Source: Shigella phage Sf14. Taken from it: a stretch of DNA of 64,000 nt. The stretch lies in sequence record MF327003, one strand, 5' to 3'. The translations under genes were made by a program, and so were the position numbers. Positions 1 through 64,000 of this stretch are shown piece by piece (the first letter of the stretch is position 1; each line of letters begins with the position of its first letter). The notes beneath the pieces were generated by a model. The model did no database searches. It saw only the letters and a list, made by a program, of their open reading frames with translations, and was not told the origin of the DNA.

Positions 1-908
1 CTGCTGCATACGCTCTTGCATCTTCCGCTGAAGAAATTATTGCATCACCAGATGCAGATGTTGGTTCAATTGGTGTGATTATGGTTCACCAAGAATTAAC
101 TAAAGCATTTGAAAAGAATGGCGTAACTATTAACGTTATTAAAGCTGGTGAATTTAAAGGTATGGGTTCCCCATTCCAAGCATTATCAGAAGAAAGCAAG
201 AATAGACTTCAAAAGAGAATTGATGACACTTACAAGACTTTTACTAGTTTTGTTGCAGACTCACGTAATATCTCCGAAGAAGCTGTAAAGAATACTGAGG
301 CGAATGTTTATTCTGCTCAGGAAGCTCTTGAACTTGGTTTAATTAACTCTATCATGTCTCAAGATGATTTCTTAAATTACTTACAAGGTTCTGAAGAAGC
401 TCCTGTAAGTTTAAACACAAACAATTCAGGTGAAGAAATGACTGAACAAGAAAAGCAAGAACTAGAAGCTCTGCGTCTTCAGGTTGCTCAAATGAAAGCT
501 AAGGAACAGGAAGCAGTTCTTACAGATTTAACTGGTAAGATTTCTGCATCTGCTGAAGCTTTTGGGTTTGATGCAAAAGAAGCTGCAACAGCTATTTTAG
601 GTGCTGGTCTTGACAACCCTCTGAGTGTTCTGTTTATGAATGCTATGGAAGGTGCTAACCAGAAACTTAATGAAACTATCGCGTCCCATGCTTCTGCCAT
701 GTCTGAGAAGGATTCTGAAATCACTAAGCTGAAAGAAGCTGCTGGTGCTGTTCTGGAACACTCAAACGCTATGGAAGAACTTGGCAATGACGGCGAAGCA
801 GAAGTGGATGATGGTAAAGATACCACTCCAGAAGCAAATGTTAATGCTAACGCTGACCAACGCAAACTGGCTCTCCAGAATGCTTTGAATACTCTTATCA
901 AGAAATAA
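1..908 (+). CDS. prohead protease/scaffold-like protein, 5' end upstream of window
   Basis: Frame of ORF 75..908 is open back to the window start; peptidase-like N-terminal part followed by Ala/Glu-rich coiled-coil C-terminus; sits directly upstream of the capsid gene. Confidence 0.45.
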   Translation, partial: AAYALASSAEEIIASPDADVGSIGVIMVHQELTKAFEKNGVTINVIKAGEFKGMGSPFQALSEESKNRLQKRIDDTYKTFTSFVADSRNISEEAVKNTEANVYSAQEALELGLINSIMSQDDFLNYLQGSEEAPVSLNTNNSGEEMTEQEKQELEALRLQVAQMKAKEQEAVLTDLTGKISASAEAFGFDAKEAATAILGAGLDNPLSVLFMNAMEGANQKLNETIASHASAMSEKDSEITKLKEAAGAVLEHSNAMEELGNDGEAEVDDGKDTTPEANVNANADQRKLALQNALNTLIKK

Positions 909-920
909 GGAACACAAATA

Positions 921-1298
921 ATGGCATATCAAGGTTTTACTAAATTAGGTGAAAGAGAACCTCTTAACGATATTATCCTTTGGGAAGAAATTACCCCAAC
1001 TGGTCACTCTCGTAAAGAGTACGCTCCAGTAGCAAGCACAGAATACCGTGTTGGTGAAGTTCTGAAGGCTGACGGCTCTAAAGTAGCTGCTGGTCAAGAA
1101 GCTCAGGCAGATTCTGTATGTATCGTTAACTTCTATGCAGACCTGCAACTGTCTTATCATGGTCAGTTAAAAGTCGTTGGTATCTACCGTGACGCTGAAC
1201 TGAAAGACTTGCTGAAGCTAGAGAGTGGCGTTGATGCTGCTGCTGTCAAGTCTGCTCTTAAGGCGAAAGGTATTGATTTCGTCCCAACTGGCCTGTAA
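921..1298 (+). CDS. small head protein (possible decoration or scaffold-associated), by position
   Basis: ATG with AAGG RBS, 125 aa, between protease/scaffold and major capsid genes. Confidence 0.35.
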   Translation: MAYQGFTKLGEREPLNDIILWEEITPTGHSRKEYAPVASTEYRVGEVLKADGSKVAAGQEAQADSVCIVNFYADLQLSYHGQLKVVGIYRDAELKDLLKLESGVDAAAVKSALKAKGIDFVPTGL

Positions 1299-1329
1299 TT
1301 AATAATAAGACATTCTGGAGAATTTTACA

Positions 1330-2433
1330 ATGTTGACTAATTCTGAAAAAAGCAGATTTTTCCTTGCTGACTTAACTGGTGAAGTCCAGTCTATTCCAAA
1401 TACTTACGGATATATCTCTGGTCTGGGACTGTTCCGTTCTGCTCCACAAACACAGACTACTTTCCTGATGGACTTGACTGATTGGGATATCAGCTTACTG
1501 GATGCGGTAGACCGTACCAGCCGTAAAGCTGAGACTAGCGCTCCTGAGCGTGTTCGTCAGATTAGCTTCCCGATGATGTACTTCAAGGAAGTTGAAAGCA
1601 TCACTCCTGATGAGATTCAGGGTGTTCGTCAGCCAGGCACTGCAAATGAACTGACTACTGAAGCAGTTGTACGTGCTAAGAAGCTGATGAAGATTCGTAC
1701 CAAGTTTGACATTACTCGTGAGTTCTTGTTTATGCAAGCTCTGAAGGGTAAAGTTATCGACGCTAACGGTGTTCTGTACGCAGACCTGTACAAGCAGTTC
1801 GATGTAACTAAGAAGACTATCTACTTCGACTTGGACAACCCGAACTCTGATATCGATGCGCACATTGAAGACCTGCGTATGCACATGGAAGATGAAGCTA
1901 AGACAGGTACTGTAATCAACGGTGAAGAAATTCACATCGTTGTTGACAGAACTTTCTTCAGCAAGCTTATCAAGCATCCTAAGATTCGTGACGCATACCT
2001 TGCACAGCAGACTCCGCTGGCTTGGCAACAGATTACTGGTTCTCTGAGAACTGGTGGTACTGACGGTGTTCAGGCTCACATGAACCGTTTCTACTACGGT
2101 GGTGTTGTATTCGTACAGTACAACGGTAAGTTCAAAGACAAGCGTGGTAAGACTCATACTCTGGTTAGCATTGACGGTGTATCTGATACTAATGTTGGTG
2201 TAGGTCACGCATTCCCTAACGTAGCAATGTTAGGTGAAGCTAACAACATCTTCGAAGTTGCTTACGCTCCATGTCCTAAGATGGGTTATGCAAACACTCT
2301 GGGTCAGGAACTGTATGTGTTCGAATATGAGAAAGACCGTGACGAAGGTATTGACTTCGAAGCCCACTCTTACATGCTGCCATACTGCACACGTCCTCAA
2401 CTGCTTGTTGACGTTCGTTCAGACGCTGAGTAA
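1330..2433 (+). CDS. major capsid protein
   Basis: 367 aa ORF with GGAG RBS directly after protease/scaffold and head genes; size, composition and position typical of myovirus MCP. Confidence 0.7.
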   Translation: MLTNSEKSRFFLADLTGEVQSIPNTYGYISGLGLFRSAPQTQTTFLMDLTDWDISLLDAVDRTSRKAETSAPERVRQISFPMMYFKEVESITPDEIQGVRQPGTANELTTEAVVRAKKLMKIRTKFDITREFLFMQALKGKVIDANGVLYADLYKQFDVTKKTIYFDLDNPNSDIDAHIEDLRMHMEDEAKTGTVINGEEIHIVVDRTFFSKLIKHPKIRDAYLAQQTPLAWQQITGSLRTGGTDGVQAHMNRFYYGGVVFVQYNGKFKDKRGKTHTLVSIDGVSDTNVGVGHAFPNVAMLGEANNIFEVAYAPCPKMGYANTLGQELYVFEYEKDRDEGIDFEAHSYMLPYCTRPQLLVDVRSDAE

Positions 2434-2455
2434 TAACTTGAAAGGAGGGTTATAA

Positions 2456-2905
2456 ATGTGTTATACAGGCGACCCCGCTAATAACCCTCTTGATAGAGTT
2501 CGAATCCTCTGCACCGACACTGACAACAATGAAATCCTCATTGACCAATCGGTGCTAGAGTGGTTCTACCAAGAATCTGGAAAGGATGAAAAGAAAGCAG
2601 CCATCAAAGCTCTTAAATATTTACTCTTTCAAGTAGCCAAGATGGGAGATGAGAAAGTTGGTGGTGTTTATTTACGAAACTCTTCCAGATTCAAATCTCT
2701 GAAAGCTGTCTATGACGACCTAGTTAAAAGCTCTGTTAGTGGCCTCCCTTATGCGGGGGGTATTAACCAGTGTGATATTGATATGCGTCGTCAAAATCCT
2801 TGCTCTGTCAAGAAATATACTGAATATGGCGATGCTGTTAGATACTACGGTAGAGATTACTGTGAACGTGTCAATGGTGTATTTATTATCGAGCGAGATG
2901 AATAA
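2456..2905 (+). CDS. head-tail joining/neck protein (by synteny)
   Basis: 149 aa ORF with AGGAGGG RBS between MCP and tail sheath. Confidence 0.3.
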   Translation: MCYTGDPANNPLDRVRILCTDTDNNEILIDQSVLEWFYQESGKDEKKAAIKALKYLLFQVAKMGDEKVGGVYLRNSSRFKSLKAVYDDLVKSSVSGLPYAGGINQCDIDMRRQNPCSVKKYTEYGDAVRYYGRDYCERVNGVFIIERDE

Positions 2906-3387
2906 TGGTTAAAAGGGTTATTCACCCCGCTAGAGCTAAATTAGTCGGGGCTATGAAGAACTTGCATACGGCTAATGCTCAAGTTGGGTATTTTCAGGAA
3001 CAAGGTCAACATAGCTCTGGTTTTTCTTACTCTGCTTTAATGTACTTGCATGAAGTTATTGGTGTACCAGCAGCTTCAGGTAAAGTATATCGTAGGTTGT
3101 TTGAAATTACTATGATGTTACACAGACAGACCTTGTTAGAGCAGACTAAGAAGAATCTCTATAAGCAATTAAACAGTCTTAATACTGACCCCTCAGATAC
3201 TTTAGAAGCATTTGCAAAGAGTGCTCAGAAAGCAATTAAAAGAGGTTTTGGTAATACGGCTATATTGCCTCCTAACGCTCCATCTACAGTTAAAAAGAAA
3301 GGCTTCAATGCCCCTCTTGTGGAAACTGGAGATTTACGAGATAGCCTTGCTTATAAAATCTCTACTAAGAAAGGTATTAAAAAATGA
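2905..3387 (+). CDS. head-tail joining/neck protein (by synteny)
   Basis: 160 aa ORF, start overlaps upstream stop (translational coupling). Confidence 0.3.
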   Translation: MVKRVIHPARAKLVGAMKNLHTANAQVGYFQEQGQHSSGFSYSALMYLHEVIGVPAASGKVYRRLFEITMMLHRQTLLEQTKKNLYKQLNSLNTDPSDTLEAFAKSAQKAIKRGFGNTAILPPNAPSTVKKKGFNAPLVETGDLRDSLAYKISTKKGIKK

Positions 3388-3785
3388 GACTCTTAAATAG
3401 ACACAGCTTTGTAGTTAAAAGAAAGGTATCTGAAGATGGTCATTACAATGAAGATGGTGATTGGGTAGCTTCACAGGATGTTGTATCAATTAACTGCAAA
3501 GGTAATATTCAACCTTATATTAAGGGTTCTGTAAAGAATGGTACACAGATTGTTTTACCTGAAGGTATCAGACTAACAGATACAAGAATCCTTTTCACTG
3601 TAGCTGAGTTAAGAACGTCTGATGATGTTGATTGGACTGAAGCTGATATTGTCATGATTAAGGGACACGAATACGAAGTCTTTATGACAATGGATTGGTC
3701 TGAACAATTAGCTCACACATCCCATTATGAGTATATCATTATTAGAAGGGATAAGATGAATGCAGTTAGAAACAGCAGAACTTGA
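3384..3785 (+). CDS. neck/tail completion protein (by synteny)
   Basis: 133 aa ORF, ATGA overlap with upstream gene. Confidence 0.3.
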   Translation: MRLLNRHSFVVKRKVSEDGHYNEDGDWVASQDVVSINCKGNIQPYIKGSVKNGTQIVLPEGIRLTDTRILFTVAELRTSDDVDWTEADIVMIKGHEYEVFMTMDWSEQLAHTSHYEYIIIRRDKMNAVRNSRT

Positions 3786-4359
3786 GAAAGGTATTGTCCG
3801 AGTTTTGGTTGATGTTATTGGTCACCGTCTAGCGAGAGACAAGAATAACAGACCAAATGTTATCAGGGCTTACCCTTCAGATAATTCCAATGATAAAGGT
3901 CTGAAACCAGACCAACCTTTTATTACAGTATACTGTCAAGATGCTACCACACCTTATGGTTGGGTTCTTGATAAGTTCGTGGAAGATGATGCAGTTTGTT
4001 ACAGAATTGCTTTCCAGATTCCTGTACTGATTACTGTAAATGGTAAAGGTGCTCACAGTATTATGCTTGAGCTAAAACAAAGATTAGAGATGAGTACTAC
4101 AAGAGATTATCTAGCTGACATGACAGGTGCTTCAGTACTTGATACAGGGGCTATCCCGAATGATTATACTTATCTCAACACAGATTTTGAAAATTCTGCA
4201 CCTCTTGTTGTAACCCTTGTAAAAAATTCAGTATTAAAAGATGAACGTGGAAGTATTATTGAACGTGTCATTGTGGATGGTGAATTGGTTTACGAGGAAG
4301 GACAGGAGCCACCAGAATATACTATCCATCTAGATGTAGACTCCAAAGGGGTAAAATAA
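3760..4359 (+). CDS. tail terminator/completion protein (by synteny)
   Basis: 199 aa ORF immediately upstream of tail sheath gene. Confidence 0.3.
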   Translation: MQLETAELEKGIVRVLVDVIGHRLARDKNNRPNVIRAYPSDNSNDKGLKPDQPFITVYCQDATTPYGWVLDKFVEDDAVCYRIAFQIPVLITVNGKGAHSIMLELKQRLEMSTTRDYLADMTGASVLDTGAIPNDYTYLNTDFENSAPLVVTLVKNSVLKDERGSIIERVIVDGELVYEEGQEPPEYTIHLDVDSKGVK

Positions 4360-5712
4360 ATGTGGAATCCAATTGTTAATGTAGATATTACATTGAACAC
4401 AGCAGGAACTACAAGAGAAGGTTTTGGTTTACCATTATTCCTTGCTTCAACAGATAACTTTGAAGAAAGAATCCGTGGTTACACTTCATTAACAGAAGTA
4501 GCCGAAGACTTTGATGAAAGTACTGCTGCGTATAAAGCTGCAAAACAGCTATGGAGCCAAACTCCAAAAGTAACTCAACTGTATATTGGTAGAAGAACTA
4601 TGCAATATACTGTTTCTATTCCTGATACAGTGGCTGAAGGAAGTGAATATTCATTGACAGTTGCTATCGGTGGTGGTGTTTCTCAGCCATTCCAATACAC
4701 TGCAAAAGAAAATGACACAGCACTTATTGTCTTGAATGAGTTTAAATCACAGATTGAAGCAAGCCCAACAATTAAAGATGGTGTTAATGCTAGTGTAACA
4801 GGTACTGGTGCTTCTGCGACGATGATTATTACTAAAGCTGGTGATAATGACTTCGTAAAAGTAACGTCCATTACACCTACAACGTCTATTGCAGCAACAA
4901 CTGCTGACACGGCTTCCGCTGCTCTGGCATCCATTGAAACATATTCAACAGATTGGTACTTCATCTCAGCAGAAGACAGAACTCAACAGTTTGTCTTGGC
5001 AATGGCTTCAGAGATTCAGGCGCGTAAGAAGATTTTCTTCACAGCTAATGCTGACGTTAAGGCTCTGCAAGGCACTGATTTGACCTCTGCAACAGATGTT
5101 CCGGCACAGTTAGCTAAGAGCAAGTACACTCGTACAGTTTGCTTGTGGCATCACACAGCCGAGTTTGACTACCCAGAAATGGCTTACATCGCATATGGTG
5201 CCCCATATGATGCAGGCTCAATTGCTTGGGGTAACGCCCAATTAACTGGTGTTGCAGCATCTCTACAACCTGCTAACCAGAGACCACTGATAAGCATTCA
5301 GAAGTCAGCTTTAGACACTCGTAGCTGTAACTTCATTGACCTCGATGGTGGGGTTCCTGTAGTGCGCAGAGGTATCACTTCTGGTGGTGAATGGATTGAT
5401 ATTGTACGTGGTGTTGATTGGCTTGAATCTGATTTGAAAACATCTCTGAGAGACTTGCTAATTAATCAGAAGGGTGGTAAGATTACTTATGATGATACTG
5501 GTATTACCCGTATTCGTCAGGTCATTGAAACATCTCTTCAGCGAGCAGTTAACAGAAAATTTTTGTCAACTTACACCGTTACTGTTCCTAAAGCCTCACA
5601 AGTTGCATTGGCAGATAAGAAAGCACGTATCCTGAAAGACATTACCTTCCACGGTATTCTTGCAGGGGCTATCTTGGATGTTGACTTGAAAGGCACAGTG
5701 GCTTACGAATAA
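4360..5712 (+). CDS. tail sheath protein
   Basis: 450 aa ORF followed by small tube gene, chaperone-sized ORFs and tape measure; canonical contractile-tail order. Confidence 0.6.
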   Translation: MWNPIVNVDITLNTAGTTREGFGLPLFLASTDNFEERIRGYTSLTEVAEDFDESTAAYKAAKQLWSQTPKVTQLYIGRRTMQYTVSIPDTVAEGSEYSLTVAIGGGVSQPFQYTAKENDTALIVLNEFKSQIEASPTIKDGVNASVTGTGASATMIITKAGDNDFVKVTSITPTTSIAATTADTASAALASIETYSTDWYFISAEDRTQQFVLAMASEIQARKKIFFTANADVKALQGTDLTSATDVPAQLAKSKYTRTVCLWHHTAEFDYPEMAYIAYGAPYDAGSIAWGNAQLTGVAASLQPANQRPLISIQKSALDTRSCNFIDLDGGVPVVRRGITSGGEWIDIVRGVDWLESDLKTSLRDLLINQKGGKITYDDTGITRIRQVIETSLQRAVNRKFLSTYTVTVPKASQVALADKKARILKDITFHGILAGAILDVDLKGTVAYE

Positions 5713-5726
5713 AGGAGTAATTAGGA

Positions 5727-6173
5727 ATGGCTATGTATCAGCAATATTCCCCTAAAGATGTAGTTTGTAGCTGGAATGGCATTGCCATTGAAGGTTTTGC
5801 ACCAGACTCATTCTTGCGTCTTCAGAGAACTTCTCCACTTGTTACGCCAGTTGTAGGTGCAGGTGGTCAAGTAGCTCTGACAAGAAATGCAGACAAGACA
5901 GGTACGATTGAGATTGAGCTAATGCAGACTTCTCTATCAAACCAGATGCTTTCTGCAATTCAAGCTAAACAAGATGACATGGAACTTGAAGAAGATATCT
6001 CATCTAACTTTGTAATTTACGACCCATCTGGTTCAGTTCTGGCAACAGGTATTAATGCTTGGTTGCAAGAGCTTCCACAGATTGAATTAGGTCGTGACCA
6101 GAACTCGAAAACTTGGATTTTCGGTTGTGAGAAGTTAGACTACACTTCAACAATCCCTGCGTCAAGCGTTTAA
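5727..6173 (+). CDS. tail tube protein
   Basis: 148 aa ORF after sheath, AAAGGAG RBS, followed by intrinsic terminator. Confidence 0.55.
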   Translation: MAMYQQYSPKDVVCSWNGIAIEGFAPDSFLRLQRTSPLVTPVVGAGGQVALTRNADKTGTIEIELMQTSLSNQMLSAIQAKQDDMELEEDISSNFVIYDPSGSVLATGINAWLQELPQIELGRDQNSKTWIFGCEKLDYTSTIPASSV

Positions 6174-6186
6174 CAAATCCTAATAA

Positions 6187-6223
6187 GGGGGAGACTGTAA
6201 AAGGTCTTCCCCTTTTGTGTTTT
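6187..6223 (+). terminator. rho-independent terminator after tail tube gene
   Basis: GC stem GGGGGAGAC/GTCTTCCCC followed by TTTTGTGTTTTT. Confidence 0.6.
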
Positions 6224-6249
6224 TATAGCATAACTTTTAAGGAATCACA

Positions 6250-6651
6250 ATGAAGACTGAAACTAAAATGATTAACGGCAAGAAGGTAACTATTATTCTT
6301 CTTGGAGCAAGAGATGGTATCCGTATCTCTATGAAACTTGGTAAAGCAGTTGTACCAGCATTTGCACAGATGTTCTCTGGTTTAACCTCTAAAGATGGGG
6401 AAGCTAAAATCCCATTTAAAGAACTCGTTGAAGCTTGCTTTGAAAAGGTTGACGAACTAGATATTGATGCAATGGCAGAGACACTATTTCAGGGGGCAAC
6501 AGTTAACGACTTCCCACTGAAAATTGATAGTTACTTCCAAGCGAACTACGGTGAATTTATTGACTTCTTAGCTTTTGCTTTGGAGGCAAACTTCGGAAGT
6601 TTTTTCGAGGCAAGCATTTTCAAAAGCCTAACTTCTCAGCAGGAAGCTTAA
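6250..6651 (+). CDS. tail assembly chaperone candidate (by position)
   Basis: 133 aa acidic ORF between tube and tape measure. Confidence 0.35.
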   Translation: MKTETKMINGKKVTIILLGARDGIRISMKLGKAVVPAFAQMFSGLTSKDGEAKIPFKELVEACFEKVDELDIDAMAETLFQGATVNDFPLKIDSYFQANYGEFIDFLAFALEANFGSFFEASIFKSLTSQQEA

Positions 6652-6659
6652 GTTATTCT

Positions 6660-6887
6660 ATGCAGACCCCGCTGACTGACGGGGCTGTAAAGGCAACTTA
6701 TGATGAAGCAGATGAGATGAAATTTGTGCTTGCTATTTATGGTATGGATGGGTGTAAAGAAACACTCAACCAACTTTTTGATATGACCTTCGTTGATTTA
6801 TTATCTCTACGTCAGTATTTAGAAATCCAGAAGTCATATAAAGAAGAAATGGCTTACAACGAACTCAGAAAAGCAGGTAAAATTTAA
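6660..6887 (+). CDS. tail assembly chaperone candidate (by position)
   Basis: 75 aa ORF; stop overlaps tape measure start (TAATG). Confidence 0.3.
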   Translation: MQTPLTDGAVKATYDEADEMKFVLAIYGMDGCKETLNQLFDMTFVDLLSLRQYLEIQKSYKEEMAYNELRKAGKI

Positions 6888-9123
6888 TGGCACAATATAC
6901 AGTTGATAGTTTTATTGTTGAACTTGGATTCAGTGAAAAGGTTATTAAGGGTTTGCAAAGAGTTGAGAAAATGGCTATGCAGTCTGCTCAACGTATCGAA
7001 CGCAATATCAATAAAGCCTTTGATGTGAAGCCTAATAGAAGTTCACAAGACGCTCTAAACAGACTTGTAAAAAACGCTCAGACTGCTTCAGGCAGAATCA
7101 ATAAATCCCTAAACAATGCTATGAATTTAGATTCACAAGGTGTAAAATCACTTCGTAGATTAGAAACACAGGGTAAGAAAACAGCCAAAGAAATTAATAA
7201 GGCTCTAAGACAAGCTATGAATGTTGAAGGTAAAGTCAATGTTCGTGGTGGAGTTGGTAGAGGCCGTGGTAATACTATCCCTCCGGTTGGAGGTGGTGGT
7301 TCACCTAGAGTTAGACCTGATATTGCTCAAAGACAAATGGAAAGAATGTTTAATAACAACTTCTATTCTGGTTTGACTCGTCGTCTTGAAACAATTGGTG
7401 GACAAGGTAACCAAATGGCTACTTCCTTCAGAGGAAGCTTACAAGGAATCTATAATAAGTACAAAGGTAGTGGTAAAGTTGGTGAGTATGAGATGGAAGT
7501 TAAGAAACTCATTGACACTACCAAACGTTGGGTTATTGCAGAAAATGCTAGACTTAAGGCAGTCAGAGAGTCAGCTTGGTTACAAGACAGAGCAAACTCT
7601 TCACTAAGACAGCTTGTAGGTGGTTTTGTTTCAGCGTATGCTATGCTGGAATTAGCTCAGAAGACTATTGATGCAGGTGTAAAGAGACAGTCTGCACAGT
7701 TAGCCTCAACAGCTATCTTTGGAGGGGATACACAGCAAGCGAGAATGTTCGCTGCTACGTTCTCTCACCAGATTGGTCAGAACTACACAGACACTATGAA
7801 GCAGTACTCAAACTTCGCTGCTGGTGCTCAACCAGAGTTAGGTTTTAAAGGGACTCAAGAGTTCTATAAGAATGCTGCTATGTTCTCACGTATTCGTGGT
7901 GCTTCTGATGAAGACTTGAAAGGTATCATGGTTGCTTTCCAGCAAATGGCATCTAAAGGTAAGATTCAGGCTGAAGAACTTCGTGGACAGTTAGGTGACC
8001 GTTTGGCAGGTGCTGTTCAGTTATTTGCTGATGCTATTGGTAAAACTCCACAAGAACTTGACAAGATGATGAAAGATGGTCAGCTTCTTGCAAAAGACGT
8101 TCTACCAAAAGTCTCAGAAAAAATGAGAGAGCTTGTTGAAGCAGCAGGTGGTATGAATGCAGTTTCTAAGCAGACAGCTACCTCTATGGGTCAAGCAAAG
8201 GCAATGTGGGATAACACCCTTGTAGCTTTGTTTAACAACTCTAGCGAAGGTATCTCACAACTCTCTAACTCAGTTGCAATGTTCTTGCAAGGTTCCCTTG
8301 GTACATCTGAAGCACTTGGTACAGGTATTGGTTACCTTTTAAAAGGTGCTAGTAACCTTCTAGACTTCGTGACAGATATCATGTACCGCATTTCTTCATT
8401 ATACTATACCTCAATGGGCTATTTCAAGGAATTAGATGCTAGTCAACAGAAACTAATCAAGGATTCTGCTGAGTTAGTTGCTACGTTCACCGCTATTGGT
8501 GTCTCAATTGCAGCTATTACAAAAGTCGCTAAAATCTTTGGTGGTACTGTAGCATTTGTCAAGAGTATCTTTGAAGAAGGTATCTTAGCTAAGATTGCAC
8601 AGAAGTTTGGATTAACTACAGCAGCAGAAACAGCAGCTACAACGGCTGGTGTATCAGCAACCAGAATGGCTCTTGGTGTAGGTGGTTCTGCATTAATGTT
8701 ATCTGGTTCAGTTGACAAGAATGCTGGAAAGAGATTTAACGAGGTTAACACACCTAATCCTTTCAATGAAGCTATCTCAGGAATCACTAATCCAAAACGT
8801 CCAATGTTCTTTGACCAGAATGGACAACTTCAGTTTGCACAATATACCACAGACACTTCTGGAAATATTCAGAGAGTTGATAATGGTTTGTCAAATTGGG
8901 ATATTATCATGAACAACCTGTCTGAGTCTCTAAATAACTTTGCAAACAAGTTTAACCAGACACCTATGATGATGACTCCTTCTGGACTACCATTGCAAAC
9001 TAAGCAGACGCTTAACGTTTCCTTTAATCTGGATGGTAAGCAGATTGCTACTAAGATGGTGGATATCACTGATAAGAGTCAGGAAGATATTCTGTTAAAC
9101 TCTAGCTACCCAGAGGATGAATA

Positions 9124-9124
<1 letters not shown>
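6887..9124 (+). CDS. tail tape measure protein
   Basis: 745 aa, Gly-rich segments, Ala/Gly/Thr-rich hydrophobic stretch, position after chaperones. Confidence 0.65.
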
Positions 9125-11885
<2,761 letters not shown>

Positions 11886-11886
<1 letters not shown>

Positions 11887-12302
11887 TGAAAACAGATTTT
11901 GCAATCAATCTTGGTGGTGACTACGTAGCTAAATTAGGAAATGATTCTGTATACGTTGCTCACGGAGATTTAAAAATTACGGGTAATCAGATTAGAATTA
12001 TCCCAGAAGACGATAAAGCTACTCAGGTAGCTCAAAGATTACATATTAGGTGTCTTCTAAGGGCTGGAGAAGTATTCTTTAATACATCTGCTGGATTCCC
12101 TTATTTACAGCTTGCTAAGTTCAAGCAGAAGACCTCTATTTTTGATAATTATATGAAAGGTTACCTTGTTGAAACGAGAGATGTAACAAACATCTACAAC
12201 TACTCTTCAACAATGGATAATGCAATGAGAAAAGTGTCAGTCAGATTTAATGCAACGACAACTGCTGACGATGTTGAAATTAATACAGAGGTAAACATTT
12301 AA
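11886..12302 (+). CDS. baseplate wedge protein candidate (gpW/gp25-like position)
   Basis: 138 aa, directly precedes J-like gene. Confidence 0.35.
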
Positions 12303-13771
12303 TGGCTGGATTAACAACTACAGGTTTACAAACAAAAAGATATCAAGAAATCTTGGATGATGTTAAAGCAAGTCTGTATAGAGATATCTCACCAAACCTT
12401 GATGTTTCTGAAGATAGCGAACTTGGGTTATTCTTAGCTTCTGTTTGCCGAGGTCTTGCAGACGTTCATGAAATCTTGTCAGAAATCTATGATGGTGGTA
12501 CTATTGACAAAGCTGAAGGATTCAGTTTAGATGATGTAACAGCTTTGAATGCTGTATACAGATATGTGGCACAAGCTACAAGAGGTCAAGCTGAGTTCAC
12601 TGGTAACTCTGGTGCTCCTGTACCAGCAACTACAAGATTAAGAAGCACAGCAGGTAACATCTTTTACCCTGTGTCAACTTTCACGCTGACTCCATCTTAC
12701 TGTGTAGAGGCAAACTTAGAAGTTAACTCTTTACGAACAGATGCAAACTATGTTATTATCATTGATAACATTGAGTATTCATATCAGCCGACTAGCTCTG
12801 ATACCATTACAACATTGCTACAGAAACTTGCAGATGCTATTAATGGTGGTATTATTGCAAAGGCTGAAGTTACTAATGATGGCTCAGTTCTAAGAATCTA
12901 TAAAGACACTGGAGATATCATTGCCAGAACTAACCCTATGGTTGTTACTGCAACGACATTCTTAACATTTACAAAGATTACTTCAATCAGTGACGTTGTA
13001 GCAGATGAAACTGGAGCTATCCAGACTCTGGCAGGAACCTTGATTGAGATTGAAACAACTGTAGATGGTCTTGATAGTGTCTTCAACAGATATGATTTGA
13101 CAACAGGTCGTGATGAGGAAACTGACACAGAACTGAGACAACGTTACTTAGAATCTCTGGCTGTTACCGGTGTAGGTACTCTGGATGCTATTGTAGCTGC
13201 TGTAAAGAGAGTTCAAGGTGTGTCTGACGCTTCTGGTGTAGAAAATGATACTGAGACAACAAACTCTGATGGTCTTCCTCCGAAGTCTTTTAAGATTGTT
13301 GTAGTTGGTGGTCAGAATGATAATATTGCACAGGCAATCTGGGACACGAAACCTGCTGGTATTCGCCCATATGGTGCAATCTTTGGGACTGCATATGACT
13401 TAGGCTCTCTCCCTCACGATGTTTACTTTAGTAGACCAATGCCTAAATACGTTTTTGTCAAGGTCACTTACTCTCTTTACGATGAAGAAACTCTTAACAT
13501 CCCTGAACAGGATATTCATGACAGAATTGTTCAAGGTATCAATACCTATGGTAGAACGTTGAAAGTTGGTAACGATGTAATCCCTAACAGAATTTATGGG
13601 CATATCTATGATGTGATTCAAGGTATTGAGATTAATGAGATTAAGGTTGCACTTTCAAACAACCAAGCAATTCCACCTGCTGATGAGCAGTACACCACTT
13701 CAAGAATTACTATTGATGGTGACCAGTACACTGTTTGGGAAAGCTCACAGTATACAATTACCAAGGAGTAA
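12302..13771 (+). CDS. baseplate J-like protein candidate
   Basis: 489 aa, largest baseplate ORF, synteny. Confidence 0.4.
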
Positions 13772-13773
13772 CA

Positions 13774-14631
13774 ATGTTTAAAAAGATTGAAAACTTTTAT
13801 GAGAAAACATTGGACGAAAGAACTGTAACTCAATTCAAAGATAAGTTTATTTACACAAGTCTATTGAAATCTATCACAGATGAGTTACAATTATTAGAGG
13901 ATATTAGTAATCAGTTATATACTGAAAGAAATATTCGTGTAGGTGTTGGCACACAACTTGATAACATCGGGGCTTTGATTAAAGTCCCTAGACCTATTGG
14001 TGCTGATGATGACATTTACAGAGCTACCCTCTACATTCAAATTTTCTTAAGACGTTCTGACACCACACCAAGCTTCTTACAAAAAGCTGTTATGACCCTT
14101 TACAACGCATCATTCAGTCAGATTTTTGAGCACATTACGCCAATGACTGGTGGAATTGTTATCCGTGTAAACACTCGTAATGACGTGTTAGATACAGCAT
14201 ACACACTTTCTAAGATTGCTGCAACAACTATTGGTTCAGCAGTTATCCTTAGAGATGTTACCTTAAATGGCACTGCTTGGACTCCTGTAGAGGTTGCTGA
14301 TTCATCTCTGGCAATCACTGATGAGAACAATAACTGGTTTGTAACAAACACTAACAAGGGTCTTATTACGAACAACACAGGTGGCTCTCTAGAAGCAAAT
14401 AAATTAGGTAGTTTTGCAGATGCAGGTGTAAGAGATGGTTATGTAAGAGTGGATAAAACTGGTGGAAGTACCAGTAAAGATTATTTAAAAGTCAGCAAAA
14501 CAAACAATAGCAACGACTATTTCATTGCTGGTAAAGAAACAGTAGCAGGTGGTGATTATGGGATTATGGCAGAAGTCGCCCAAATCGTCAAAGGCAGAAA
14601 AGATAAATCTCAACAAGAAGGAAGTTCATAA
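13774..14631 (+). CDS. baseplate/tail fibre-associated protein (gpI-like position)
   Basis: ATG at 13774 with AAGGAG RBS (track ORF begins at an upstream TTG at 13735). Confidence 0.35.
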
Positions 14632-14930
14632 TGTCTCTTTCATGGTCTACAGACACAGTTGATGCTGACGGTAACCAGCTTAAAGTTTTACCACCTCCAG
14701 AAATTCAAGCCACTGGCCTATTAAGGGGTGAACCTATGGGTCGTCAGTGGTTTAACTATATTATCAACTATTTGCTTAACAAAGTAAATGGTACGGTTGG
14801 AGAGGTTCGTTCATTTGCTACGGAGCAACCTGATTTAGTTTCCAATGGTTGGGAATTAATTGACACAGTAACAGGAACTGCACCCACTAGCACGACTAAC
14901 CTTTACACATACGAATATAAAGGGAGCTAA
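14631..14930 (+). CDS. small tail protein, unknown
   Basis: 99 aa, coupled between baseplate genes and tail fibre. Confidence 0.3.
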
Positions 14931-14932
14931 TA

Positions 14933-16108
14933 ATGCCAGTCGGTGAAATTCAAATTAGTGCATTGCCTCAAGCCTCATTGCCTATTGATTTAAGTGATAT
15001 CTTTCACCTTAAGCAAGGTATCGAGGATAAACGATGCACACTTGAGCAATTACTTGCTCCACACGCATCTTTAAGAAATAACCCACACGGTGTTACAAAG
15101 GTTCACGTAGAACTCGGTAATGTTGTTAACGCACTCCAATTAGTGGCTGCTAATAACTTGTCAGACGTGGTTAGTGTTGAAGAGGCTAGGCAGAACCTTA
15201 ATATTCTATCAAGTGATGAAGTTAATGCCCTTATTCAGAATCACATTAATGACAAGAATAACCCTCACAACACTAACAAGATTCAAGTAGGTTTGTCTAA
15301 TATTCAAAACTGGACATATTCAAACTCTTACTCTGAGGATGCTGATAAGTATGCTACTGCAAAAGCTGTGAATGCTTTATACAGGGCTATCCAGAATAGC
15401 TATCCAATCGGTACTATTCATTTGTCAGTTAACCCTGCAAACCCATCTACATATTTACTTTGTGGTGGTACTTGGGAGTTAGTTTCTAAAGGAAGGTCTC
15501 TTGTCGGTTATGACACAGATACAAGACCTGTAGAATCAGTATTTGGTTCTGCTACTGTAACACTTACACAAAATAACATTCCAAGTCACACACACTCTGT
15601 GTTGTTAACTGGTGGTGGACACTCCCACAATGCAACAGTAGTAATTTCTAGCTTTGACTATGGGACTAAGAGCACATCAAGTTTTGATTATGGCTCTAAG
15701 GCCACAAACGACTCTGGAAGCCACGCTCATAATGTTAATGGTTCTGTGAGTAGTGCTGGTAGTCACAGCCACAGGATTCCATTGAGGGGTTCTGACAGGG
15801 GTGGTGTGAACGCTATTACGGCAACGGCTGATGCAGGTGTTGGTAATGCGTCATATACAGACTTTGATGGGGTTCACACACATACCTTCAACGTTAACTC
15901 TTCAGTTGGTGGTAACCACTCTCACAGTGTGTATATCGGAGCACATGGACACAGTGTTGCAATTGGTTCACATGGACACTCAGGTACTGTGACAGTTCAA
16001 TCTTCTGAGCACACTCACTCAGGTACAACTGGTGCATTTGGTGCTGGACAAGCATTTAATATTGAGCAACCTTCTTATGTTGTATATGTTTGGAAGAGAA
16101 CTGCGTAA
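14933..16108 (+). CDS. tail fibre protein with NPH-type fibre repeats, collar-like domain and His-rich HxH C-terminal region
   Basis: Repeats NNPHGVTKVHVELGNVVNA / NNPHNTNKIQVGLSNIQNW; collar-like segment PIGTIHLSVNPANPSTYLLCGGTWE; many HxH triplets (HSH, HAH, HTH, HGH); ends VWKRTA. Confidence 0.6.
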   Translation: MPVGEIQISALPQASLPIDLSDIFHLKQGIEDKRCTLEQLLAPHASLRNNPHGVTKVHVELGNVVNALQLVAANNLSDVVSVEEARQNLNILSSDEVNALIQNHINDKNNPHNTNKIQVGLSNIQNWTYSNSYSEDADKYATAKAVNALYRAIQNSYPIGTIHLSVNPANPSTYLLCGGTWELVSKGRSLVGYDTDTRPVESVFGSATVTLTQNNIPSHTHSVLLTGGGHSHNATVVISSFDYGTKSTSSFDYGSKATNDSGSHAHNVNGSVSSAGSHSHRIPLRGSDRGGVNAITATADAGVGNASYTDFDGVHTHTFNVNSSVGGNHSHSVYIGAHGHSVAIGSHGHSGTVTVQSSEHTHSGTTGAFGAGQAFNIEQPSYVVYVWKRTA

Positions 16109-16119
16109 TTATTTTATAA

Positions 16120-16136
16120 GGGGCTACACAGCCCCT
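16120..16136 (+). other. GC hairpin GGGGCTACACAGCCCC between the two tail fibre genes (no T-run)
   Basis: Perfect 6-bp GC stem; same GGGGCT...AGCCCC arms as hairpins at 48213 and 53075. Confidence 0.4.
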
Positions 16137-16153
16137 AGAAAGAGGATTTATAA

Positions 16154-18532
16154 ATGGCTGAATATAAGCTAAGTGAGCTAAACAGTATTGATACAGTTCG
16201 CTCAGAAGATTTACTTCACCTAAGAATTATCAAAAGGTCTGATATGCTAGGTGATGAAGACCGTAAAATGACCTATGCAAATTTCCTTGCCTCTTTCAAA
16301 CTAGAAAGATTCTTACAACTAACTGGTGGGGATATGACAGGGAATCTTGGCATCGTCAAATTAAGATACGGTGGAAAAGACTTATTAGACCCAACAGGTT
16401 CTTCTGAGGTTATTCTCGGTGACACTGCCAAGACCTTTAGAATTAATGCAAGTGCTTTAAGATTAACTGTAAATGATGCCACAAGGTCTGCAACAGTTTA
16501 TCACACACTTAATAAACCATCTCCTAATGAATTAGGTATGAGAACTAATACTGAAAATGATGCAAGATACGCTATGAAGGAAACTGAAAATACCTTCTTG
16601 GCAAGACAAATCATTAATATCAACGGTGTTGGTTTGACACTTAAAAGTATCTTACCAGATGGTGGAGCATATATTGAAGCAAGAGACTCAAATAATGCTT
16701 TGAGATTCACAGTTGGTAACTTGACTTCTGGGACTGATGTTACATTAGTTAACAGCAAAGGTGCTACGTTGACTCTTGGTACAAACTCTGTTAGTGTTGA
16801 CAAGAACTTTGAAATCAATGGTCAGGTTCAGCCTAATAACTGGAACAACCTTGATGCAAGATTCTTTACACAGACTGCTGCTGACCAGAGATTTGCAAGA
16901 CTTAATGCAAGTAATAACTTTGTTGGGGTTAACAACTTCAACGGGAAGACTTATGTTATTGCAGATAGTAATGCACTTAACTTAAGAGCGGCTTCAGAGA
17001 ATGCTGCATTATTTATGCGTGGTTACAACAGTGCTGGGACAGGTGCTTGGTATGTGGGTCAACCAGATGGTACGCAGTCTGAGATTGTTTTAGCAAACCA
17101 GATGACAAATGTTAACTTGAAAATTGCTACAGAGTTTTCATTTAACAAAGCTATTAATGTAACTGGTCAGGTAAAACCAAGTGACTTCGCAAACTTTGAT
17201 ACAAGATATGTTCCAAGCTCTTTAACAAACGTGCTTGCAAGAACTAATGCTGCAAACGTTTTTACTAACCCACAAACTATTGTTACTACAGATGCGGCTT
17301 TCACATTGCAAAGTGGGACAGCTAATTCATCACTATATATTGTTGGTGCTAATGCAGATGGAAACAGACGTTGGTATGTTGGTAACGGTGAAGGTAGTAG
17401 ACCAAACTCTCTGTTCCTGTACAACTACTCAAGCGGTGGTGTACAGTTAGAAATTGCTGATACTTTCATGTTTAATAGAAGCGTATCAGTATCTGGTCAG
17501 GTTCAGCCTACAGATTGGACAAACTTTGACTCAAGATACTACACACAATCTGCTGCAAACTCAAGATATATGTTGTCTGGTGTATCTGGAACGGGAACCG
17601 AAGTCGGTGATGCAACAGGTATTGCTTGGAATGCAAAAACAGGTTTGTACAATGTTACCAACTCAACTGGTGGTTCGACTCACTTAGTTTACCAAATGTA
17701 CCTTGGAATTGGCGCATCCACACCTTCTGCACAGCTTAAATTTAACTATAAGAATGGTGGAATCCACTATAGAACAGCAAGGGATGCTTTTGGTTTTGAA
17801 GAGGCTTGGGCTAAAATCTACACAGACCAAGACAAACCTACACCTTCCGAGATTGGTACTTACACCAAGGCTGAAGTAGACCAACGTATTGCTTCTGCTG
17901 TAACTGATTCTACAGACCTTAAAAAAGTGTATCCAGTTGGTATTGTGACGTTCTTTGCTTCTAATGTCAACCCAAATACAGCTTTCCCAGGCACTACTTG
18001 GACTTACTTGACAGAAGGTGCAAACAGAACTATTAGAATCGGCTCTGCGAATGGCTCTGATGTGAAAGGTCTTGGGGGTGCTGATACGGTTGCATTAAGT
18101 GTTGGTCACATCCCTGCGCACACTCACGGATTCTCTGGAACGACTTCTTGGTTTGACTATGGTACTAAGTACACAGATGCTCAGGGTGCTCACGACCATG
18201 ACAGAGGTAACATGGAAATATCTGGGGTGTTCGGGTGGTTCAGAAGTGATAATGCTGCATTCTATACTGCAAGTGGTGCTTTTGCAATGGGTGGTAGTCA
18301 GGCTTCTCATGGTTTCACTGGTTCTAACTTCACATATGGTGCTCCAGTTGATTTCTATGCTTCCAGAACTTGGACGGGTAGAACAAGCTGGGTAGGTGCT
18401 CATGCTCACGGTGTAGGTATTGGTGGACACAACCACACATTTAGTGGTGATACTGGTGCAACTGGTTCTGGTGCAGCATTCAGTGTTCTTAACACTTACA
18501 TTAAATTAATGGCTTGGGTAAGAACTGCATAA
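16154..18532 (+). CDS. long tail fibre protein (paralog of upstream fibre)
   Basis: 792 aa; LTGGDMTGNL N-terminal fibre motif; three internal repeats of the form NxSVxxxGQVQPxxWxNxDxR(Y/F)xTQ(S/T)AA; collar-like VYPVGIVTFFASNVNPNTAFPGTTWT; HxH-rich C-terminus ending AWVRTA. Confidence 0.65.
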   Translation: MAEYKLSELNSIDTVRSEDLLHLRIIKRSDMLGDEDRKMTYANFLASFKLERFLQLTGGDMTGNLGIVKLRYGGKDLLDPTGSSEVILGDTAKTFRINASALRLTVNDATRSATVYHTLNKPSPNELGMRTNTENDARYAMKETENTFLARQIININGVGLTLKSILPDGGAYIEARDSNNALRFTVGNLTSGTDVTLVNSKGATLTLGTNSVSVDKNFEINGQVQPNNWNNLDARFFTQTAADQRFARLNASNNFVGVNNFNGKTYVIADSNALNLRAASENAALFMRGYNSAGTGAWYVGQPDGTQSEIVLANQMTNVNLKIATEFSFNKAINVTGQVKPSDFANFDTRYVPSSLTNVLARTNAANVFTNPQTIVTTDAAFTLQSGTANSSLYIVGANADGNRRWYVGNGEGSRPNSLFLYNYSSGGVQLEIADTFMFNRSVSVSGQVQPTDWTNFDSRYYTQSAANSRYMLSGVSGTGTEVGDATGIAWNAKTGLYNVTNSTGGSTHLVYQMYLGIGASTPSAQLKFNYKNGGIHYRTARDAFGFEEAWAKIYTDQDKPTPSEIGTYTKAEVDQRIASAVTDSTDLKKVYPVGIVTFFASNVNPNTAFPGTTWTYLTEGANRTIRIGSANGSDVKGLGGADTVALSVGHIPAHTHGFSGTTSWFDYGTKYTDAQGAHDHDRGNMEISGVFGWFRSDNAAFYTASGAFAMGGSQASHGFTGSNFTYGAPVDFYASRTWTGRTSWVGAHAHGVGIGGHNHTFSGDTGATGSGAAFSVLNTYIKLMAWVRTA

Positions 18533-18540
18533 TTACCTTG

Positions 18541-18569
18541 TTGACTAACTGTCAAGATGGTGTTAATAT
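18541..18569 (+). promoter_or_regulatory. sigma70-like promoter TTGACT-17-TAATAT upstream of 18619 gene, flanked by inverted repeat
   Basis: TTGACT 18541-18546, TAATAT 18564-18569; perfect 10-bp inverted repeat CAAGATGGTG (18553-18562) / CACCATCTTG (18587-18596). Confidence 0.45.
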
Positions 18570-18618
18570 TTCTTAGTAGGTATTCTCACCATCTTGGCTC
18601 AAGAAGTAAGGTGATTAA

Positions 18619-18813
18619 ATGCCAACCATTCTAGCAATCCTCATGAAAAACCTTGGGGCATTCTTTTGGAAGCTTCTTTTTTCTCTTCTCAGTGAATACA
18701 TGATTGAAAAAGTGTTCTTTAAGCTTGCAAGATACCTTGCGAGTAAAACAGATACACCTATTGATGATGAATTTGTAGATACCTTGGAAAAGGCTTTTAA
18801 AGGTGAGAAATAA
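18619..18813 (+). CDS. small hydrophobic protein (holin-like candidate)
   Basis: 64 aa, hydrophobic N-terminal half, AAGGTGA RBS. Confidence 0.3.
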   Translation: MPTILAILMKNLGAFFWKLLFSLLSEYMIEKVFFKLARYLASKTDTPIDDEFVDTLEKAFKGEK

Positions 18814-19187
18814 TGAAGTGGCTTGAAGATGCTTTTAAGAATAATATTGGTGCAATCGTTGTAGGTATTTTCAGTGTAATTGGTATGTACACTACAATGC
18901 AGGTCTCTGATGGTAAACAGGAAGTGTCTATCACAAATAAGTTACAGCAGTTGGATGGTTACTCAAAAGGTAACTATTCAGCTATTCGTGACTTACAATC
19001 TGATATGAAGCTCCTACAATTAGGGATGGAGAACCAGAAAGTTCAGCTAGAGAATGTTAAGGGAGAAAACGCTAAGTTGACTAAGACCCTTGATAAGTTC
19101 TCTGACAGTGTTAACAACTTAGCACAATCTGTATCAGCTTTGCAAGCAATTACAGAACAAAATACCCAAAGCACTAAAAAGAAATAA
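18813..19187 (+). CDS. membrane-anchored coiled-coil protein
   Basis: 124 aa, one N-terminal TM segment (IGAIVVGIFSVIGMY) then coiled-coil; ATGA overlap with upstream gene. Confidence 0.3.
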   Translation: MKWLEDAFKNNIGAIVVGIFSVIGMYTTMQVSDGKQEVSITNKLQQLDGYSKGNYSAIRDLQSDMKLLQLGMENQKVQLENVKGENAKLTKTLDKFSDSVNNLAQSVSALQAITEQNTQSTKKK

Positions 19188-19192
19188 TTCTA

Positions 19193-19218
19193 AGGCTCCT
19201 TTTTACGGGAGCCTTTTT
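19193..19218. terminator. bidirectional intrinsic terminator between convergent transcription units
   Basis: AGGCTCC...GGGAGCCT stem flanked by A-run upstream and TTTTTGTTT downstream; sits between + strand gene end (19187) and - strand thymidylate synthase end (19223). Confidence 0.65.
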
Positions 19219-19222
19219 GTTT

Positions 19223-20122
19223 CTACTTACCTACTGATAAAGGTGCTTCAATCTTACCAGCATGTTTATACCCTTTCAATCCACCTAGGAAGTCATCTGC
19301 TGTCATATGTCTCAAATCTTCAAGGGACTTCAAATCTTGATGAATTTCAAACTTAGGTGCTGGAAACTCTTCATTGCCAAGAAGCTGAAAAACCTGCGAC
19401 ATATGGTTCTGATAGATTTGAGTATCACCATAAGTCCCTACCAGATATCGCGGTGTATATCCCGTCAGTTTACACAATACTTCCAAGATAAAGGCATAGG
19501 AAGCAATGTTAAACGGTAACCCTAAGAACGTATCACAAGAGCGCTGATACCATTTCAAATCCACCTCATTAGTGTTCGAGATATAAATCTGAAAAAGTAC
19601 ATGGCAAGGTGCTAATGCCATAGAGTTACTTGAGATATCTGCTGCATTCCATGCGTTAACGAGCATGTAACGGTCTGTAGGAGACTTTCTCATCTTCTCT
19701 ACAAGATTACTCAACTGGTCTACAACAACGCCACCATGACCTTCGTAGGCTCTCCATTGGACCCCATAGATTCTTCCTCCAGCGTCCTCCAGCCAATCAT
19801 TCTCTGTAGCATAGGTTGTTTTCAACCAACGTTTAAAATCATCTGTCCAGATAGTCCAACGCTCTCCGTCGTTCTCTCCCCAAGTTCTGTAACGCAAATG
19901 ACCTAGTTGGTTTTCACCGTTCATAAACCATAATGCTTCACCGAGGACTTGACGCATAAATGTTTGTTTTGAGGTGATTAATGGAAATCCACTACGCATA
20001 TCAAAACGGAACTCAGGTGGAGCAAAGGTCGAAATCACTGAGCCAGTTCGGGTTTTACGCAACTCACCAACTGATAAAACATGGTTTAAAATAGCTTTGT
20101 AGCTTACATCTGCTTGTGACAT
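19223..20122 (-). CDS. thyA: thymidylate synthase
   Basis: Hallmark motifs LAPCHVLFQ (catalytic Cys) and DTFLGLPFNIASYA. Confidence 0.9.
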   Translation of the reverse strand: MSQADVSYKAILNHVLSVGELRKTRTGSVISTFAPPEFRFDMRSGFPLITSKQTFMRQVLGEALWFMNGENQLGHLRYRTWGENDGERWTIWTDDFKRWLKTTYATENDWLEDAGGRIYGVQWRAYEGHGGVVVDQLSNLVEKMRKSPTDRYMLVNAWNAADISSNSMALAPCHVLFQIYISNTNEVDLKWYQRSCDTFLGLPFNIASYAFILEVLCKLTGYTPRYLVGTYGDTQIYQNHMSQVFQLLGNEEFPAPKFEIHQDLKSLEDLRHMTADDFLGGLKGYKHAGKIEAPLSVGK

Positions 20123-20123
20123 A

Positions 20124-20669
20124 TTAGAAAAGTCCTCTTACTTGTGGAACATAGGTATCAAACACTACAGACTTGTCTTCTGAAGGTTTGGACTGTACTT
20201 TAGCAAATAAATCTGTGTCATACAAGTACTGGAAGAAACCCTCATAAGGTAGCTTGACAGTAGCCTCTTCAGTAACTTCTTTAATAACACTGTGGAAAAC
20301 TACGTCAGCATACGGCAAAGCTGAGATTAAGATATTGGCTCCACCAATTACTAAAACATCTTCCTCAATAGAACTATCAATATACTTCAGGAAAGCCCCA
20401 AAAGCTTCAGGCTTAACTTTTGCTTTACAATGAGAGTCATCTTTAAAATCCAGACCATAAAAGTCAAGAGAGTTTGTCAAGACAAGGTTCTCACGGTTTG
20501 GCAAAGGTTTGCTACCAAGAGTCTTCCAAGTTTCGCTACCCATCAAGACTAACTGGTTAACAGTCTGCTTCTTAAACTCTGCCATATCTTGTTTATTACG
20601 AGGCCAAGGCATTCCAGTAGCTGTGCCAAACTCCCCGTTAATACCACTTGCAAAAATTAACTTAATCAT
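20124..20669 (-). CDS. dihydrofolate reductase
   Basis: N-terminal GMPWP-type motif (TGMPWPRNKQDMAEFKKQT), LVLMGSETW, VIGGANI; immediately upstream of thyA. Confidence 0.8.
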   Translation of the reverse strand: MIKLIFASGINGEFGTATGMPWPRNKQDMAEFKKQTVNQLVLMGSETWKTLGSKPLPNRENLVLTNSLDFYGLDFKDDSHCKAKVKPEAFGAFLKYIDSSIEEDVLVIGGANILISALPYADVVFHSVIKEVTEEATVKLPYEGFFQYLYDTDLFAKVQSKPSEDKSVVFDTYVPQVRGLF

Positions 20670-20938
20670 TTTGTAAATCCTTTGATAATGAACCAGTTCA
20701 GAACACGCTTCACAATCCTGTTCGGATGGTAAACAAGGTGAGGTTGTGGTTCATAACTTCCATAAGCCCAAAAAGATAAAATCTTTCCACATCCACAGCA
20801 ACGGGTGTACTCTTCAGCGATGTTACCAGAGACAATCTCTGAAACTTCACCTTGGAAGTTCTCACCTCCACAATGGCAGCATTTAACTGGCTCACCATTA
20901 TTCATGTAACACTGTGATACTCCGCTTAAGATTTTCAT
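20666..20938 (-). CDS. small zinc-ribbon protein, unknown
   Basis: 90 aa with CCHCGG...CCGCG cysteine clusters; ATGA overlap with DHFR. Confidence 0.3.
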   Translation of the reverse strand: MKILSGVSQCYMNNGEPVKCCHCGGENFQGEVSEIVSGNIAEEYTRCCGCGKILSFWAYGSYEPQPHLVYHPNRIVKRVLNWFIIKGFTK

Positions 20939-21450
20939 TTTTTGTTTACCTTAAAAGTGCGTTCAAATTTTAGTATGAAATCAAGGTCATCAACTTCACT
21001 TGACAGGAAATCTTCAAAGTGTTTTGGAACAAAGTCTAAGAAACTCATAGAACCAAAGTCACCTGTCAGTTTGATAGTGCCTTGTTCACACTCAGCAGTT
21101 ACTACATGACCACCTTCAGTCTGCTTAACAATCTCTACAATATCAGCTATAAAGATGTTTAGCAATGCTTTAAAGCTTCTTGGATACTGTGTATCTGAGT
21201 AGAGTTCAATACTTGGCTCCAGATTAACTTCAATAGAACGACTGTCACGTAGCTCTGGAGTAAATAAGTGAGCAGGAAGAACACACAAGGAATCAGCAGT
21301 GTCTTCATCAATGAACTCAATAGTTCCTGCATCATAGTTAGTATCAATCAAGAATGTCTTCTCAGTATGATTTGTAGACTTCATATGCTCAGACAACATT
21401 GATTTCAAGAACTCTGCTTCAGGCTGGCAAAGGGTAATTCCAATTTTCAT
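20935..21450 (-). CDS. hypothetical protein
   Basis: 171 aa ORF, coupled in operon. Confidence 0.3.
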   Translation of the reverse strand: MKIGITLCQPEAEFLKSMLSEHMKSTNHTEKTFLIDTNYDAGTIEFIDEDTADSLCVLPAHLFTPELRDSRSIEVNLEPSIELYSDTQYPRSFKALLNIFIADIVEIVKQTEGGHVVTAECEQGTIKLTGDFGSMSFLDFVPKHFEDFLSSEVDDLDFILKFERTFKVNKK

Positions 21451-21451
21451 G

Positions 21452-21955
21452 TTAAACCTCTACAAAAGTATCTTTGTCATTATCATACTTGAAGAATTTT
21501 ATACACTTTTGTGTATTCCAGTCAACCTTTTCATCATAAGCAATACCTTTTGCTACACGCTTTCCAATAGTCTGTGTAATGATTTCACGGAGCTTTACAT
21601 ACTCTTTCCAATCTCTTGAGCCAATAGTTATATTATATTTGTTATAACTATCAATTGCTTGTTCGTTATAGCGTATCTCCATAGGACTTGCAGGTTTGTA
21701 CAGATGGGGTAGTAAATTCCAACCCATATGCCCCTCTTCTTTGGCTAGTTCTAGTTGGTGAAGATATTCATTTAACCGTCCATCTTCCTCAAGCCACCTG
21801 TGAAGTGTCTGCAAGCCTAAGATGTTTTTGTTAAAGTGTGATGCACGTTTCACAGAGCCTAAATCACAACGATAATCTGACTTTGGTAGTGACAGTATGC
21901 TGCCTTGCAATACACTGTACCCAAAGTATAAATCGAGTTTTAAGGGAAGAGACAT
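21452..21955 (-). CDS. hypothetical protein
   Basis: 167 aa ORF. Confidence 0.3.
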   Translation of the reverse strand: MSLPLKLDLYFGYSVLQGSILSLPKSDYRCDLGSVKRASHFNKNILGLQTLHRWLEEDGRLNEYLHQLELAKEEGHMGWNLLPHLYKPASPMEIRYNEQAIDSYNKYNITIGSRDWKEYVKLREIITQTIGKRVAKGIAYDEKVDWNTQKCIKFFKYDNDKDTFVEV

Positions 21956-22299
21956 TTGATATCCTCATTTTTAAACACAAAAGTTGTGTAGTTGTGACCG
22001 TCAACATCTAACCAGACAGCCTTGACTTCAACACCATCTAGGTTCTCTGACAACTCTTTGATGAAGTGGTCTCGTACCTTTTTGGCACTGGTGGTTTCAA
22101 GTTTGATGTTAGAGATTGCAGAGCCAATTGCCATATAACCTCTTACACGGTTTGCTTCAGTATGCTTCATACCACCAGTTGTGTAAACCTCTTTCAAGGT
22201 CTCCAGAATTGCATTACCATAAAGCTTCTCTGCTGGAGTTGGTTTACTATAGAAGCCAATTGCAAAGTTATCGTTAAAGATTGCATTTTCACGTTTCAT
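21940..22299 (-). CDS. hypothetical protein
   Basis: 119 aa ORF. Confidence 0.3.
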   Translation of the reverse strand: MKRENAIFNDNFAIGFYSKPTPAEKLYGNAILETLKEVYTTGGMKHTEANRVRGYMAIGSAISNIKLETTSAKKVRDHFIKELSENLDGVEVKAVWLDVDGHNYTTFVFKNEDIKCLFP

Positions 22300-22300
22300 A

Positions 22301-22600
22301 TTAATCTGCCAGCCTTAAGTTAAAATTTACACCAAGTTTTGTACAAGCATTAAGCATGTACTCTAAAGAAATCTTTTGAGGGTCGTTAATGATATTTGAT
22401 ACACGACTCTGTGAGATTTCACAAACAGTTGCTACTTGAGCCTGAGAAAGTTTTAGCTTCTCAATCTCTTTAGAGAATCTGAAAGATACAAAGTCTTTCA
22501 TCTCTTCTATATCCATTGGACAGACATAACTCTCCATTTCAGCCTCTCTATCAGCCTCCCAAGAATCTTGAGGTGCATATGGGTCAAAGACTTCATTCAT
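22301..22600 (-). CDS. XRE-type helix-turn-helix protein
   Basis: C-terminal HTH LSQAQVATVCEISQSRVSNI; acidic N-terminus. Confidence 0.45.
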   Translation of the reverse strand: MNEVFDPYAPQDSWEADREAEMESYVCPMDIEEMKDFVSFRFSKEIEKLKLSQAQVATVCEISQSRVSNIINDPQKISLEYMLNACTKLGVNFNLRLAD

Positions 22601-22796
22601 CTTTCTTTCTCCGTTTTCGAGAAGTGTCTATTAACGAATCAAGATTAGTTGCTCTGACGTTTTCACGAGTCCCATTAATGTAGTTATCTAAAGACTCTAC
22701 AACGGTTGCAAAATCATTAGCCCAAACTCTGTAAATAACTACTCCGTCATCATCGACCACTTCACCATAGTCTGTTCTACAGATGTTCTTCCTCAT
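22593..22796 (-). CDS. small hypothetical protein upstream of HTH gene
   Basis: 67 aa ORF overlapping HTH gene start by 8 bp. Confidence 0.3.
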   Translation of the reverse strand: MRKNICRTDYGEVVDDDGVVIYRVWANDFATVVESLDNYINGTRENVRATNLDSLIDTSRKRRKKDE

Positions 22797-22798
22797 GA

Positions 22799-23179
22799 TT
22801 ATAAACCCATGCAGTGACGATTTTCAATAAAGTATTGAACACCTTTGAAAGACTCACGCATAAAGTTGTCTTTCACATCTTCTACAGTCTCAATACCTTT
22901 GCTATCAAGAAGGTCAACGTTCTGAGTGACCATCTCATCTGCTAATCTGTCATAGTAATCTCCCATAAAATGGTAGTTGTAGTCAACCATCTTATCAGTC
23001 ATTTCTTGAACAGTCTGAGCAGACAACGGTTTAGTCAACTCTCCAGCATTTGAAGCGATTTTCTGTACAATCTTACAAGATTCTAAAGCAACACCATTAA
23101 AGTTTGCTTCAGGCATCTTCATAGCTGCTGCACTAAAACTCATACCAAGAGCAACAATACCAACAAGTAACTTTTTCAT
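22799..23179 (-). CDS. secreted/periplasmic protein, unknown function
   Basis: N-terminal signal peptide MKKLLVGIVALGMSFSAAA; GGAGG RBS. Confidence 0.4.
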   Translation of the reverse strand: MKKLLVGIVALGMSFSAAAMKMPEANFNGVALESCKIVQKIASNAGELTKPLSAQTVQEMTDKMVDYNYHFMGDYYDRLADEMVTQNVDLLDSKGIETVEDVKDNFMRESFKGVQYFIENRHCMGL

Positions 23180-23196
23180 AACTACCTCCGAGGTTT

Positions 23197-23243
23197 CTGA
23201 CGGGTTCCTATATAATTTTCTATATAGGTAGTATACCCGTCAG
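23197..23243. other. 47-bp near-palindrome (nested inverted repeats) just upstream of RBS of 22799..23179
   Basis: Outer arms CTGACGGGT / ACCCGTCAG, inner arms CCTATATA / TATATAGG. Confidence 0.5.
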
Positions 23244-23262
23244 GTTACTCATGTCAACAACT

Positions 23263-23412
23263 TTATACTAAATACATTCTAACTGCTGCATTCACTGCAA
23301 ATGATAACAGAGTAAGGGCTAAGGCTGCTTTGTATGTTATACTTAACAGTTTACTTATGAAGTAAGATAATGATAAAACAACAAAAACAAACAGGATAAT
23401 TGTACTAAACAT
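23263..23412 (-). CDS. small membrane protein candidate (49 aa, below ORF-track cutoff)
   Basis: ATG with AGAGG RBS (5-nt spacing); two hydrophobic segments; read manually from sequence. Confidence 0.3.
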   Translation of the reverse strand: MFSTIILFVFVVLSLSYFISKLLSITYKAALALTLLSFAVNAAVRMYLV

Positions 23413-23420
23413 ACTAACCT

Positions 23421-24521
23421 CTATTCATAGTCTCGAATTACTAGCCCAACAGGGAACTGTAAAGAACCCTTACGAGTCATCTTCTGGAACTGAACCGTTA
23501 AAGGTTTCCCGATAAATTCTTCAGGATGTTCAGCAAGATACTGTTTCTTCTCGTGTGTAGTTTTCCATGAAACATCTACAAAGACGTTAGGAAGAGTCTC
23601 TACAACGAACTTACCATGACCACGTTTATCAGTCTTTACACCAGTTACTTTAAATTCCTGTGTGTGCATCTTCTTGTGCTTAATCAGGAAGTAAGAGCGA
23701 TGACCACACTCATAGAACGAATCTGGTGAGATTGACCGATACATTGCCCCTTCAAACTTGAGTTTAACCCAATTGTCATGAGCATTATCAAATTCTTCCC
23801 AAGAGTTAACACGGATTGTCTGAACAGGTACAACCCTGCAAGCATCACCGAGTTCAACGATTGGTGAATTATCAATAACTTCACGACGCTCAGGCCAAGA
23901 TTTAGTCTTGTCACAGATATCATACCAGTAGAATTTAAGAAGGTGACGGTCTGGATTGTCAGCATTCTTAATCATAGACACAATATCTTCCAAGTCCCAA
24001 CCATGAGCATAAATCTCACCGTCGAAATCTTCAACATCTTTGTGCAGTTTCAGCATAAGAAGAACATCAGGAATCAACTCTACAGGAATGTTGTATACCG
24101 TGTTCTCACGAGAGTATGCTGTAAAACTTTCTGAGTCAGCATCTCTTGAAATCCTGCAACGAACCCCGTCAAGTTTAGGTTGAGCATCGGCAGGGAATAC
24201 CAGATACTTCTTGTGACTTATCTTGGAAGCATCCTGAGCAAGCTGTACACCAACCTTCTCAACATTCTCTGCTTCAGACTTTGTGTAAGCATACCCTTTA
24301 CGGTCAACCTGCTTCTTGTACTTAGCAGCAACTTCAAAGAGAGCTTGCTGTTCAGCATTACGCTCATTCTTCTTACCGATGTTCTTAGGTTCTGCTGTGT
24401 ACTCTTCAAACATCATCTTGCCATTTTCTTTACCATAAGTTGTGACGACTTTATCACCTACAGCAACACATGACCAGACGTTGAAAGAACCATCTTTATT
24501 TTGTTTGTACAGAATTGTCAT
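23421..24521 (-). CDS. ATP-dependent DNA ligase
   Basis: Adenylation motif I KLDG (PKLDGVRCRI) and overall size 366 aa. Confidence 0.65.
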   Translation of the reverse strand: MTILYKQNKDGSFNVWSCVAVGDKVVTTYGKENGKMMFEEYTAEPKNIGKKNERNAEQQALFEVAAKYKKQVDRKGYAYTKSEAENVEKVGVQLAQDASKISHKKYLVFPADAQPKLDGVRCRISRDADSESFTAYSRENTVYNIPVELIPDVLLMLKLHKDVEDFDGEIYAHGWDLEDIVSMIKNADNPDRHLLKFYWYDICDKTKSWPERREVIDNSPIVELGDACRVVPVQTIRVNSWEEFDNAHDNWVKLKFEGAMYRSISPDSFYECGHRSYFLIKHKKMHTQEFKVTGVKTDKRGHGKFVVETLPNVFVDVSWKTTHEKKQYLAEHPEEFIGKPLTVQFQKMTRKGSLQFPVGLVIRDYE

Positions 24522-24612
24522 TTATTACGTGCCTCACAAGCTAGACAACCTTTTGTGAAAAATGAGTGCCAAGAGCACCCTCCAAAATCTTCAGAGATGA
24601 TACGTAAGACTC

Positions 24613-24870
24613 TCATTGCCACTTACCTTTTAAATACACATTTACAACTTGGTGGTCATAGCCATCTTTAAGTTTATGCTTGACCTCTTCAACTCTGTAG
24701 TTCCAATCATTAATCTCAACAGTCTCCCCTTCTCGTGGAATAACTGGATTGCGTTGAGCTACAGTCATAGTGCTGAAGATGTTTTCATACTTATAGATAA
24801 AGTTTACTAGAACCTGCATATCAATATCCTTCATCAAAAACTGTGGTGTGTGACTGACTATTCTTCCCAT
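24613..24870 (-). CDS. hypothetical protein (start uncertain, overlaps lipoprotein gene)
   Basis: 85 aa ORF; internal Met candidates near 24834/24819. Confidence 0.25.
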   Translation of the reverse strand: MGRIVSHTPQFLMKDIDMQVLVNFIYKYENIFSTMTVAQRNPVIPREGETVEINDWNYRVEEVKHKLKDGYDHQVVNVYLKGKWQ

Positions 24871-25066
24871 ACTTGTAAGAAGTTGTCGTCTGAGAATTTG
24901 GGCAGCGAACTACAATAACATCTCTGCTAGTGGCATCACCATTAAGCTTGTAAATCTTACAGTCTTGCATTTCTGGAGGAAGTCTGTAAGAAGCATCCTT
25001 GTTCTCATAAGAAGGGTTGCACCCCACCAGTAGGACCGCTAAAGCTGGTATCAATAATTTTAACAT
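24821..25066 (-). CDS. small lipoprotein
   Basis: Signal peptide with lipobox LLVGC (MLKLLIPALAVLLVGC); GAGAGG RBS. Confidence 0.5.
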   Translation of the reverse strand: MLKLLIPALAVLLVGCNPSYENKDASYRLPPEMQDCKIYKLNGDATSRDVIVVRCPNSQTTTSYKYGKNSQSHTTVFDEGY

Positions 25067-25076
25067 TTTAAACCTC

Positions 25077-25343
25077 TCAATAAAATAAATCTGAAGCTTT
25101 TGAATTTACAGGATTCAAAGAACCTTCGTAATGTTCTTCATAACCCTCTTGGCAGATATTATACAGTTCTTTGAATCGGGTTTCATCAACTGGTTTAACA
25201 TCTTTCTTAGCGCATAAGAAGAGATACCAATCATACCCCAAATCTCTGCACCAAGCCTCTGAGACAAAAGCTATTGATTTGTCTTCGCTCTTGAAGATTA
25301 CTAAAGCTTCTTGCTCTTTATTGCTCATTTTTGGTGTCTCCAA
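25077..25343 (-). CDS. hypothetical protein
   Basis: 88 aa ORF. Confidence 0.3.
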   Translation of the reverse strand: METPKMSNKEQEALVIFKSEDKSIAFVSEAWCRDLGYDWYLFLCAKKDVKPVDETRFKELYNICQEGYEEHYEGSLNPVNSKASDLFY

Positions 25344-25534
25344 AATTCAATATCAATAAGTTCCTGTGCAATACTCTTCAGATTCCCTTTCAAGAAAACC
25401 TTTTCAGAGTTAGGTAGGCTTGCATTATCAATGAGTCTATTCATTCTGTCAAAAAGAGTTTTCTTCCGATTCTTGATAGTCTCTTTTGAAGCCCCTTGCA
25501 TCATGGCAAGATGAGTTCTTCCACGATGGCTCAT
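25325..25534 (-). CDS. hypothetical protein
   Basis: 69 aa ORF. Confidence 0.25.
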   Translation of the reverse strand: MSHRGRTHLAMMQGASKETIKNRKKTLFDRMNRLIDNASLPNSEKVFLKGNLKSIAQELIDIEFWRHQK

Positions 25535-25731
25535 AGACGTTCACCTTTAAGGTAGCCTGTCTTATCCTTGATAATCTTGCCCCCAGCGATAAAAATATCA
25601 ACCTTGAAAAGATTTTCATTAGAAAGCTTGAGGTGCTTATGGCTACTGCAAATGATGATGCACATAGATTCAATCTCACTTTGAGAGTATCCAGCACATT
25701 GCAGTTGAACTTCAATTTCTGAAATAGTCAT
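25531..25731 (-). CDS. hypothetical protein
   Basis: 66 aa ORF, ATGA-coupled. Confidence 0.25.
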   Translation of the reverse strand: MTISEIEVQLQCAGYSQSEIESMCIIICSSHKHLKLSNENLFKVDIFIAGGKIIKDKTGYLKGERL

Positions 25732-25792
25732 ACAAGTCTCCTATACAATATAGAGTATAAGGTACTCTTCCATGAGCACCTTGTCAACACTA

Positions 25793-28492
25793 TTAGTGGA
25801 CTTCAAGCCACGATTTACCAACTTTCCCTGCACCTGTGACCAATGTCTCTTTTCTTAGCCCAAGGTTCTTAGATGCTTGACCATAATACCAGTCAGTTAC
25901 TGCTTTCACATCTGCTGTCATGCTCTCTGGACATTCCCAGCTTGTTTCATCGTGGTAAGCACAGAGTAAGCGAGCACCAATAGCTGGTTTACGACCATTC
26001 AACTTCATCAAACCTTCGTCAATCATACGACGACATGCAAGGTTGATTGCTTCATTCTGAACTTGTGCTTCTGAACCCATCAGCAAATAGTTCAAGAGTT
26101 TGTGTGGAGACTTACACCACAGCCAAGCCCCAGCAACCTTCACAAAACCACCTTTAGAGATTGCAGCAGTCTTACCAAACACCTCTTCAAGTGCTTTCTT
26201 AGTTGCTTTGAAATCAGCTTCCAAGTTGTCTAACAGTTTCTTAATCTTCGGTAAACGCACAAAGTAAGTCTGCTTAGTCAATGCACCTTCCTGAGTAGTT
26301 GCTGCTTTAATTGTTTTAGCAAACTTCTCATCACCTGCACCGAACAACAGGGCATAGATACCATTCTTAGCTTTCTTACGTCCCTTGCTAATCTCATGAA
26401 GAAGATTCTCATCCTGAGTAGCACGACAAGTCAAGATATCTTGCTCATCATTAAGGCTGAAGTAGATACTGTTCAGGGTGTGAGCATCAGTCCCTGAGTA
26501 AACTACGTACAAATCGTTTTCAGAGTCATAACGCAGATACTTGTCAATCTCTGGATTCAGATACTGGTCAAAGTGTTTGCAGTAGTATCTTCCATCCTCT
26601 TGACGAACAAACTCAATCTCTTCTTTACCCTCTGTTACCGCTTTGGTGAAGTCTTTATCACCCATGAAGTTACAGAGTAGTACAAGCTGTGCAGAGTTCA
26701 TATCAACAGATACTACGTTGGTTCCCTCTTCACAAATCCACACTGCCCTCATTGGTTCACCGTACACGGCAGCACCGGAAGGTACGTTCACAATACCATA
26801 CTGAGTCATACGTCCAGTAGAAGTGCCAAACACCATTGCACCTGCACTCAAACGACCATCTGGACGAATCTGGTTCAGCCAACCTTTCTCATCATCCTTT
26901 GAGTTCTCAATAGTCCTGCGTCGGTGCATCAAAGTATAGTACTTTGCAATCTTCTGTCCAAGCTCACCTTCGATTGTATCATAAGAAGATTCTGTAAGCT
27001 TTGGTGAAGTCCTAATCAAGCAAGGCTCAAGCACATCTGTGTACTTCTTAACAGACCAGTTATGCTCAATGTAATAGACGCCTTCATGCTCAATATAGCT
27101 CAACCCACAACGTTCAACCATCTCATCCCACTTAGGATGTTTGCGAATCATCTTTTTATTGTCTTTGAATCTGCAAACCTTGATAGGACGACCATCAGAA
27201 TCTTTTTTATAGTTCCAATCATCAGGAATCCAACCAACAGACTTTAAGTAATCCTTCACCACAGCTACCTGAGTCATTCGTGAAACTTCAAACTCAATTG
27301 GTGTAAATGGTGCATCAATCAAACCAGTGTAGCGACTAGACTCTAACTCGAAGTGGTTAACAACGTGAACATTGTAGTACTTCACAGTTTTCACAGTCTT
27401 AACTGGCTTCCAATCTTTACACTTCTTGCCAATCTTCTCATTCAGTTCATTACAAACTGCACGAGCATCTTTCATTGCTACAAAACCTTCAGGGTACTCT
27501 TCTTTTGTTACCGTGTTAGTTGGAGTGTAGCAGTTGCGTTTCTCAACATTAAAAATCTTTGTAGTTGGCTTTCCATACGGCTTGATAGGGTACTGCTTCA
27601 ACTCACCTTCACGCATCTGTTCACGATACTTTGTCTTAGGGTACTTGGTAATCCTTTTTAAACCGTCAACGTGACCAAATGTATCTACATACTCGTTCCA
27701 AGACTTGGCAAATTCTTCACCTGTAACTTTACCTTTTGTCTTAATAGTTGGTGGAAGGTGTGGTTCAACCTCAGCAGCCAACTCATTAGTTAACTTGTCA
27801 AGTTCTTTAACGTGGAACTGCATAAGTTCTACATCAGCTTTCCAACCGTTGATAGCTTGCTGACTCATCCAGAAGGATGTTTCTTTAGCTCGCATGTAGG
27901 TTTCATAAGTGTCAACACCACACTTCTTAAGCTTGAGGTACTCATTATCAAGAGCACGTTTAGTTTTGGCGTTAATCTTAATATCTTCTACAACACGAGT
28001 AAGAATCTCTGCATTCCAGACACCCCACTCTTCAATCTCTGGTTTACGGACACCTACACGAGCACCCCATGCAGCCAAACCATGAGCACCTTTGTAACCT
28101 TTTGGCGTAGGTCTATCCATCCACTGTACGCGAGATTGGATAAGTGAATCCTGAAAGAAGTCACTCCAAGGCTTACACTTAGGGTTCTCAAAGTTCCACA
28201 GGTCAGGTGCAATGTGATTAAACACCCACCAGTCATAACCCAAACCATTGTGGATGCAAAGGCGTTTAGCTTTCAGTGCAAACTCAACACCTTCACGCAG
28301 ACCACCTTTGATGTATTTTGTATACTTGTGACCAAGAATAGGCTCATCAGTGAAAACCCACACAGCAGGTTCATCACTGTCATCTTTATAGTCTGCGAAA
28401 GCCATTACGTGTGCTTTTGTAAACTCAAGGAGCAACCCATCAGTTTCTGTATCACCAACCAAATGTAATTTTTCGAAATCTACATTGTCCAT
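25793..28492 (-). CDS. DNA polymerase, family A, with N-terminal 3'-5' exonuclease domain
   Basis: Exo I motif DTETDGL near N-terminus; pol motifs RKKAKNGIYALLFGAG (motif B-like) and YHDE (motif C-like); 899 aa. Confidence 0.8.
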   Translation of the reverse strand: MDNVDFEKLHLVGDTETDGLLLEFTKAHVMAFADYKDDSDEPAVWVFTDEPILGHKYTKYIKGGLREGVEFALKAKRLCIHNGLGYDWWVFNHIAPDLWNFENPKCKPWSDFFQDSLIQSRVQWMDRPTPKGYKGAHGLAAWGARVGVRKPEIEEWGVWNAEILTRVVEDIKINAKTKRALDNEYLKLKKCGVDTYETYMRAKETSFWMSQQAINGWKADVELMQFHVKELDKLTNELAAEVEPHLPPTIKTKGKVTGEEFAKSWNEYVDTFGHVDGLKRITKYPKTKYREQMREGELKQYPIKPYGKPTTKIFNVEKRNCYTPTNTVTKEEYPEGFVAMKDARAVCNELNEKIGKKCKDWKPVKTVKTVKYYNVHVVNHFELESSRYTGLIDAPFTPIEFEVSRMTQVAVVKDYLKSVGWIPDDWNYKKDSDGRPIKVCRFKDNKKMIRKHPKWDEMVERCGLSYIEHEGVYYIEHNWSVKKYTDVLEPCLIRTSPKLTESSYDTIEGELGQKIAKYYTLMHRRRTIENSKDDEKGWLNQIRPDGRLSAGAMVFGTSTGRMTQYGIVNVPSGAAVYGEPMRAVWICEEGTNVVSVDMNSAQLVLLCNFMGDKDFTKAVTEGKEEIEFVRQEDGRYYCKHFDQYLNPEIDKYLRYDSENDLYVVYSGTDAHTLNSIYFSLNDEQDILTCRATQDENLLHEISKGRKKAKNGIYALLFGAGDEKFAKTIKAATTQEGALTKQTYFVRLPKIKKLLDNLEADFKATKKALEEVFGKTAAISKGGFVKVAGAWLWCKSPHKLLNYLLMGSEAQVQNEAINLACRRMIDEGLMKLNGRKPAIGARLLCAYHDETSWECPESMTADVKAVTDWYYGQASKNLGLRKETLVTGAGKVGKSWLEVH

Positions 28493-28751
28493 TTTTACTC
28501 CCTCTCAAATCATTCTGGATAATACCCTACAGCAATTTTCTTCAAAAAGCAAGTTGACAAACTACTTGACAAGGTGTTAGTCTTTTCGAAGTGGGTTTTA
28601 TCTTAATAGACTCCCTTTATAGATTAACTATACAGTTTCTTTAAAAGTCTTAAAAGATTTTTAATAGCTTTTAAAAAGCTTTAAAGTTATATGTATAACA
28701 TACATAAAGATAAGAGATTAAAATCTTTATAGATACTTAACAGAGGCAATC
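28493..28751. promoter_or_regulatory. AT-rich divergent intergenic region between polymerase (-) and + strand replication genes
   Basis: Two TTGACA copies 12 bp apart (28554, 28566); reiterated A/T words (TTAAAAGTCT, TAAAAGATT, TTTTAAAAAGCTTTAAAG). Confidence 0.35.
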
Positions 28752-29192
28752 ATGCAGAGGATGTACGTTCACCCAGATATCAATAACCTTGTCCAAGCTT
28801 TAGAAAGAGTTGAAGCACTTTACATTGAGGCTCAGAAGGAGTATGCTTATCAACATCGTCGAATGGTTGATGTTCAGCATGAGATAGAACTATCAAGTGG
28901 ATACGACGAAGGTTTAAAGTGTTCTGTATTTGAGCACATGAAAGAGATATCTTCAGAAAGACGTAAAGCGAAAGACACAATCTTTTTGATAGATACCTTA
29001 AAAAATAAGTTGCAAAATGGAACGGACTTAGATAGTCTATCCCAACTGCTTCAGGATGCAGAGAATACGTGGGACAGAAATTACTTCCCACGGTCTGAAA
29101 AAGGACTTGACTTCTCTTCACAAGAAAGCTTAAGATTATCACGACTTACTATTAACAAAATGAGAGAGATTAAAGATGAAAACTGTAAATGA
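28752..29192 (+). CDS. hypothetical protein
   Basis: 146 aa ORF with AGAGG RBS. Confidence 0.35.
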   Translation: MQRMYVHPDINNLVQALERVEALYIEAQKEYAYQHRRMVDVQHEIELSSGYDEGLKCSVFEHMKEISSERRKAKDTIFLIDTLKNKLQNGTDLDSLSQLLQDAENTWDRNYFPRSEKGLDFSSQESLRLSRLTINKMREIKDENCK

Positions 29193-29970
29193 GATTCTGG
29201 AAGAAAAAGGTATTGACGAAGCATTCATGCTGAACACTGTTGAGACTCTTGCTATCATTATGCGTAGCAACTCACTGTCAGGAAAATTTATCCCTGAATC
29301 TCTGCGTGTTGTAAAAAACGCTGTAGAGAATGACGAAGATTTCCGTAAAGAGGTTGAATACCTGCTGGCTAATAAGACTGATGCTCTGAAAACCATCCTC
29401 ATCGGTGTTGATGCTTTTGCAACATACATCTTTGATGAAATGTATTCAGGTGGATACATCCAGATTACTGAGCAGGGTATTAAAGAGCTCGATAACATGA
29501 GTGATGAAGACCTTCTGAAAGCTATTTGTACGCCAGTTGCTGCTGTAATGGCATCGCTAGAGAAGCGTATGAATGATAAGTCACCACGTTATGCAAAACT
29601 GGATTGGGGTTTTGATGAAGTCTCTGACAAGGCAATTCAGTATGCTGATGAGACAATGAATAAGCTGTCAGAGATTACTAATGGTCTCTCTCTAGACCCT
29701 ATTCAGGTTAAAGTAACTTCAATGTTAAATGCCATCTTTAGTATCATGGGTATCCATGCTTTACTTGAAGTGTCAAAAATGTTAGAGTCTGACCCAAGCT
29801 TTGTAGAGAGCATGTCACAAGGTGCTCATACAGCAGCACTCGGAGAAGTATTTAGTCAAACTGGTGCAGCAGTTCTTAGCACCAAGATTGCAATCAACTT
29901 TGGTGAAGAGTTTGTTCAGCAGCTAGAAGCAATGTCTGAGCGTGAACTATCTGGTTCTAAACTACAATAA
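29176..29970 (+). CDS. hypothetical protein
   Basis: 264 aa ORF. Confidence 0.35.
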   Translation: MKTVNEILEEKGIDEAFMLNTVETLAIIMRSNSLSGKFIPESLRVVKNAVENDEDFRKEVEYLLANKTDALKTILIGVDAFATYIFDEMYSGGYIQITEQGIKELDNMSDEDLLKAICTPVAAVMASLEKRMNDKSPRYAKLDWGFDEVSDKAIQYADETMNKLSEITNGLSLDPIQVKVTSMLNAIFSIMGIHALLEVSKMLESDPSFVESMSQGAHTAALGEVFSQTGAAVLSTKIAINFGEEFVQQLEAMSERELSGSKLQ

Positions 29971-29984
29971 TTGTGGCATACCCT

Positions 29985-30011
29985 TAAGCCTCCTTAATTG
30001 GGGGCTTTTTA
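29985..30011 (+). terminator. putative intrinsic terminator
   Basis: AAGCCTCC...GGGGGCTT stem followed by TTTTTATT. Confidence 0.45.
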
Positions 30012-30027
30012 TTATGGAGTGACTGAT

Positions 30028-30768
30028 ATGAAAAGTGTTATTGCATTTACTGGAAAGGCTCGTTCTGGAAAGGATACATCTTGCAGCATTGTAAAAAATC
30101 TATTGAATGAGGCTGGATACACTGTTAAAGTGTTTGCGTTTGCCGATAACTTAAAAGCAACTGCTGGGTTTATCTTTGACTTGAACTGGCAAGACCTATA
30201 TGGTGATACGAAAGAAACACCTAAAAAGTTTAGCTTAGATTTTGACAATCTTAACTCCCGTGTGGCATGGGCTTTCCAGTTAAACATGAAAAGTAAGGGC
30301 ATCCATGAAGATGCAAAACTTTGTGGTGAAATCACAGACAGGCTTATCAAAGAGCTAAAGAAAGTTGGTAAACCTACATTGCTTACAAAGCTTGGTTTGA
30401 AAAATGAATATATGATTTCCTCAAGACAAATACAGCAAGTCTGGGGTAGTGAGGTTATCCGTAAAATTCTTGGAGAGCGTTTCTGGATTACAGATTTGGC
30501 AGAACGTATTGAAAAATTCTATGGTGATTGCGTTAAGAAAAGTCACATAGGTATTGCACTGGTATGTGATTTAAGGTTTGATATTGAAGCTGAGTTCCTT
30601 CAAAGCTATGATAGCCAGATAATTGAGATTACAAGAAAAGATGCTATTCAGGTGGCTTCCCATAGCTCTGAACGTGGTATTTCCACTAACTTCTCTCGTG
30701 ATATTATCCAGAATAATGGAACGATGGAAGAATTAGAGAGTAAACTTAAAACCATTATCAATCTGTAA
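30028..30768 (+). CDS. P-loop kinase, dNMP-kinase-like
   Basis: Walker A AFTGKARSGKDT at N-terminus; ATG 30028 with GGAG RBS (track ORF begins at upstream TTG inside terminator). Confidence 0.45.
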   Translation: MKSVIAFTGKARSGKDTSCSIVKNLLNEAGYTVKVFAFADNLKATAGFIFDLNWQDLYGDTKETPKKFSLDFDNLNSRVAWAFQLNMKSKGIHEDAKLCGEITDRLIKELKKVGKPTLLTKLGLKNEYMISSRQIQQVWGSEVIRKILGERFWITDLAERIEKFYGDCVKKSHIGIALVCDLRFDIEAEFLQSYDSQIIEITRKDAIQVASHSSERGISTNFSRDIIQNNGTMEELESKLKTIINL

Positions 30769-30771
30769 AAG

Positions 30772-30972
30772 GTGTTGAAGATGAGAGAGAATAATTTTAA
30801 AGTAATTGACCACCGTACAGTGGAACTCTCATCTCTTTCCAAAGAAGTTATGATGGAGCGACTTGAAAGGGTCGCTTCAAGAAGGAAAGAGATTGCAGAA
30901 GAAATCCATGAGCTTGATAAGATTGAAAACGGTCTTAAGGCAGAACTACAACGAAGAGGTGTGAATGGCTAA
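30772..30972 (+). CDS. hypothetical protein
   Basis: 66 aa ORF overlapping primase-helicase start. Confidence 0.25.
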   Translation: MLKMRENNFKVIDHRTVELSSLSKEVMMERLERVASRRKEIAEEIHELDKIENGLKAELQRRGVNG

Positions 30973-32956
30973 ACAGAGAAAACTGAAAGATGCTGGAACA
31001 TTTGTAGGTCACTGTGCATGTCCACGCCCTCAATGTTTATCTTCAGATGCAGGTTCTATATATCGTCATGATGACGGTTCGTATTCAATGACATGTTTCA
31101 GTTGTGGAAAAGGTTTTCCAGAGTGGGATTTTGATAAAGGGCAGATTGTGAGCACTCATACTTCAGGTTCAGAGAATAAAAACCGTACATTTCGTGGTAT
31201 GGATTTGGATGATGTGAAAGAAAACCTAGAAGCAATGGATTTAAAAGACAGGAAGATTCCTGCAAAAGTCCTTGAGCGTCTTGGTATTAAAGTTGATATT
31301 GATGACAATGGTGATATTGATGCACATTTCTATCCAACATACAAAAAGGATGAAGATGGTAAGTTGCAACATGTAGGTTATCGTGTTCGTCACAAATATC
31401 CAGATGACTATCACAAAGAGCACTTACGTGGGAAGTTGAAAGACTTTTCTGGTGGTGTTGGAGATATTAAAGGTGAACTGGCTATGTTCGGTTCATGGAT
31501 TGCTCCAGAAGGTGGTAACCGTCTTTTCATCTGGGAAGGTGAGATGGAATGTGCTACAGCAATCTACATGACTTCTTTAGCAATTAAAGATAAGTCTAGA
31601 CGTAAGAATTACTGCCACGTTTCTGTACCATCTGGTGCTAATGTTAAGTCTATCAAGGAGAACTATCAGTATATTACTTCCTTTGATGAGATTTACCTAT
31701 GCTTTGATAATGATGAAGCAGGTGCTAAAGCAACTAAGGAAGCTGCTGGTATCTTACCTATTGAGAAAGTAAGACTGTTCCAGTATCCTGAAGGTATTAA
31801 AGACCTTAGTGAGTGGTGGACTAAGTTCTTCAAAGATAAAGATACAGTCTTAGAAGGATTTAAACAACGAATCTACAATGCACCTCGTTACTGCCCTGCT
31901 GGTATCAAGAACTTTGCAGACGGTTTCGACGCTATGAAGAATCGTGGTCAGATTCCTTTAATTCCTTTCCCAGATTCTTTCGGGGATTTGAATAAGCTGA
32001 CTTATGGCGGGTATGGTTTAGGTGAGATTACAACCCTTGCTGCACCTTCATCTGTAGGTAAATCTGCATATACTCGTGAGATGATTTACAAAGCATGGAA
32101 AGATACTGAGTACAACATCGGTGTAATTCCTGTAGAAGATACTTACGAAGAACTTATGGAAATGCTCTGTGCAATCCATCTTAGTAAGCAGATTTCAGAG
32201 ATTCCTTATGATGAACGTAATTGGGATGAGATTAAGGTTGCACATGCTGAGTTGTCAAAGGGTCGTCGTATTCACATCGTAGACCACCAAGGGGCAATTG
32301 ACCAAGATAACCTGCTGGAGTTTGTTGACTATCTGGTTAACAGTCTTGATTGTAAGATTATCATCCTTGACCCTATTACATTGGCGCTGTCACGCTCTGA
32401 TACAGATGAAGAAGAAGTTCTGTCTGAGTTACTTCGTCGCTGTAAGCGTTATCAGTATGCTCAGGTAAACGTGTGTCACGTTCGTAAGAGTGCAGGTGGT
32501 CAAAAGGCCAACTCTGAAGGTGGTGATATTTCTGAAGAAGATATCAAGGGTTCTGGTGCATACTTCCAGATTTCCATGAACAACATTTTGCTTATGCGTA
32601 ACAAGGTTGACCCAGACCCTGTTAAAAAGAACTTGACAAAAATCAAGCTAACAAAATGTCGCCGTCATGGTAAGTCAACTGGTATTGCTGGTCACACTTG
32701 GTATAATCCAGATACAGGTCGTCTTGTAAAGGCTGCTGGATGTGGTGTTGATATTGATGGTGCAGCAGAGAATATTCGTCAGCAGTTTGGTATTGGTGAG
32801 GCTGAAGACCATTACGATGACTCTATGCCACACTATGAAGATGTTGATTTTGACCGTGAATCTGGAGAGATTTACACACAAGAACAACGTGAAAGTTCCA
32901 CCATTCCACCTGTGATTAACGAGGATAATGATGACTGTCCGTTCGAAACTGATTGA
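30965..32956 (+). CDS. DNA primase-helicase (zinc-finger/TOPRIM primase plus DnaB-like helicase)
   Basis: N-terminal Cys4 zinc finger (CACPRPQC...CFSCG), central DxD-type TOPRIM-like region, Walker A AAPSSVGKSAY in C-terminal helicase domain. Confidence 0.75.
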   Translation: MAKQRKLKDAGTFVGHCACPRPQCLSSDAGSIYRHDDGSYSMTCFSCGKGFPEWDFDKGQIVSTHTSGSENKNRTFRGMDLDDVKENLEAMDLKDRKIPAKVLERLGIKVDIDDNGDIDAHFYPTYKKDEDGKLQHVGYRVRHKYPDDYHKEHLRGKLKDFSGGVGDIKGELAMFGSWIAPEGGNRLFIWEGEMECATAIYMTSLAIKDKSRRKNYCHVSVPSGANVKSIKENYQYITSFDEIYLCFDNDEAGAKATKEAAGILPIEKVRLFQYPEGIKDLSEWWTKFFKDKDTVLEGFKQRIYNAPRYCPAGIKNFADGFDAMKNRGQIPLIPFPDSFGDLNKLTYGGYGLGEITTLAAPSSVGKSAYTREMIYKAWKDTEYNIGVIPVEDTYEELMEMLCAIHLSKQISEIPYDERNWDEIKVAHAELSKGRRIHIVDHQGAIDQDNLLEFVDYLVNSLDCKIIILDPITLALSRSDTDEEEVLSELLRRCKRYQYAQVNVCHVRKSAGGQKANSEGGDISEEDIKGSGAYFQISMNNILLMRNKVDPDPVKKNLTKIKLTKCRRHGKSTGIAGHTWYNPDTGRLVKAAGCGVDIDGAAENIRQQFGIGEAEDHYDDSMPHYEDVDFDRESGEIYTQEQRESSTIPPVINEDNDDCPFETD

Positions 32957-33209
32957 TAGTTATCTGAAGGAGGGTTTTGAACCCTTCTATTCAGAAGAAA
33001 GTAGAAAAAAATTTGTAAAAGAGTGCTTGACTAAGATAGAGCAGTTCGGTAAAGTACTCATCAACAAGGGACATGAAGTAAAGTTTGAACACTTATCAAA
33101 AGATAATGTTGAGCAATTTGCATTAGCGATTGATGGGTTATCTACAGTTTACATCTTTACCTTGACTAATAAACATTTTGAATATGAAATATATCGGAGA
33201 GATTCATGA
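32928..33209 (+). CDS. hypothetical protein
   Basis: 93 aa ORF. Confidence 0.3.
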   Translation: MMTVRSKLIDSYLKEGFEPFYSEESRKKFVKECLTKIEQFGKVLINKGHEVKFEHLSKDNVEQFALAIDGLSTVYIFTLTNKHFEYEIYRRDS

Positions 33210-33343
33210 AACATTCTAAAGCATTCGAGAAAGTATTTGGCGATTCCATGAAAGCAACTGCTGGTAAATCTGCTGAACACTATGTACAGAAGCGAGTTCG
33301 TACAGGTAAGACGGCTCGTAAAGCAGCTAAGAAATCTGCTTAA
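33206..33343 (+). CDS. small basic protein (45 aa, below ORF-track cutoff)
   Basis: ATG with GGAGAG RBS, ATGA overlap with upstream stop; Lys/Arg-rich; read manually. Confidence 0.35.
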   Translation: MKHSKAFEKVFGDSMKATAGKSAEHYVQKRVRTGKTARKAAKKSA

Positions 33344-33428
33344 AGTGTTTGACAAGGGAGTACGAAGTCTGTAAGATTGTACTCCTTGATAGTTGAGTTG
33401 AAAGTTAATTTGAGAAAGAGGTATTAAA

Positions 33429-34289
33429 ATGTCTAAAGTTGTTAAAATGAAAGCTCCGGTAGAGAAGTACAATGGTCAAGAACGTGAGACTCTTCGTTAC
33501 CTGCTGAAAGATGTTTGGTTCTATTACCTGAACACTATTCCACGTCCTCAAAAGGGTAAATCTGTGGATAAGCATTTTCCGGGCAAAGATTGTAACTACA
33601 GCGTTTCAATTCTGGCAAAAGATGGTAACAAGCTCTTTAAAGAGTTCACCAAGTCTAAAAAGAGTCCTGAAGGTTGGGATAAAGTTACTACAGAGGCTGT
33701 TGATGCAGATGACTTCGAAGAGAAGTTTGGTTGTGAGCCTCCGTTTGAAGCTGACACCTATCACATCCTGAAGGTTAGCCGTTCAGCAGCATATAAAGAC
33801 GGTGCTGTGTGGTCAGCAAAACAGAGTTTCCCTGTAATGCTGGTTGAAGAAATCAACGGTAAGCGTGTTGCAGTTAAGCAGCCTATGAAGAAAATCAAGG
33901 CAGCAAAATCTGATAAGCACGATGATGATAAGACTTACGATGTAATTCATCCAGATATTGCAGTTGGTAACGGCTCATTTGGTAGTGTGATTCTGGCGAC
34001 TCACTTCTACACATTTGAAGGTAACGTTCTGACCAAGCCAATTCAGGAACAATTTATCATTGATACTCTGGTTCCTTACACTGGTGGTACTGGTGGTGCT
34101 ACTGAGACTGAACTGGATGAAGATGAACTGGCAATGCTTGGCCTTGCAGGTGTTGAAGACAACGGTGAAATCACTGAAGAAGATGCAAAAGATTCTGGTG
34201 ATGAAGGTAAAGGTGGTGATGACGATGACGACGACCTGCCAAACCCAGATGATGACGACGAAGATGATTTCGAAACTGACGACGAGTAA
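33429..34289 (+). CDS. single-stranded DNA-binding protein-like, with extremely acidic C-terminal tail
   Basis: C-terminus GDEGKGGDDDDDDLPNPDDDDEDDFETDDE; position between primase-helicase and exonuclease. Confidence 0.4.
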   Translation: MSKVVKMKAPVEKYNGQERETLRYLLKDVWFYYLNTIPRPQKGKSVDKHFPGKDCNYSVSILAKDGNKLFKEFTKSKKSPEGWDKVTTEAVDADDFEEKFGCEPPFEADTYHILKVSRSAAYKDGAVWSAKQSFPVMLVEEINGKRVAVKQPMKKIKAAKSDKHDDDKTYDVIHPDIAVGNGSFGSVILATHFYTFEGNVLTKPIQEQFIIDTLVPYTGGTGGATETELDEDELAMLGLAGVEDNGEITEEDAKDSGDEGKGGDDDDDDLPNPDDDDEDDFETDDE

Positions 34290-34306
34290 TAGTCAGTAAC
34301 TACTAC

Positions 34307-34336
34307 AAAGCCCTGTACAGACGTATGGGGCTTTTT
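34307..34336 (+). terminator. intrinsic terminator
   Basis: AAAGCCC...GGGCTTT stem followed by TTT. Confidence 0.5.
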
Positions 34337-34351
34337 CGTATGGAGAGTACA

Positions 34352-35398
34352 ATGGAACAATACACCTTAACAAAGCTCCCAGAGAGCGTTACACACGTCT
34401 TTATTGACTCTGATAGCATTGCTTACAAAGGTGCTTGTGTAGTTGAAAAAGCAAAGTACAAGTATGTGAATAAAATCACTGCTGAAGAATCCGATGCTTT
34501 TGATAGTGCAAAACTGGCAGCACAATGGTTGTCTGACCAAAGAGTTTTAACTGAAGAGTTAGGACTTGACTTTGATGAAGATGAATGGGAAAGACAGACT
34601 TGGAAGGAAGCTAAAAGTGAAGCTGAAGCAATTATGGCTACACAGCAAGTTCTTCAGGAGTGGTTGAAAGTCGTTGGTAAAGAACGCAAATGGATGGGTT
34701 ACCTTACTGAGAAAGGTGTTCACAAACACAAGGATATCAAAGGTCTTGAACACCAATATCAAGGTAACAGAAAAGAAGCTGTAACACCTACACACCTAGT
34801 TGCTTGTCGTGAGTATCTTCTGTCACGACCAGAGTTTAAGCTCCTAAAAGGGGGCTTCGAAGCAGACTCTATCGTTATTGCAAAAGCTGAGAAGATGGGT
34901 AAAAAAGCTGCTCTGATGAGTATTGATAAAGACCTTCGTCAAGCTGAAGGAACTTACTGTATTGATATGACTTATGAGAAAGCTCCATTAATTTTCATTG
35001 CAGATAATAACGTTGGTGAGATTTGGGATTGCCCTATCAAATCTAAACCGAAAGCTAAGAAGACAGTCGGAGTGGGTTTTAAATTCCTCTGCTATCAAGC
35101 TGTAGCAGGTGATAATGCAGACAACTACTTCGGTTTAAAAGGTGCTGGTAAGGTTGCGGTGATGAATGCACTGGAAGGTAAGACTACCTATAAAGAGTGC
35201 TTAGATGCAATCTATGAACTTTATGCTAAGAAAGACTCTTACACTTATGAATCGTGGGATGGTCAGATTGTGACAAGAACTCCACTAGAACTAATGGAGC
35301 AGCACTTCTGGATTGCATACCAAGAAAGAAATTCTAAAGATGATTTCACTTTTGATAAGTACGGGTGGACACCAAATGCTAACTCAACAAACTCTTAA
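34352..35398 (+). CDS. 5'-3' exonuclease (FEN/RNase H-like)
   Basis: ATG 34352 with GGAGAG RBS after terminator; N-terminal acidic cluster VFIDSDSIAYK and H3TH-like GDNADNYFGLKGAG. Confidence 0.5.
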   Translation: MEQYTLTKLPESVTHVFIDSDSIAYKGACVVEKAKYKYVNKITAEESDAFDSAKLAAQWLSDQRVLTEELGLDFDEDEWERQTWKEAKSEAEAIMATQQVLQEWLKVVGKERKWMGYLTEKGVHKHKDIKGLEHQYQGNRKEAVTPTHLVACREYLLSRPEFKLLKGGFEADSIVIAKAEKMGKKAALMSIDKDLRQAEGTYCIDMTYEKAPLIFIADNNVGEIWDCPIKSKPKAKKTVGVGFKFLCYQAVAGDNADNYFGLKGAGKVAVMNALEGKTTYKECLDAIYELYAKKDSYTYESWDGQIVTRTPLELMEQHFWIAYQERNSKDDFTFDKYGWTPNANSTNS

Positions 35399-35867
35399 AG
35401 AATACCTACACTATGACCCCGAAACAGGGGTCTTTACTTGGCTTAAAAAGTCAGCTAAACGTACAAAGATTGGCTCTATAGCGGGTACGAATTTAAAAGG
35501 CTATATTAGAATCTACTTGTTTGGTAAAGGTTACTATGCACATTCACTAGCTGTACTTTATATGGAAGGTTATCTTCCTGAATGTGTTGACCACAAAAAT
35601 CATGTAACATTGGATAACCGTTGGACTAACCTAAGAGCTTGTACTCTTTCTGAAAACCAATGTAATAGGTTACTTAACAAGAATAATAAATCTGGTGTCA
35701 AAGGGGTGTACTTCCATAAAAAGTATCAAAAATGGTCTACACAAATCACTTTCAAAAAGAAAGTTTATTTCTTTGGCAATTATGACACTATTGAGGAAGC
35801 AGCAGAAGTTGTAAACAGAGAAAGGTTACGTTTACATAAAGAGTTTGCTAATAAAGGTGATAAATGA
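35376..35867 (+). CDS. HNH homing endonuclease-like protein with AP2-type DNA-binding domain
   Basis: HNH region CVDHKNHVTLDNRWTNLRACTLSEN then AP2-like KSGVKGVYFHKKYQKWSTQITFKKKVYFFGNYDTIEEAA; start overlaps exonuclease 3' end. Confidence 0.55.
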   Translation: MLTQQTLKEYLHYDPETGVFTWLKKSAKRTKIGSIAGTNLKGYIRIYLFGKGYYAHSLAVLYMEGYLPECVDHKNHVTLDNRWTNLRACTLSENQCNRLLNKNNKSGVKGVYFHKKYQKWSTQITFKKKVYFFGNYDTIEEAAEVVNRERLRLHKEFANKGDK

Positions 35868-36367
35868 TAAAAATTAAAGGTTTTGGCAATTGCCCTACTT
35901 ATGGTCACTGGATTTCACTGTGTGGTGAAGTTGACCCATCAAAATACTTTGGTTTTGTATATCTAGTCTACTGCAAAAAGACTGGTCAATACTATTTGGG
36001 AAAGAAACAATTTAATAACGTCACTAAGAGAAAGGTTGCTGGAAAGACCAGACGTAAAGTCGTGACAAAAGAAAGTGATTGGATGACTTATCAAACATCT
36101 TCTGAATACATTAAGAAGGATATTGAATCTTTTGGTGAAAAAGAGTTTGACTTCTACATCATCCAGACTTACTATACGCGAGGTGGCTTAGTTTATGGCG
36201 AAGCTAACCTACAACATAAGTTTGACGTCATGACAAAAAGGATTGACTCTAAGCTTCGACTCTTCTACAATGCGAACATTGCAGCAATCAAGTTTCTTAC
36301 AAAAGAGACTTATGATGAAGCTGAGAAGAGAATCACTAAAATCATGAAACTTAATGAGAGAGTTTAA
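35864..36367 (+). CDS. GIY-YIG domain protein
   Basis: GFVYLVYCKKTGQYYLGKK matches the GIY...YIG spacing. Confidence 0.4.
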   Translation: MIKIKGFGNCPTYGHWISLCGEVDPSKYFGFVYLVYCKKTGQYYLGKKQFNNVTKRKVAGKTRRKVVTKESDWMTYQTSSEYIKKDIESFGEKEFDFYIIQTYYTRGGLVYGEANLQHKFDVMTKRIDSKLRLFYNANIAAIKFLTKETYDEAEKRITKIMKLNERV

Positions 36368-36584
36368 AATGTTTAATAAAATCAAAAATGACCATGTTTC
36401 TAAAATCCAGAGTGGCGTAGCAGCACTGAAGGAAACTATCAGTAAAGCTAAGTCAGCTACAGAATCCGAGATGGATGCTCTGGAATCACAAATTCAACAT
36501 CTGTTAAGCAAACGTGTTGAACTCAAAGAACGAATGGACTATATTGAGTCTCAACAAAAGTTGTTTGAAGATAAGGAGGCTTAA
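36354..36584 (+). CDS. hypothetical coiled-coil protein
   Basis: 76 aa ORF. Confidence 0.3.
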   Translation: MREFKMFNKIKNDHVSKIQSGVAALKETISKAKSATESEMDALESQIQHLLSKRVELKERMDYIESQQKLFEDKEA

Positions 36585-37339
36585 TGTTTAATTCCAGAGA
36601 ATCCGTAAGAAATTGGAATCTACGTTGTGGCAATAATCCAAAAGAACCATATAGCACAGAGTATTGGGAATCACTGAAAAGGCAGTCTCTGTGTATGCTT
36701 GAAGAAGCTAGAGAGCTAGTTGCAGCAGTAGAAGCCAAAGACCCTGTTGAGACCCTTGATGCTCAAGCTGATTTGCAGTATGTACTTGACGGTTTAATTT
36801 TCCTGACACAACATGACCATGATGGTGCTATCAAGGCTGTTTGTGAAAACAACAACCTCAAATACACAGACGACTATCAAGAAGCTCTACAGCGAATGTT
36901 TGATATTGAGAAACGTACTGGTGATGAATGTTACCTGCGTCAATCAATTATTGAAGGTAAAGAGTGGTTTGCGATTATTCGCAAGTCTGATGGTAAGATT
37001 ATGAAACAGTCTAATCTTCCAAAAGTTCAACTTGAAAGTTTTATTGCAGAAGTTGACGCAAAAGAATTATTTGTGGTAACATCTGACACATGCGTTATCT
37101 GCCAAGGACTGATTGGAAGTCTTGGTAGTCTTGGCATTAAAAACTTTTCTAAAGTTGAACCAATCTCTTCAAAAGCAGATAAAGACTTCTGCCGTGAGAA
37201 TGGATTATGGCTTGCGGATATTGTGTACTATGATGGTGAGAAGTTCCATGTAACCTCATATCCGAAATTGAATTATGATGCAATCAACCTCAAGCAGTGG
37301 TTGAAAGGAGTCGGTTATAATGGATTCACAGAACATTAA
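36584..37339 (+). CDS. MazG-like nucleotide pyrophosphohydrolase domain protein (N-terminal) with unknown C-terminal domain
   Basis: EEARELVAAVEAKDPVETLDAQADLQYVLDGL resembles the MazG/HisE EExxE...D motif. Confidence 0.3.
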   Translation: MFNSRESVRNWNLRCGNNPKEPYSTEYWESLKRQSLCMLEEARELVAAVEAKDPVETLDAQADLQYVLDGLIFLTQHDHDGAIKAVCENNNLKYTDDYQEALQRMFDIEKRTGDECYLRQSIIEGKEWFAIIRKSDGKIMKQSNLPKVQLESFIAEVDAKELFVVTSDTCVICQGLIGSLGSLGIKNFSKVEPISSKADKDFCRENGLWLADIVYYDGEKFHVTSYPKLNYDAINLKQWLKGVGYNGFTEH

Positions 37340-37646
37340 TAAAGGTGAAGAAGTGGTGGCAAAAAGCCACTTCTCCAACTACAACCTCTCTATGACAGTG
37401 TTTATGAATGATTCACTGTTAGACAAGTACGGAGAGAAGCCAGAAACGATTCTGGATAATGAACAAGTATTAGCAGCAGTGTTGTATAAGTATGGCTTAA
37501 ATATTGATAAACCGTACTCTTACGAGATTTGCCAGCACAGAAATACTTTTGGTAAAGTTGTTGTAGCCCCCCTGTTCATGGGTGTAGAGCGCACAGATGA
37601 CCAGTGGATTTACTTGAAACGAAACTTGGATAGATATCATGTCTAA
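37320..37646 (+). CDS. hypothetical protein
   Basis: 108 aa ORF. Confidence 0.3.
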   Translation: MDSQNINKGEEVVAKSHFSNYNLSMTVFMNDSLLDKYGEKPETILDNEQVLAAVLYKYGLNIDKPYSYEICQHRNTFGKVVVAPLFMGVERTDDQWIYLKRNLDRYHV

Positions 37647-37974
37647 AATTAAAAAGTTAACTAAAGAAGAAATCAAAGCTGGTGAAGAACTAGGCAATGA
37701 TAAGTTTGGTGAGACATTACATCATGGTGACTTTGTAATGTACACTGAAGATTGCAAAGGTCGCAGCGATATCAAATTTGGACGAGTTGTCTGCAAAGTA
37801 CGTGGTAACTTTTCAATTGCAAGACTTGAAGAAGATATTAGTGAGAAACTTGACATGGCATTCGATGAAGGTAAACGTTACTGGTATATGAATACAATGT
37901 CTAAAGGTTCACTAACAAAAGTGTCGCAGAAGTTCATTGAACTCTGGGAAAGTAAAAAGATTTTTAGCATTTAA
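37639..37974 (+). CDS. hypothetical protein
   Basis: 111 aa ORF followed by terminator. Confidence 0.3.
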   Translation: MSKIKKLTKEEIKAGEELGNDKFGETLHHGDFVMYTEDCKGRSDIKFGRVVCKVRGNFSIARLEEDISEKLDMAFDEGKRYWYMNTMSKGSLTKVSQKFIELWESKKIFSI

Positions 37975-37980
37975 TCTCTA

Positions 37981-38005
37981 AGGGGTCTCTTCGGAGACCC
38001 TTTTT
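37981..38005 (+). terminator. intrinsic terminator
   Basis: AGGGGTCTC-TTCG-GAGACCCT followed by TTTTT. Confidence 0.7.
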
Positions 38006-38025
38006 CACCTGTAGGATTTAATATA

Positions 38026-40260
38026 ATGATTACTACTATTCGCAAATCAGACGGTACAATCGTACCATTCGAACCAGAGCGTTTAAATAAATGGGCTTCA
38101 TGGGCTGACAAGAGAGGAATTATCTGGTCAGAGGTTGTCATGGAAGCTATGAAGCGTGTCTATGAAGGTTGTACAACAAAAGAAATGCACCAAGCTATGA
38201 TTGACGTTTGTATTGATAAGCAAACTCAAGAGTACTCTGATATGGCTGGGAGACTACTTCTTGGCATTATCTACAAAGAAGCTTTTGGTGGATTTACAAA
38301 GGTTCCTCAGTTACTTCCATTTGTGATGAAGATGGAGCAGATGGGGCTTTGGGAACATATGGATTACACACCTGAAGAGATTGACTACTTACAAGGTCAC
38401 ATCGTACATTCAAAAGATATCTCTTATGGGTATGCAGTACTGAAGCAGTTCCGTGATAAGTATGGAATCCGTGACATTAAAAGTGGTAAGCTGTTTGAGT
38501 CTCCACAGTTTATGTTCATGGGTATGGCTATGAAAGCCTTTGAAAGACAGCCTAAACAGCGTCGTTTAGATGATGTTATTAAGCTCTACACATATCTATC
38601 TGACCTGAAGATTAATGCCCCTACACCGTATCTGAATGGTCTGAGAGCTACAAAATCTGGCTATGCTTCATGCTGCCTAATTAAAGCAAACGATACTGCT
38701 GAATCTCTTGGCATTGCTACAAAAGTAGCTTATGACATGACCACTAAGCAAGCAGGTATTGGTATGCTGATGGAGACCAGAACAATTGGTGATGGAATCC
38801 GACAAAACACTATTGAGCATATGGGAAAACTCCCTTATTATAAGCTTGTACGTGCTGCTGTAGAGGCTAATAAGCAGAAGAGTCGTGGTGGTTCAGCTAA
38901 TAACTTCTTCACTGCATTAGACCCACAGATTGAGGATTTGCTACGCTTGAAGCACCCTACAACGGTTCCTGCAAAGCGTATTAATGAAATGGATTACTCA
39001 TTTGGTGCAAATGATTACTTCTGGCAATGTGTACAGTACGATACAGATTGGTTGCTATTCTCTTACAAAGATGCACCAAGACTGTATGACATGTTCTACA
39101 CAGCAAGTGCTGATGAATTTGCTATGGCAGTAGGTCACGCAGTTCATACAGGTGTTAAACATAAACGTGTAAAGGCTCGTGAAGTTGCCAAGTTGTTTAT
39201 TCAACAACGTTATGCTACAGGACGTGTTTACCCGTTCTTTACTAACAACGCAAACTATCATACACCTTTCAAAGAGCCTTTGAAAATGTCAAACCTGTGT
39301 ATGGAGATTGTCTTACCAGTTCATGGTTTTGAGGATGAAAGAGACCTGTATAGCTACACAGCCAAGAAAGAAGACGGTGAAGTTGCTCTTTGCTTCCTAG
39401 CTAGTTTGGTTGCAGGGAGAATCACAGAAGATGAATACGCTGACGTTGCTTATTATGCTCTTGCAATGGTTGACTCCGTTATTGACCTTATGGATTATCC
39501 GTATCCGTCAATGCGTAACCATGTTCAGAAACGTCGTTCTGTTGGTATTGGTCTTACTAATGTGGCCCATTACCTTGCGAAGAACTATGTGAACTACTCA
39601 TCAAGGGCTGGTAAAACTAAACTTCATGAGTTGGCTGAGATGCACTCTTACTTCTTGCATGAAGCATCTTTAAGACTCGCAAAAGAGCGTGGTGTACCAG
39701 AGTACATGCAGTTTACTAAGTACCCTGACGGTTGGGTTCCACCAAAGACTGCTAACAAGAAAATTGATGAAAAGCACGATGCAAAACTTCGTTATGATTG
39801 GGATGACCTGTCACAGCGAATCAAGGAAAATGGAGGTATCCGTAACTCTGTGTTAGAGGCTTACATGCCTAATGAGAGTTCTTCTCTGGCAACTAACACG
39901 ACAAACGGCCTATACCCTATTCGTGACTTCATCTTAACTAAGAAGTCTGCAACTGGTAACGTTCTGTTTATTGTACCTGATTATGAAGAGTTGAAGTATG
40001 TATATGAAATTGCTTGGGATATTGACACATTTGATATGATTGATTGCTATGCAATTGTTCAAAAATTCACTGGTCAAGCTATCTCTTCAGATTTCTATGT
40101 TGACTACTCGAAGTCTAAGAAGGTATCATTAGAGCAAGCTTTGAAGTACATGATTTATGCAAACCTTGTTGGTTTGAAAACTATGTACTACCTGAACAGC
40201 CGTATCGGTGTTGGTAAATCAGCACTACAAGATGCCTACTGTGAGGGTTGCGGCGTTTAG
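38026..40260 (+). CDS. nrdA: ribonucleoside-diphosphate reductase large subunit (class I)
   Basis: 744 aa; NLCMEI active-site motif; followed by small-subunit and glutaredoxin-like genes. Confidence 0.85.
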   Translation: MITTIRKSDGTIVPFEPERLNKWASWADKRGIIWSEVVMEAMKRVYEGCTTKEMHQAMIDVCIDKQTQEYSDMAGRLLLGIIYKEAFGGFTKVPQLLPFVMKMEQMGLWEHMDYTPEEIDYLQGHIVHSKDISYGYAVLKQFRDKYGIRDIKSGKLFESPQFMFMGMAMKAFERQPKQRRLDDVIKLYTYLSDLKINAPTPYLNGLRATKSGYASCCLIKANDTAESLGIATKVAYDMTTKQAGIGMLMETRTIGDGIRQNTIEHMGKLPYYKLVRAAVEANKQKSRGGSANNFFTALDPQIEDLLRLKHPTTVPAKRINEMDYSFGANDYFWQCVQYDTDWLLFSYKDAPRLYDMFYTASADEFAMAVGHAVHTGVKHKRVKAREVAKLFIQQRYATGRVYPFFTNNANYHTPFKEPLKMSNLCMEIVLPVHGFEDERDLYSYTAKKEDGEVALCFLASLVAGRITEDEYADVAYYALAMVDSVIDLMDYPYPSMRNHVQKRRSVGIGLTNVAHYLAKNYVNYSSRAGKTKLHELAEMHSYFLHEASLRLAKERGVPEYMQFTKYPDGWVPPKTANKKIDEKHDAKLRYDWDDLSQRIKENGGIRNSVLEAYMPNESSSLATNTTNGLYPIRDFILTKKSATGNVLFIVPDYEELKYVYEIAWDIDTFDMIDCYAIVQKFTGQAISSDFYVDYSKSKKVSLEQALKYMIYANLVGLKTMYYLNSRIGVGKSALQDAYCEGCGV

Positions 40261-40273
40261 TTTGAATAACTAT

Positions 40274-40300
40274 GAGGGTCGTAAAAGACCCTCTAAAATT
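40274..40300 (+). terminator. hairpin/weak terminator after nrdA
   Basis: GAGGGTC-GTAAAA-GACCCTC followed by TAAAATT. Confidence 0.4.
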
Positions 40301-40315
40301 AACTTGGAGAAAGGT

Positions 40316-40591
40316 ATGCTAGATTTAATTCGCAATGCGAGAATACGTAGTAAAGATAACTCACTATATTTATTTTATATTCCAAGACGGTCTTTGTATT
40401 ATATTGCAGACTTAGACTTAAAAGTTAAGATGCCAGATGGTTCTTGGAAAGAACATATACGATATGTTGATTGTTTTAATCCAAAGCAAACATATGCAAG
40501 GCCACTTGATATGTTCAACAAGGACAAATGGGTTGTTATGACAACAACTGAAGCCAGAAACTTTCTAGATACAGGAATCTTACCAGAATGA
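40316..40591 (+). CDS. small protein inserted between nrdA and nrdB, unknown
   Basis: ATG 40316 with GGAGAAAGG RBS downstream of hairpin; 91 aa. Confidence 0.35.
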   Translation: MLDLIRNARIRSKDNSLYLFYIPRRSLYYIADLDLKVKMPDGSWKEHIRYVDCFNPKQTYARPLDMFNKDKWVVMTTTEARNFLDTGILPE

Positions 40592-41661
40592 TTAATCCAC
40601 ATCCAATTTTCTTAGGCGGTGAACGAAAAACTTTCGATTCACTGAATAAACACTATCCAAAAATCTTTGAACTGTATAAGCAGCAGAAAGCACAAGACTG
40701 GTCTGAAGATGAGTTCCCATTTGAACAGTCACGTTTAGACTTTGAGAGTGTCCCTCAGTCAATGTCTGGTGTAATGCTTGAGATTCTGAAATGGCAATGG
40801 GAAGCAGATACACAGGTTGCTAAGAGTTTAGCTTTTGCATTTGCACCATTCATCTCTGATGATATCTATGCAACTGCTATCATGAAGCAATCAGAAATTG
40901 AGAACCTTCATGCACTAACTTATTCAGAGATTGTTCGTCAGTGTATCAAGAACCCTGAAACAATCCTTGATGAGATTAACCAGAACGCTGCTGTACAGGA
41001 CAGATTGAAGACTGTGAACAGAGCACTGGCAGAATTACTTGACGAAGGTATTAACTATCGTTTAAGCTATGTTTGTCAAGAGCTAATGGAGAAAGACCCT
41101 TTACACTTCCACAAAGTAATCTTAAAAGGTCTCTTTGCAGTAACAGCACTTGAGGGTATTTCCTTCATGGCATCCTTTGCATGTACCTTTGCACTTGATG
41201 CACAAGATAAATTCCAAGGGATTGCACAAGCAGTACAGAAAATTATGCTTGACGAAATCATTCACACAAAGATTGATATCGAAGCATTAAAAGAAACTTT
41301 GAAAGATGAAGAGTGGCAAGAAGCTTTCCGTCAAGTACTCCCAGAAATTAAAGTAATTCTGGATGAGGTAGTTGAAAGTGAAGAGAAATGGTCTTATTAT
41401 ATTTTCTCTGAAGGACGTGCTGTTGTAGGTTTAAATACAAAACTTCTTCACGAATGGGTTTACTACAACGCTGCTCCATTGTATGATATGTTTGGTATTC
41501 CAAGAGACTTCGTAGCTCCTAAAGAACCACCTTTGAAATATATGATTAAGAAGATGGAAATTGATAAAGAGCAAAACGCTAACCAAGAACAACAAAATGG
41601 TGCGTACCTTTTGAATACCGTTGTTGATGATTTAAATTCAGGATTTTTAGAGGTTCCTTAA
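40588..41661 (+). CDS. nrdB: ribonucleoside-diphosphate reductase small subunit (class I)
   Basis: 357 aa helical ferritin-like protein with conserved Glu/His/Tyr pattern, adjacent to nrdA. Confidence 0.8.
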   Translation: MINPHPIFLGGERKTFDSLNKHYPKIFELYKQQKAQDWSEDEFPFEQSRLDFESVPQSMSGVMLEILKWQWEADTQVAKSLAFAFAPFISDDIYATAIMKQSEIENLHALTYSEIVRQCIKNPETILDEINQNAAVQDRLKTVNRALAELLDEGINYRLSYVCQELMEKDPLHFHKVILKGLFAVTALEGISFMASFACTFALDAQDKFQGIAQAVQKIMLDEIIHTKIDIEALKETLKDEEWQEAFRQVLPEIKVILDEVVESEEKWSYYIFSEGRAVVGLNTKLLHEWVYYNAAPLYDMFGIPRDFVAPKEPPLKYMIKKMEIDKEQNANQEQQNGAYLLNTVVDDLNSGFLEVP

Positions 41662-41903
41662 TGACTTATGTAATTTACTCAAAAGATGGATGCCCACAGT
41701 GTGTGACTGCTAAGAACTTTGCTCAGGCTCGTGGCTTAGACCATGTTGTTAGAATGCTTGGGAAAGATTATGAGCTAAGTGACCTGATGGATATTGCAAA
41801 GATACCTGTTCGTCAGATGCCTTTCATTATGAAGGTTGAAGACAATGAAATGAAACCTGTTGGAACACTACAGAACTTTATGGCAGAGGTGAATAATGCT
41901 TAA
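41661..41903 (+). CDS. glutaredoxin/NrdH-like redoxin
   Basis: 80 aa with CPQC active site near N-terminus. Confidence 0.65.
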   Translation: MTYVIYSKDGCPQCVTAKNFAQARGLDHVVRMLGKDYELSDLMDIAKIPVRQMPFIMKVEDNEMKPVGTLQNFMAEVNNA

Positions 41904-42096
41904 ACGTTTATGGGATGGTTTTGTTGAAGATGCTCCGATGATTGCTCTGGCATTCATGGTTACTAGCCTGTTTACTGATTTAAAACAAGGTGCTCTATTT
42001 GGAGCTATGCTAGTATGGGTTATCTTTGAGATATTAGATATCAAACATGATTTGAGTGGAAAGCTTAAAAAGCTTATTGAAAAGTTTTCTAAGTAG
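41896..42096 (+). CDS. small membrane protein
   Basis: 66 aa, hydrophobic. Confidence 0.3.
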   Translation: MLKRLWDGFVEDAPMIALAFMVTSLFTDLKQGALFGAMLVWVIFEILDIKHDLSGKLKKLIEKFSK

Positions 42097-42106
42097 AATT
42101 AATATA

Positions 42107-42130
42107 AGGGTCTCTTCGGAGACCTTTTTT
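42107..42130 (+). terminator. intrinsic terminator
   Basis: AGGGTCTC-TTCG-GAGACCT followed by TTTTTT. Confidence 0.7.
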
Positions 42131-42145
42131 GCATTAGGAGTCAGA

Positions 42146-44290
42146 ATGGTTAAAGTACAAATTATTAAGAAAGACGGTTCACTGGAAAAACCAAATGTAA
42201 ATAAAATCGTCGAAGCAGTTACCAAGTCAGCTAATAGAGTTGGCTACAAAGAGTTACCACTAGAAGTTATCCATGCTCTTGAATCAGCCTTTATGAGACT
42301 GCTTGTCAGAGCAACTAATCAGAATGCTATGCTCATCTCTGTAGATGATGTTCACAGTATTGTGGAAGGAACTCTGGCAGAGATAAACCATGAAATCTAC
42401 GAGTCATATTCAACCTACAGAAACTATCGTAAAGAGGTTGCACAGAATTGGGATGAACTTTACCAGAAAACTAAAGACACACTCTTCTTAGGTGACCGTG
42501 AGAATGCTAACTTTGACAGTAGCTTAATCTCTACAAAAGGTTCAATCATCCGTGGGTATCTGACAAAAGAAATATTTAAGCAGTATCACTTGACACCAGA
42601 AGAAGCAAGTGCTATTGAAGATGGATTCATTTATATCCATGACTTAAGAGATTTAATCTTCGGTGGTATTAACTGTTGCTTGTTTGACATTGGAAGTGTC
42701 TTGAAAGGTGGTTTTGAAATGTCCGGCATCGAATACTGTGAACCAAAGTCTGTACTTTCAGCTTTACAGGTTATTGGTGACGTTGTACTCTCAGCAACTG
42801 CACAGCAGTTTGGTGGGTTCACTATCCCAGAGATTGACAAGGTTCTTGTGCCATATGCTAAGAAGTCTTTTGAGTATCATCTGGAAAAAGCAAAGCAGTA
42901 TAATATCACAGGGAGAGGTGGTGCATACCACTATGCTAAAGAACAACTTCAGATTGAGCTAACCCAAGGCTTCCAATCTCTGGAAATGAAACTGAATACA
43001 GTTCCTTGCAGCCGTGGTGACTTTGCATTCACAACCTTAACATTTGGTTTACTCGAACCAGATATGGCTAGTGAAGATAACCGCTTGCAATTTATGATTG
43101 CGAAGACTATTCTTGATGTGAGAATGAATGGTCAAGGTAAATCTAAGAAGCCTGTTGTATTCCCTAAACTGGTTTACATCTATGATGAAACAAGACACAT
43201 GTTAGACCCTTGGCAGGGAACTCTTTATGACAAAGCTATTGAGTGCTGTTCTAAAGCTATGTACCCAGACTTCTTAAGTGTTTCTGGTCATGGTTCTGTT
43301 GCAGAAGCTTTTGAGCGTTCAGGTGCAGTCATCTCTCCAATGGGTTGTAGGGCTTTCTTATCTCCATATCATGATGAAGATGGTAAAGAGTTCTACACAG
43401 GGCGAGCAAACATTGGTGCAGTATCTCTCAATCTGCCAATGATTTACAAGTATTCTGAAGAGAATGGTTTAGACTTCTGGACAGAACTTGACAAGTATCT
43501 TGAGATGATTAGAAGCTTCCATAAAAAGCGTTATGAGATGATTGCTAATATGCCAGCAAGTTCTAACCCTCTGGCATTCACACAAGGTGGTTTGTATAAA
43601 GGTCATAAGAAGCCAACTGACAAGATTGGTTGGGATACTGTGAAGTCTTTTACAGCCTCTTTCGGTGTCACTGCATTGGATGAGTTGACAGTCCTTGCAC
43701 AAGGTAAGAGATTACATGAGTCAGACGGTGATATTGCAAGTAAGGTTTTAAACTACCTTAATGGCAAACTGGAGCAGTTTAAACAGGAAGATGGTTTCTT
43801 GTATGCCCTCTATGGTACACCTGCTGAGAGCCTTTGTGGTACGCAATTGAAGCAGTTTAGAAACATGTTTGGAGTTGTTAAAGGTGTATCTGATAAAGAA
43901 TACTTTACAAACAGCTTCCACATGAATGTTGGTGCAGATATTACACCATTTGAAAAGCAAGACTTAGAAGAACCTTTCTTCCATGCTTGTAATGGTGGTC
44001 ATATCCAGTACGTTCGTATTGCTAATCCAGAGAATCATAAAGCTATTAGGGCTTGTGTGACAAGAGGTATGGGTAAAGGTTTCTATCAAGGTGTTAACTT
44101 TGACTTGGCAATCTGTGAGAATTGTGGTCACCGTCCAAGTGCAGATGTTGAGTTGTGTCCTAAGTGTAACTCACATGATATCTCTGTGATTAACCGTGTT
44201 TGTGGATACCTTGGCTGGACTAAGATTAAAGGTACTTCCAGAATGAACGATGCAAAAATTGCTGAGATTCAGGATAGAAAATCTATGTAA
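42146..44290 (+). CDS. nrdD: anaerobic ribonucleoside-triphosphate reductase (class III)
   Basis: C-terminal glycyl-radical motif RVCGYLG preceded by Cys4 zinc site (CENCGH...CPKCN); start moved to ATG 42146 (GGAG RBS) because track start 42056 precedes a terminator. Confidence 0.85.
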   Translation: MVKVQIIKKDGSLEKPNVNKIVEAVTKSANRVGYKELPLEVIHALESAFMRLLVRATNQNAMLISVDDVHSIVEGTLAEINHEIYESYSTYRNYRKEVAQNWDELYQKTKDTLFLGDRENANFDSSLISTKGSIIRGYLTKEIFKQYHLTPEEASAIEDGFIYIHDLRDLIFGGINCCLFDIGSVLKGGFEMSGIEYCEPKSVLSALQVIGDVVLSATAQQFGGFTIPEIDKVLVPYAKKSFEYHLEKAKQYNITGRGGAYHYAKEQLQIELTQGFQSLEMKLNTVPCSRGDFAFTTLTFGLLEPDMASEDNRLQFMIAKTILDVRMNGQGKSKKPVVFPKLVYIYDETRHMLDPWQGTLYDKAIECCSKAMYPDFLSVSGHGSVAEAFERSGAVISPMGCRAFLSPYHDEDGKEFYTGRANIGAVSLNLPMIYKYSEENGLDFWTELDKYLEMIRSFHKKRYEMIANMPASSNPLAFTQGGLYKGHKKPTDKIGWDTVKSFTASFGVTALDELTVLAQGKRLHESDGDIASKVLNYLNGKLEQFKQEDGFLYALYGTPAESLCGTQLKQFRNMFGVVKGVSDKEYFTNSFHMNVGADITPFEKQDLEEPFFHACNGGHIQYVRIANPENHKAIRACVTRGMGKGFYQGVNFDLAICENCGHRPSADVELCPKCNSHDISVINRVCGYLGWTKIKGTSRMNDAKIAEIQDRKSM

Positions 44291-44300
44291 GTAGTTGACA

Positions 44301-44340
44301 AGGTGGTGTAGGTCTTGATAGGCTTACATCACCTTTTTTA
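44301..44340 (+). terminator. intrinsic terminator after nrdD
   Basis: AGGTGGTGTA...TACATCACCT stem (one mismatch) followed by TTTTTT. Confidence 0.55.
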
Positions 44341-44359
44341 TTGAGTATGGAATTAACGT

Positions 44360-44617
44360 ATGAGCTATGATTTTTGGCCTAAATTTTGGTTATGGTTTCT
44401 TGGGATTGCATTAGTAATTCTGGTAGGTTTTGCTGTGTATGACAGTTACCACACTAAGCTTTGGATGACTGCAAACCATTGTCAGCAAACGTCACAGAGT
44501 AGAAATTACCTATACTATATGACAGTCATATCAGGCAACACTACAATCATCGTCCCACAAATCGGGACAGAGTACCTGTATGTTTGTGATAACAATCAAA
44601 CAATATGGTGGTATTGA
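44360..44617 (+). CDS. small membrane protein
   Basis: 85 aa with N-terminal TM helix (FWLWFLGIALVILVGFAVY). Confidence 0.3.
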   Translation: MSYDFWPKFWLWFLGIALVILVGFAVYDSYHTKLWMTANHCQQTSQSRNYLYYMTVISGNTTIIVPQIGTEYLYVCDNNQTIWWY

Positions 44618-44713
44618 TGATGATTAAAACATTCTTGTTAGTCACCTTAGTAGGCTCTGTCTTACTAGGTTTCTTGTTAGGGCTTTTATACAACACATTG
44701 AAAGGAAAGAGAA

Positions 44714-45106
44714 ATGACTAAATTAAATAAAAATCAAATGAACTGGCTTAAAGACTATGCTTTAGAGTGTGGCTCTTGTGAGAAAACTCACAGAAAATAC
44801 TCAGAGTTTTACATAGCATGTACCCTTTTAATAACTGATTCTGTTATTGATGATGCAACGGATGATGACATTGAACTCCCTACGGAGTTGAGTGATAAAG
44901 TCTTAGTAGTAACTGGAACATGGTCAGATTCATATGGTACAGAAATTGGTGACATGTCTTTCTACAGTATTCAGCAAACAATGAACCCTAAGTACGTTGC
45001 TTTGATGACTCGTGCTCAGGAAGATGAACTGCTTCAGGAATTTATTAAAGAGCACTGTGAAGAGTACGTCACAAAACATGTAAGTTTTGAAGTTGAGGTG
45101 TGCTAA
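44714..45106 (+). CDS. hypothetical acidic protein
   Basis: 130 aa, AAAGGAAAGAG RBS. Confidence 0.3.
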   Translation: MTKLNKNQMNWLKDYALECGSCEKTHRKYSEFYIACTLLITDSVIDDATDDDIELPTELSDKVLVVTGTWSDSYGTEIGDMSFYSIQQTMNPKYVALMTRAQEDELLQEFIKEHCEEYVTKHVSFEVEVC

Positions 45107-45591
45107 TGAACTACATGGAAATACGAAAATTTGATACAGCGAACGGTGAAGGTGCTCGTGTCAGTCTTTTTGTAGCTGGCTGCAAGCATCACTGTGAAGG
45201 TTGCTTTAACAAAGAGTCTTGGAAGTTTAATGCTGGTAAAGAGTTTACTTATGCAAACCTTTATGGCATTATGCAGATAATGAATGATGATGGAATTAGT
45301 GGTCTATCTATCCTTGGTGGAGAACCACTTGATGATAGAAATGTTCAGACAGTAACAAATATCTGTAAGCGGATTAAAACCGTATACCCAGACAAGTCTA
45401 TCTGGTTATGGACAGGTTACCAGCTACATGAAAAAATTAACTTAGAAGTGATGAAATATGTTGACGTGGTAATAGATGGTAAGTATGATGCTTCTAAACC
45501 GACACACAAACCATATCGTGGGTCTGACAATCAAATACTTTGGAGAAAAGAATATGGCTGGCAAGGTGACTGTCAATGGAGAGCAGAATAG
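45106..45591 (+). CDS. nrdG: anaerobic ribonucleotide reductase activating protein (radical SAM)
   Basis: CKHHCEGC cluster (CxxxCxxC); adjacent to nrdD; start at ATG 45106 (track ORF begins at GTG 45100). Confidence 0.75.
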   Translation: MNYMEIRKFDTANGEGARVSLFVAGCKHHCEGCFNKESWKFNAGKEFTYANLYGIMQIMNDDGISGLSILGGEPLDDRNVQTVTNICKRIKTVYPDKSIWLWTGYQLHEKINLEVMKYVDVVIDGKYDASKPTHKPYRGSDNQILWRKEYGWQGDCQWRAE

Positions 45592-45874
45592 AGCGGGTTT
45601 TCGAAGAGGTGAGATTATGACCATCTCTTGTAATAGCTCACTGTTTGGAGAGTATAAGGTTAACCCTAACACTCTTGAAGATTGGCAGAAGTATACAAAG
45701 AGCCTTTTTGATACAACTGGATTAGACGCTTTAAAAAAGCTTGCAGAAGTTGAAGTTTTCAGAGTAAAATATAAGTCACACATGTCAAACTTCTACGCAA
45801 CAAATATTGTTGAAGATGACAAAGTAATTTCCGTAACAGAAGAAGAACTGAAACAGTTCTGTATTAAACTTTAA
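45554..45874 (+). CDS. hypothetical protein
   Basis: ATG 45554 with GGAGAAAAG RBS; 106 aa. Confidence 0.3.
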   Translation: MAGKVTVNGEQNRAGFRRGEIMTISCNSSLFGEYKVNPNTLEDWQKYTKSLFDTTGLDALKKLAEVEVFRVKYKSHMSNFYATNIVEDDKVISVTEEELKQFCIKL

Positions 45875-45889
45875 TAGAGAGATATTAAA

Positions 45890-46147
45890 ATGGGAATTTT
45901 TTCAAACATGAAAGCAGGTTTCTTAGCAGCTCTGGCAAAAGCAGCAGCTATCGTTTCAATGACTGGTAAGCAGGTTGGAGTGGACGCTTCAGCAGTTGCA
46001 CAGGTTCTTGCAAGCCATATTGAACAGCAACCTTACATCCATGTTGGACGTGGTAAAGGTGGCAAGAAGCAAGCTCATCGCCAAACTGGTGCAGCAGCAA
46101 TTAAACGTGCAGCTAAAAAAGCTCGCAACCGTAAACGTAGCAAGTAA
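45890..46147 (+). CDS. small basic protein
   Basis: 85 aa, Lys/Arg-rich C-terminus. Confidence 0.3.
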   Translation: MGIFSNMKAGFLAALAKAAAIVSMTGKQVGVDASAVAQVLASHIEQQPYIHVGRGKGGKKQAHRQTGAAAIKRAAKKARNRKRSK

Positions 46148-46158
46148 GGATTACTAAA

Positions 46159-46470
46159 ATGGAAAAGATTTATAACACTCGTAAAATTCAGATTGCAATC
46201 CTGTGCCAGTTTATGGCTGATAAACACAATTCACACTATTGTGGTACAGGTTTCCTTATGCAAGGTAGTGGCTACATTAGTTTCAAAGAAGCTGTGAAGA
46301 TGTATAATGAGCACCCTGAAGATGACAAAGAGTTGAAACAACTGAAGCTTACTTATGACAAGAAGCGTAAGAAAATTGTATGCTTGAACAACCTTATCAA
46401 GCCAACTGAAAACGTTTATGATTCAATTGGTGAAGAAGGTTTCTTAAAAGTCTTGAAAATAGCTCAGTAA
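46159..46470 (+). CDS. hypothetical protein
   Basis: 103 aa ORF followed by terminator. Confidence 0.3.
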   Translation: MEKIYNTRKIQIAILCQFMADKHNSHYCGTGFLMQGSGYISFKEAVKMYNEHPEDDKELKQLKLTYDKKRKKIVCLNNLIKPTENVYDSIGEEGFLKVLKIAQ

Positions 46471-46482
46471 ACGTATATGATT

Positions 46483-46510
46483 AGGGAACTGTAAAAGGTT
46501 CCCTTTTTAT
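46483..46510 (+). terminator. intrinsic terminator
   Basis: AGGGAAC...GTTCCCT stem followed by TTTTTATTTT. Confidence 0.7.
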
Positions 46511-46522
46511 TTTGGAGAAATC

Positions 46523-47038
46523 ATGTACCATTCAAATCTGAAACGTGCTGCTGCAATGTCTGTTCTTCGTCTTGATTTTGATGAGCGTCAAGAGTTCATC
46601 GAGTCACATCAGTATGACCCTTCAAATTCTAATCACATGGTGCTTTGGAATCGTGGTAAGTTCCGTGATAGTGCCTTGTTCCAGTACTACCCTCATTACA
46701 CTATTGACAACCTCTATGAATACTGCGTTGTCAAGAACACTATTGCAACCCTTAATAAGCTTTGTAGATATTCTGGAAAGAAAGCTTTCACATTAGGCCA
46801 CCATAAGCCCGTGACAAAAGGTGGAGAGCACCATTGCTCGAACTGGTTTATCCAGACTCAAGAAGATAACCAGAAGCAGGGAGAGAAGCTTCCAGAAGCC
46901 CCTAAGATGACTTGGGAGGAACAGAAAGCATATCTCAAAAATAATATGCCACCAATGCTTGACAGGGAATATGCAGTTCTGGCAATATCACTCTTGTTGA
47001 AGCTTGAGACAGTTTATGAGGCAACTTATCATGGCTAG
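46523..47038 (+). CDS. HNH endonuclease-like protein
   Basis: GHHKPVTKGGEHHCSNW...N resembles HNH core (HH...GG...N). Confidence 0.4.
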   Translation: MYHSNLKRAAAMSVLRLDFDERQEFIESHQYDPSNSNHMVLWNRGKFRDSALFQYYPHYTIDNLYEYCVVKNTIATLNKLCRYSGKKAFTLGHHKPVTKGGEHHCSNWFIQTQEDNQKQGEKLPEAPKMTWEEQKAYLKNNMPPMLDREYAVLAISLLLKLETVYEATYHG

Positions 47039-47309
47039 AGAACAATGGGATATCAAAGAGCTTATTAGCGAAGCTGGAAATGGTAGTGAGATGTATATGA
47101 TACGTGGTCACGTCCCAGATGCACTTGCTATTGAGATGATAGACCACTACTCCAACGGATTCTATAAAGAGTTTGGAGAGCCAAATATTGAACGTACTTG
47201 GACAAAACCAGTACCAGACGGAACAGGAAACTGTTCAGTTATCTACCACATTGTAGACCCAAAGAAATGTAAATCAGCTATGGCTGTAACATTTGTAACT
47301 TTTGACTGA
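47031..47309 (+). CDS. hypothetical protein
   Basis: ATG 47031 overlapping upstream stop; 92 aa. Confidence 0.3.
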   Translation: MAREQWDIKELISEAGNGSEMYMIRGHVPDALAIEMIDHYSNGFYKEFGEPNIERTWTKPVPDGTGNCSVIYHIVDPKKCKSAMAVTFVTFD

Positions 47310-47319
47310 GAGAAATATT

Positions 47320-48201
47320 ATGAAAACTACTATTCGAGTTCTACTTAATTCAAATTCCAAAGGTTCTCATCAAGAGGCCTTCAACATTATCCAGTTCCCT
47401 TCTGGTGAGATTGGTGGTAACTTCTCAGAAGACTTAGTAGACTTTGCTGAACATGCTGCTGGTAAGATTGAAAACGTAATCTTCACAGTACAAGGTTATG
47501 ACAAAGACACACTCTTTGCATTGGCTATGGCTAAAGAGGCTATTGACCGTTTGATTCCTCAGAAAGCAACCATGAAAACTGTTCTTTTTGGATTCTTACC
47601 AAATGCTCGCTATGACCGTCACATGTTTAAAGGCGATTCAGCAGCATTAAAAGTCTTTGCAAATTTGGTAAATGCTATGGAGTTTGATGCAGTATGTGCT
47701 TTAGATACTCACAGCAACGTAGCAGAGAACTTGTTTAAGTGCTTCTATAACCTACCTCAGAAAGAGGCAGCAGTACACTTTGCAAGTGACCCACGTATTG
47801 ATTTCTTAGTGGCTCCAGATGCAGGTGCAGCTAAGAAGACTGAAGAGGCTGCTAAAGAGGTTGACAAGCCGTATATCACAATGGCTAAGGTTCGTAACCT
47901 GAAAACTGGTGAAATCACTGGTATGCGAATCCTTGATGATGTAGACTTAACTGGTAAAACTGTCATGATTCTTGATGATATCTGTGATGGTGGACGTACA
48001 TTTGTAGAGGCTGCAAAGTATCTCCGTGAAGCTGGTGCAAGCCGTGTAGAACTCTATGTAACTCATGGGATTTTCTCGAAAGGTGTTGAAAACCTTCTTG
48101 ACAATGGTATCGACCATATCTACACTACAGACTCACTAGGAAGTGCTAGTTCCCGTGGTCTGAGTCAGTTCTCGCAAGTAACTGTAGCAAACATTGAGTA
48201 A
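47320..48201 (+). CDS. ribose-phosphate pyrophosphokinase-like (PRPP synthetase family) protein
   Basis: PRPP-binding motif MILDDICDGGRT; ATG 47320 with GAGAG RBS. Confidence 0.7.
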   Translation: MKTTIRVLLNSNSKGSHQEAFNIIQFPSGEIGGNFSEDLVDFAEHAAGKIENVIFTVQGYDKDTLFALAMAKEAIDRLIPQKATMKTVLFGFLPNARYDRHMFKGDSAALKVFANLVNAMEFDAVCALDTHSNVAENLFKCFYNLPQKEAAVHFASDPRIDFLVAPDAGAAKKTEEAAKEVDKPYITMAKVRNLKTGEITGMRILDDVDLTGKTVMILDDICDGGRTFVEAAKYLREAGASRVELYVTHGIFSKGVENLLDNGIDHIYTTDSLGSASSRGLSQFSQVTVANIE

Positions 48202-48212
48202 TAAACTTTGAA

Positions 48213-48228
48213 GGGGCTGAAAAGCCCC
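48213..48228 (+). other. GC hairpin GGGGCTGAAAAGCCCC between prs-like and nampt-like genes
   Basis: Identical 16-mer recurs at 53075-53090; no T-run; sits within a promoter-like context (TTGAAG...TATTGA). Confidence 0.45.
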
Positions 48229-48249
48229 ACTATTGAGAGAGATAAAATT

Positions 48250-50076
48250 ATGTCTAAATCAGTTTATGCAGTACCAGCAGGTCTTAATGCCGATGCCTAC
48301 AAAGCTGGCCACATCTACCAGTACCCAAGTGCTACACAGTATCTTATGCTGAACCTTACACCTCGTGGTGATAAGTGGTTTAACACACCACTTGATATTG
48401 ATGGTGTAGTTGCTTTTGGTATTCAACGTTTCGTTAAAGATTACTTAGTAGACCACTGGAATACTACCTTCTTTGAACGAGATAAGAAAGAAGCTGTTGA
48501 CGAAATCTTAGAAATCATGAACGGTGTTCTCGGTGCAGATGCAATTGGTCGTGAGCATTGGGAAGAACTTCACGATTTAGGTTATCTGCCAGTTGAAGTT
48601 TACTCTGTCGAAGAAGGTACAGTGGTTCCGATGCGTGTACCAATGATTATCTTCAAGAACACTGTAGAAGGGTTCCATTGGGTAGCTGGATATCTGGAAG
48701 ATGCTTTCTCTGCTGAGATTTGGAAAGCTTCTACCATTGCAACTATCGCACTACACTACAAACGTATCTGTAAGCAATGGTCTGGCGTAACCTGTGACAA
48801 TGACTTCCACTTACCTTGGCAGTGTCATGACTTTGCAATGCGTGGTATGTCAGGCTTTACAGATGATGCTTTTAACGCTGTAGGTCACCTGACAAGCTTT
48901 AAAGGTACTGATAGCTTCCCTGCTGTCTACACTGCGAAACGTGCTTATGGTCAGTTCATGACAGTAAGTGATATCGGGAACTCCGTACCAGCTACTGAAC
49001 ACTCTGTAATGTGTGCAAACATTTCATGGAATATGAAAGACTTGTCAGAAGAAAATATTCATTCACAGTACATCATGCAGTCTGATGGTTTACTTGATGC
49101 AAAACGTTGGCGTGGCGAGGTTAAAACCTTTGAGCATTTACTGGTAGACGTCTACCCAACTGGTCTTGCAAGTGTTGTATCAGATACTTACAACTTCTGG
49201 CGTACTGTTACACAGATTCTGCCAGAGCTACGTAATGTAATCCTGAATCGTGATGGTAAGTTGGTAATCCGTCCAGACTCTGGAGACCCTGTTCACATTG
49301 TCACAGGTTACAAAGCCATTGAATGGGAAACTGCTAAGTCAATGTTCTATAAGCACATGAAAGAGCTTGCACCGAACAATACACATCTACATGACACAAT
49401 CTTGAATTGTGAAATGTCTGATATTGGCTTTGGATTCTCTGCTTGGCTAATCTCTGAAGGTTATGAGATGGTTGTTGATAAAGAAGATTTTGAATCTGCT
49501 GATACAATCAACCTTATTACTGCTCAGAAGACTGGACAGTTTACTGTGAAGCGTATGCTGACAGCAGAAATTGACGGAGCTATCCACACGCTGTATAACA
49601 TCTTTGGTGGCACTGTTAACTCCAAAGGGTACAAAGTATTGGATGAGCACATTGGGCTAATCTACGGTGATTCTATCACTCTGGAAAGGGCTAATGAGAT
49701 TCTGTCACGTCTTGCTGATAAAGGTTTTGCAAGTTCTAACGTAGTGTTTGGTGTAGGCTCATATACCTATCAGTACCTGACTCGTGACACCTTTGCATTT
49801 GCTGTTAAAGCAACTCTTGCACAGATGGATGGTCAAGAAATTATGCTGGCTAAAGACCCTAAAACTGACAGTGGTCTTAAGAAGTCTGCTTTTGGTGGAG
49901 TTGTCCCTATGTGGGATGGTGACAAGCTAGTAGCTGTAGATGGTTTTGGCTTTGCAGAGTTTGAAGGTGCAATTGACAATTGTCATAGTGCTTTGAAACT
50001 GGTATTTAGTAACTCGCAACCTTATGGTTACGTTAACCTGCGTGATGTTCGAAATACTATTGACAAGCAACTTTAA
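48250..50076 (+). CDS. nadV: nicotinamide phosphoribosyltransferase-like (Nampt/NadV family) protein
   Basis: 609 aa; size and sequence character of Nampt family; adjacent to Prs-like gene. Confidence 0.7.
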   Translation: MSKSVYAVPAGLNADAYKAGHIYQYPSATQYLMLNLTPRGDKWFNTPLDIDGVVAFGIQRFVKDYLVDHWNTTFFERDKKEAVDEILEIMNGVLGADAIGREHWEELHDLGYLPVEVYSVEEGTVVPMRVPMIIFKNTVEGFHWVAGYLEDAFSAEIWKASTIATIALHYKRICKQWSGVTCDNDFHLPWQCHDFAMRGMSGFTDDAFNAVGHLTSFKGTDSFPAVYTAKRAYGQFMTVSDIGNSVPATEHSVMCANISWNMKDLSEENIHSQYIMQSDGLLDAKRWRGEVKTFEHLLVDVYPTGLASVVSDTYNFWRTVTQILPELRNVILNRDGKLVIRPDSGDPVHIVTGYKAIEWETAKSMFYKHMKELAPNNTHLHDTILNCEMSDIGFGFSAWLISEGYEMVVDKEDFESADTINLITAQKTGQFTVKRMLTAEIDGAIHTLYNIFGGTVNSKGYKVLDEHIGLIYGDSITLERANEILSRLADKGFASSNVVFGVGSYTYQYLTRDTFAFAVKATLAQMDGQEIMLAKDPKTDSGLKKSAFGGVVPMWDGDKLVAVDGFGFAEFEGAIDNCHSALKLVFSNSQPYGYVNLRDVRNTIDKQL

Positions 50077-50090
50077 AACAGTATGATAAG

Positions 50091-50112
50091 AGGCTCCTAC
50101 GGGAGCCTTTTT
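50091..50112 (+). terminator. intrinsic terminator
   Basis: AGGCTCC-TAC-GGGAGCCT followed by TTTTTAATTT; near-identical to arms of terminator at 19193. Confidence 0.7.
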
Positions 50113-50129
50113 AATTTGTGGAGATTACT

Positions 50130-50465
50130 ATGAAAATTAAACAGATGAATGTTAATTTAATCATTGAAGAACGTTGGGAAAACATCAAGCGCCATGAAGA
50201 TGGTCATAAGTTTATCAATGAACTGTTTCAAGCAGCACAATCAGAGTTAGCTTCTGAGATTTATACAACGGTTACTTTGAAGGTTTATATCAAAGGTCTT
50301 CCACAGAACCATCAAGAAGCTCTTGATTTGTTTCAAGAAGAATTTTACAATCCAAACAAAAAGATACTTGAGAATAGTTTTGCAGTATCTTCGAGTATTG
50401 TCCATGACAGGAGTTTTGTCCTATTCAGAACTATAGGAGACAAGGTATGCAAGGTTATTGGTTAG
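50130..50465 (+). CDS. hypothetical protein
   Basis: ATG 50130 with GGAG RBS (track ORF begins at GTG 50118). Confidence 0.3.
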   Translation: MKIKQMNVNLIIEERWENIKRHEDGHKFINELFQAAQSELASEIYTTVTLKVYIKGLPQNHQEALDLFQEEFYNPNKKILENSFAVSSSIVHDRSFVLFRTIGDKVCKVIG

Positions 50466-50626
50466 AAATTGTTCTTTCACTCGGTTGTATAGTTGCTATT
50501 GCAGTGTTACTATGCAAGTACTTCTCAGAGACTGAACCTTGTGATGAATGTGAAGGTTCTGGGGTAGTTGGTATAGGGCATTGTTGCCCTTACTGTAATG
50601 GAACTGGAAAGAAATTTAAAAAGTAA
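50447..50626 (+). CDS. small membrane-anchored zinc-ribbon protein (59 aa, below ORF-track cutoff)
   Basis: AGGAGA RBS 6 nt upstream; N-terminal TM helix; two CxxCxGxG motifs (CDECEGSG, CPYCNGTG); read manually. Confidence 0.4.
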   Translation: MQGYWLEIVLSLGCIVAIAVLLCKYFSETEPCDECEGSGVVGIGHCCPYCNGTGKKFKK

Positions 50627-50627
50627 C

Positions 50628-50655
50628 TTGACAGTGGCATCTATAAAATTATATA
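50628..50655 (+). promoter_or_regulatory. sigma70-like promoter TTGACA-16-TATATA upstream of rIIA-like gene
   Basis: TTGACA 50628-50633, TATATA 50650-50655, then AAGGAG RBS. Confidence 0.5.
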
Positions 50656-50688
50656 GTTTGCCACATCGACAACTAAGGAGATATTCTT

Positions 50689-53061
50689 ATGCGCATGGTA
50701 AATGACCACGCAACGGTAATTAAAAGCTCAAGTACACTGGAAACCTCTCAGGCTCAGATTAAGATGACACCTGAAATGTTCAGTCTTCTAAGCTCAGGTG
50801 TTTACACATATAAAGAACGTGCTGTAATTCGTGAATTGTCATGTAACGCAGTAGATGCTCACATTGATTCTGGTAACGTTGATAAACCTTTCTTGGTTCA
50901 CTTACCAACTCGTTTCGAGCCATTCTTTGAAGTTCGTGACTTTGGTACAGGGCTGACTCATGATAAAGTTATGAAACTTTACATGACCTATGGAGAATCT
51001 ACAAAGAACGATTCAAACGACTACATTGGTGCTATGGGTATCGGTTCAAAGTCACCTTTTGCGATTGCTCAGTCATTCACTGTATCAAGCTATGTTGATG
51101 GTGTAGTTAACAAATACTCAGTTTACCTTGAGAATGGTATCCCTCAAGTAACTAAGTTGACTACTAACCCAACTACAGAGCCAAATGGTTTAGCTGTTCG
51201 AGTAGCGGTATCCGATAACCGTATCAACAAGTTTCATGAAGAAGCGAGCAATGTATACTCGTACTTTAAAGTTAAGCCAGAGTGTAATGTTGAGTACTAT
51301 GACATTCTTGAAGCAATGACTTCCATTTCTCGTGAAGATGGTGTCTATGATGCAATGAAGTACAAAGAGAACTGGCGCTCAAATAGTAACAGCGTCCATT
51401 TCAATGTAATCATGGGTAACATTGCTTATCCGGTTGAAATGGGTGAGTTGCTTGGCTCAGAGTTTACAAGCATTCTGCCTCAGTTCTTCCGTAGTGCTGT
51501 AGACCTTGTTAACATCTACATGCCAATTGGTTCAGTGGCTATTGCTGCATCTCGTGAAGCATTGCAGATGAATGAAACTACTAAGACCAAGATTGTTGAA
51601 GCTGTGAAGAAAATCACTAAGACAATCGTAGAAGATGTGGTAAAAGAGGTTGCTAATAAGCCAACTCTGATTGATGCTGCTCAAGCCTATGATACCATGA
51701 GGAAGGAGGCTCGTGAAATCTTTATTCACGTCCAAGATTCTCTGGAATGGCAAGGCCAGAACTTGAAAAAGCTTGAACAAAAGCTGCTAGGTATTCGCCG
51801 TGGTCAGTTAACTGAAGCAGATGGTTCTCCGTCATTCTTGAAAGATGATGCAGGTAACTTGAGGCTTGACAAAGATGGTAATCCAGTTCCTAATATTGGT
51901 AATCTGTATGAACCTGTAGCATACTACAAGTACAGCAGTCTGGAGAACCGTATTCGAGCAACTTCAGCAACTTATTCACAAGATGCAGCAATGTTTAGTA
52001 TCTTTGGTGCAATGAGTAAAGATAAGTTGAGCAACTATTTGTTCCTTATCAATGACCGTCGAAACAAGAACGGGTCTGAAAAGACAACTGGTAAAAACCA
52101 GATTATCCGTGGGGCTTGCCGTGACCGTGAACAGGAAGACTCTAACTTCCGTCGCTACAATGGTATTGCTTTCTTGTTCAGCAGTCAGCAGCAATTTGAT
52201 GAGTTTGTAGATTTGCATATGCTTGACAAGAGTCTGTTAAGTGTGCATACAATGTCATCTAAAGAGCACCACTATGAGAAACGTACTATTGTACGTGGTG
52301 TTGTAAAACTGTATAAAGCATTTATATGTCCAAATACCGACATGATTCGCTATACAGAGGTTAAAGAGAACTTTGATGAGATTGAAGAACCACAACTGTA
52401 TATCAAAGCACAGAGTGATGAAGTGATTGGTGGAATCTTCTCATGTTCACCAGAACGTGCTGCAACGTTGATGACAGAGTTAACTGGACAGTCAGTTTAT
52501 GTCTTCCGTAAAGCCAACTGGAAAAAGATTCCTGAAGATTGGACAGAAGTCAATGAACAAGTATTGAAAGATTTTATTGATGCCACACATTGGATTGAGT
52601 ATCATCGTTTCTTGACTCACCAGTATATGACAAATAATCACGATATCACTGATTGTAATGTTATTTCTCGAAACTTTACGTTTGCTGATAAGCGTAAGTC
52701 CAGAGGCCACATTTACAGTAAAGATTTTAAGAAGACTATTTTCTTAGAAGGGAATGAAGAGGCTATAGAAGCAATGTTTGGACGCTTGGCATATACTGCT
52801 GCACCAGTTGCTTACAAAGATATTACCAGCACTCTTGATACCATTCGTAGGAATATGAGAGGTTCTTGTAAGCCAAGAAAGGTTCTGGATAATGCTAAGA
52901 AGCGTCTTGAAAGCAAGTTCAAAGATTACTTTGAGAAACGCCGTAAAGAAAACTTCTTGCTTTCTAATCTGGATTGGAATAAAGTATCACCAGTCGAAGT
53001 TGGTAAGTTTTTAGGTTTTGACACTAAGAGCATTCCAGAAGATACTGTATGCTGGGATTAA
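50689..53061 (+). CDS. rIIA: rIIA-like protein (GHKL/HATPase-type ATPase fold)
   Basis: N-box ELSCNAVDAH, G1 DFGTG, G2 GAMGIGSKSPF; 790 aa; followed by rIIB-sized gene. Confidence 0.55.
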   Translation: MRMVNDHATVIKSSSTLETSQAQIKMTPEMFSLLSSGVYTYKERAVIRELSCNAVDAHIDSGNVDKPFLVHLPTRFEPFFEVRDFGTGLTHDKVMKLYMTYGESTKNDSNDYIGAMGIGSKSPFAIAQSFTVSSYVDGVVNKYSVYLENGIPQVTKLTTNPTTEPNGLAVRVAVSDNRINKFHEEASNVYSYFKVKPECNVEYYDILEAMTSISREDGVYDAMKYKENWRSNSNSVHFNVIMGNIAYPVEMGELLGSEFTSILPQFFRSAVDLVNIYMPIGSVAIAASREALQMNETTKTKIVEAVKKITKTIVEDVVKEVANKPTLIDAAQAYDTMRKEAREIFIHVQDSLEWQGQNLKKLEQKLLGIRRGQLTEADGSPSFLKDDAGNLRLDKDGNPVPNIGNLYEPVAYYKYSSLENRIRATSATYSQDAAMFSIFGAMSKDKLSNYLFLINDRRNKNGSEKTTGKNQIIRGACRDREQEDSNFRRYNGIAFLFSSQQQFDEFVDLHMLDKSLLSVHTMSSKEHHYEKRTIVRGVVKLYKAFICPNTDMIRYTEVKENFDEIEEPQLYIKAQSDEVIGGIFSCSPERAATLMTELTGQSVYVFRKANWKKIPEDWTEVNEQVLKDFIDATHWIEYHRFLTHQYMTNNHDITDCNVISRNFTFADKRKSRGHIYSKDFKKTIFLEGNEEAIEAMFGRLAYTAAPVAYKDITSTLDTIRRNMRGSCKPRKVLDNAKKRLESKFKDYFEKRRKENFLLSNLDWNKVSPVEVGKFLGFDTKSIPEDTVCWD

Positions 53062-53068
53062 AAATAGT

Positions 53069-53097
53069 TTGACAGGGGCTGAAAAGCCCCTTAGAAT
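53069..53097 (+). promoter_or_regulatory. promoter TTGACA-17-TAGAAT with GC hairpin in spacer
   Basis: TTGACA 53069-53074, spacer is GGGGCTGAAAAGCCCCT, TAGAAT 53092-53097. Confidence 0.5.
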
Positions 53098-53140
53098 ACG
53101 AACCACTAAGTAATTTTAAACAACAAAGAGAGATATTGAA

Positions 53141-54262
53141 ATGACTACTAAGACTAAAGCACAAATCGACGCAGAAATCTATGCACTGGTTAAAGAAGGT
53201 AAACTTACCAAAACTGCAATTGCTCTGAAGTATAACACTTCAACCCGTTCGGTAGGTCGTGCTGTAGAGCGTCATGAAGCAACACTGCTGTCAGGGAAAA
53301 CCAAAGCAAAACCTGCAAAGACTCTGAAAGATATTGCAAAGAGTGCTAAGAAAGCTAAAGCGACTAAGAAGGTATCTAAGCAGAAACCTGTTGCAAAAGC
53401 TGTTAAAGAAGCAGTCAAAGCAGAACCTGTAAATGCTCTGCATGAAGCAATGCAGAATAACAGCCAGATTGAGTACATGATTACTGGTGATTCTGTTATC
53501 ATGACTTTCGGTGCAGAGTCTGAGATTGTTGAGTCAACTCATCCTAACTACACTGATATTGTAATGGCTGTTGTTTCAGGTGAGTACAAGAAAGCTTTTG
53601 AACTGATGAACATTCGCAAGTCTATTGAGAACTTCACTCAAGGTGCTGTAACCATCAAAGGTGACAACCTGTATTACGGTGCTGTTCAGATGCGCTCAAC
53701 TCTGGTAGACCGTATTCTGGATATGATGAAGAAAGGTGATAATGGTTTTGTTCGACTGATTGCATTCTTCGAAAAACTGATGGAAAACCCATCAAAAGAT
53801 TCTGTAGAACAACTTTGGGGCTTTGTATCACACCTTGATGTTGAAATTGATGAAGAAGGTTATATCATCGGCTGGAAGAAAGTCACAACTCGTGGTGGTA
53901 AACTGTTTGACTCTCGTACCTGCAAAGTTCCAAATGATTTGGGTAACATTGTAGAGATGCCACGTTGGATGGTTGATAATAACCGTCATGTAACCTGCTC
54001 TCAGGGTCTGCACGTTGGTGCTTGGGATTATGTAACTAGCTTCTCTGGTGACACTATCCTGAAAGTTCGTGTTCATCCTCGTGATGTTGTTTCAGTACCA
54101 ACTGACTACAACGACATGAAAATGCGAGCTTCCCGCTATGAAGTTGCAGCGATTGTAAATAGTCGCCGTGAAGTCATCAAAGAGTGGGATGGTTCAGAAG
54201 CACTCCACGTAGTTGTAGGTACTGCTGGTGAACTGATTTCTCAGCGTAAACGTGAAGTTTAA
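53141..54262 (+). CDS. rIIB: rIIB-like protein
   Basis: 373 aa immediately after rIIA-like gene; Lys/Ala-rich linker; assignment by synteny. Confidence 0.4.
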   Translation: MTTKTKAQIDAEIYALVKEGKLTKTAIALKYNTSTRSVGRAVERHEATLLSGKTKAKPAKTLKDIAKSAKKAKATKKVSKQKPVAKAVKEAVKAEPVNALHEAMQNNSQIEYMITGDSVIMTFGAESEIVESTHPNYTDIVMAVVSGEYKKAFELMNIRKSIENFTQGAVTIKGDNLYYGAVQMRSTLVDRILDMMKKGDNGFVRLIAFFEKLMENPSKDSVEQLWGFVSHLDVEIDEEGYIIGWKKVTTRGGKLFDSRTCKVPNDLGNIVEMPRWMVDNNRHVTCSQGLHVGAWDYVTSFSGDTILKVRVHPRDVVSVPTDYNDMKMRASRYEVAAIVNSRREVIKEWDGSEALHVVVGTAGELISQRKREV

Positions 54263-54278
54263 TAAGTAAATTCCTAAA

Positions 54279-54304
54279 GGGGCTGCTTCGGCAGCCTTTT
54301 TTAT
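54279..54304 (+). terminator. intrinsic terminator
   Basis: GGGGCTGC-TTCG-GCAGCC followed by TTTTTTATTT. Confidence 0.7.
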
Positions 54305-54332
54305 TTGAAAAATGTGCAGGTTAGTGTATAAT
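54305..54332 (+). promoter_or_regulatory. near-consensus sigma70 promoter TTGAAA-16-TATAAT
   Basis: TTGAAA 54305-54310, TATAAT 54327-54332; spacer contains TGTGCAGGT, the same 9-mer that recurs in the 58.9-kb repeat array. Confidence 0.6.
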
Positions 54333-54363
54333 TGTCTGCATGTTTAACAAAATAGGAGTGCAA

Positions 54364-54912
54364 ATGAAGAAATTTGTTTTAGGTTTGTGCTTATTCTTTA
54401 CAGCACATTTAGCTACAGCATCTGACTGTCCAGAGCTTACAATCAGCCAGAAAGTTAATATGTTAAAAGCATATAACTATGGCGAAGGACAGATGGGAAA
54501 AGGTTGGGGAATCCCTTTAGCAGCTATAGCCTTACAAGAGTCACAATTAGGTGTCATGTTAGAAAATAAAAAGACTCATGATTATGGTGTTTTCCAGAAT
54601 CACTTGAAGACTGTTGTAAAGCGTAACAAGGTATCTCCAAAGGTTGCTAAGAAGAAGCTAGTAAGTGACTTCCATTACTCAGCGAAAGAGGCTCATAAGG
54701 AGCTATTATTCTGGACTAAGGTTCATGGTAACCCAGATGGAAAGTACTCTATGAAGCGTGTCCTAGCTTCTTATAATGCTGGTTACAAATACAAGATTCC
54801 AAAGGCTAGACAATACTCTCAAGATGTGTACAATAACATGAAACTGCTGGCTCAATGTGAGTTTGCAACAAACATTAAAAAGGTAAAATATGAGCGAATC
54901 AAAACAATTTGA
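54364..54912 (+). CDS. lytic transglycosylase (SLT domain) with N-terminal signal peptide; endolysin candidate
   Basis: AGGAG RBS; signal peptide MKKFVLGLCLFFTAHLATA; SLT motifs ALQESQLG, GVFQ, SYNAG. Confidence 0.5.
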   Translation: MKKFVLGLCLFFTAHLATASDCPELTISQKVNMLKAYNYGEGQMGKGWGIPLAAIALQESQLGVMLENKKTHDYGVFQNHLKTVVKRNKVSPKVAKKKLVSDFHYSAKEAHKELLFWTKVHGNPDGKYSMKRVLASYNAGYKYKIPKARQYSQDVYNNMKLLAQCEFATNIKKVKYERIKTI

Positions 54913-55585
54913 TATGGTTCTGTGTCATGCTTATGATATTAAGCCACTTGATTTAGATATCAGTTCTGCAAGTTGGTCAGATATTGCTAGAGCTGACTTT
55001 GCAGATACAGCAAGAAATGTTATATGTAGTTTTGAAGACTTTCATTCAACAAAGACACAGATTCCTTGTCAGGATTTGCTAACAGGTAAAACTGTATATG
55101 TTGGTCGTAACAGCCTTATCTTGGTTGCAAAGAACTTGGAAGAAAAACGTAAAATGGTCTTAGCAGACATTGACGGTGTTCTTACAAGCTTTAATAAGGA
55201 GCTTAATGCAACTCTGCTAACTGATGGTACTTACTCACAGTACACTGATTTGGTAGAATCTTGCAGAGCTAAACCAACATATGTTTTTAACATTCTGTGT
55301 GGTATATCAAGAAATGCTGATATAGGATTCTTAACTGCTCGTGGTGAATCACAAAGAGTTGTCACACATCTTTTCCTGAATGAGAATGTAGACAGTGATT
55401 TCCTACTGTTTATGCGTGGATTTGGTGACAATGAGATTAGTGCAGAAAGTTTGAAAGTTCGTATGCTTCAGTCTTGCATTCTACCTTACTATGATGTAGT
55501 ATGCTTTATAGAAGATACAGTGAAGAACGTGGAGAAGGTTGAAAGAATCTTACCACACATCAAAACAATGCTTGTTAAAAACTGA
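54890..55585 (+). CDS. hypothetical protein, possible HAD-like hydrolase
   Basis: LADIDGVLT resembles HAD motif I (DxDGx). Confidence 0.25.
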   Translation: MSESKQFDMVLCHAYDIKPLDLDISSASWSDIARADFADTARNVICSFEDFHSTKTQIPCQDLLTGKTVYVGRNSLILVAKNLEEKRKMVLADIDGVLTSFNKELNATLLTDGTYSQYTDLVESCRAKPTYVFNILCGISRNADIGFLTARGESQRVVTHLFLNENVDSDFLLFMRGFGDNEISAESLKVRMLQSCILPYYDVVCFIEDTVKNVEKVERILPHIKTMLVKN

Positions 55586-55596
55586 GAGAGTAAACC

Positions 55597-56058
55597 ATGC
55601 AAAACATTATTACAGTAGCTATCGATGCTTCCGGTAACAAATCACAGGTAGTTCGTGAGATTATCAAAAGTAATTTCGATGGTAAAATCTTTCGTGCAGT
55701 AAACGTGAAAGCTGATGGTAACATTCGTGAGTATCGTGCAATGTTGAATGTTACAAAACACGTTAAGGGTGTTGGTTCAACTACTGCTCATAAAGAAAAT
55801 CTGATGACTATCTATGATATGGGTATGGCTTCAGAGTTAGGTGCAAAAGGGATTGTGCAATCCGGTGCTCCTTACCGTTCTTTCAATCTGGAAACTGCTC
55901 TTATGCTTTCCTTTACAAGTGGTTCTCAAACTACCACTTACCTCTTCACAGATACTGCAACGGTTTCTGCGATTAAGGACAATACCATTAAGGCTGGCGT
56001 AGCTGCTGCTTCAAAAGCCTCAACAACGGGAGCCTTTTTCATTTCTAGGAGAAGTTAA
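55597..56058 (+). CDS. hypothetical protein
   Basis: 153 aa ORF with GAGAGAG RBS. Confidence 0.3.
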   Translation: MQNIITVAIDASGNKSQVVREIIKSNFDGKIFRAVNVKADGNIREYRAMLNVTKHVKGVGSTTAHKENLMTIYDMGMASELGAKGIVQSGAPYRSFNLETALMLSFTSGSQTTTYLFTDTATVSAIKDNTIKAGVAAASKASTTGAFFISRRS

Positions 56059-56406
56059 ATGACGTTTAAAGAATTTTGTCAAGCAGCTTTTGTAATCATT
56101 TTCTTAACAGGTGTTGGTGCTTGGGGAGGCTACACTTACAAGACCAGCCAAGTTAATGAAAAGGAGCTAACTAACCAGAAACTGGTAAGTGTTGCTAAAG
56201 ATGCTTATCAAGAAGGTTTATCAAATCTTAGCTCCAATTACAAAAATGATTTGAAAGATGTGCTTGCTAAAAACAAACACACCAAAGAGGTATTGAACTA
56301 TGAAAAAACTAAGACAGTCTTTATTAATGATTGTGCTACTGAGCCTTATGTCAGGGTGTTCAACGAGCAAAGTGAGCAGTACCTTCAAAAACTCCCAAGT
56401 AAGTGA
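56059..56406 (+). CDS. i-spanin candidate (Rz-like)
   Basis: N-terminal TM helix (AAFVIIFLTGVGAWGGY) then coiled-coil periplasmic domain; contains embedded lipoprotein ORF. Confidence 0.5.
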   Translation: MTFKEFCQAAFVIIFLTGVGAWGGYTYKTSQVNEKELTNQKLVSVAKDAYQEGLSNLSSNYKNDLKDVLAKNKHTKEVLNYEKTKTVFINDCATEPYVRVFNEQSEQYLQKLPSK

Positions 56407-56566
56407 GAGTGACAAGTATACTCAAGAAGAAGCACGTTATGAGGTTAAAGGCACTAAAGGTGAAGACCTTGCAAGTGCTCTTGAGTTTTATCGTGATGGT
56501 TACTATGAATGTACTATTAAGGCAAACAATTTAATTGATATGATTTTGTTAGGGAATAAGCAGTAA
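56300..56566 (+). CDS. o-spanin candidate (Rz1-like lipoprotein), overlapped with i-spanin gene
   Basis: Starts inside 56059..56406 in another frame; lipoprotein signal MKKLRQSLLMIVLLSLMSGC; AAAGAGG RBS. Confidence 0.5.
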   Translation: MKKLRQSLLMIVLLSLMSGCSTSKVSSTFKNSQVSESDKYTQEEARYEVKGTKGEDLASALEFYRDGYYECTIKANNLIDMILLGNKQ

Positions 56567-56835
56567 TGACAGAGAAGAATGAAACATTTTTTGTGGAAGG
56601 TTATCTTCTGTTACCAAGACCAAGTAACACTTACATGAGATTTGACATTATGCCAACGGTTATGGATGATGTAACTTGTCACATCTTTATGCAGGGTGTT
56701 TCTGCACAACTTAAACATGTTGGAAGAGATTGCAAAATACGTGTTGACAACCATCCTGAAATCAACGAGAATCACTACACATGGTTCGGGGAAGATTCTA
56801 AAGAAATCTATGCAGTCCTTAAAACGAGGAAATAA
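56566..56835 (+). CDS. hypothetical protein
   Basis: 89 aa ORF. Confidence 0.3.
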   Translation: MTEKNETFFVEGYLLLPRPSNTYMRFDIMPTVMDDVTCHIFMQGVSAQLKHVGRDCKIRVDNHPEINENHYTWFGEDSKEIYAVLKTRK

Positions 56836-56838
56836 AGT

Positions 56839-57291
56839 ATGAAAGTTCAACCATATTATACTGAGTTTAAAGATTCTAACGGTGAAATCTGCACATTACA
56901 ATGAAGCTCATCATTTGAGCCTCGTATTTGGCTTGGTGCAAAAGAAGTCTCAGTAAAGTATCTGAGCAATGGTTGGAAAGAACTGGATATACCCGCATTG
57001 ACAGGTAAGGATTTTGTAGGTAATCAACGTATGAACCTGAACCAAGCTCAGGTAAAAGAGCTACTACCTTACCTTCAATACTTCGCAGAACATGGTGAGT
57101 TACCTAACTGTGAAATTTCACCAGAAACACATACTGATAAAAAGCAAGAATTGCTTAAACTGATTGAAGAGTATGGTGATTCTCGTTACAATGAAGCTGG
57201 AGAAAGTTGTGTAGGTTCTGTAGAGGGTTTAACACTCTGGGAAGAAGCCTCAATATCCTTACTCCAACAAATCAAAGAAGTTATCCAGTGA
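56839..57291 (+). other. ORF interrupted by single in-frame TGA (56902-56904): pseudogene, readthrough candidate, or sequence error
   Basis: ATG 56839 with GAGGA RBS; frame open from 56905 to 57291; downstream segment's first start is a TTG without RBS. Confidence 0.35.
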
Positions 57292-57300
57292 GGTTTAGTG

Positions 57301-57627
57301 ATGCAACTAGATGGTAAGAATTATGTAGCCGTCTTTTCAGACGGTGAGAAAGAAATTGGTACAGCACAAGTCTGTCACAGTGGTAAAGAGTTTCTCTATG
57401 GGGTTGTTGCATTCATTGGTACTCGTGGTGATATGAAATCTTTTAAAGATTGTGTTGACAAGCTTGAAGAATCCATAGAGAATCATTGGTGTCTGATATG
57501 GCTTAATGCAGAGAATGTTAAAGAACGCTATGCAAAAGTTGGTATCCATATTGAAAGCATCGAACATGTTGACCTGTTTGAACTAACTGAAAAGGTGATG
57601 TATGAAAGCAATTCTGGTAAGAAGTAA
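57301..57627 (+). CDS. hypothetical protein
   Basis: ATG 57301 with GAGG RBS. Confidence 0.3.
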   Translation: MQLDGKNYVAVFSDGEKEIGTAQVCHSGKEFLYGVVAFIGTRGDMKSFKDCVDKLEESIENHWCLIWLNAENVKERYAKVGIHIESIEHVDLFELTEKVMYESNSGKK

Positions 57628-57862
57628 AGTTACACGTCAAGTGTTAGCAGGGGCTATATTTGTTGGACGGGATGAGGTGATGCCATTTGGTTCACGAATC
57701 TATAAAGGTTCTGTACTATCACATAGCCACTTTAAGGCTGGTGATTTTTGTCACTATATTAACAGGGGCTATCTAAGAGAGGAACTCGGATATTGGAAGA
57801 CCCGCATTAAGGAAAGATACGGTGACAGAGTATTCTTACAAGAGGTAATCTCAAATGGCTGA
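57602..57862 (+). CDS. hypothetical protein
   Basis: 86 aa ORF. Confidence 0.3.
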   Translation: MKAILVRSKVTRQVLAGAIFVGRDEVMPFGSRIYKGSVLSHSHFKAGDFCHYINRGYLREELGYWKTRIKERYGDRVFLQEVISNG

Positions 57863-58055
57863 TTTCTGCACTAAGTGTTCTGTTGAGATGTTTGGAAAAG
57901 ACACAGGGGACTTAAAAGGCCTCTTTACAAAAGCAGAGTTTGAAGCTGGTTCAGCAATGCCAGTAATCTGTGAAGGTTGTGGTGCTTTATGGGTAGACCA
58001 TGAAGGTAACCGAGTTAAACCATCTGAAGATAACGAACGTTGGGAGCATTACTAA
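57855..58055 (+). CDS. small zinc-binding protein
   Basis: CTKC...CEGC cysteine pairs; 66 aa. Confidence 0.3.
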   Translation: MADFCTKCSVEMFGKDTGDLKGLFTKAEFEAGSAMPVICEGCGALWVDHEGNRVKPSEDNERWEHY

Positions 58056-58056
58056 T

Positions 58057-58851
58057 ATGGGTATCGTAAAAATTATTAAAGGTGATATCTTTAAAGACTT
58101 TGATGGTAAGAAATTTGATATCATTGGTCACGGTTGTAACTGCATGAACTTGATGGGTGCAGGTATCGCAGCAACAATTGCCAAACGTTACCCAAAAGCT
58201 TATGAAACTGACGCTGAAGTTTATGCTACAGTAGGTGGTGAAAATCATAACCCTAAGCATCTAATGCTTGGTAACATCTCTGTAGCACGTTTTAAGCAGG
58301 GTCGAATTGCTAACCTTTACACTCAGGTTATCACTGGCAAAGATGCACGATACAACGCCTTAGAAGCAGCTTTACAGCGTCTTAACAACTACTGTAAAGT
58401 TAATCAACTTAAGAAAGTTGGGCTTCCGATGATTGGTGCAGGGATTGGTGGTCTTGATAGCATGGCTGTGCTGTCCATTATCAACCAGACTATGAAGGAT
58501 GTTGACGTTTATATGTATGTCTATGAAGATAAGATGTACAGTCAGTTGACTAGTCCTGTTACTGGTTGGGAGAACTTCAGTGAGCCTCAATACTTTGATG
58601 GTGTTGCTGTGGTAGGCAAGGATAAAGTTACCCTCAAGGTGAAGCGTAATGGCAAGGTACACACCAGTTACCCTCCGGTTGAGAAGTACAATCGAAGTAA
58701 CGCTCAAGTTACCCACCCGTTACAAGGCCACCACCACAGAGCGGTAACGTTTGGCGATGATGCAAGTGTATATATCAATGCGACTACAGAAGAGTTTGCA
58801 GAAGATTATATCACACATGAAAACGTAAACTATGTTGAAGCACGTAACTAA
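58057..58851 (+). CDS. macro domain (ADP-ribose binding/processing) protein
   Basis: IIKGDIF...DIIGHGCNCMNLMGAGIAATI resembles the macro-domain GDIT...NAAN...GGGVAGAI core. Confidence 0.5.
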   Translation: MGIVKIIKGDIFKDFDGKKFDIIGHGCNCMNLMGAGIAATIAKRYPKAYETDAEVYATVGGENHNPKHLMLGNISVARFKQGRIANLYTQVITGKDARYNALEAALQRLNNYCKVNQLKKVGLPMIGAGIGGLDSMAVLSIINQTMKDVDVYMYVYEDKMYSQLTSPVTGWENFSEPQYFDGVAVVGKDKVTLKVKRNGKVHTSYPPVEKYNRSNAQVTHPLQGHHHRAVTFGDDASVYINATTEEFAEDYITHENVNYVEARN

Positions 58852-58875
58852 TAAGTCACCTAGATAGACATAGAC

Positions 58876-58924
58876 AAGCCCTCCAAAGTTTGAGTTTTAA
58901 ATCTCAGGTAAGGAGGGCTTTTTC
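58876..58924 (+). terminator. putative terminator with long loop
   Basis: AAGCCCTCC ... GGAGGGCTT arms followed by TTT. Confidence 0.4.
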
Positions 58925-59104
58925 ATTTCAAATCTGTGCAGGTATAGTTGAGTAGAACTCTGGACAGATTTCTTTAACTGAACTCCAAAGGGAAATTTCA
59001 TTTTCAAAACGTGCAGGTCTAGACTCCAAAGAGCTTTTTCATTTTCAATCTGTGCAGATGCAGTTGGACTCCAAAGGGAAAATTCATTTTCAAATTGTGC
59101 AGGT
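58919..59104. repeat. degenerate tandem repeat array, 4 units of about 41-45 bp
   Basis: Units carry ACTCCAAAG (58982, 59023, 59068; CTCCAAAG also at 58881), TTCATTTTCAA and TGTGCAG(G/A)T; followed by C-rich tract 59121-59156. Confidence 0.7.
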
Positions 59105-59276
59105 AGGTAGCTGTAGGAAACCAGCCCCACCATCCCCTCTTACTCCCCTTCCTCCCAAAAGTCAAGCTAAAAATTTGTAGAGAACTGAAAAATAATTCTT
59201 GACGAGATTTCTGTTTTAGTGTATTCGCATACGTGCGTTCTATTCACGAAACATAAAATATTTTTAAAAAATTTTG

Positions 59277-59305
59277 TTGACTTCATAAATCCAGTCTTAT
59301 AGTAT
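59277..59305 (+). promoter_or_regulatory. early-type promoter TTGACT-17-TAGTAT (type 1 cassette)
   Basis: Followed by conserved leader TCAACGGG-hairpin-CAACAATCCTAAACTGGAGAATCT-A-rich-ATG. Confidence 0.55.
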
Positions 59306-59355
59306 TTGCATCAACGGGAAACATCCCAACAATCCTAAACTGGAGAATCTAAAAA

Positions 59356-59562
59356 ATGTTATATCAACGTGAGTTAATGATTGTTGACAACAACAAAACA
59401 AATAAACGTCGTTTCTATATGCTAATTTGTGATGTTTGGCAACGCATTTCAGAAAAGGATTTTGATAAATATGTTGATACGTCAATCAGGTCAGATTGTT
59501 ACTTGACAACTCATACAAGACAGTTTACAAGGCATACAGCAATTTATTATTACAACGTTTAA
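59356..59562 (+). CDS. early small protein
   Basis: 68 aa; conserved leader with GGAG RBS. Confidence 0.4.
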   Translation: MLYQRELMIVDNNKTNKRRFYMLICDVWQRISEKDFDKYVDTSIRSDCYLTTHTRQFTRHTAIYYYNV

Positions 59563-59573
59563 AAGGCTTGACA

Positions 59574-59735
59574 ATGATTAAAGAAAGCGATGTAATACAA
59601 TACAAAGATTTAGACGGATACCCAAAAATTGGTAAAGTCTTCTATCTCTATAAGTCTGCTATGGGTAATGATTGTATAGCCCTTACCAATGGCGACAAAA
59701 TAACCATGAAATATTTTATAAAAATTATTGCATAA
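59574..59735 (+). CDS. early small protein (53 aa)
   Basis: ATG with AAAAGG RBS; track ORF begins upstream at non-ATG. Confidence 0.3.
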   Translation: MIKESDVIQYKDLDGYPKIGKVFYLYKSAMGNDCIALTNGDKITMKYFIKIIA

Positions 59736-59740
59736 AGTGC

Positions 59741-59819
59741 TTTACATGGGGTTTAAAATCTAGTATCTTAAGCCCCAGATAAAGAGCTTTACAAACAATC
59801 CTAAACTGGAGAATCTAAA
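59741..59819 (+). promoter_or_regulatory. type 2 promoter/leader cassette (TTTACA-17-TATCTT with embedded hairpin, then conserved leader)
   Basis: TTTACATGGGGTTTAAAATCTAGTATCTTAAGCCCCAGATAAAGAGCTTTACAAACAATCCTAAACTGGAGAATCTAAAA; repeated at 4 other sites. Confidence 0.45.
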
Positions 59820-60116
59820 ATGTTTATTGCCGCAAACGTTAGAACTAAATTAAGCCAGCTATTAAGTAATATCCAATTCATTGAATCTATGCGCCGTACA
59901 TCTGAAGCCGTAGAGTGGTATCATGGAAAGATTAACAAAAAGGAAGTAATAATTTGTGTATGGAACTTTTGTAAAGAATACAAAAAACCATTGCTTCAGG
60001 TTGATATCTATGATAACACTAATAAGTCATCGATTAAGACCACTAGAGATATGGTTGATTCATATGAAATTAGTCACACTGGTAAACTATTCCACAAAGG
60101 TAAAAACAAATGTTAA
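59820..60116 (+). CDS. early small protein
   Basis: 98 aa behind type 2 cassette. Confidence 0.4.
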   Translation: MFIAANVRTKLSQLLSNIQFIESMRRTSEAVEWYHGKINKKEVIICVWNFCKEYKKPLLQVDIYDNTNKSSIKTTRDMVDSYEISHTGKLFHKGKNKC

Positions 60117-60457
60117 TCACATACGTTGCAATTTTTATCTCTATTGTGGCGCTCTATAAAGCCTTACAAGCGCACAGTATAGCTAATAAGGCACTTACAA
60201 GGGATTTAAAAATAAACCTTGTACGGGGCTTTTTAGAGCGTTTAAGCTTAGAACAATTGAAACGCTTAGAGATGAGCTTTCGATTCAAAGCAGAAACATA
60301 CCGGATTGATAACATCCTAGACGGTGATTTTAAATTAATCAGTGATTATGACATACTTCTTGAGTCAATTCAAGATATAAACCTGAAAGATTATTATATC
60401 GTGATAGCGCAAGAAATTAATAAAAAAGAGCTTGCAATGCAGAATCAAAACAAGTAA
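60110..60457 (+). CDS. early small membrane protein
   Basis: N-terminal TM helix (ITYVAIFISIVALY); 115 aa. Confidence 0.35.
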   Translation: MLITYVAIFISIVALYKALQAHSIANKALTRDLKINLVRGFLERLSLEQLKRLEMSFRFKAETYRIDNILDGDFKLISDYDILLESIQDINLKDYYIVIAQEINKKELAMQNQNK

Positions 60458-60460
60458 AGT
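60432..60460 (+). promoter_or_regulatory. early-type promoter TTGCAA-17-TAAAGT (type 1)
   Basis: Followed by ATTCATCAACGGGGCAAGATAGAAGCCCCAACAATCCTAAACTGGAGAATCTGAAAATG. Confidence 0.55.
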
Positions 60461-60516
60461 ATTCATCAACGGGGCAAGATAGAAGCCCCAACAATCCTAA
60501 ACTGGAGAATCTGAAA

Positions 60517-60789
60517 ATGTATACTACTAATGACGGTCGAACTTTGAACGTAACTTTAAAACACTATATAGACGGTGTATTAAACTTTGAAGAGTTAAGA
60601 GCAGAACAGCACCTATTAGATTGGCAAGTAGCAGGTTTACAAAAAACCGCCACAGGATATGGAAAGAAAATTCCTACATCTTGGAAAGTTCGATACCTTG
60701 GAAAGTTACGCAGAATTTATCAAGATGTTTATAGTAATAGCGGTGTAAGTTACATTATTGTTAGCGGTAAAAAATTGTATTTAGTCTAA
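60517..60789 (+). CDS. early small protein
   Basis: 90 aa behind type 1 cassette. Confidence 0.4.
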   Translation: MYTTNDGRTLNVTLKHYIDGVLNFEELRAEQHLLDWQVAGLQKTATGYGKKIPTSWKVRYLGKLRRIYQDVYSNSGVSYIIVSGKKLYLV

Positions 60790-60797
60790 TAAATTGC

Positions 60798-60879
60798 TTT
60801 ACATGGGGTTTATAGTTAGATAAGATAAGCCCCAGATAAAGAGATTTATCTAAAACTAACCTAAACTGGAGTATCAAAA
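60798..60879 (+). promoter_or_regulatory. type 2 promoter/leader cassette (variant)
   Basis: TTTACATGGGGTTTATAGTTAGATAAGATAAGCCCCAGATAAAGAG...CCTAAACTGGAGTATCAAAAATG. Confidence 0.4.
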
Positions 60880-61287
60880 ATGACTAATGCTAATCACAAA
60901 GAAGTTGCAATTTTGAAAGCACGTTTGACCATTAACCGCATCAACATTGTAACATCAGCAGCACCAGACGAAACTCTGCATAATATCATCGGTAAAATTC
61001 AGGGCGCAGTAGTAGACACAAAACAGCTTAAAGAATCCTTGCAAGATGTAGCAGCAGGGGCTATAATTGACGGTGCTCAATATGAGATGAAGGAAATGCT
61101 GTCAAAGTCAAAAGTAATGAATAAAGAACTTGACTTGAAAATGTTTCGATTTGCTGTTAAAGTGTGGCTATGTGTTGATTTTGATGCAAACTTTGCAATT
61201 GCTGATTTCTTTGCAACATGGTTACAGCGTAACTTACCGGTTGAAGTCTTCCGTGAAATCTGCGATGCAATTTATTCAGAGATTTGA
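60880..61287 (+). CDS. early protein
   Basis: 135 aa. Confidence 0.4.
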   Translation: MTNANHKEVAILKARLTINRINIVTSAAPDETLHNIIGKIQGAVVDTKQLKESLQDVAAGAIIDGAQYEMKEMLSKSKVMNKELDLKMFRFAVKVWLCVDFDANFAIADFFATWLQRNLPVEVFREICDAIYSEI

Positions 61288-61316
61288 TTGACATTGCAAA
61301 AGCATAGTAGTAGAGT
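61288..61316 (+). promoter_or_regulatory. early-type promoter TTGACA-17-TAGAGT (type 1)
   Basis: Consensus -35; followed by the same leader and hairpin as at 60461. Confidence 0.6.
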
Positions 61317-61372
61317 ACTCATCAACGGGGCAAGATAGAAGCCCCAACAATCCTAAACTGGAGAATCTGAAA

Positions 61373-61621
61373 ATGTTTAATATGTTGAATATCCCTGACA
61401 CTTGCCGACTCTTAACACAATTTGATAACCTTGGCAAGCCGTTTTTATATCATATGCCAGATAACACTGCAAAAACTTACAGTTACATTGTAAACCGTTT
61501 TACGGCTTATGGTTCAAAGTATGGCTATAATGTCAAGACTCAAAAAGTGACTTTGTTCACAAGTATTGAAGAGTTACCAACTGTTGCCGTTAAACTAATC
61601 TTTACAAAGAAAACTAAATAA
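61373..61621 (+). CDS. early small protein
   Basis: 82 aa. Confidence 0.4.
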   Translation: MFNMLNIPDTCRLLTQFDNLGKPFLYHMPDNTAKTYSYIVNRFTAYGSKYGYNVKTQKVTLFTSIEELPTVAVKLIFTKKTK

Positions 61622-61626
61622 AGTCC

Positions 61627-61705
61627 TTTACATGGGGTTTAAAAGCTAGTATCTTAAGCCCCAGATAAAGAGCTTTACCAACAATCCTAAACTGGAGAAT
61701 CTAAA
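61627..61705 (+). promoter_or_regulatory. type 2 promoter/leader cassette
   Basis: TTTACATGGGGTTTAAAAGCTAGTATCTTAAGCCCCAGATAAAGAGCTTTACCAACAATCCTAAACTGGAGAATCTAAAATG. Confidence 0.45.
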
Positions 61706-62263
61706 ATGAAATGCTTCCACGGTACTACACAAGAAAACTTTGTAAACCTTATTAATGGCGGTGATAAACCATCAGGAGTCTGGAATTGCTCTGATATGGA
61801 TGGATGTTTTTATGTCTACCCTGTTAGCAAGTTCTATGATGTAGAAAATCTGGATGACGAACAAATCATAGATGAAGGTATTAAAAACGCGCTTGATAGC
61901 GCAAGCATTACAGCAGCCTATCAAATGAAGTCACAAAAGCTTGTTATCTTGGAACTGGATATTCCAGAAGATGATTTACAAGATGACTGGAGCTGTGAGA
62001 ACATGAGCGACGTAGCAAGCTTTACAGAATATTTCGATAAAGAATGGATTAAAAAGGTTTACACAACTGAATTTAATGCTATGTATGCGCCTTTCTTTGT
62101 CCCTAACCTGAATAATAGGAACTTGGGTTATATACCAGATGAATTACGCAACATTGCGGCAATAGTCCAACGTAGTGATGAGATGAGCAATGTATATTGT
62201 GATATCTTTGACACAATGCAATTCAACGTAACAGAAACGGCTATAAACGACTTAACAGCATAA
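61706..62263 (+). CDS. early protein, unknown
   Basis: 185 aa, acidic. Confidence 0.4.
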   Translation: MKCFHGTTQENFVNLINGGDKPSGVWNCSDMDGCFYVYPVSKFYDVENLDDEQIIDEGIKNALDSASITAAYQMKSQKLVILELDIPEDDLQDDWSCENMSDVASFTEYFDKEWIKKVYTTEFNAMYAPFFVPNLNNRNLGYIPDELRNIAAIVQRSDEMSNVYCDIFDTMQFNVTETAINDLTA

Positions 62264-62326
62264 ACGATAGAATCATACCAGTTCACTAGAAAAGCCCCGC
62301 ATAGGGGCTTACAAGAGGCTTAAAAC

Positions 62327-62557
62327 ATGCTTACTACAATCTATCTTATTCTATCTATCTGCAATGGTTCACAGTGTGACTTTAAAGGTTTAGAAGAGTT
62401 TACAGGTAGCGAAAATAATGCTATTGTTGCTTGTCAGATAGCAAGGCAAGATTACCCTGCATCAGATGATATCCAATGTTACTATAAATCAGAAGATGAT
62501 TATGGCATTTACTTTGACAGTGTGAATGGTGATTATGAAATTCTTATAGAAAAGTAG
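62327..62557 (+). CDS. early small protein
   Basis: 76 aa; preceded by hairpin AAAGCCCC-GCATA-GGGGCTT and AGAGG RBS. Confidence 0.35.
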   Translation: MLTTIYLILSICNGSQCDFKGLEEFTGSENNAIVACQIARQDYPASDDIQCYYKSEDDYGIYFDSVNGDYEILIEK

Positions 62558-62586
62558 TTGACACTGAAAACGCAAACAAGTAAAGT
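62558..62586 (+). promoter_or_regulatory. early-type promoter TTGACA-17-TAAAGT (type 1)
   Basis: Followed by ATTCATCAACGGGAAGGAAACTTCCCC...CCTAAACTGGAGAATCAAAAATG. Confidence 0.6.
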
Positions 62587-62646
62587 ATTCATCAACGGGA
62601 AGGAAACTTCCCCACTAAACAAAATTCCTAAACTGGAGAATCAAAA

Positions 62647-62868
62647 ATGTTGCAAGTTCTTAACGTAAAAACCATTGATTTTAAATTCTCAAATGTTCGT
62701 CGTACCTATTTACAGCCATTTAATAACCCTGTTAGAATTCCCAACGATGACGCTAAAAAGTTGATTGATGAAATTCTAGCTAATGGCGGTTATCTGGCTA
62801 GTCATAAGCAGTATAATGATGAGGCTGGAAGCCTGATAAATGAGTTTACATATTATTACTACAAATAA
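62647..62868 (+). CDS. early small protein
   Basis: 73 aa. Confidence 0.4.
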   Translation: MLQVLNVKTIDFKFSNVRRTYLQPFNNPVRIPNDDAKKLIDEILANGGYLASHKQYNDEAGSLINEFTYYYYK

Positions 62869-62880
62869 CTAATAAAGTCC

Positions 62881-62959
62881 TTTACATGGGGTTTATAGTT
62901 AGATAAGATAAGCCCCAGATAAAGAGCTTTACCAACAATCCTAAACTGGAGAATCTAAA
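62881..62959 (+). promoter_or_regulatory. type 2 promoter/leader cassette
   Basis: Same element as at 60798 and 61627. Confidence 0.45.
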
Positions 62960-63157
62960 ATGTTATCACTGATGCAAAAACTTTCTACCTTGTGGTGTTT
63001 AAAAGGTGTAGAGTGTAACCTTAACATGGAAGGTTCAAAGATAGACCTAAAAATAGTATACAATGGAGAAATACTATTCTCACAGAATAGCAGTCATCCA
63101 CACTTCAAAGATAATGCAATTATGGCCGTGAATAATCTGATGGATAGAATTTATTAA
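62960..63157 (+). CDS. early small protein
   Basis: 65 aa. Confidence 0.35.
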   Translation: MLSLMQKLSTLWCLKGVECNLNMEGSKIDLKIVYNGEILFSQNSSHPHFKDNAIMAVNNLMDRIY

Positions 63158-63162
63158 AGTGC

Positions 63163-63242
63163 TTTACATGGGGTTTAAAAGCTAGTATCTTAAGCCCCAG
63201 ATAAAGAGCTTTACCAACAATCCTAAACTGGAGAATCTGAAA
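63163..63242 (+). promoter_or_regulatory. type 2 promoter/leader cassette
   Basis: TTTACATGGGGTTTAAAAGCTAGTATCTTAAGCCCCAGATAAAGAGCTTTACCAACAATCCTAAACTGGAGAATCTGAAAATG. Confidence 0.45.
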
Positions 63243-63584
63243 ATGGCCTATGTAACAATTATCACCGATAAAGAAAATTCGTCATGGTCTACCCAAGTTA
63301 ACGACAAAATGAAACCTATGCAGTGTCTCAAGTACTTTGAGCAATGGAACAGGGGAGAAGATGTAAGCCCCTTTCAAGTGATGCAGATTGTACATGTTGA
63401 CAATGAAGGGAATAAAACTACCCTTAACACTGAATACTATGCTACACGTTTCGAAACTCGCAAATCAGCTATGCAGGAGTTAAGAGAAAAGGGATATAGT
63501 CACATTGCCGCGCTCATTTGGTCTGATTTGCTTAAAAAACAGTCATTAACCTATGTTAAGCCAGAAAAAATCTTTATAAGCTAA
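63243..63584 (+). CDS. early protein, copy 1 of tandemly duplicated gene
   Basis: 113 aa; identical to product of 63659..64000. Confidence 0.45.
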   Translation: MAYVTIITDKENSSWSTQVNDKMKPMQCLKYFEQWNRGEDVSPFQVMQIVHVDNEGNKTTLNTEYYATRFETRKSAMQELREKGYSHIAALIWSDLLKKQSLTYVKPEKIFIS

Positions 63585-63658
63585 TCAACAACTTATAAAA
63601 ATCTTTTGAAAAACAGATAAAGAGCTTTACCAACAATCCTAAACTGGAGAATCTGAAA

Positions 63659-64000
63659 ATGGCCTATGTAACAATTATCACCGATAAAGAAAATTCGTCA
63701 TGGTCTACCCAAGTTAACGACAAAATGAAACCTATGCAGTGTCTCAAGTACTTTGAGCAATGGAACAGGGGAGAAGATGTAAGCCCCTTTCAAGTGATGC
63801 AGATTGTACATGTTGACAATGAAGGGAATAAAACTACCCTTAACACTGAATACTATGCTACACGTTTCGAAACTCGCAAATCAGCTATGCAGGAGTTAAG
63901 AGAAAAGGGATATAGTCACATTGCCGCGCTCATTTGGTCTGATTTGCTTAAAAAACAGTCATTAACCTATGTTAAGCCAGAAAAAATCTTTATAAGCTAA
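63659..64000 (+). CDS. early protein, copy 2 of tandemly duplicated gene
   Basis: Translation identical to 63243..63584; stop codon is the last 3 bases of the window. Confidence 0.45.
   Translation: MAYVTIITDKENSSWSTQVNDKMKPMQCLKYFEQWNRGEDVSPFQVMQIVHVDNEGNKTTLNTEYYATRFETRKSAMQELREKGYSHIAALIWSDLLKKQSLTYVKPEKIFIS

Follow-up and report, generated by a model that had tools for sequence, protein, structure and literature searches.

A two-domain macrodomain protein of Shigella phage Sf14 as a candidate AdfM-like counter-defence enzyme

What is the role of a macrodomain protein in a phage that also appears able to rebuild NAD+? The question is raised by a gene of Shigella phage Sf14 (record MF327003), of which we analysed a stretch of 64,000 nucleotides, called the window here. 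A preliminary description had named the product a macro-domain protein and, on the strength of a Prs-like/Nampt-like gene pair, had proposed that the phage invests in ADP-ribose and NAD+ metabolism, possibly by reversing host ADP-ribosylation or degrading ADP-ribose-derived immune signals.

The function of the phage macrodomain family was established only in 2025-2026, and the Sf14 protein is a new member that was already annotated in GenBank. NARP1 is the Adps/Namat pathway, which rebuilds NAD+ from ADP-ribose and nicotinamide and is defined operationally by adjacent Prs-like and Nampt-like genes (10.64898/2026.01.28.702374). Osterman et al. reported that RES-domain defence proteins (aRES) cleave NAD+ to nicotinamide and ADPR-1''-phosphate, and that NARP1 cannot use the latter (10.64898/2026.01.28.702374). 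Adpp, a Poa1p-like macrodomain protein encoded in the operon of 15% of NARP1 phages, converts ADPR-1''-phosphate to ADP-ribose; Adpp of Vibrio phage Gary was purified, Adpp together with NARP1 counters aRES, and the mutation H24A (Table S4) abolishes the function of Gary Adpp (10.64898/2026.01.28.702374). The catalytic residues of Poa1p are His23 and Asn26 (PMC12846349).

A second group of phage macrodomains acts against DarT2. A transposon screen (the HIDEN-SEQ preprint) found that T4 tk.4 is needed only when DarTG2 is present and renamed the gene adfM, for anti-DarT factor macrodomain; deletion of tk.4 makes T4 sensitive to DarTG2 (10.1101/2025.11.20.689424). The role of T4 AdfM comes from the genetics of this one preprint, which infers but does not demonstrate that the protein takes ADP-ribose off DNA (10.1101/2025.11.20.689424). 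PhiKZ gp104, also an AdfM, strips DarT2-made ADP-ribose off DNA in vitro and is DarG-like, with N23 and K78 (PMC13309987). The known phage enzyme that degrades ADP-ribose-derived immune signals is a RyR-domain glycosidase and not a macrodomain (10.64898/2026.05.28.727677), which leaves that part of the preliminary description unsupported. In the literature library searched, no paper combined "Felixounavirus" with "NARP1".

The gene encodes a protein with two domains, the second of which the preliminary description had overlooked: the last ~100 aa are separate from, and unrelated to, the macrodomain.

58057..58851, + strand: gene for a two-domain protein of 264 aa (ORF list and translation; stop codon included)
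58057..58536, + strand: predicted macrodomain of the Poa1p/TARG1/DarG class, aa 1-160 (Pfam, PDB profile search, AF2 and Foldseek)
58549..58848, + strand: C-terminal orphan domain, aa ~165-264, predicted to be beta-rich with one terminal helix

The start codon is the ATG at 58057. An alternative in-frame ATG at 58000 gives a longer ORF; we preferred 58057 because the long homologues all open at the equivalent position, with 20 of 20 beginning M-[GASP]-[IV]-[VIT]-[KR], chiefly MGIVK or MAIVK. The ATG is 1 nt past the stop of a preceding 66-aa ORF and has the Shine-Dalgarno-like sequence GGGAG 10 nt 5' of it. The protein opens MGIVKIIKGDIFKDFDGKKFDIIGHGCNCMNLMGAGIAATI, and aa 6-41 match exactly the sequence quoted earlier for this gene, IIKGDIF...DIIGHGCNCMNLMGAGIAATI. 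We considered the upstream 66-aa CxxC ORF as a conserved partner and rejected it, as it is conserved in close relatives only.

The window is from a Mooglevirus (Ounavirinae). Its segment 57000-60000 shares 99.3% identity with Shigella phage Sf16 and is close to further members of Mooglevirus and Felixounavirus, which are FelixO1-like myoviruses of the Ounavirinae with genomes of ~88 kb. The Sf16 orthologue has 100% identity across the aligned query aa 25-264. GenBank orthologues carry the labels 'macro domain-containing protein' (for example in phage SFPB) or 'phosphatase', and the protein matches PHROG 335 'phosphatase' over its full length (E 7e-107).

The N-terminal domain is a macrodomain, as had been proposed. 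A search against macro-domain profiles gave a significant match to Pfam Macro PF01661 (32.9 bits against a gathering score of 22; E 7e-8), with aa 25-141 aligned to positions 2-117 of 118 (116 of the 118 profile positions). A profile of 30 homologues searched against the PDB matched TARG1 (1.8e-17), the DarG macrodomain of M. tuberculosis (Mtb; 5e-15), and Poa1p (2.6e-14). The AF2 model, made with the homologue alignment as input, had a mean pLDDT of 90.8 and a pTM of 0.89, and Foldseek placed it closest to ADP-ribose-bound TARG1 (TM 0.85-0.87), followed by DarG (0.82) and Poa1p (0.76). The predicted fold is the alpha/beta/alpha macro fold with its ADP-ribose cleft, including both Gly-rich loops and the adenine-contacting Asp.

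The residues expected of an ADP-ribose site are present. The key features are G9-D10, H25-G-C-N28-C, an M33-G-A-G-I-A loop, N86-L-Y-T-Q90, and a P124-M-I-G-A-G-I-G-G loop. G9-D10 (the adenine contact), MGAGIA, and PMIGAGIGG are conserved in the homologue alignments, and the columns of H25, N28, G36, A38, N86, Q90, P124, and G127 are invariant. Within the H-x-[CA]-N-C motif, H25 corresponds to Adpp H24 and Poa1p H23, and N28 to Poa1p N26; both residues are invariant in the family. Poa1p Ser30 and Gly33 differ in the Sf14 protein, as they do in Adpp. Based on the profile matches and the model, which confirm that ORF 58057-58851 encodes a macrodomain protein, we conclude that the predicted ADP-ribose site is intact and carries the same catalytic His and Asn as Poa1p, Adpp, and T4 AdfM.

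The site differs from that of the Lys-dependent enzymes. Gln90 occupies the position of the Lys in TARG1 (K84), DarG (K80), and PhiKZ AdfM (K78); T4 AdfM and Adpp likewise have Gln. With Gln90 in place of Lys, a DarG-like mechanism is therefore unavailable to the Sf14 protein. TARG1 D125 aligns to Gly131 in the profile alignment, and the K84/D125 dyad is absent. We rejected identity with TARG1 on these grounds (Q90/G131 for the dyad). Identity with DarG or a PhiKZ-type AdfM was also rejected: the catalytic Lys is missing, and the best score to the NCBIfam DarG model was 54.7 bits against an equivalog cut-off of 250 bits.

By sequence, the Sf14 macrodomain falls, along with T4 AdfM and Adpp, in a clade of Poa1p-like phage macros. 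T4 AdfM (Tk.4) is 40% identical over aa 3-131 (E 2e-19) and Gary Adpp 30% identical over aa 3-154 (E 2e-17). In tblastn searches, a JG004-type NARP1-adjacent macro scored 79.7 bits, followed by T4 (69.3), an Acinetobacter NARP1 macro (67.4), Gary (63.2), and PhiKZ AdfM (28). The DarG HMM matched the Sf14 protein at 53.5-54.7 bits (E 1e-14; model positions 2-153 of 338), Gary Adpp at 35-45, T4 AdfM at 30-36, and PhiKZ AdfM at 133-138. Deep nodes of a neighbour-joining tree had bootstrap values of 2-36%, so that assignment to an Adpp or an AdfM clade was unsupported there; the smallest clade uniting the Sf14 protein with T4 AdfM left out Gary Adpp in 78% of bootstraps.

The gene is in the same genome as the Prs-like/Nampt-like pair and outside its operon. 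The pair that had been described is real; its two genes are adjacent, and it is NARP1 by the published adjacency criterion. It is 8 kb upstream of the macro gene, as shown by the features of this part of the window.

47302..48201, + strand: Prs-like gene, candidate Adps of NARP1 (Pfam Pribosyltran and Pribosyl_synth; TIGR01251, 1e-37)
48208..50076, + strand: Nampt-like gene, candidate Namat of NARP1 (Pfam NAPRTase and NAMPT_N; NF006629, 2.7e-137)
50689, + strand: rIIA, in the block preceding the macro gene
53141, + strand: rIIB, in the same block
54890, + strand: PNK-like gene, 2.5 kb upstream of the macro gene and syntenic in relatives
56059 and 56300, + strand: spanins, in the same block, which also has several small ORFs
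58876..58925, + strand: terminator-like hairpin, inverted repeat I1 (AAGCCCUCC / GGAGGGCUU, then a U-run)

More than 12 ORFs, rIIA and rIIB among them, separate the end of the candidate Namat (50076) from the macro start (58057), well beyond the two genes from Adps or Namat that delimit membership of a NARP1 operon. The macro gene is the final gene of a long + strand block. The hairpin behind it folds as RNA at -22.6 kcal/mol (z -3.45) and, being terminator-like, would end the transcription unit. Past the hairpin are four direct repeats of ~40 nt and then a run of small ORFs.

The macro gene and the pair nevertheless appear to be co-conserved across the Ounavirinae without being one operon. 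Metagenomic relatives that are only 36-48% identical still have the order Namat - rIIA - rIIB - ... - PNK - ... - macro. In two separate searches, Nampt-like matches at >=60% identity were found in 254 phage records, and full-length macro matches also in 254. From these sequence data, a functional link between the macro gene and the pair is plausible. The association drawn in the preliminary description thus stood as far as the shared genome, with candidate Adps and Namat genes assigned by sequence; it did not extend to proximity, the distance being 8 kb with over 12 genes in between, or to the loop after the NLYTQ strand, which is of the T4 AdfM type (see below).

Relatives of the macrodomain are much more widespread than the full-length protein. 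By tblastn, macrodomain relatives were present in 2,679 of 50,697 phage records, T-even tk.4 among them, and matches that included the last ~100 aa in only 254, the Ounavirinae. Nampt-like homologues were found in 2,028 phage records with a genus make-up clearly unlike that of the macro relatives (Escherichia, for example, had 988 records for macro versus 192). These genus-level counts from separate searches suggest that many macro-bearing phages are without a Nampt-like gene, and because of this the main role of the macro family is probably NARP1-independent.

The length of one loop separates most NARP1-adjacent macros from the Sf14 type. This loop, which joins the NLYTQ strand to the helix after it, has 8 residues in the Sf14 protein, T4 AdfM, and TARG1, and throughout the Ounavirinae group of the reference alignment (9 of 9 sequences, Sf14 included). 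It has 12-15 residues, usually Y-x-[YW]-G..., in 13 of 13 NARP1-adjacent macros (representatives from the published table), Poa1p, and BT1257. Of 54 further IMG/VR loci, 29 had a long-loop and 25 a short-loop macro; an Adps or Namat homologue lay no more than 10 kb away at 13 and 1 of these, respectively (p = 6e-4). With the set dereplicated at 70% identity (36 IMG/VR lineages), the numbers near NARP1 were 6 of 18 long-loop versus 1 of 18 short-loop (p = 0.09). Apart from the Ounavirinae, one short-loop macro (L057) is 3.6 kb from NARP1. Together, these sequence comparisons are suggestive of an association between the long loop and NARP1 proximity. We infer that a long loop may help to enclose a small 1''-phosphate substrate, whereas a short loop may leave the cleft open to a macromolecular one.

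The C-terminal region is a real domain, because purifying selection persists in it and its predicted fold is confident. Its pLDDT was ~83-92 in the full-length AF2 model (70 in the block aa 201-210) and 80 when it was modelled by itself. Conserved features are an [FE]-P-x-x-F-D-G motif and a V-Y-[IL] strand. There was no match to Pfam, and a search of BFVD returned its own orthologue and nothing else. When 1.84 billion representative proteins were scanned exhaustively with HMMER, the matches were four macro-fusion clusters and one fragment. Beyond these, the C-terminal profile gave weak repeated matches to blades of PQQ/BamB propellers (E 1e-5 to 5e-4), which we dismissed as beta-hairpin pattern similarity. 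The long extensions of two other macros (L061 and L051) were not homologous to it. The domain is unrelated to that of DarG, because the DarG HMM match ends at position 153 of 338. Compared by eye with the ~70-aa aRES inhibitors aRad1a/b, it had no evident likeness, and a tblastn search of the whole 64-kb window gave no match to aRad1. As judged by these searches and the models, the domain is without detectable fold or sequence relatives and is restricted to these macro fusions. Its fusion to a macrodomain is undescribed; the enzyme family itself was already known.

The C-terminal domain evolves 2.4-4.7 times faster than the macrodomain. Compared with a related gene (L011), identity was 62% in the C-terminal domain and 90% in the macrodomain (dN 0.30 versus 0.063). 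Compared with Felixounavirus genes, the corresponding values were 47-54% and 72-75% (dN 0.46-0.50 versus 0.20-0.22). Omega was ~0.3-0.6 for the C-terminal domain and 0.08-0.2 for the macrodomain, with dS saturated in distant pairs. Relaxed constraint, or contact with a partner that varies, would each fit such a rate.

Based on the comparisons above, we tentatively favour, with rather less than even confidence, a reading in which the Sf14 protein is AdfM-like and removes DarT2-type ADP-ribose from phage DNA. We favour it over an Adpp role because T4 AdfM is the closest of the two functionally characterised relatives, because the motifs and the short loop are common to T4 AdfM, because the macro gene closes a separate block with its own terminator outside the NARP1 operon, and because the distribution of the family looks largely NARP1-independent. 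The two roles are compatible. We infer that its counter-defence activity is hydrolysis of a group attached to C1'' of ADP-ribose. ADP-ribose would be held in the canonical cleft by the adenine contact of the GD motif and by the two Gly-rich diphosphate loops. The group on C1'' of the distal ribose would be cleaved by way of the conserved His25 and Asn28 and not by the Lys of TARG1 and DarG. In this way, ADP-ribose placed by host DarT2-type toxins on thymidines of single-stranded phage DNA would be removed, which would let replication continue. More speculatively, the fast-evolving C-terminal domain might be an accessory targeting or partner-binding module, possibly akin in role to the DarT-binding domain of DarG, an analogy between domains unrelated in sequence and fold. 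Also more speculatively, the same active site may dephosphorylate ADPR-1''-phosphate.

Several further observations were weighed for and against the AdfM-like reading. Counted in its favour were the DarG HMM scores, which are higher for the Sf14 protein than for T4 AdfM or Gary Adpp, the 78% bootstrap exclusion of Gary Adpp, and the counts of loop type and NARP1. Counted against it were Gln90 at the Lys site, the only marginal similarity (28 bits) of the biochemically proven PhiKZ AdfM, the unsupported deep nodes of the tree, and the p value of 0.09 for loop and NARP1 after dereplication. Also on this side were the NARP1 carried by the phage itself, the 254 and 254 records (from separate searches) that are consistent with macro-NARP1 co-conservation, and the JG004-type NARP1-adjacent macro, uncharacterised, which outscores T4 (79.7 versus 69.3 bits).

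It is possible, though doubtful, that the protein is instead an unlinked Adpp. Many macrodomains dephosphorylate ADPR-1''-P in vitro, and the Sf14 macrodomain would turn aRES-made ADPR-1''-phosphate into ADP-ribose, from which the phage Adps and Namat would rebuild NAD+ (a dispersed NARP1-AP). The 30% identity to the biochemically validated Gary Adpp runs across the whole domain, H25 is the His that is essential in Adpp, Poa1p His23 and Asn26 are kept, and Poa1p is the best single-sequence PDB match. The genome has the adjacent Prs-like/Nampt-like pair, the record counts in the Ounavirinae are equal (254 each, in separate searches), the synteny is retained at 36-48% identity, and the short-loop macro L057 is near NARP1. 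aRES is found in E. coli, Shigella, Salmonella, and Citrobacter (Table S2; 10.64898/2026.01.28.702374), the hosts of the Sf14 phage group. The published survey covered genes within two of NARP1, and its table (10.64898/2026.01.28.702374) is without Escherichia, Shigella, Salmonella, and Citrobacter phages, and hence without enterobacterial Ounavirinae, so that an unlinked case would escape it. However, the macro gene is outside the operon, and its loop is short where that of 13 of 13 NARP1-adjacent macros and of Poa1p is long. Co-occurrence in one phage subfamily counts as a single evolutionary event, for which synteny alone may account, and by the genus-level counts most relatives seem to be in phage groups without NARP1.

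We consider it unlikely that the protein erases ADP-ribose from some other target, in the manner of TARG1 or MacroD, whether proteins or RNA that defence effectors or ADP-ribosyltransferase toxins of the host have modified, or a phage-made modification that is turned over. Macrodomains in general remove mono-ADP-ribose from proteins and nucleic acids, TARG1 is the best match by profile and by fold, and recognition of a variable host protein would suit the fast-evolving C-terminal domain. However, the catalytic K84 and D125 of TARG1 are Gln90 and Gly131 here, no ADP-ribosyltransferase was noticed next to the macro gene, and neither characterised relative has such a role.

A somewhat longer shot is that the enzyme is bifunctional. 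One Lys-less, Gln-type site would both erase ADP-ribosyl-thymidine made by DarT2 and dephosphorylate aRES-made ADPR-1''-P for the unlinked NARP1, while the new-fold C-terminal domain would bind or inhibit a variable host defence protein, or localise the enzyme to it. As part of the same reading, the C-terminal domain would be an independently evolved functional analogue of the DarT-binding domain of DarG.

It is improbable that the protein is a non-catalytic binder of ADP-ribose derivatives, acting as a sponge or sensor for an ADPR-based immune signal or bringing the C-terminal domain to places where ADP-ribose has been attached. The loops for ADP-ribose binding are intact, and His-ADPR signals are bound by ThsA macrodomains; however, the catalytic His and Asn are invariant in the family, which argues for catalysis, and both characterised relatives are enzymatic, by demonstration or inference. 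Least probable by far is RNA-repair housekeeping, the yeast Poa1p role, in which ADPR-1''-phosphate left by a Tpt1/KptA-type enzyme taking 2'-phosphates after tRNA repair would be cleared: homology to Poa1p and the syntenic PNK-like gene 2.5 kb upstream would fit it, but repair of the T4 Pnkp/Rnl type is not known to leave a 2'-phosphate, neither Tpt1 nor a ligase was evident next to the macro gene, and the synteny extends over the entire block.

The broader proposal of the preliminary description, that the phage invests in ADP-ribose/NAD+ counter-defence, has experimental precedent in the relatives of the protein (Adpp with NARP1 against aRES, and T4 AdfM against DarTG2). About 250 sequenced FelixO1-like phages carry an Sf14-type macro gene, and many are candidates for therapy or biocontrol against Salmonella, Shigella, E. 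coli, and Citrobacter. The target, whether DarTG2, aRES, or both, would once known aid prediction of host range. The protein is a test case for how a macrodomain without the Lys of TARG1 and DarG reverses DNA ADP-ribosylation, as the genetics of T4 AdfM implies. It is also a test case for NARP1 accessory enzymes encoded outside the operon, a previously undescribed possibility; if true, the phosphatase would be commoner among NARP1 phages than the published 15%. The C-terminal domain is small and confidently modelled, and its rate is as expected of an arms-race interface. If none of the functional readings holds, the gene is an ordinary accessory gene that was annotated before.

Of the known systems, T4 Tk.4/AdfM is the one on which the AdfM-like reading is modelled. 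The two proteins share HGCNC, NLYTQ, IGAGIG, and the 8-residue loop, in each of them Gln stands in for the Lys of TARG1/DarG, and both are encoded by accessory genes of lytic enterobacterial myoviruses. However, T4 AdfM is a single domain of 155 aa, to which the Sf14 protein adds the C-terminal domain of ~100 aa; GKGNW in T4 is GGLD in the Ounavirinae, where a conserved Trp is lost; and T4 is without NARP1.

Gary Adpp is in the same Poa1p-like macro clade and keeps the catalytic His, and both phages have Adps and Namat. Adpp is encoded between Adps and Namat, in contrast to the Sf14 gene 8 kb away. It has HQCNC, NVYGQ, and a 15-residue loop where Sf14 has HGCNC, NLYTQ, and 8 residues, and it is without the C-terminal domain.

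Yeast Poa1p, an ADP-ribose-1''-phosphate phosphatase (PDB 6LFQ-6LFU), is the top single-sequence PDB match, with a TM of 0.76. It differs in that Ser takes the place of Q90, the loop is long, and a large insertion comes ahead of the second Gly loop; it acts in eukaryotic tRNA splicing. DarG, PhiKZ AdfM, and TARG1, which are Lys-dependent ADP-ribosyl glycohydrolases, are of the same macrodomain class by fold (TM 0.82-0.87), and DarG has a two-domain layout, as does the Sf14 protein.

The spacing between the macro gene (the macrodomain ORF at 58057-58851 on the + strand) and the ORF before it suggests that the two are translationally coupled, as a single nucleotide separates the upstream stop codon from the macro ATG.

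57855-58055: 66-aa ORF with a CxxC...CxxC arrangement, zinc-ribbon-like

This ORF was kept solely in 26 close Ounavirinae loci and was not conserved in more distant macro-fusion relatives. In one distant Ounavirinae-like relative, L004, an ORF resembling HNH/AP2 homing endonucleases (9694-10023) was inserted immediately 5' of the macro gene and overlapped its start.

The macro gene is followed by a strong hairpin and then by a cluster of direct repeats.

58876-58925: hairpin with stem arms AAGCCCUCC and GGAGGGCUU, then a U-run (RNA fold)
58904-59104: four direct repeats of ~40 nt each, directly 3' of the macro gene terminator

The hairpin had a folding energy of -22.6 kcal/mol (z -3.45), and was overlooked by a simple terminator scan because its 27-nt loop itself contains an inner stem. 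The repeat core, TTCATTTTCAAANNGTGCAGGT, was present four times in the cluster and once more at 54300-54321, 19 nt 5' of the ORF starting at 54340 (five matches in total, compared to 0.04 expected). We believe that the repeats are probably phage promoters or regulatory elements where the region of small ('early') ORFs begins.

Synteny of the macro gene with a PNK-like gene was retained in the distant relatives L004 and L006.

54890-55585: PNK-like gene, annotated as polynucleotide kinase in phage SFPB and as HAD_PNKP in relatives

We considered a tie between this gene and RNA-repair chemistry of the type associated with yeast Poa1p, and judged it unlikely.

The genes just 5' of the NARP1 pair (adjacent candidate Adps and Namat genes) form a nucleotide-metabolism module.

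45100-45591 and 42056-44290: anaerobic ribonucleotide reductase NrdD (domains: ATP-cone, glycyl-radical), together with its activase, a radical-SAM protein
48208-50076: Nampt-like ORF, 622 aa, the Namat candidate

Residues 26-618 of the Nampt-like ORF matched positions 9-461 of a 465-position NCBIfam model, which implies ~140 aa of insertions. Its top identity in the phage database was just 93.9%, in contrast to 99-100% identity of the macro region to phage Sf16, which makes the genome a mosaic.

A macro gene was also found near NARP1 in L057, an IMG/VR contig of 91.5 kb from an unrelated phage lineage.

L057 10001-16644: short-loop macro gene (151 aa) and Adps/Namat pair, same strand

There, the macro gene is 3.6 kb 5' of the adjoining Adps and Namat genes, making this a second case of a macrodomain that is close to NARP1 yet outside it.

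Follow-up and report, generated by a model that had tools for sequence, protein, structure and literature searches.

The window analysed here comprises 64,000 nt of Shigella phage Sf14 (MF327003), a Felix O1-like myovirus of the Ounavirinae, near Mooglevirus. From position 59277 to its end, the window holds an array of small ORFs interspersed with copies of a compact promoter-hairpin-leader cassette of two types, laid out as follows:

59277-59355, plus strand: type-1 cassette a (-35 TTGACT 59277-59282, -10 TAGTAT 59300-59305, hairpin GGGAAACATCCC 59316-59327, 12-mer 59334-59345)
59356-59562, plus strand: ORF F3, 68 aa
59574-59735, plus strand: ORF F13, 53 aa, leaderless
59736-59819, plus strand: type-2 cassette a (hairpin 59736-59788, -35 TTTACA 59741-59746, -10 TATCTT 59764-59769, 12-mer 59800-59811)
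59820-60116, plus strand: ORF F4, overlapping F5
60110-60457, plus strand: ORF F5, without its own leader, its 3' end holding the next promoter
60432-60516, plus strand: type-1 cassette b (-35 TTGCAA 60432-60437, -10 TAAAGT 60455-60460, hairpin 60471-60489, 12-mer 60496-60507)
60517-60789, plus strand: ORF F6, 90 aa
60790-60879, plus strand: type-2 cassette b (hairpin 60790-60848, -35 60798-60803, -10 TAAGAT 60821-60826, 12-mer 60860-60871)
60880-61287, plus strand: ORF F7, 135 aa
61288-61372, plus strand: type-1 cassette c (-35 TTGACA 61288-61293, -10 TAGAGT 61311-61316, hairpin 61327-61345, 12-mer 61352-61363)
61373-61621, plus strand: ORF F10, 82 aa
61622-61705, plus strand: type-2 cassette c (hairpin 61622-61674, -35 61627-61632, -10 61650-61655, 12-mer 61686-61697)
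61706-62263, plus strand: ORF F8, 185 aa
62327-62557, plus strand: ORF F9, 76 aa, leaderless
62558-62646, plus strand: type-1 cassette d (-35 TTGACA 62558-62563, -10 TAAAGT 62581-62586, hairpin GGGAAG-GAAA-CTTCCC 62597-62612, 12-mer 62627-62638)
62647-62868, plus strand: ORF F14, 73 aa
62869-62959, plus strand: type-2 cassette d (hairpin 62873-62931, -35 62881-62886, -10 62904-62909, 12-mer 62940-62951)
62960-63157, plus strand: ORF F30, 65 aa
63158-63242, plus strand: type-2 cassette e (hairpin 63158-63210, -35 63163-63168, -10 63186-63191, 12-mer 63222-63233)
63243-63584, plus strand: ORF F1, 113 aa, with an exact second copy at 63659-64000
63614-64000, plus strand: exact duplicate of the cassette-e 3' half (12-mer 63638-63649) with the F1 copy, ending at the window edge

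The 12-mer CCTAAACTGGAG is the almost invariant part of a leader of ~45 nt overall. The window contains ten matches with at most one mismatch (starting at 59334, 59800, 60496, 60860, 61352, 61686, 62627, 62940, 63222, and 63638), all on the plus strand and spanning 59334-63649, against a chance expectation of 0.35; none of 100 shuffles reached ten. At every copy in the window, an ORF ATG lies 7-10 nt 3' of the GGAG; across 185 distinct leader contexts, relatives included, this spacing is 6-10 nt, the 12-mer is exact in 163, and its information content is ~2 bits at 11 of the 12 positions and 1.5 at the seventh. Four copies stand behind a type-1 promoter and GC hairpin and five behind a type-2 promoter lying in a long hairpin; the tenth (63638) falls in a 416-nt stretch duplicated exactly in tandem at the window end and has neither promoter nor hairpin. 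An earlier, sequence-only reading of this DNA had claimed at least ten small ORFs, each with this leader and a promoter. The ten leaders are there, but they precede nine different ORFs and one exact duplicate, only nine belong to full cassettes, and no separate leader precedes the ORFs at 59574, 60110, and 62327. With these corrections, the basic picture of small ORFs each served by a predicted sigma-70-type promoter, a common leader, and a Shine-Dalgarno site is supported.

The type-1 promoters read TTGACT-17-TAGTAT (59277), TTGCAA-17-TAAAGT (60432), TTGACA-17-TAGAGT (61288), and TTGACA-17-TAAAGT (62558); the consensus-like promoter described previously is thus present in four copies, although that at 60432 is weaker than claimed. 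The latter sits within the 3' end of the preceding ORF, F5, whose stop codon falls in the -10 element, and an A/T-rich stretch (59249-59276) lies directly 5' of cassette a. Behind the promoter comes a 10-nt spacer ending in CATCAAC (TTGCATCAAC, ATTCATCAAC, or ACTCATCAAC), followed by a hairpin with a stem of 4-8 bp (GGGAAACATCCC, GGGGCAAGATAGAAGCCCC in two identical copies, and GGGAAGGAAACTTCCC) and then by AACAAUCC. Beginning ~3 nt past the predicted transcription start, this hairpin can form the 5' hairpin of its own transcript.

The type-2 promoter, TTTACA-17-TATCTT or TAAGAT with an embedded hairpin, was found as described, in five copies (-35 at 59741, 60798, 61627, 62881, and 63163). From the top down, its hairpin pairs over 10 bp, is interrupted by a 2x2 internal loop, pairs over another 5 bp, and after a 1x1 loop ends in 3-6 bp more (~21 bp or ~two helical turns, predicted dG -22 to -25 kcal/mol), with CCAACAAUCC 3' of the stem; cassette b carries a compensated variant, AAATT/GATTT, in the lowest stem. 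The structure takes in the upstream stop codon, spans both -35 and -10, and ends ~20 nt past the predicted start, and hence should form only in RNA reading through from upstream. The original description of "5' hairpins" can accordingly hold for type 1 but not for type 2, whose own predicted start lies too far 3'. Among 98 distinct type-2 cassettes, the hexamer 17 nt beyond TTTACA retains T1 in 91, A2 in 91, and T6 in 92, with positions 3-5 varying freely, a pattern that reads as the signature of a sigma-70 -10 element. Both cassette types proposed at the outset exist, but their alternation is not general: relatives show runs of 2,2,2,2 and 1,1,1, and strict alternation reflects the gene content of this particular genome.

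Compensatory variation within the window, on which the earlier case for a selected RNA structure was built, is thin (three type-1 stems and only two type-2 loops) and becomes convincing only with relatives. The type-2 cassette gave 1485 matches in 286 phage records, ~five per genome, and multi-copy matches in IMG/VR are almost confined to contigs of ~73-90 kb. In 78 distinct copies, 95.8% of the cells of the type-2 stem are paired and five pairs have changed on both sides (101 cells, drawn, as are all the covariation counts, from homologous, sequence-exchanging copies and so not independent events). The covariation score is 0.197, compared with 0.077 for shuffles (0 of 500 as high) and no more than 0.037 for slid controls, and RNAalifold independently finds 19 of the 21 pairs. 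Pairing is kept along the full length of the stem, including its lowest part (columns 10-61: GC 54, UA 15), and GGUG..CACC replaces GGGG..CCCC in an Erwinia phage. For 26 distinct type-1 hairpins, stem position 4 is GC in 15, AU in 6, and CG in 3, and position 5 is AU in 12, CG in 5, and GC in 2; here the covariation score is 0.333 against 0.110 for shuffles, in an alignment anchored on the predicted outer pair of each hairpin, which favors the structure. The non-Watson-Crick positions are G·U almost exclusively on the sense strand (140 sense vs 12 antisense cells in type 2, 9 vs 1 in type 1), and this bias, together with the covariation of the stems, argues that the RNA structure is selected. 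The covariation analysis across related phages that the sequence-only reading had called for thus places both types above shuffles, and its proposal of selection at the RNA level is borne out. Rfam 15 covariance models, run on both strands of 58800-64000, returned nothing at E of 1 or below.

We consider it probable that the array is a hyperplastic early-gene region of autonomous modules, each composed of a cassette and one or two small ORFs. The cassette would unite a host sigma-70-type promoter, a GGGG...CCCC stem-loop under selection in the sense RNA, and the almost invariant leader CCTAAACTGGAG as the source of the Shine-Dalgarno GGAG. Host RNA polymerase would initiate at each cassette, so that each ORF could be expressed independently; the starts used here are predicted, the literature on Felix O1-like phages having yielded no mapped transcription start, RNA 3' end, or processing site. 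Lying past the stop codon of the preceding unit and ahead of the following ribosome site, the hairpin would act on RNA that comes in from that unit, both types serving as an intercistronic insulator (through attenuated read-through or a protected 3' end after processing), and the type-1 hairpin would additionally cap the 5' end of its own module's mRNA.

A different role for the type-2 hairpin, chiefly as a site of RNase III processing comparable to the R sites between T7 early genes, is conceivable but unlikely; a cut in the ~21-bp imperfect duplex of polycistronic read-through RNA would leave a protective 3' hairpin upstream and a defined 5' end downstream. The T7 sites are intercistronic imperfect hairpins of ~two helical turns with an internal loop, and the type-2 hairpins, also imperfect and also intercistronic between small early genes, match them in length and in having an internal loop, keep their pairing down to the lowest stem, and have no U-tract behind them. 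T7 sites, in which cleavage is proven, nevertheless contain no internal promoter, the early genes sharing three upstream promoters, whereas in Sf14 type 2 the promoter lies inside the hairpin. The type-1 stems are moreover too short for RNase III, such that only one cassette type is covered, and the tested analogues, the promoter-early stem-loops (PeSLs) of T4-like phages, acted as attenuators or terminators.

That the hairpins are ordinary rho-independent terminators isolating each unit we regard as improbable. They are GC-rich and lie directly behind stop codons, and PeSL stem-loops lowered downstream lacZ expression (PMC2839356), but the stems run into AACAAUCC (type 1) or CCAACAAUCC (type 2) rather than a U-run, a scan found no plus-strand terminator-like site between 58800 and 64000, and the canonical U-tract terminator of relatives occurs only at the array end (L002 ~12440-12470; t23 of Felix O1). 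The lack of a U-tract behind either hairpin, combined with the negative scan, makes classical intrinsic termination unlikely. We also doubt that the inverted repeats are DNA binding sites for a phage protein (an early-promoter repressor or a GGGG...CCCC recombinase), although the PeSL authors speculated on such a protein (PMC2839356), the outer GGG/CCC is invariant, and the repeats occupy typical operator positions, overlapping the -10 in type 2 and adjoining +1 in type 1. The sense-strand G·U excess (140 to 12 and 9 to 1) would be meaningless in double-stranded DNA, the inner stem varies on both sides with pairing kept, and loops of 4-12 nt on stems of 4-13 bp fit a fixed dimeric site poorly. 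It is highly improbable that the repeats are promoter and ribosome site only, kept near-identical by gene conversion: variants do move between positions in close relatives, implying frequent conversion, and many columns never vary and are uninformative on structure, but conversion makes neither compensatory pairs nor an excess of sense-strand G·U, Erwinia phages keep the architecture with another stem sequence and another leader, and the selective retention of T1, A2, and T6 in the -10 indicates purifying selection.

For the modular organization that we favor, the direct orientation of cassettes 50-115 bp long has a further consequence, in that they become substrates for homologous and microhomology recombination. 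Gene maps of relatives differ by whole ORF modules (differences in which deletion and insertion are not distinguishable), and the breakpoints fell inside cassettes in all five events examined between close relatives, a role in gene gain and loss that the sequence-only reading had omitted. Relative to Sf16 and ESh20, a deletion of 1.4 kb and three genes has its recombinant junction in type-2 cassette a, between F13 and F4: the left side of this cassette matches the F13|F15 cassette of ESh20/Sf16 and its right side the F12|F4 cassette, with the crossover in a ~50-nt segment that the two share. Crossovers within cassettes likewise account for a deletion in Sf16 and a gene absence in phiSUSP1, and a tandem duplication in Michonne and a stacked partial cassette in Mordin are microhomology joins between cassette elements. 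One gene may carry different cassette variants, even the other cassette type, in close relatives. By comparison, then, cassette recombination is shown to delete, duplicate, insert, and re-pair ORF modules, with their predicted expression signals left intact.

A cassette design combining promoter, stem-loop, and ribosome site has already been described in T4-like phages, and the Sf14 array is a new example. PeSLs are known from RB49, phi1, PST/T4, and nt-1/KVP40 (Arbiol et al, 2010, PMC2839356; Comeau et al, 2014, PMC4122927), where reporter fusions revealed promoter and attenuator/terminator activity and inverse PCR revealed circular excision products (Arbiol et al, 2010, PMC2839356). Both systems have a sigma-70-like promoter with an A/T-rich upstream region (on sequence evidence only here, of TTGACA/TTTACA-17-TAnnnT type in nine of nine cassettes), a polyG...polyC stem-loop with G-T pairs located between -35 and -10, over the -10, or 3' of it, a Shine-Dalgarno site and start codon, dense repeats between ORFans in a plastic region, and indel crossovers between close relatives that fall inside the elements. 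The likeness is one of anatomy and breakpoints. For PeSLs, both the activities and the recombination are known from experiment; our search of the Ounavirinae literature found no promoter, attenuator, or mini-circle experiments. PeSLs were described in T4-like myoviruses and the present elements belong to Ounavirinae with genomes of ~88 kb, a taxonomic limit rather than one of mechanism. The Sf14 array differs further in its two discrete cassette types, in a far longer type-2 hairpin that includes the preceding stop codon as well as the first 20 nt of the predicted transcript, and in its long leader with the near-constant 12-mer. Recombination at the cassettes matches the PeSL mechanism of T4-like phages, here in another subfamily. 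Promoter direct repeats of this kind had also been listed in print for Felix O1, and the Mordin genome announcement likened the leader, given there as a 26-bp repeat, CCAACAATCCTAAACTGGAGAATCTA, to the mycobacteriophage SAS; the sequence-only reading mentioned neither these reports nor the PeSL concept.

The start-associated and extended start-associated sequences (SAS/ESAS) of Cluster K mycobacteriophages (Pope et al, 2011, PMC3203893) are, like the Sf14 leader, short asymmetric GGAG-containing motifs in one orientation, placed a few bases 5' of start codons in genes unrelated to one another, and they are conserved between subgroups; CCTAAACTGGAG is confined to the plus strand, and the ORFs behind it fall in unrelated families. 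The SAS consensus, GGGATAGGAGCCC, is however unrelated to CCTAAACTGGAG, GGAG alone being common to the two, and SAS occur in temperate siphoviruses of mycobacterial hosts, scattered over the genome rather than arrayed and with no associated promoter. In Cluster K, about half of the SAS follow imperfect 17-bp inverted repeats whose spacer is variable (PMC3203893). Inverted repeats also lie 5' of nine of the ten Sf14 leaders (arms of 4-21 bp, enclosing or following the promoter), and the two sets are best described as analogous, not demonstrably homologous.

A further parallel is offered by the host-takeover module of Bacillus phage SPO1, which lies in the terminal redundancy. There, numerous small early genes without assigned function reportedly form a cluster in which every unit has its own strong host-type promoter and strong ribosome site (Stewart et al, 1998). 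The Sf14 array shares this clustering of small early genes and the provision of each unit with a host-type promoter and ribosome site; we know of no reiterated near-identical cassette, conserved hairpin, or documented cassette shuffling in the SPO1 module.

The earlier statement that none of the products has an assignable function stood up for the 12 distinct products. A Pfam scan of ten array products gave no matches, a PDB sequence search with three gave none below E = 0.17, and all 12 belong to PHROGs families of unknown function (F3 and F13 to phrog_5293 and phrog_14219, respectively). Host takeover, as proposed in the sequence-only reading, is a tentative label for the array, and the only timing data come from RT-PCR on the Felix O1 homologues: transcripts peak at 5 min for ORFs 16, 20, 21, and 22 and at 25 min for ORFs 17, 19, and 23, and the timing is thus mixed.

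The region and the start of the window match Felix O1-like myoviruses (Ounavirinae), the nearest being the Mooglevirus Shigella phages Sf16, ESh20 and Sf13 at 97–99.9% identity. In relatives, the array comes after rIIA/rIIB, polynucleotide kinase, spanins and a macro-domain protein, and ends at a canonical terminator with a non-coding gap of ~1.6 kb beyond; here it is truncated at 64000 by the end of the window, relatives having 1–4 further modules. The leader 12-mer CCTAAACTGGAG occurs ten times in the window (0.35 expected by chance), on the plus strand only and confined to 59334–63649, every copy having an ORF's ATG 7–10 nt beyond its GGAG. Repeat finding recovered two upstream cassette families, and together with the ten 12-mers this bears out the shared leader and two cassette types described by the sequence-only reading. 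A cassette upstream of each leader ORF, as that reading had it, is found for nine leaders but not for the tenth, which has neither promoter nor hairpin and belongs to an exact tandem duplication. The strict alternation of types is likewise present in the window but incidental: relatives with three extra genes run 1,2,2,2,2,1,2... and end 1,1,1.

Cassettes upstream of leaders in the window
Type 1, four cassettes: TTGACT, TTGCAA or TTGACA, 17 nt, then TAGTAT, TAAAGT or TAGAGT; 10-nt spacer ending CATCAAC; GC hairpin
Type 2, five cassettes: TTTACA, 17 nt, then TATCTT or TAAGAT

The comparison drew on cassettes of the window, of eleven annotated relatives and of contigs in IMG/VR, with a type-2 search pattern that allowed up to one mismatch in TTTACA. 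This hexamer is exact in 98 of 98 distinct type-2 cassettes collected, and in the hexamer 17 nt after it T1 is kept in 91, A2 in 91 and T6 in 92, positions 3–5 being free; the seven exceptions are compatible with 18-nt spacing. On this sequence evidence, the conservation is what a functional sigma-70 −10 element would show. For Felix O1-like phages, our literature search found neither RNA-seq nor mapped start sites. Placed 7 nt beyond the −10, as is customary, the predicted start is the A of CAACGGG in type 1, such that the hairpin would begin ~3 nt from the 5′ end, and the A after CCCC (AGAUAAAG...) in type 2.

The type-2 promoter is enclosed by its hairpin. The GGGGTTT...AAGCCCC element noted at first sight is present, but the folded structure is much larger: a 10-bp upper stem is followed by a 2x2 internal loop, a 5-bp stem in which the −35 region (CUUUA) pairs with UAAAG at +4 to +8, a 1x1 loop, and a lowest stem of 3–6 bp that takes in the upstream stop codon (UAAAGU with GCUUUA). 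Folding gives dG values of −22 to −25 kcal/mol (z −2.5 to −4.4), and RNAalifold on its own predicts 19 of the 21 pairs. Over 78 distinct cassettes, 95.8% of cells are paired, and both sides have changed at five pairs (101 cells, not independent events, the copies being related and exchanging sequence).

Pair types at three type-2 column pairs
29–42: AU 24, UA 19, CG 18, UG 10
27–44: UA 58, AU 20
10–61 (lowest stem): GC 54, UA 15

Type 2 scores 0.197 for covariation; shuffled alignments give 0.077, none of 500 attaining the observed value, and sliding the partners gives no more than 0.037. For type 1, all 28 distinct hairpin sequences fold, with stem position 4 occupied by GC 15, AU 6 and CG 3 and position 5 by AU 12, CG 5 and GC 2; the score is 0.333 versus 0.110 for shuffles, in an alignment anchored on each predicted outer pair and hence biased towards structure. 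With the same non-independence of cells, G·U makes up 140 of the non-Watson–Crick cells on the sense strand and 12 on the antisense strand for type 2, and 9 and 1, respectively, for type 1. Hairpin loops vary from 4 to 12 nt. Because covariation, sense-strand G·U bias and variable loops occur together, they argue for selection of the stems in the sense RNA, rather than as a protein site in duplex DNA, and the proposal that pairing is kept by compensatory change at the RNA level is upheld for both types.

The type-2 cassette has 1485 matches in 286 phage records, with hosts among Escherichia, Salmonella, Shigella, Citrobacter, Erwinia and Hafnia. Scanning IMG/VR with a 14-mer gave many isolated chance matches; type 2 is multi-copy almost only in contigs of ~73–90 kb, and cassettes were found only in Felix O1-like contigs of this size, bar two regex matches, each single-copy, in shorter contigs that are unrelated. 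In Erwinia phage Coenus, promoter-enclosing hairpins have GGUG...CACC in place of the GGGG...CCCC that is invariant in enterobacterial phages, a further compensated change. These Coenus cassettes (4990–5092, 5930–6029 and 8780–8881) have a 10–13-bp upper stem and the leader CCCTTATAAAGGAA; others in this phage combine TTGCAA with a GGGGTTA...TAACCCC hairpin.

Type-1 and type-2 hairpins are both situated after the upstream stop codon and before the next ribosome site, and from its position the type-2 hairpin would form only in RNA begun upstream. The most economical reading is that the hairpins act as intercistronic elements on read-through RNA, where they could attenuate transcription or leave a protected 3′ end. 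Type 1 would additionally affect its own transcript as a 5′-terminal stem-loop, a structure that protects E. coli mRNAs against 5′-end-dependent decay. A rival reading is an RNase III site, with which the size and internal loop of the type-2 duplex are compatible. Canonical terminators are rejected, as a U-tract is absent after type-1 and type-2 hairpins alike, and a scan of the region found no terminator-like sites on the plus strand; CsrA-type GGA-in-loop sites are rejected too, GGA being present in only some type-1 loops. An Rfam scan of 58800–64000 at E up to 1 matched no family.

Comparison with relatives shows the cassettes to be points of recombination. Gene maps of ten genomes differ by whole modules. 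The window is without three genes (381, 258 and 513 nt) found between the ORF families F13 and F4 in Sf16, ESh20 and 3HA14; the left side of its F13|F4 junction is identical to the F13|F15 cassette of these three phages, loop variant included, and the right side to their F12|F4 cassette, with the switch point inside a shared ~50 nt from GCCCCAGATAAAG to the ATG.

Rearrangements in relatives
Sf16: two-module deletion, crossover in a type-1 cassette
phiSUSP1: F30 absent, crossover in the 5′ half of a type-2 cassette
Michonne: one-module tandem duplication, join from leader-ATG to CTTTACA
Mordin: stacked partial cassette, join at an internal CTTTAC repeat

Close relatives also differ in the cassette that precedes a given gene, a re-pairing of genes with cassettes: the loop upstream of F7 is different in each of the window, ESh20 and Sf16, and F14 has type 1 upstream in the window and type 2 in Mordin and Michonne. 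The promoter of cassette b (60430–60460) lies inside the 3′ end of F5, with the stop codon TAA within its −10 TAAAGT; the unrelated ORF F26 of a relative (L002, 11035–11175) ends in an identical ...LAMQNQNK-stop tail, and C-terminal codons therefore travel with cassette recombination. At 63198–64000 there is an exact tandem duplication of a 416-nt unit, which gives ORF F1 twice, the second copy keeping just the 3′ half of its cassette. Its junction (TCTTTTGAAAAAC|AGATAAAGAGC, 1 nt of microhomology) is absent from 50,697 phage records and from IMG/VR, relatives being single-copy. Since the repeat lies right at the window's end, a recent duplication and an artefact of assembly or terminal overlap are both possible.

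Ten leader units make up the array, with 13 ORFs of which 12 are distinct, the ORFs at 59574, 60110 and 62327 having no leader of their own and riding behind another ORF. A 7-nt overlap between F4 and F5 (ATGTTAA, 60110–60116) suggests translational coupling inside one module. We rejected an origin of the repeats in a paralogous gene family, since the ORFs downstream of the leaders form separate families at E = 1e-5. Pfam gave no match for ten ORFs, the 12 distinct ORFs all belong to PHROGs families of unknown function, and PDB sequence searches with F8, F7 and F1 returned nothing below E = 0.17; the earlier view that no product has an assignable function therefore holds. RT-PCR in the Felix O1 genome paper (2010) put the peak for homologues of F12, F7, F1 and F16 at 5 min but for those of F4, F6 and F22 at 25 min. 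The gene set so marked out is the variable one of these phages and probably serves host interaction.

Compared over 185 distinct contexts, the 12-mer has an information content of ~2 bits at 11 of 12 positions and 1.5 at the seventh (163 exact copies; 20 of CCTAAATTGGAG), its flanks carry 0.6–1.7 bits, and the spacing from GGAG to ATG is 8 nt in most. Within it, GGAG is the sole part able to pair with 16S rRNA, yet the other eight bases, 5′ of GGAG, are just as fixed. Erwinia phages have a distinct yet related leader (CCTAAACAAGGAA or CCCTTATAAAGGAA), and in both the enterobacterial and Erwinia types a CC..GG hairpin of 3–4 bp is predicted over the Shine–Dalgarno site. Given these eight near-fixed bases, one speculative reading, which we consider rather unlikely, is that the 12-mer also serves as the site recognised by a dedicated factor of phage or host, for instance a RegA-like translational repressor or a RegB-like nuclease, by which all the early genes would be turned off, or on, in concert at the post-transcriptional level. 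If so, with the promoter-in-hairpin design, the array would amount to a platform into which accessory genes are plugged and expressed under common control.

The anatomy and evolutionary role described here match those of the promoter-early stem-loops (PeSLs) of T4-like phages (Arbiol et al, 2010, PMC2839356; Comeau et al, 2014, PMC4122927), which have experimental support. The feature is best described as a PeSL-like array of regulatory cassettes in Ounavirinae; the initial observation is confirmed, its interpretation partly supported. The Felix O1 genome paper listed 57-bp and 39-bp direct repeats uninterpreted and called the phage's promoters largely unidentified, and the Mordin announcement (2015) likened a 26-bp leader repeat before eight genes, also annotated in its GenBank record, to start-associated sequences (SAS). 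Our literature search found no paper connecting PeSLs with these repeats. What is new is the evidence for sense-RNA selection of the stems, how far the promoter-enclosing hairpin extends, and crossovers at nucleotide level, one of them in this genome. The PeSL idea—regulatory cassettes that double as recombination linkers, so that accessory genes are swapped and expression kept—is thereby extended beyond T4-like phages, which suggests a design shared by large virulent phages through convergent or ancient use. It accounts for the repeats published without interpretation in Felix O1 and Mordin, and ties them to the unexplained SAS/ESAS motifs of Cluster K mycobacteriophages (Pope et al, 2011, PMC3203893). 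This phage group is widely used in typing and biocontrol of Salmonella, Shigella and E. coli. The cassettes also offer ready-made insertion points and expression signals for engineering such phages.

Four direct repeats of ~40 nt (TTTCATTTTCAAAnnGTGCAGGT) at 58904–59104 lie 3′ of the macro-domain gene's terminator and overlap a minus-strand ORF annotated in relatives (e.g. Mordin_126); the first has a promoter-like TTTTCA-17-TATAGT site, and the rest resemble decayed copies. Between F8 and F9, the hairpin AAGCCCC-GCAT-AGGGGCTT (62292–62310) has its C-run first, a polarity opposite to that of the cassette hairpins, with no promoter and with a T-run after it on the minus strand only. Outside the array, 33027–33066 has a type-1-like promoter (TTGACT-17-TAAAGT-ACTCATCAAC) with the same sequence after the −10, positioned 3′ of a terminator-like hairpin and without the 12-mer leader.

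Follow-up and report, generated by a model that had tools for sequence, protein, structure and literature searches.

The stretch of DNA analysed here (the window) comprises the 64,000 nt of Shigella phage Sf14 that end on two identical, head-to-tail copies of a small early gene. The question raised by this locus is whether the phage itself carries the gene twice, as the product of a recent or long-maintained duplication, or whether the second copy exists only in the deposited sequence. We addressed it from the structure of the repeat, its place in the source record, the copy number of the gene in related phages, the ends of records deposited by the same submitters and the position of the terminal repeat known for the subfamily.

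A perfect repeat at the end of the Sf14 record

Direct comparison and Tandem Repeats Finder place the first copy of the repeat unit, 416 nt long, at 63198..63613 on the plus strand and the second copy, on the same strand, at 63614..64000, where it is clipped at 387 nt by the end of the window. Over this length the two copies are identical at 387/387 positions, with 0 mismatches and 0 indels, which bears out the perfect 416-bp tandem repeat described in the initial annotation; Tandem Repeats Finder reports a period of 416, 1.9 copies, 100% matches and a score of 1606. The left limit of the identity is sharp, base 63197 being different from base 63613. This is the sole perfect repeat of at least 80 nt within the 64-kb window, and a perfect repeat of 387 nt cannot have arisen by chance.

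Both copies begin with a 45-nt leader that includes a GGAG ribosome-binding site (63198-63242 in copy 1 and 63614-63658 in copy 2, plus strand), followed by an ORF of 113 aa. The ORF of copy 1 spans 63243..63584 and that of copy 2 spans 63659-64000, both on the plus strand, and their translations are identical, as had been claimed. Copy 1 continues for a further 29-nt tail (63585-63613, plus strand). The TAA of copy 2 forms the final bases of the window, and the earlier remark that the window ends exactly at the second stop codon therefore holds. The 113-aa protein is assigned to phrog_4318, a family of unknown function; it has no Pfam family, and the single sub-threshold match obtained there is of no value. 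The gene is conserved across Ounavirinae, and the ORF of copy 1 is a genuine gene.

A consensus scan identified a promoter-like site, TTTACA-17 nt-TATCTT, at 63163..63191 (plus strand), upstream of copy 1 only; from its sequence we infer a promoter role for it. The site is overlapped by a 10-bp hairpin at 63169..63199 (plus strand; fold -13.5 kcal/mol, z = -2.3), the 3' arm of which terminates at the left edge of the repeat unit. Copy 2 thus retains the leader and ribosome-binding site without the TTTACA/hairpin part, in agreement with the initial annotation. The site at 63163..63191 is part of a promoter/hairpin/leader element that recurs in the early region (repeat family D1). The early region itself, 59704-63660, is a series of small gene cassettes, and in front of every cassette stands a conserved element, ~95-117 nt long, which combines a promoter-like site (TTTACA or TTGACA) with a G+C hairpin and with the leader CCTAAACTGGAGAATC that precedes the ATG. 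This element is present in 4-8 copies with 60-95% identity, and part of it is annotated as a repeat_region in the Mordin record. An imperfect tandem repeat with a period of 45, 2.9 copies and 75% matches lies at 58982-59102.

The window was positioned on its source record by means of the total GC, GC1, GC2 and GC3 values published for each CDS of Sf14 (NC_042075), which we compared in genome order with those of the window ORFs. The published values for gp027 and gp026 are both 0.380117 / 0.412281 / 0.324561 / 0.403509 (PMC12482277, supplementary table), and both copies in the window compute to identical values. The next two genes inward match to six digits: gp028 corresponds to the ORF at 62960-63157 and gp029 to the ORF at 62647-62868. 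In RefSeq numbering copy 1 is gp027, and gp026 and gp027 are the last two CDS in the Sf14 genome order. The window therefore covers the final 64 kb of the record of Sf14 (MF327003 / NC_042075), which ends on the stop codon of copy 2. Coincidence of the repeat with the ends of the source record had been named in the initial annotation as evidence against a duplication, and this is what we find, the two copies being the last two CDS of the record. By its GC values, gp001 (47 codons) corresponds to the 46-aa membrane-protein gene that lies 3' of the single-copy 113-aa gene in Shigella phage Sf16. The Sf14 record thus resumes, according to these values, with the gene that comes after the single copy in related phages. 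The same published study lists gp027 among five 'early' genes of Sf14 (PMC12482277).

The locus in relatives and in sister records

The phage, a Felix O1-like myovirus, belongs to the genus Mooglevirus (Ounavirinae), and Sf14 is the species exemplar of Mooglevirus Sf14. Its closest relative among searchable records is Sf16, which belongs to the same species and is 98.5% identical over 22 kb and 99.8% identical upstream of the junction between the two copies. Comparison with related genomes for copy number, proposed in the initial annotation, gave a uniform answer: the 113-aa gene is single-copy in 240/240 related phage records found, and the gene for the identical protein is single-copy in all 10 of the contigs listed, out of 23 on record, metagenome assemblies included. 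In the records and contigs compared, the 113-aa gene is followed by ~197 nt of intergenic sequence and then by the 46-aa gene.

Collinearity between relatives and the window breaks off precisely at 63613/63614, beyond which the relatives have a TTGACA promoter and the 46-aa gene. At this point the window reads GAAAAA/CAGATAAAG (63613..63614), compared with GAAAAA/CTATTGACA in relatives; in Sf16 the sequence runs ...TCTTTTGAAAAA/CTATTGACAATGCCCC..., compared with ...TCTTTTGAAAAA/CAGATAAAGAGC... in the window. The 24-mer across the junction has zero matches in the viral, metagenome and genome contig collections. Microhomology at the junction amounts to 1 nt (C), and the right breakpoint lies outside the repeated promoter/leader elements; we therefore rejected recombination between such elements as the origin of the duplication.

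No other early-region duplication of at least 150 nt was found among 13 related loci. The stretch examined in vB_SflM_004, a candidate second place, holds no second copy of the gene. One 89-kb contig, GCA_033239445.1, carries two adjoining 82-aa early genes (4088-4336 and 4424-4672 in our locus L010) at a place where the other relatives have a single one. No match of at least 150 nt was found between the adjoining pair, which is therefore not a near-perfect repeat; the two may be genuine diverged paralogues.

We then consider the other records of the same submitters. For six other Mooglevirus records the last and first 1500 nt were joined and searched for perfect direct repeats. Five of the six carry a perfect duplication of 248-427 nt, 100% identical, at the record end or within about 1 kb of it. 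These duplications all lie at different genome positions, among early genes, in the tape-measure chaperone region or in a baseplate gene. In Sf13 the first 248 nt, from the tape-measure chaperone region, equal the last 248 nt; the same stretch is single-copy in the window, at 6598-6845. The first and last 248 nt are likewise equal in Sf15, as are the first and last 427 nt in Sf17, where the duplicated 87-aa gene has two annotations, of which the second bears the placeholder tag 'Sf17_xxxxx'. The Sf16 record has a 395-nt tandem unit that runs across its end and start (88001-88395 equals 88396-88580 plus 1-210). A chimeric ORF of 44 aa results from this unit, and the record closes with a stop codon.

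The Sf18 record also ends on a stop codon. Its 416-nt tandem repeat (88886-89301 equals 89302-89717) lies 553 nt before the record end, inside a baseplate gene that is annotated as two overlapping 'baseplate assembly protein' CDS (88385-90270 in our locus L032). Because 416 is not a multiple of 3, this repeat would frameshift the gene, which in the window is one intact ORF of 489 aa at 12302-13771. The sixth record, Sf19, begins with ATG and showed no such end repeat in the joined-ends search.

Origin of the second copy

These observations, taken with the position of the subfamily's terminal repeat described below, make it very probable that the repeat belongs to the deposited record, where it stems from an untrimmed contig-end overlap, and is not a feature of the phage. 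Reads of a phage with a short terminal repeat would assemble as a circle, which the assembler would put out as a linear contig with ends overlapping by 416 nt. In the case of Sf14, the original contig would have started at the base that is now 63614, run round the circle and ended at the base that is now 63613, with the 416-nt overlap left untrimmed. The record would then have been re-opened by cut and paste so as to finish with a stop codon, and the opening 387 nt of the contig, through the TAA of the 113-aa gene, would have been shifted to the record end. The end overlap would thereby become a perfect tandem, 416 + 387 nt long, with which the record closes, and the real continuation would stand at the record start. 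A contig overlap followed by re-opening of this kind would account for the 416 + 387 structure, for the sharp junction and for the end of the record on a stop codon.

This editing history is what we infer for the Sf14 record. The first bases of that record lie outside the window, and the model predicts that they read TCAACAACTTATAAAAATCTTTTGAAAAA, followed by CTATTGACA. Extended to the sister records, the same model, which is the simplest one and agrees with every record, would have Sf13, Sf15 and Sf17 deposited unaltered, with the overlap copies at opposite ends, and Sf14, Sf16 and Sf18 cut and rejoined to place a stop codon at the record end, with the copies in tandem. The Sf14 repeat resembles untrimmed contig overlaps in its 100% identity, its length of one to two read lengths, its location at the break point of the record, its arbitrary junction, its absence from relatives and its recurrence within records from the same workflow. 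Its copies stand in tandem at one end, like those of Sf16 and Sf18, whereas the copies of Sf13, Sf15 and Sf17 stand at opposite ends. Among the readings that the initial annotation had offered, the assembly artefact is thus upheld by the record-end position and the defects of the sister records; two real early-gene copies and gene conversion are not upheld.

Adaptive tandem amplification occurs in viruses, as in the 'genomic accordion' of poxvirus K3L, and tandem duplications are classical in lambda and T4. By analogy, Sf14 could have undergone a real and very recent tandem duplication of an early-gene cassette through illegitimate recombination or replication slippage, but we consider this improbable. 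On such a reading the promoter-less copy 2 would be read through from copy 1 and might be under selection for dosage, as in an 'accordion'-like amplification. It is likewise improbable that the two tandem phrog_4318 genes stem from a new amplification, driven by dosage, of an early gene for host takeover or anti-defence, and that this amplification broke the assembly at that point. The tandem duplication is, after all, present in the sequence as deposited, and the unit has the form of a tidy cassette whose limits are approximately a transcription start and a point shortly upstream of the following promoter. Its left edge lies ~7 nt after the -10 hexamer and its right edge just before the -35 of the next promoter, a placement that looks rather neat for a contig end of arbitrary position.

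Cassettes do come and go within the early region. Sf16 is without the 175-aa (PF26821, T4 Y16F-like) and 87-aa early genes (3132-3198 in our loci L003/L017, compared with 6679-7661 in L008), both of which are present in Sf14 (gp002, gp003) and in 3HA14, a cassette-sized difference within one species. Moreover, the record-end position is not fully independent evidence, because a true 416-nt repeat would, if longer than the reads, itself break the assembly there. Against these points, the duplication is unique to Sf14 among the 240 records and the 10 listed contigs of 23, its junction was not found in the three large collections searched (viral, metagenome and genome contigs), it coincides precisely with the point at which the record was linearised, and the two copies show zero divergence. 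Equivalent perfect end duplications occur in 5/6 sister records, and one of them frameshifts an essential-looking baseplate gene. The Sf14 repeat shares with the viral amplifications the head-to-tail arrangement of a small early gene and a homology-free junction, but it differs from them in having no independent occurrence, no divergence and no known selective context, and its position at a record end can be explained technically. The tidy edges and the assembly-break argument are outweighed by the batch-wide pattern and the frameshifted Sf18 baseplate gene.

Felix O1-like phages have short direct terminal repeats, for which PhageTerm gave 581 bp in Pr103Blw and 613 bp in Ro111lw. The 416-nt unit could accordingly be regarded as a direct terminal repeat of similar size, brought into tandem by rotation of a linear genome that carried both repeats; a homology-free junction is what joined genome ends would be expected to give. 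In the Pr103Blw record the repeat is annotated twice, once at each end, and the sequences of both ends match exactly. However, the 581-bp repeat of Pr103Blw aligns over its full length, at 74-78% identity, with a non-coding gap of the Moogleviruses and not with the 416-nt unit; in Pr103Blw itself, 1.85 kb separate the homologue of the 113-aa gene from the repeat downstream of it. The homologue of this repeat is found at 3871-4440 in Sf16 (our locus L017) and at 8345-8915 in 3HA14 (our locus L008), inside a 1.6-kb non-coding gap after the early genes, ~1-2 kb downstream of the 113-aa gene.

The terminal repeats of Ounavirinae (T7-type packaging) and the Sf14 unit are alike in length, in the exact identity of their copies and in lying in the same general part of the genome, where the early region ends. 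They differ in that the terminal repeat occupies the non-coding gap 1-2 kb downstream, whereas the Sf14 unit is coding and has no similarity to it. In addition, the near-identical sister phages have record overlaps at differing places, which is impossible with fixed termini. We thus rejected the 416-nt unit as the conserved terminal repeat, since the Felixounavirus repeat maps by homology to the downstream non-coding gap, and we judge a direct terminal repeat in Sf14 at this site to be very improbable. By the same homology, the non-coding gap is likely to be the site of the physical genome ends in Moogleviruses, and the Sf14 terminal repeat is to be expected a short way past the window, where the Sf14 record begins. 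In Citrobacter phage KMM2, the first 64 nt of the record equal the last 64 nt and the record break falls inside the terminal-repeat homologue; for this reason the 'DTR' call made for KMM2 from a Nanopore assembly is a small end overlap.

That the copies are two old paralogues held identical by ongoing gene conversion deserves next to no credence: the coding and leader sequences are perfectly identical, as conversion would have them, but the non-coding 29-nt tail is also within the identity, up to the sharp junction, no second copy occurs at any divergence in a relative among the 240 records found, and single-copy synteny across the junction is already seen in relatives.

Consequences for the records

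With an untrimmed contig overlap as the preferred reading, the Sf14 reference record (MF327003 / NC_042075) is probably 416 bp too long and has one gene too many. The extra gene has entered a published codon-usage and tAI analysis of Sf14, in which gp026 and gp027 have identical values and the gene is counted twice (PMC12482277). The records of Sf13 and Sf15-Sf18 have the same type of defect, which in Sf18 splits the baseplate gene into two annotated CDS. Where perfect tandem repeats are flagged at record ends, the break point and the sister records should be checked first. The repeat is of little biological importance for the phage, and its use lies in the curation of Sf14 and its sister records.
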